Assembly: GCA_043818055.1 (NCBI GenBank)
Contig: JBDRGF010000012.1
Span: 1-11,267 of the forward strand
Length of the DNA: 11,267 bases
DNA from: Pseudomonadota bacterium
GTDB lineage: Bacteria > UBA10199 > 2-02-FULL-44-16 > JBDRGF01
Reading direction: 5' to 3'
Below the pieces are notes generated by a model, which had not been told where the DNA came from, searched no databases, and worked only from the letters and a program-made list of their open reading frames with translations. Below, one piece after another: positions 1-11,267 of the stretch. A program made the translations under genes and the position numbers. Positions within the stretch are counted from its first letter, which is position 1. Each line of letters starts with the position of its first letter.

Positions 1-56
1 TATCGAGGATATCAAGCCAGTAATGCCCTGTAATAACCAAGTAATTTTAAGGTTTT

Positions 57-113
57 GTAGGGGCGTGGTTTCCGCGCCCGTTTGCGTCCCCCGTGGACGT
101 GAAGCGTCTCTAC
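57..113. repeat. GTAG-family REP pair (degenerate REPIN-like doublet)
   Basis: GTAG at 57-60 followed by hairpin GGGCGTGG-TTT-CCGCGCCC (61-79). An inverted degenerate partner at 95-113 ends in CTAC (reverse complement GTAGAGACG-CTTCA-CGTCC). Confidence 0.7.
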
Positions 114-154
114 GGGGTCATCCCAGCCCCACATTGTCATCCCGGCCTCCGAGC

Positions 155-356
155 CATTGTTGTCCGGTTAAGAAAAAAAAGATTTCGAGGAAACATATAT
201 ATAATGAGAAGCTTGGAATATTTAAATGATGTTTAGATTTGTTTTGTTTGTCACCCCGGACCTTGATCCGGGGTCCAGAATTAGTTTAAATATTCCAATA
301 GGTTCTGGATCCCGGCTCGGAGGCCGGGATAATAATAACTTAACCGGACAACAATG
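155..356. mobile_element. Non-autonomous MITE (202 bp) with 18-bp terminal inverted repeats and 10-bp target-site duplication; IS4-like ends
   Basis: CATTGTTGTCCGGTTAAG (155-172) and CTTAACCGGACAACAATG (339-356) are perfect inverted repeats (extendable to 20 bp). Flanking direct repeats are GCCTCCGAGC (145-154) and GCCCCCGAGC (357-366), 9/10 identical. No transposase ORF inside. Confidence 0.8.
249..330. repeat. Inverted REP doublet inside the MITE
   Basis: TGTC-ACCCCGGA-CCTTGA-TCCGGGGT-CCAG (249-278) and CTGG-ATCCCGGC-TCGGAG-GCCGGGAT (305-330) in opposite orientation. Confidence 0.85.
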
Positions 357-479
357 GCCCCCGAGCCGGGATCCACATAATGAATTCAGGCGAGGTGACC
401 TTGCCCCAGTTTCTCAAATTGGGTATTCTATACACCACGAATTCTCGGTTTGCAGCCGGAGCTAATTACATGTTTTTTG

Positions 480-492
480 TAAGCCATTGAAA
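480..492. promoter_or_regulatory. Putative IHF-binding site
   Basis: TAAGCCATTGAAA matches YAANNNNTTGATW with one mismatch, in AT-rich DNA about 50 bp upstream of a sigma54 -24 box, the usual position. Confidence 0.5.
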
Positions 493-536
493 TTATTGCC
501 TTATTTATCTCGTAAAAATCTATAAAATTCAATCTT

Positions 537-553
537 TTGGCATCTTAGTTGCA
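537..553 (+). promoter_or_regulatory. Sigma54 (RpoN) -24/-12 promoter
   Basis: TTGGCATCTTAGTTGCA: GG (539-540)-N10-GC (551-552), near-consensus TGGCAC-N5-TTGCA, ending 53 bp before the ATG at 607. Confidence 0.8.
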
Positions 554-606
554 AATACAAGTGACGAAACCGGTGGCGATAAAGCCACAATAAAACGGAG
601 GAGTAT

Positions 607-1731
607 ATGGCAAGAGTCACGAGAAAAGATATCTATAGAATGGACAGTAACCGAGATGGAAAGGTGACTGAAGATGAGATTAAGCAATTTTACTCTAAAA
701 ATAAAACTCGGTTTGATGGTAAAAAAATCGAATTTGGTGGAAAGACGTATGAGAGCTGGATAAAATTTTTAGAGGCTCACAAGAAGGATATTACAGATTC
801 AGCTTGGAATGTGAAGCCTCATGATGCAAACGCTAAAAATGTTAATAAAGCACTTGCGCAGATTCGAAACGACTATTCTAAGGTTTTATCGTTGAAGGAG
901 CAGGTTGCACAACTCCAGCAACAGATTAAGAAGGGTTCGACTCCAGAGCTTCAGAAACAACTTAAAACTATGCAGGCACAGTTAGCAGCATTTCAAGCAA
1001 GGCTTGGTGCCAAGCTCTTGAAGGCGAAGTCGTTAGCGAAAGCTGCGGGAATGTCTGAAGATCTTCGAGGGGAGTGGTTCAAAGAGGCCGGTCTCAAACA
1101 GCCATCAAAATCGTTTGGCAACTTGAACATCCCTTTGAAGGGTGCTGTAGCTTCAAAGGGTTTAGGTGGGAATATGAACCTTGGAAAGGCTATTTCCGAC
1201 GCGAGCTCATTTAGCCCTCCGGCAAGCTGGGGTAGTCAGTTCGGTCCGAAATCTGCAGATTTTAATTTAAGCTCCATCATGCAGGATCTCAATCTCGAGG
1301 CTTTAGACAACGTCTTCAAAACACAACAGGATGGCGATAAACTGATGAGGCTTTTCTATTATTATGCAAGGATGGCGGCCAGCGGAGACATGGGTGCGAT
1401 GTACGAATTTATGAAGTTCATCACATATATCATCTCGAAGGATAAGGCCAAGCAGCAGGTCGAGATGGGTAAAAAACTTATCAAGCTTCAGTCCGATGCG
1501 AGAAAATGGACGAGCGAACTGTTGGCTATGGATTCCTCAAAATCAGGCGATGAGTTTTCAAAGAAGATGATGGAGGTGAAGAGCGAGACCGATTCAATCG
1601 CAACATCCCAGAAGCTCATAGCGCAGATGATGGAGGAGATGGCACAGGTCGTCGAAACTCTCACCAATTCGACTAAGGCAGCTCTCGACGCGCATGGCAG
1701 GATATTGAGAGTAGTCTCGAGGATGGGATAA
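607..1731 (+). CDS. Helical/coiled-coil protein (374 aa) with N-terminal EF-hand and C-terminal T3SS needle/filament-like domain; putative type III secretion substrate
   Basis: Long ORF with SD GGAGGAG (597-603). EF-hand loop DSNRDGKVTEDE, Gln/Lys-rich coiled coil, Met-rich helical C-terminus paralogous to 2438..3352. Directly upstream of a SycD-like chaperone. The CDS is secure; the function is inferred. Confidence 0.6.
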   Translation: MARVTRKDIYRMDSNRDGKVTEDEIKQFYSKNKTRFDGKKIEFGGKTYESWIKFLEAHKKDITDSAWNVKPHDANAKNVNKALAQIRNDYSKVLSLKEQVAQLQQQIKKGSTPELQKQLKTMQAQLAAFQARLGAKLLKAKSLAKAAGMSEDLRGEWFKEAGLKQPSKSFGNLNIPLKGAVASKGLGGNMNLGKAISDASSFSPPASWGSQFGPKSADFNLSSIMQDLNLEALDNVFKTQQDGDKLMRLFYYYARMAASGDMGAMYEFMKFITYIISKDKAKQQVEMGKKLIKLQSDARKWTSELLAMDSSKSGDEFSKKMMEVKSETDSIATSQKLIAQMMEEMAQVVETLTNSTKAALDAHGRILRVVSRMG

Positions 1732-1734
1732 AAA

Positions 1735-1764
1735 AGCTGTCAGCTGTCAGCTCTCAGTTGTCAG
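1735..1764 (+). repeat. Heptamer tandem repeat (AGCTGTC-type, 4 units)
   Basis: AGCTGTC AGCTGTC AGCTCTC AGTTGTC AG immediately after the stop codon at 1731. Confidence 0.85.
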
Positions 1765-1850
1765 TCAGAGAAGAGACAGGAGAAAAGACTTGCCCTTACA
1801 GCTCTATAAATGATATTTTTACCCTCTCAAAAGAGTTCAGAGGAGGAAGG

Positions 1851-2438
1851 ATGAGTGATAAAGAGGGTAAGGCAAAAGAGGCCGACGCGACTGAGGAGTT
1901 TTTCAAAGAATTGGAAGAGGCCTCAAAGGATATACCGGAAGAAGAATTGAAAAAAGGGGCGGAGAAGATCCGCCGTTTTATTAGCGGCGATGTTGGTTGG
2001 GCGGAACTTTTCGATTTCACGCCGGAGATGCTGATGCAAATGGCAGAATTTGGTTATCTTCAGTTCAAACAAGGGCGCATGCCTGACGCCGAGAGAATCT
2101 TCAAAGTATTGACAGTTCTTGACTGGAACAATTACTACTATCACTCCATGATGGGGACGATTTTGCAGCGCCAACACAGGTATGGTGAAGCGATAGCAGA
2201 ATATGGTCAGGCGCTTGAACTCTTTCCTGATGATGTCGTCAGCCTCACCAATCGCGGCGAGGTTTTCATGCAGCATGGTTTATATAAAGAGGCAAAGGCC
2301 GATTTTGAGACAGCTATTTCGCTCGATCCGAAGGGAAAGGATAAGTGGTCGAACAGGGCGAGGATGCTTTTAGCTCAGTTGCAAGAGAGGGTTCGTGAAA
2401 AAGAGGGGGCTAAACCTAAACCCAAGGAGAAGAAGTAA
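1851..2438 (+). CDS. TPR protein, SycD/LcrH-like type III secretion class II chaperone (195 aa)
   Basis: Start reassigned to ATG 1851 (SD AGGAGG at 1841-1846). Three TPR motifs and the SycD-like pattern FISGDVGWAELFDF...GYLQFKQGRMPDAERIFKVLTVLD...MGTILQ...EAIAEY. Confidence 0.75.
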   Translation: MSDKEGKAKEADATEEFFKELEEASKDIPEEELKKGAEKIRRFISGDVGWAELFDFTPEMLMQMAEFGYLQFKQGRMPDAERIFKVLTVLDWNNYYYHSMMGTILQRQHRYGEAIAEYGQALELFPDDVVSLTNRGEVFMQHGLYKEAKADFETAISLDPKGKDKWSNRARMLLAQLQERVREKEGAKPKPKEKK

Positions 2439-3352
2439 TGGTTGATCGCGTAGTTCGTGGAGGAGTTGGGGATTCTGATCTTCGGGCAAGGCTCGAGAAG
2501 GCTGGAGTTATTGATGAGCTCGCCAAGGGAAATATCCACGAGGTATTAAAGCGCCTGCCGGGAACTGTATCCATTAAAGATGTCGAACAGTTTCTTGCCT
2601 CACAGTTGCAGAGGCTCGAGAGAAACATCTGGCAGGATAAGGAGCGCGTCTATTCATTGCAGGGCGAGCCGCCGCCACCGAGTCCAATCGATTTTAAAGA
2701 TCACGATAAGAAGGTCGAATTAAGTTCAAAGGACAGGGAGTTCATCAAAAAGAATTTAAAAGCTGGTGTTGTCAAAGGGCTTGGTAAGGCTGTTGTAACC
2801 GGAAAGGCTGTAACCTCTGGAAAAGCCGCCAATGCACCTATGACAGAGGATGAGCTGCATAACATGGTCGATTCTACTATTGCTGACGCTGAACAGCAGA
2901 TGCGCGATATCGCCTGGTCTGTTGCAGTTCGTCAGTTCGATATGGAATATCAGAGAAGAAATGACGAGATCATAAAGGAGATCAAAAAGCTCTTCGCCCT
3001 TGCAAAATCAGGCAAAGTGGATGCGGTCTTTTTAATTCTGGCACTCACCAAGGTGAAGATGATGGAGGATGGCAAGACCACAGCCCGTCTGGGTATGGAG
3101 ATGGGGCATTACAACGAAGAGATGAATCGTGTTTCTCAGGAGCTCTACGGCAAGGACTCAACGGCCGATTATGGAACATTGCAGCTGGGCGCCCAGGAGA
3201 TGAAGGATATGAATTTCAATATGGAGCAGATGACCATGTCGCTGAATAAACAGATCGGTCAGCTGGAAGAGGCGATAACATTTGCGCAGGATTCGACTAA
3301 AAATATTCTGTCAACACGCAGAGAGATAATCAATCGCGTTGGCAGCGTGTAA
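2438..3352 (+). CDS. Met-rich helical protein (304 aa), C-terminal domain paralogous to 607..1731; putative type III secretion substrate
   Basis: TAATG overlap with the upstream stop, suggesting translational coupling. PPPPSP linker, GKAV repeats, helical C-terminus ending DSTKNILSTRREIINRVGSV. Confidence 0.6.
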   Translation: MVDRVVRGGVGDSDLRARLEKAGVIDELAKGNIHEVLKRLPGTVSIKDVEQFLASQLQRLERNIWQDKERVYSLQGEPPPPSPIDFKDHDKKVELSSKDREFIKKNLKAGVVKGLGKAVVTGKAVTSGKAANAPMTEDELHNMVDSTIADAEQQMRDIAWSVAVRQFDMEYQRRNDEIIKEIKKLFALAKSGKVDAVFLILALTKVKMMEDGKTTARLGMEMGHYNEEMNRVSQELYGKDSTADYGTLQLGAQEMKDMNFNMEQMTMSLNKQIGQLEEAITFAQDSTKNILSTRREIINRVGSV

Positions 3353-3358
3353 AGTATT

Positions 3359-3385
3359 GTAGGGGCGCCCCCCCGTGGTCGCCCT
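3359..3385 (+). repeat. Single GTAG-family REP
   Basis: GTAGGGGCG-CCCCCCCGTGGT-CGCCCT, sharing the GTAGGGGCG...CGCCC frame with the REP at 57-79. Intergenic, 6 bp after a stop codon. Confidence 0.75.
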
Positions 3386-3402
3386 CTGATAGGAATTCCG
3401 GA

Positions 3403-3939
3403 ATGGAAGAGATTAAAAAGGAAAAAATGGCCACTGTGAATATCGGCGATCCGACCCCCGATAGAAAGCGGAGGATTGTCGAAGTTCTATACGCGTTTTT
3501 GGAGGACAAGATCTCGATCGCCGAACTATCAGGCGTCTCCCGTCAGGACATGTACAGGATGGCAGAGGCCGGATACGTGAAATACAAACATGGCAGATAT
3601 GAAGAGGCCGAGAAGATATTCCGTTCGCTAATCGTGCTCGATCACAGAAATCCATACTTCCATTCCATGATGGCGGCCATCTATCAACGCGAAGGACGCC
3701 TGGTCGAAGCGATCATGGAGTACGATTTAAGCCTCAAGGTCAACCCCGAAGATGTCGCAGTTTTTGTGAACAGGGGAGAGATATATTTGAGAAACCACAA
3801 CTACCGCAGGGCGGCCGAAGATTTCCGCTCGGCAATCCTGCGAGATCCAAAAGGTTCCAACCTATGGGCCAACCGCGCCCGCTCACTAGTCATAGCCCTC
3901 AAACGCCAGCTCGAGAGGGATGTGGGGAAAAAGAAATAA
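3403..3939 (+). CDS. TPR protein, SycD/LcrH-like type III secretion class II chaperone (178 aa; alternative start 3427)
   Basis: Aligns without gaps to 1851..2438 over ~137 aa with about 60 identities by hand count. Shared motifs AEL, MAE.GY, VLD, HSMM, EAI.EY, NRGE, DPKG, W.NRAR. Confidence 0.75.
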   Translation: MEEIKKEKMATVNIGDPTPDRKRRIVEVLYAFLEDKISIAELSGVSRQDMYRMAEAGYVKYKHGRYEEAEKIFRSLIVLDHRNPYFHSMMAAIYQREGRLVEAIMEYDLSLKVNPEDVAVFVNRGEIYLRNHNYRRAAEDFRSAILRDPKGSNLWANRARSLVIALKRQLERDVGKKK

Positions 3940-3991
3940 AAAAAGCATATAGCATATTGTGAAAAATATTAGTGTTGATTTTTTGTTTTAA

Positions 3992-4041
3992 GTTTGGAAT
4001 TTGTGATTTGTTTGAGATTTGATGCTTGAGATTTGGAATTT
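3992..4041 (+). repeat. Heptamer tandem array (ATTTGGA-type)
   Basis: GTTTGGA ATTTGTG ATTTGTT tgag ATTTGAT GCTTGAG ATTTGGA ATTT between convergent genes. Shares TTGAGATTTGGAATTT (4026-4041) with 10777-10792. Confidence 0.8.
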
Positions 4042-4063
4042 CCTGGCATTTCTCAGCATATGT

Positions 4064-4795
4064 CTACACCCTATATACCTGAACCCCAACCTCTTCTTTT
4101 GTCAGAACTTTAAACTTACCGGGCTGTAAGCTAGGGTCGAGTTTGAGACTGCCAAAGGCAATGCGTTTGAGGTTGGTCACCTCATGGCCCAGAGATTCAA
4201 AGAGCCTTCGGAGTTCTCGATTTTTTCCCTCTGTCAATTCAACGATCAAATGCGATTCTCTATTGCTCACCTTACGCAAGGTCATCTTGGCAGGCTTTAA
4301 GAGCTCATCCTCGTCCCAGATTCCATCTATTGCCTGATCTACTTTCTCCTGCGTGAACCTTCCCTTTACGGTCACGACATAAGTTCGCAAAATCGCGTTG
4401 GCCGGATCGGTCAAATAATTGGATAGCTTTGTGTCGCTTGTCAGCAGCAAAAGTCCTGAGCTTGCCATATCGAGGCGTCCAACAGGATGGAGGTGTTTAA
4501 GCTCCTGAGGCAGGAGGTCGAAGATCGTTTTGCGGCCGAGTTCGTCGCTTCTGGTCGTGACTACTCTCTTTGGCTTATAGAACATGATTGTCTGCCATTG
4601 GCTCTTTTGAAGGATTTTTTCATCTAATGCGAATTTGTCTTTTTCAGGCACGACCTGATAAAGCGGATCCCTGATGATTCTCCCATTGACCTTGAGGCGC
4701 CCCTCCAACACCCATTTTCTGGTCTCAGAGCGGGAGGCGATCCCCAGTTTAGACAAAGCGCGTTCCAACGAAACCTTTCCATGTTCTCTGGCCAT
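4064..4795 (-). CDS. rRNA pseudouridine synthase, RsuA/RluB/RluE family
   Basis: N-terminal S4 domain (LERALSKLGIASR...GRLKVNG), YKPK motif, catalytic VGRLD, SSGLLLLTSD, LTEGKNRELRR and LKRIAFG. Confidence 0.95.
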   Translation of the reverse strand: MAREHGKVSLERALSKLGIASRSETRKWVLEGRLKVNGRIIRDPLYQVVPEKDKFALDEKILQKSQWQTIMFYKPKRVVTTRSDELGRKTIFDLLPQELKHLHPVGRLDMASSGLLLLTSDTKLSNYLTDPANAILRTYVVTVKGRFTQEKVDQAIDGIWDEDELLKPAKMTLRKVSNRESHLIVELTEGKNRELRRLFESLGHEVTNLKRIAFGSLKLDPSLQPGKFKVLTKEEVGVQVYRV

Positions 4796-4842
4796 AGATG
4801 CTATTCTAAACCTTTTATTTCAAAATGAAGCAAGATATTTTA

Positions 4843-4869
4843 GCAACAAATTTGTATTATTGCCGATAA
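4843..4869 (+). promoter_or_regulatory. Putative sigma28 (FliA/WhiG-type) promoter
   Basis: Perfect -10 GCCGATAA (4862-4869) with GCAA 15 bp upstream (consensus TAAA-N15-GCCGATAA), ending 38 bp before the ATG at 4908. Confidence 0.55.
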
Positions 4870-4907
4870 CACGGATGTAAAAATTAAATAAAAGCAAAGG
4901 AGTGATT

Positions 4908-5933
4908 ATGACAAAGGGTATTAAGATTGGATGGACTCCACCGGCAATAGTTCCCAGTATGGCGACAGACACTATGCAGAAATCAGTTATTTACGGACAT
5001 GGTCCAGAGGATTCCAGATTTGAATTGGATCCAGTCACACCGGGGATTTCGCAGCAGCAATCGCCGATTGTTCCAAAGCAACTTGCACCAAAATCACAAT
5101 TCAATATTGATGAAGCAAATAAAGCCCTGTCTGAAGGTCGTTATCCAGATGCTATGTTCTATCTTGAGGGAGTTACAGGTGCATGGATCCGGAAAGGGGA
5201 ACCCGAATTAGCCCTCGACTGTTTGGGAGCCGCGAAGGAGATGTCCGAAACACGTTTCAATGATACCACGTTTCGAACAGAGCTGCGATTAGCGGGGCAC
5301 GCCCATGCTTTGGGAAGGGAAGACCTCGTCGATTATTTCTTTTCCCGGACACACGAACTGATCGAACGGACATCGGATGAATTTAAAAAAGAAGAAATCT
5401 GCTTCGCAACTGGCATAACATATGCGAAAATTCAAAGATTTGATAAAGCCTTTGAATTAACTGAATTAGTTCAGGATAGATTTAACTACTATCGCGTTAT
5501 TGCCGAAAAAATTATCGAACAGGGAAATGCTGAGCTTGCAGAGGAAATCATCCTAAACAAGGCTGTACCCGCTGCGCGTGCAGAATTAAATCGCATAGAA
5601 TATGGCATGCCGCATCTCATATATGCTGCCGAAATGTTGATGAAGATGGGCAAGGCTGAGTCTGCAAAAGCATTATTGGATGAAGTGGCGCAGGCATATC
5701 ATGCGATTTCCTGGCATCAGATCGATCTCAAGTTCTCGTATCGAAGCAATGCTGAGAAAACAGCGGTTCTTTATGCTCAGCTTGGTTTTAGAGATGAAGC
5801 GATCGATATGGTGAACAGAGGCTGGTTCAGGGAAGATGTTCTCAACGATATTACGCCTGAAGAGCTGCAAACTCATAAGCTCGAAAGGATCAAAGATCAT
5901 TGGAAAAATTTGTGGAGAGCGCTGAATCAATAA
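4908..5933 (+). CDS. Hypothetical all-helical, TPR-like repeat protein with a Pro/Ser/Gln-rich N-terminus (341 aa)
   Basis: SD AAGGAG (4897-4902) favours ATG 4908 over GTG 4902. Recurrent helical-repeat patterns (YAKIQRFDKAFEL, LMKMGKAESAKALL, YAQLGFRDEAIDM). Confidence 0.7.
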   Translation: MTKGIKIGWTPPAIVPSMATDTMQKSVIYGHGPEDSRFELDPVTPGISQQQSPIVPKQLAPKSQFNIDEANKALSEGRYPDAMFYLEGVTGAWIRKGEPELALDCLGAAKEMSETRFNDTTFRTELRLAGHAHALGREDLVDYFFSRTHELIERTSDEFKKEEICFATGITYAKIQRFDKAFELTELVQDRFNYYRVIAEKIIEQGNAELAEEIILNKAVPAARAELNRIEYGMPHLIYAAEMLMKMGKAESAKALLDEVAQAYHAISWHQIDLKFSYRSNAEKTAVLYAQLGFRDEAIDMVNRGWFREDVLNDITPEELQTHKLERIKDHWKNLWRALNQ

Positions 5934-5993
5934 TTTCTCAATTTTCATGCCAATTATCGTTATTTTACCGGAGGGTTTTCGTGCTTAAAAAAG

Positions 5994-6187
5994 TTTTCCC
6001 CAATTAATGTGGATAAGTGTGTTGATATTGTGAAAATTTCGATGCCTTTTACAAGAAAGGAGTGTGAAATTGCGGATTGATAATTTAGGAGGCAATGTTT
6101 AGTAATATTTTACAGGGTGTTATCACGATAATAAAAAAAACCCTAAGAAGTTACTTTCAGAGACCATTTATCCACAAATGTGAATAA
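5994..6187. promoter_or_regulatory. DnaA-box cluster (candidate oriC or DnaA titration/reactivation site)
   Basis: TGTGGATAA (6008-6016), TTATCCACA (6168-6176) and TGTGAATAA (6179-6187), plus near matches TTTTCCCCA (5994-6002), TGTTGATAT (6020-6028) and TGTGAAAAT (6029-6037), in an AT-rich 285-bp spacer. Confidence 0.7.
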
Positions 6188-6218
6188 CTTTTTCGAGGCC
6201 TACACAAAAAAGGGTAGT

Positions 6219-8801
6219 TTAGAGAAGTTTTTGAAGTAATCCTTTAAGGTTTTTTGCCTTTGATAGGTCAGAGACTGAAAAGATGGAACGGCCTTGAGCC
6301 CCAAGTTTCTCATACTGGTCGGAAATCAACCCTTCATTTATGAATGCCTGGATCACGTTGTAGAATGTCTGCGAAGATGTCGCTTCGACCCTCGAAACAG
6401 AGCCCAGTAGAAACATCTCATTGGCTGTTTTTAACATCGCCTCTTTGAGGTCTTCTTCGGAAATCTCGTCCGGCAGGTCGGATACTATCGAGGTCAGGGC
6501 TATATAATAGGTTTCAAGGTAGCTCCTGATCTGTTCACTAAGGTGGAAGGTATCCAGCGAATCTTTGATGTTTTTTCCACACCACTCAATAATCTCATCC
6601 AGATCCTCTTCAACCGGTTCATTGAAAAACTCCCATTTCAGGAGGCTGTATATCATGTTGAATTTCTCTTTGATCTCTTCTTTCGAAGCCTCACCCGCGT
6701 AATACATTATATATGCGATCAGAGAGAGCGGGGCCGTAAAGTTTATAATCCCGTTCTTGTAATAGCTTAGATCGGTGCGTTTGGCGGTAGAGATCTCATA
6801 AAACGGCACTTTCGAATCGGCATGCAGCGAGATCAGTCTTTTGCTTTCAAATTTAGCCAGCGCGTCTTCTAACGATCCCTTTCTGTCCTTCATAAGCCTC
6901 TGTCCCACAGGAAAATTCTTTTCGATCATCCAATCGAGCAGCAGGTCCGCTGTTCTGCTGATGTCGCTTAAGCCAAACCCCCTCTCCTTTGTGGAGAGCA
7001 GCGCTGATGCGGCTAAAGCTGTCGGCGTGATTACGATGTTTTTGTTGATCTCTTTCATTATCGAGTTGGCGATGCCATCGACCGGATCGCTGGATGGATT
7101 GATTTCTATCGGCGAGCCGAAATTGATATGTATTCTTCCGTATCGATGTTTTTGCTTCCTTAAGAATCTCATGAGCGAGAAGAGGTGCTGAAAACGCTCT
7201 TTCTCTTTTTCCTTTCCCTTCATCTCTTCCATATATTTTGATTCTTCGATCACGCTGTCATATGTGAATGTGACAGGGACGAATGTGAGACTTTCCTTTT
7301 TTGCGACTGATGCCGCCTTACAATACATCTTGATCATTCCCAGTCTGGGAAAAAGCGATTTTCCGGTTCTTGAACGTCCCCCCTCGATAAAGAATTCCTG
7401 AGTGTATCCGGCTTTGATGAGTGTTTGGAGGTACGATTCAAAAACCTGTCTGTAGAGGGCGTTTCCTCTGAACGATCTTCTCAAAAAATACGCACCCCCG
7501 CGCCTGAAGATCGCACCGAGCGGCCAGAATGAAAGGTTGAGCCCGGCGGCAACTAGGGGAGGTGTCATCTTGTTGTTATGCAGAACGAATGAGAGGATCA
7601 GATAATCAAGGTGGCTGCGGTGATTCGGCACAAGAATCAGCGGTCCTGCTTTTGCAATCTCTTTGAGGCGGGAAAGATTCTCTTCATCTATGATCAAACC
7701 GTCGTAGAGGTTTCTGAAGACCCACGACATAAATCTGTTGGCGAGTTCGATGAAAGTATAATTGACGTCGGCGGCGATCTCGTTAATGTAGCGTTTGGCC
7801 AGTATCTGAAGATGCTCAGTCTCTTTATTGCGTTCAATCGCAAGCTGGGAAATCTTGTTCTCAAGGTTTTCGTCTTCGATAACCTCTTTGATAAACCAGC
7901 TCTTCGGCCTGATCGGCGGGCCAATCGTCTGGGTTCTTTTGATCTTTATTTTTTCCAGTATGGTCTCTTTAAGCTTTTGCGTCTCTTCACCCTTTTTGCA
8001 TGTGGAGATGAGATCCTTAAGGTTGATCGGATCAGACAATACCGCCAGCGCGTGCTGGTTATAATGTCTTAGGAAGAGAATCTTCCTTCTTAAAAATCCC
8101 GGATTTTCCTTCTCTCCGAAGAGGATATTGAAGAGGCTATTTGGATTTGATTTCGAATGGTAATTCCAGATGAAATCGATCGGGACTATCAATATCGGCT
8201 TTGGCGCTTTATCCTGATTTTCGATGAGGGCGAGGAGGAGCTGTTCGCTCTTTTCCGGAAAGAGTTCGTCATCCTTGAGCTCGGAAGCGGAAAGAGATAA
8301 GAGAAGGGGAGAGCCTTCTAAGATAGTTTTGGCGATGAAGCCCGTTGATATCGGATCGCGAATATATCCAAATTTTTCGATCTCCTCCCATTGGCTGGCT
8401 AAAGTTTGCTTGAGGTCATGCCATTTCAACCAGAATCTGGTAGATACATCATTGGTGATTGCAGAGAGTGGAAGCCCCAGTTCGAGAAAGAGGTGGTTGA
8501 AATAGAGGTGCTCTAACACTCCTAAGTCCTTGCCGACATATACGATGGTGTGGTCATGCGAAAGAATTGAAAGATCATGATCGCGAGGTGCATGATAATT
8601 CACATGTTTATAGTAGTGGGGCAGGATCTTTTCCGCGATCCAGTTGTATTCCCTCCTCATCTGAGACGCAAAGCTGTCGCCATCGGATGTCTTGGGAATG
8701 AATCCCGGCCGGATGCGCTTGCAAAGCTTGTACAGAGGCAACGCGCCCTTAAGGCATATATGTGAAAAAAAACGCTTTTCTTCCGTCATCTGGCGAATCA
8801 T
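6219..8801 (-). CDS. plsB: Glycerol-3-phosphate O-acyltransferase (PlsB/GPAT family); exact start uncertain
   Basis: Acyltransferase motifs NHRSHLDY (HX4D), GGAYFLRR, FFIEGGRSRTGK and VPVTFTYD. ~860 aa, with a degenerate N-terminal acyltransferase-like region and GPAT-type C-terminal extension. Confidence 0.88.
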   Translation of the reverse strand: MIRQMTEEKRFFSHICLKGALPLYKLCKRIRPGFIPKTSDGDSFASQMRREYNWIAEKILPHYYKHVNYHAPRDHDLSILSHDHTIVYVGKDLGVLEHLYFNHLFLELGLPLSAITNDVSTRFWLKWHDLKQTLASQWEEIEKFGYIRDPISTGFIAKTILEGSPLLLSLSASELKDDELFPEKSEQLLLALIENQDKAPKPILIVPIDFIWNYHSKSNPNSLFNILFGEKENPGFLRRKILFLRHYNQHALAVLSDPINLKDLISTCKKGEETQKLKETILEKIKIKRTQTIGPPIRPKSWFIKEVIEDENLENKISQLAIERNKETEHLQILAKRYINEIAADVNYTFIELANRFMSWVFRNLYDGLIIDEENLSRLKEIAKAGPLILVPNHRSHLDYLILSFVLHNNKMTPPLVAAGLNLSFWPLGAIFRRGGAYFLRRSFRGNALYRQVFESYLQTLIKAGYTQEFFIEGGRSRTGKSLFPRLGMIKMYCKAASVAKKESLTFVPVTFTYDSVIEESKYMEEMKGKEKEKERFQHLFSLMRFLRKQKHRYGRIHINFGSPIEINPSSDPVDGIANSIMKEINKNIVITPTALAASALLSTKERGFGLSDISRTADLLLDWMIEKNFPVGQRLMKDRKGSLEDALAKFESKRLISLHADSKVPFYEISTAKRTDLSYYKNGIINFTAPLSLIAYIMYYAGEASKEEIKEKFNMIYSLLKWEFFNEPVEEDLDEIIEWCGKNIKDSLDTFHLSEQIRSYLETYYIALTSIVSDLPDEISEEDLKEAMLKTANEMFLLGSVSRVEATSSQTFYNVIQAFINEGLISDQYEKLGAQGRSIFSVSDLSKAKNLKGLLQKLL

Positions 8802-8890
8802 GTGCCAGATTCATGAGATGTTCAAGACAATTTTTTCACCTTGCTTTCTTGAAGGTAAATTGGTTTCTATCGATCCTCGATGGAGGAAAT

Positions 8891-10660
8891 ATGGGGAATA
8901 TAAGGAAGTTGCCAAAGGCGTTGATCGAGAAGATCGCAGCCGGAGAGGTGGTCGAGAGGCCAGCCTCTGTTGTGAAGGAGTTGGTCGAAAACTCGCTCGA
9001 CGCGGGCGCTAAGGCTGTACGCGTGGAGATTCTTCAGGGCGGGCGCTCTCTTATTAGAATTGAGGATGACGGATGCGGCATCGGAAGGGATGATTTAGAG
9101 CTAGCTATAGTTAGGCATGCTACGAGCAAAATAGCCGAAGAAGAGGATCTCTTCAATATCATGCAGTTTGGGTTTAGAGGAGAGGCGCTCTCTGCAATCG
9201 GGGCTGTCTCTAAAATGACGATTTCAAGCAAATTATCAGATGCCCTCGAAGGTTGGAGCATTCATGTCGCTGGTGAAAAGATCGAAGGTCCAACACCCGT
9301 AGGTTGCAACAAGGGAACAACAATTGAAGTGAAGGATCTCTATTTCAACACCCCTGCGAGGGAGAAGTTTCTTCGCTCGAAGGGTGTCGAATTCGGTCAC
9401 ATCGCATCTGTTTTCGAAAAGCTCTCTTTGATCAGCCCCGCCGTTCGTTTCGAACTGGTGCATGAGGGGAGGGTGGTCAAGGTGCTTCCATCTGTTGTAG
9501 ATTGGAAGGATAGAATATTATCATCGTTCAACATCGCTGATAAGGGATCGCTCATAGATCTCGAAGAGATCGGCGATGGTACCCTGCTCAAGGGCGTTGT
9601 CGGTCTGCATGATCTCACCACAACGACGGGCAAACATTTGCATATGTATGTCAACGGGCGACCTGTTTTGGATAAGATGCTCACGCATGCCGTAATGAGC
9701 GGATATGGGGAATCGCTCTTAAGCGGCAAATATCCGGTGGCTGTGCTAAATCTCCATGTCGATCCGGGTAGGGTCGATGTCAACGTTCATCCCTCAAAGA
9801 GAGAAGTCCGTTTTGATAACCACGCCGCTATTCATGATTTCGTGATGTCTTCAATTCGAAAGCATGCTACGGGAAAATCCAGCACGAAGGGCTATTCCAG
9901 CATGCAGTTTCATTCAGATGAAAAGCCAAGTGTAAATTTTATGTGGGCGGGAGAAAAAGGTACTTCTGTAGAGTCTCCCAATAAGGTCGTTGATGTAGCC
10001 GCGGGCTTTAGCCCGCGTTATAATACGCAGGCTAAAGCCTGCGGCTACCAAAAAGAGGGTGGAGAACAAAATTCTTTAATATCCGATTCCCACCTCCATG
10101 TCGTAGGCTCTCTGAGCAAAACTTATATTCTCTGTCAGGGAGTTGATGGAGAACTCGTGATCGTCGATCAGCACGCTGCCCATGAGAGGCTCGGCTTCGA
10201 TGAACTCAAAAAAGAATTTCAAAAAGGCGCTGTCTCAAGACAGAGCTTGCTCTTACCACAGCAGGTCGATCTGAACACGCAGCATTTTTCAGTCATCACA
10301 GAGGAGCGGGAGAGATTTGATAAAATCGGTTTTGAGATCGAACCGTTCGGTGAGAGAGTGATACTCGTCAAAGCTCACCCTGCAATCATCGGCCATGCAG
10401 ATGTGGCAAGCCTGCTAGAGAAACTCGCTCAGGATATCATGGAGTATGGAAGCTCAGAGGCGGATGAAGATCTCTTCGACAGGCTCTTTGCGACGATCGC
10501 ATGCCATCGTCAGGTGAGGGCAGGGGACATGCTTTCAGTAAAAGAACTTCAACATCTTGTCGATGAAATGATTGCGAAGAAGATAGAAGCCTGCCCCCAC
10601 GGAAGGCCCGTGATGGTGCGGGTGGATAAGAGAGAGATTGAGAAGTGGTTTAAAAGATAG
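8891..10660 (+). CDS. mutL: DNA mismatch repair endonuclease MutL (589 aa)
   Basis: Start reassigned to ATG 8891 (SD GGAGG at 8882-8886). Motifs IAAGEVVERPASVVKELVENSLDAG, GFRGEAL and VDVNVHPSKREVRF; C-terminal DQHAAHER, QSLLLP, ACH and CPHGRP. Confidence 0.98.
   Translation: MGNIRKLPKALIEKIAAGEVVERPASVVKELVENSLDAGAKAVRVEILQGGRSLIRIEDDGCGIGRDDLELAIVRHATSKIAEEEDLFNIMQFGFRGEALSAIGAVSKMTISSKLSDALEGWSIHVAGEKIEGPTPVGCNKGTTIEVKDLYFNTPAREKFLRSKGVEFGHIASVFEKLSLISPAVRFELVHEGRVVKVLPSVVDWKDRILSSFNIADKGSLIDLEEIGDGTLLKGVVGLHDLTTTTGKHLHMYVNGRPVLDKMLTHAVMSGYGESLLSGKYPVAVLNLHVDPGRVDVNVHPSKREVRFDNHAAIHDFVMSSIRKHATGKSSTKGYSSMQFHSDEKPSVNFMWAGEKGTSVESPNKVVDVAAGFSPRYNTQAKACGYQKEGGEQNSLISDSHLHVVGSLSKTYILCQGVDGELVIVDQHAAHERLGFDELKKEFQKGAVSRQSLLLPQQVDLNTQHFSVITEERERFDKIGFEIEPFGERVILVKAHPAIIGHADVASLLEKLAQDIMEYGSSEADEDLFDRLFATIACHRQVRAGDMLSVKELQHLVDEMIAKKIEACPHGRPVMVRVDKREIEKWFKR
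9995..10048. repeat. GTAG-family REP doublet (REPIN-like) inserted in frame in the mutL linker
   Basis: GTAGCCGCGGGCTTTAGCCCGCGT-tataat-ACGCAGGCTAAAGCCTGCGGCTAC: 24-bp inverted arms with 2 mismatches, 54 bp = 18 codons. Confidence 0.92.
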
Positions 10661-10665
10661 CGATG

Positions 10666-10792
10666 CAAAAAACAAATAACAAAAGACAAATCCCAAATAA
10701 GCTCCAAATATCAAGTTCCAAAACTGTTAATCAAAGTTTGGGACTTGGATTTTGGAATTTATTTGTTATTTGGAATTTGAGATTTGGAATTT
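10666..10792. repeat. Inverted pair of heptamer arrays (CAAATNN / ATTTGGA) filling the mutL-miaA spacer
   Basis: Left arm CAAATAA CAAAAGA CAAATCC CAAATAA gctc CAAATAT CAAGTTC CAAAACT. Right arm GTTTGGG ACTTGGA TTTTGGA attt ATTTGTT ATTTGGA ATTTGAG ATTTGGA. Imperfect dyad centred near 10730. Confidence 0.85.
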
Positions 10793-10793
10793 T

Positions 10794-11267
10794 ATGAACA
10801 GGGAAAAAAATCAAACTCCAAGGATTGTAATCATCTGCGGTCCCACCGCCGTCGGCAAGACGCATGTTGGCATTGAGCTTGCGAAGCGATTTGATGGCGA
10901 GATCATCTCTGCCGATTCTCAGCAGGTCTGGCGTGGTTTTGATGTCGGCACGGCCAAGGCGGATCTGAAAGAACGAAGTGAGATCAAACACCATCTCATC
11001 GATATACTAAATCCTGATGAACATTTCGATGCTGCAAAGTTTATCGCCCTGGCCGATGAGAAGATCACTGATGTCGCTTCAAGAGGGAAGAGAGTTTTTG
11101 TTGTAGGGGGGACAGGTTTATACATTAAAGCCCTTCTTCATGGGTTGAGTCCCTCACCCTCTCAGGATCGTGAATATCGCAAGGAGTTGACCTCGATCAT
11201 CGAAAGGGATGGCGTGACGAAGCTTCACGACATGCTCTCCGAAATCGACCCTGAAGGCGCGATGACG
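10794..11267 (+). CDS. miaA: tRNA dimethylallyltransferase MiaA, 5' part (runs off the window; absent from the ORF track)
   Basis: Manual translation gives MNREKNQTPRIVIICGPTAVGKT...EIISADSQQVWRGFDVGTAK...HHLID...VVGGTGLYIKAL. Conserved mutL-miaA synteny. Confidence 0.98.
   Translation, partial: MNREKNQTPRIVIICGPTAVGKTHVGIELAKRFDGEIISADSQQVWRGFDVGTAKADLKERSEIKHHLIDILNPDEHFDAAKFIALADEKITDVASRGKRVFVVGGTGLYIKALLHGLSPSPSQDREYRKELTSIIERDGVTKLHDMLSEIDPEGAMT

Follow-up and report, generated by a model that had tools for sequence, protein, structure and literature searches.

The window analysed here, a stretch of 11,267 nt, raises the question of what is made by a block of four co-directional open reading frames (ORFs) on the + strand (607-3939), in which the genes of two helical proteins alternate with those of two TPR proteins, and whether the block belongs to a system for type III secretion (T3SS). 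The first-pass annotation had read it as a stand-alone T3SS-related operon in a deltaproteobacterial-type organism. The order it gave, A1-TPR1-A2-TPR2 on one strand, was confirmed. As it also stated, the 11,267 nt contain no export-apparatus gene, and housekeeping genes follow 3' of the block: a pseudouridine synthase, a glycerol-3-phosphate acyltransferase and mutL, then a miaA-like ORF, the last read from the sequence. The features of the window are as follows.

538..552, + strand: sigma54-type -24/-12 promoter-like site 5' of A1 (pattern match)
607..1731, + strand: A1, 374 aa, candidate secreted tip/filament subunit
1851..2438, + strand: TPR1, 195 aa, SycD/LcrH-like, three TPRs
2438..3352, + strand: A2, 304 aa, sharing with A1 a paralogous three-helix domain at the C-terminus
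3403..3939, + strand: TPR2, 178 aa, SycD/LcrH-like, three TPRs
4843..4869, + strand: sigma28-like motif, a match in relaxed form, lying upstream of the orphan ORF 4902-5933

The ORF finder placed the start of TPR1 at TTG 1758; ATG 1851, preceded by a GGAGG site, is likelier. The ATG of A2 overlaps the TPR1 stop codon (2438).

SycD/LcrH class II chaperones are encoded beside T3SS translocators, of which the canonical SctE and SctB have long hydrophobic transmembrane segments. TPR1 and TPR2 are small three-TPR proteins, encoded in relatives within T3SS clusters beside helical substrates, and they are paralogous as first proposed (41% identity, E 8e-43). Against the SycD/LcrH model TIGR02552 they scored 75.5 bits (E 3e-21) and 74.4 bits (E 7e-21), respectively. 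The claim that they are SycD-like was supported: for both, E-values set this family more than 11 orders ahead of any other, although both scores are under the cutoff of 104.8. Matches to SctY were weak (E 0.01 and 5e-4). In searches of the PDB the top matches of the TPR profiles were designed consensus TPRs and OGT, and the best natural small-protein matches of the TPR2-family profile were AcrH, PcrH, IpgC and SycD. According to the portion of PMC13466201 available, the usual clients of class II chaperones are translocators that form pores, while tip proteins have chaperones of a helical type or do without.

A non-flagellar export apparatus on other contigs of the genome bore out the proposed T3SS link. 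SctR (239 bits, cutoff 208.6), SctV (785, cutoff 692) and SctN (632, cutoff 605) passed the non-flagellar T3SS cutoffs; contig C90 carries sctJ, L, O, P, Q, S and T, and contig C88 carries sctU. SctN and SctS also passed the flagellar FliI and FliQ models, scoring slightly higher there. A flagellar role was rejected, as flagellin and rod profiles had no match in this genome (94% complete) and in the phylum flagellin occurs in only 12 of 93 genomes. The T3SS cluster encodes a FliA-like sigma factor, and in relatives a sigma54 activator and a kinase are encoded just downstream. Within the cluster no gene could be recognised as a gatekeeper, and no cluster secretin (SctC) was present among the T3SS clusters listed; the genome has three secretins, in T2SS-, pilus- and Tad-type contexts as read from neighbouring ORFs.

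The relatives, mostly labelled Deltaproteobacteria or Myxococcales in agreement with the organism type first suggested, have all four genes in this order in 20 of 25 loci, and the other five end at contig edges. In 17 of the 25, sctT lies at most 1414 nt upstream of the block; six loci are too short to tell. The block usually closes the T3SS cluster, directly after sctT, and in this genome it is displaced. The description as a stand-alone operon was not upheld. Co-occurrence with T3SS genes extends across the phylum, where the TPR2 profile matched 89 of 93 genomes and sctV was found in 60 of 61. With the A2-slot profile, whose training sequences had been drawn from these genomes, matches were likewise obtained in 89 of 93 genomes inside the phylum and in none of 108 outside it. 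Outside genomes have a helical gene of the same kind next to an LcrH-like gene; a TPR match in outside genome G192 had no T3SS neighbours in the stretch examined.

Thiery et al. 2022 is reportedly the primary paper on T3SS*, the long 'needleless' T3SS of myxobacteria. In Abby and Rocha 2012 this T3SS* is the family named 'Myxo'. As described for Myxococcus xanthus (MXAN_2434-2464) in the available text of PMC10433427, it resembles the system here in its export apparatus, SctN/L, SctJ, SctI and several LcrH homologues, and both are without a cluster secretin. In the parts of the sources at hand, SctF, tip and translocon were not found in myxobacterial systems (PMC3459982, PMC10433427), T3SS* works with the Tad pilus (PMC12075869), delivery by a secretin-less T3SS* is an open question, and the standard evolutionary account is that SctF was lost in the lineage (PMC10433427, PMC12075869, PMC3459982). 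Outside genome G281 (9 Mb, ~69% GC, probably myxobacterium-like) shares with the system here the order E-F-G-fliA-sctI-sctJ, 29-59% protein identity and the same promoter motif. Because of the shared gene order and the 52-59% identity of SctN, SctR, SctS and SctV to those of G281, we tentatively assign the system to the Myxo type. Here, two A proteins of 300-760 aa alternate with chaperones after sctT, whereas G281 has three tandem 73-aa genes and a gene of ~160-180 aa between two LcrH-like genes; elsewhere in G281, a third LcrH-like gene is preceded by the gene of a 509-aa protein whose terminal helix is of the same kind. The terminal helix is all that the A proteins detectably share with their counterparts in G281.

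A1 consists of an EF-hand-like N-terminus, a helical hairpin, a disordered linker (171-234) and a C-terminal three-helix domain. The two A genes had been called paralogous. By BLASTP the match was not significant (E 0.15); profile alignment with hhalign gave 67.5% (E 5e-5), and 88.5% (E 2.7e-6) with a wider A2 alignment, against at most 3.2% for six other cluster families used as a control. The A2-family profile also detected A1 of the window (E 4e-5). On this profile evidence A1 and A2 are distant paralogs whose homology is confined to the C-terminal 120-140 residues, and paralogy was retained for that part. The hydrophobic segments are short and the substrates non-canonical, as the first-pass annotation held: the best 19-residue Kyte-Doolittle means were 0.66 (A1) and 1.69 (A2). 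Values of at least 1.6 were reached by 0 of 69 A1 and 4 of 23 A2 sequences and values of at least 2.0 by none, compared with 2.4-2.7 in the comparison set SctR/S/T. Because they are without transmembrane hairpins, A1 and A2 are, judged by sequence, not canonical SctE/SctB. Median identity across relatives was 36% and 25% for the A proteins and 59% and 57% for the TPRs, and among the loci listed some hold up to at least four A copies. This fast divergence and copy expansion fits surface-exposed parts.

No Pfam or NCBIfam profile scored above its cutoff on A1, A2 or 48 slot proteins, and these profile searches found no enzyme domain in them. When the PDB was searched by sequence, the profiles of A1, A2, wider A2 and F-slot, as well as one 73-aa protein, returned generic coiled coils or nothing. 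The predicted structures of A1 and A2 had pTM values of 0.42-0.43; Foldseek gave no match at E <0.001 with either model, the fold matches being generic helical bundles. In VIA-align, run for A2 only, an unrelated helical domain came first (Z 11.1) and IpaB, at Z 9.1, was one of many tied matches, which made the comparison uninformative. The neighbours of A1 and A2 by language-model features (Atlas) were DUF720, EspA, IpaD and LcrV clusters (0.86-0.91), the named family being in most rows a minority of the cluster members and the tool warning that the family call is probably wrong. In a groundwater metatranscriptome (n=1), contigs span A1 and A2; they are no proof of transcription because housekeeping and intergenic stretches were covered too. 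No publication on these proteins was found in the literature text searched, and figures or supplements may already annotate small genes.

The F-slot gene lies just before sctJ, between a small, E-like gene (94 aa) and a G-like TPR gene, a neighbourhood that would correspond to an E-F-G needle-type arrangement. The terminal helix of the A2 family aligned with the F-slot family (86.9%, E 4e-6); A1 gave no alignment with that family (0.7% and 3.4%) and reached 6.7% with the short divergent A1-slot family. The needle model PF09392 and TIGR02105 had no match in this genome. PF09392 gave sub-threshold matches in relatives and in G281; in G035 its top genome-wide match, also sub-threshold, lay in an A1-slot gene, and 7 of the 11 rows listed were T3SS-linked genes, among those that could be placed. 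None of the needle, tip and translocator profiles reached its cutoff.

Two promoter patterns were found. The sigma54-type pattern, for which a -24/-12 consensus was used, lies upstream of A1 in 22 of 24 A1-family loci (0.03 expected) and in none of the control regions upstream of TPR1 (0/21) and sctR (0/19). The sigma28-like motif occurs at the needle-like gene and at 46 sites in the genome; the orphan ORF 4902-5933, outside the A/TPR block, possibly belongs to the same regulon. A sigma28-driven A1 was rejected, the motif being present in 3 of 24 loci with 1.9 expected and the matrix fitting L033 and L037 only.

To the explanation we favour we give an even chance: the block is the displaced tail of a phylum-wide cluster of the myxobacterial T3SS* type, and A1 and A2 are predicted to be its chaperoned, secreted tip/filament subunits. 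TPR1 and TPR2 would keep A1 and A2 in the cytoplasm before export; A1 and A2, once exported as predicted, would join the tip of a needle-like filament via the terminal helix. Like the A proteins, SctA (EspA, IpaD, LcrV) and SctF have long helices that are hydrophilic and a terminal helix that is conserved, and they are also brought near by the language-model features and the sub-threshold needle-profile matches. Unlike SctA and SctF, A1 and A2 have no significant sequence or fold match, and their neighbours are TPR rather than helical chaperones.

SycD/LcrH chaperones serve SctE/SctB in the pairs YopB/D, PopB/D and IpaB/C, with two sets in Chlamydia. There, as here, three-TPR chaperones adjoin helical substrates and chaperone-substrate pairs are duplicated; here, unlike there, each A substrate has its own adjacent TPR gene, and the substrates have neither transmembrane hairpin nor profile match. 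It is unlikely, though worth considering, that A1 and A2 are atypical translocators, chaperoned in the manner of SctE/SctB, whose short amphipathic helix-turn-helix forms a delivery pore in a target membrane, possibly a bacterial one. Their neighbours resemble the translocator-binding class, the two substrates are translocator-sized, and a conserved apolar helix-turn-helix whose turn is Gly-Asp is common to all slot families. However, the turn region carries 7 charges in A1 and in A2 of the window, the hydropathy values given above are low, and the 48 slot proteins had no translocator-profile match at E 0.05. The P/VxLxxP anchor, mostly absent, points both ways: its presence in 6 of 23 A2 sequences (1.45 expected; 8 of 42 in the wider A2 set, 3.8 expected) favours translocators, and its presence in 1 of 69 A1 sequences (3.0 expected) speaks against them; in SctE/SctB translocators it is not universal, as the part of PMC13466201 available states.

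We consider improbable a role of A1 and A2 as secreted effectors or adaptor scaffolds, not structural parts, that reach the periplasm and leave it by a Tad or type II secretin borrowed from elsewhere. The N-terminal regions are variable, copy number varies and unlinked A paralogs occur elsewhere in many genomes; the secretins outside the cluster and the Tad pilus partnership of T3SS* also suit such a route. A fixed position and near-universal presence in the phylum fit core parts better, however, and what is conserved is the C-terminal helical domain. Improbable to much the same degree is that the pairs are internal regulators of secretion (SctX/SctY-, gatekeeper- or anti-activator-like), acting on substrate order or a sigma cascade. 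The SctY matches, the cluster without a recognised gatekeeper, the FliA-like factor and the downstream sigma54 activator and kinase point that way, but SycD scores are far above SctY scores, and in size, fast divergence and expansion the A genes do not resemble core regulators. It is very improbable that these TPR and helical proteins are generic ones, unconnected with type III secretion. The sub-cutoff SycD scores, the designed TPRs and OGT at the head of the PDB matches and the unlinked block of this genome agree with it; synteny largely refutes it, with the position after sctT conserved, co-occurrence phylum-wide and the helical-LcrH-like gene pair recurring in outside genomes.

Returning to the tip/filament reading, the block and its neighbours supply specific genes as candidates for the outer parts that T3SS* is missing, and the system is a near-universal trait of an uncultured phylum. 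A broader proposal, which we hold tentatively, is that T3SS*, called 'needleless', does encode, in predatory myxobacteria and throughout this phylum, a deeply diverged SctE-F-G needle set and chaperoned tip/filament subunits (A1/A2 here, and in myxobacterium-like genomes the tandem 73-aa genes), under the control of a sigma cascade like that of flagella. If true, the system would be an injectisome without a secretin, possibly aimed at bacteria, in which the stage between the flagellum and the injectisome is preserved, and the sigma28-like promoter motif, which points to candidate substrates, would list about 40 unknown ones in this genome.

The order A1-TPR1-A2-TPR2 on one strand, two helical proteins each followed by a SycD-like partner, was confirmed by an open reading frame (ORF) reading of the window, which spans one entire contig of 11,267 bases:

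607-1731, + strand: A1, helical protein
1851-2438 (likely start), + strand: TPR1, SycD-like partner
2438-3352, + strand: A2, helical protein
3403-3939, + strand: TPR2, SycD-like partner

TPR1 and TPR2 were 41% identical, as expected for the paralogs proposed by the first-pass annotation. SycD/LcrH was the top NCBIfam family for both (75.5 and 74.4 bits), and its profile ranked them as the two top-scoring proteins of the carrying genome, G000 (2.93 Mb, 94%-complete). The proposed SycD/LcrH kinship holds in these rankings, but both scores fall below the cutoff of 104.8. Intergenic inverted repeated units rich in CCGG/GATCC lie 5' of A1 (226-400); because an RNA-run contig connects this region with another place, a dispersed repeat is suggested.

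A scan of G000 for sct versus flagellar genes recovered sctJLNOPQRSTUV, and flagellin and rod profiles had no match in this 94%-complete genome. Contig C90 carries sctJ, genes for FliA-like sigma factor and FliG-like protein, sctL, N, O, P, Q, a fliO-like gene, and sctR, S and T; sctV is located on C159 and sctU on C88. SctR, SctV and SctN passed T3SS cutoffs, and flagellar models scored SctN and SctS slightly above the T3SS models. C90 also has an unannotated 158-aa gene (L011:5022-5498) that is likely SctI: four of five orthologues gave weak hits to the inner-rod profile (E 7e-4 to 0.4).

The block had been described as a stand-alone operon, a view not supported by its relatives. sctT stands upstream, no further than 1414 nt away, at 17 of the 25 loci that hold an A1 relative; six are too short to judge, and two, like the window, have other genes upstream. 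The complete four-gene order was present in 20, and the other five end at contig ends. The anticipated co-occurrence with T3SS genes was found: within UBA10199, which we take to be the phylum of G000 and its relatives, the TPR2 profile matched 89 of 93 genomes, almost always twice per genome, and sctV was found in 60 of 61 relatives (flagellin in 12/93). It is close to certain that the block is part of a T3SS. With the A1 profile only 35 of the 61 relatives gave a match; in the others the A1 slot is filled by divergent helical genes, in up to four copies. A1-bearing relatives are labelled Deltaproteobacteria, Myxococcales, Bdellovibrio, Pseudomonadota or bacterium.

BLASTP gave no significant match between A1 and A2, and neither exceeded the cutoff of any family profile. 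Profile comparison matched them at 67.5%, at 88.5% with a wider A2 alignment, and at 96-97% via long divergent A1-slot proteins; the short divergent slot family matched A1 weakly (6.7%). Controls scored 3.2% or less for six other cluster families, 0.2% for reversed A2 and 23% for A1 compared with itself reversed. AlphaFold placed three long helices in each protein (A1 216-258, 262-307, 314-372; A2 137-190, 196-238, 245-302), with low pTM in both models (0.42-0.43). The A2-slot profile matched 89/93 phylum genomes and 0/108 outside genomes; the window's A1 is among its second hits (E 4e-5). At the C-terminus A1 and A2 form one family; the suggested paralogy of the A genes stands for that part, by profile but not by BLASTP. 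An exhaustive A1-profile search returned 129 cluster representatives, and the available names of close homologues were all "hypothetical protein". Many phylum genomes also have paralogs of the A C-terminal domain that are not linked to their T3SS cluster:

G075:C128, G028:C57, G022:C16:1437999, G032:C29, G027:C1:66710 and others: unlinked A-domain paralogs (A2-slot profile search)

E-F-G is the gene order of a needle and its chaperones. Such an arrangement lies 5' of sctJ, where the first gene encodes 94 aa, the second (the F slot) 167 aa and the third a TPR protein; it is kept in eight further genomes:

L011:200-1814 (G000:C90): E-F-G-like triplet before sctJ; F-slot protein with Gly-rich N-part and conserved terminal helix

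In profile comparison the terminal helices of the F-slot and A2 families aligned (86.9%), and the F-slot family did not align with A1. Needle and chaperone families E, F and G are listed in PMC13466201. In none of five genomes did the needle profile PF09392 reach its cutoff, and in G000 it found nothing; 7 of its 11 listed rows fell in an A1-slot gene, F-slot genes, sctI or the small tandem genes, and one of four TIGR02105 rows was an F-slot gene.

Among 370 outside genomes the TPR2 profile matched two (E 1e-18; eight candidates scored per genome). One, G281 (9 Mb, ~69% GC), which we infer to be myxobacterium-like, carries E-F-G, fliA, sctI and sctJ in one long cluster, and three tandem 73-aa genes flanked by two LcrH-like genes:

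L090:4898-6044 (G281:C57), also L099: three near-identical tandem 72-73-aa genes in a long T3SS cluster

The 73-aa proteins aligned with the F-slot profile at 94%; such proteins matched in 16 of 61 genomes of G281's family, several holding two to four. The A2 profile matched weakly in 10/61, and the eight loci read comprised five F-slot genes beside sctI and sctJ, two helical genes immediately 5' of an LcrH-like gene, and one unrelated gene. The start of A1 (607-700) holds a conserved EF-hand-like D-x-N-x-D-G loop (Pfam match sub-threshold) that may sense calcium; a 509-aa LcrH-adjacent protein of G281 also gave a weak EF-hand hit.

Of 24 loci, 22 carry a sigma54-type site 5' of A1 (0.03 expected; two omitted, their upstream sequence missing), among them the window (538-552); the site was absent before TPR1 (0/21) and sctR (0/19). 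Many relatives carry an FHA-AAA activator and a kinase 3' of TPR2, and the closest G000 matches of these two are on C71. A sigma28-like motif, presumably read by the cluster's FliA-like factor, lies 5' of the F-slot gene in 8/8 loci, of divergent A1-slot genes in 14/24 and of A1-family genes in only 3/24, as well as of two of the three G281 tandem genes. Its strict form occurs 46 times in G000 and 1-3 times in each of five mononucleotide shuffles; an ORF begins within 140 nt of 42 of the 46 sites (a raw count, without control). Most of the sites stand before orphan proteins, the longest of 1494 aa. Twenty of the 42 proteins were scanned: 18 had no Pfam match at E 1e-4, one had a trypsin-like and one an AAA domain. 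An orphan 343-aa TPR-like ORF in the window, which with the relaxed motif 5' of it spans 4843-5933, is a candidate T3SS substrate.

A 19-residue hydropathy of at least 1.6 was reached by 0/69 A1 and 4/23 A2 sequences and 2.0 by none (SctR/S/T, 2.4-2.7), bearing out the earlier remark that long transmembrane segments are lacking; an anchor motif occurred in 1/69 A1 (3.0 expected) and 6/23 A2 (1.45 expected). By these sequence properties A1 and A2 are not canonical translocators. Fold searches returned generic helical bundles. Language-model neighbours, a lead only, were clusters of chlamydial DUF720, EspA, IpaD and LcrV (0.86-0.91); the top A2 hit was an unnamed cluster whose labelled members are most commonly Myxococcota. 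That A1 and A2 form an atypical pore is unlikely, yet the foremost alternative. Effectors passing out through a borrowed secretin are improbable. G000 has three secretins, whose neighbouring genes read as type II, pilus and Tad type. One lies in a Tad-like pilus cluster (L041, G000:C20:1-5300), notable as the myxobacterial T3SS* cooperates with a Tad pilus. That the pairs are internal regulators is about as improbable, and a block with no tie to type III secretion is hardly credible.

The nearest known system is the myxobacterial T3SS*, a needleless type III system which the available text of PMC10433427, PMC12075869 and PMC11509652 describes as having several LcrH homologues and no secretin, needle or translocon. 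In the portion available, Abby and Rocha argue for SctF loss in the myxobacterial lineage and concede that tip and translocon homologues might have been overlooked (PMC3459982). A literature search, with text passages as its scope, listed nothing on the A1, A2 or TPR proteins, and the accessible part of preprint 10.64898/2026.10.21.760627 only names the phylum. Most likely, and with moderate confidence, A1 and A2 are chaperoned, exported and assembled: TPR1 and TPR2 would keep them soluble, the export apparatus would secrete the F-slot protein first and A1 and A2 next, and these two may then use the terminal helix they share to build a tip or distal filament.
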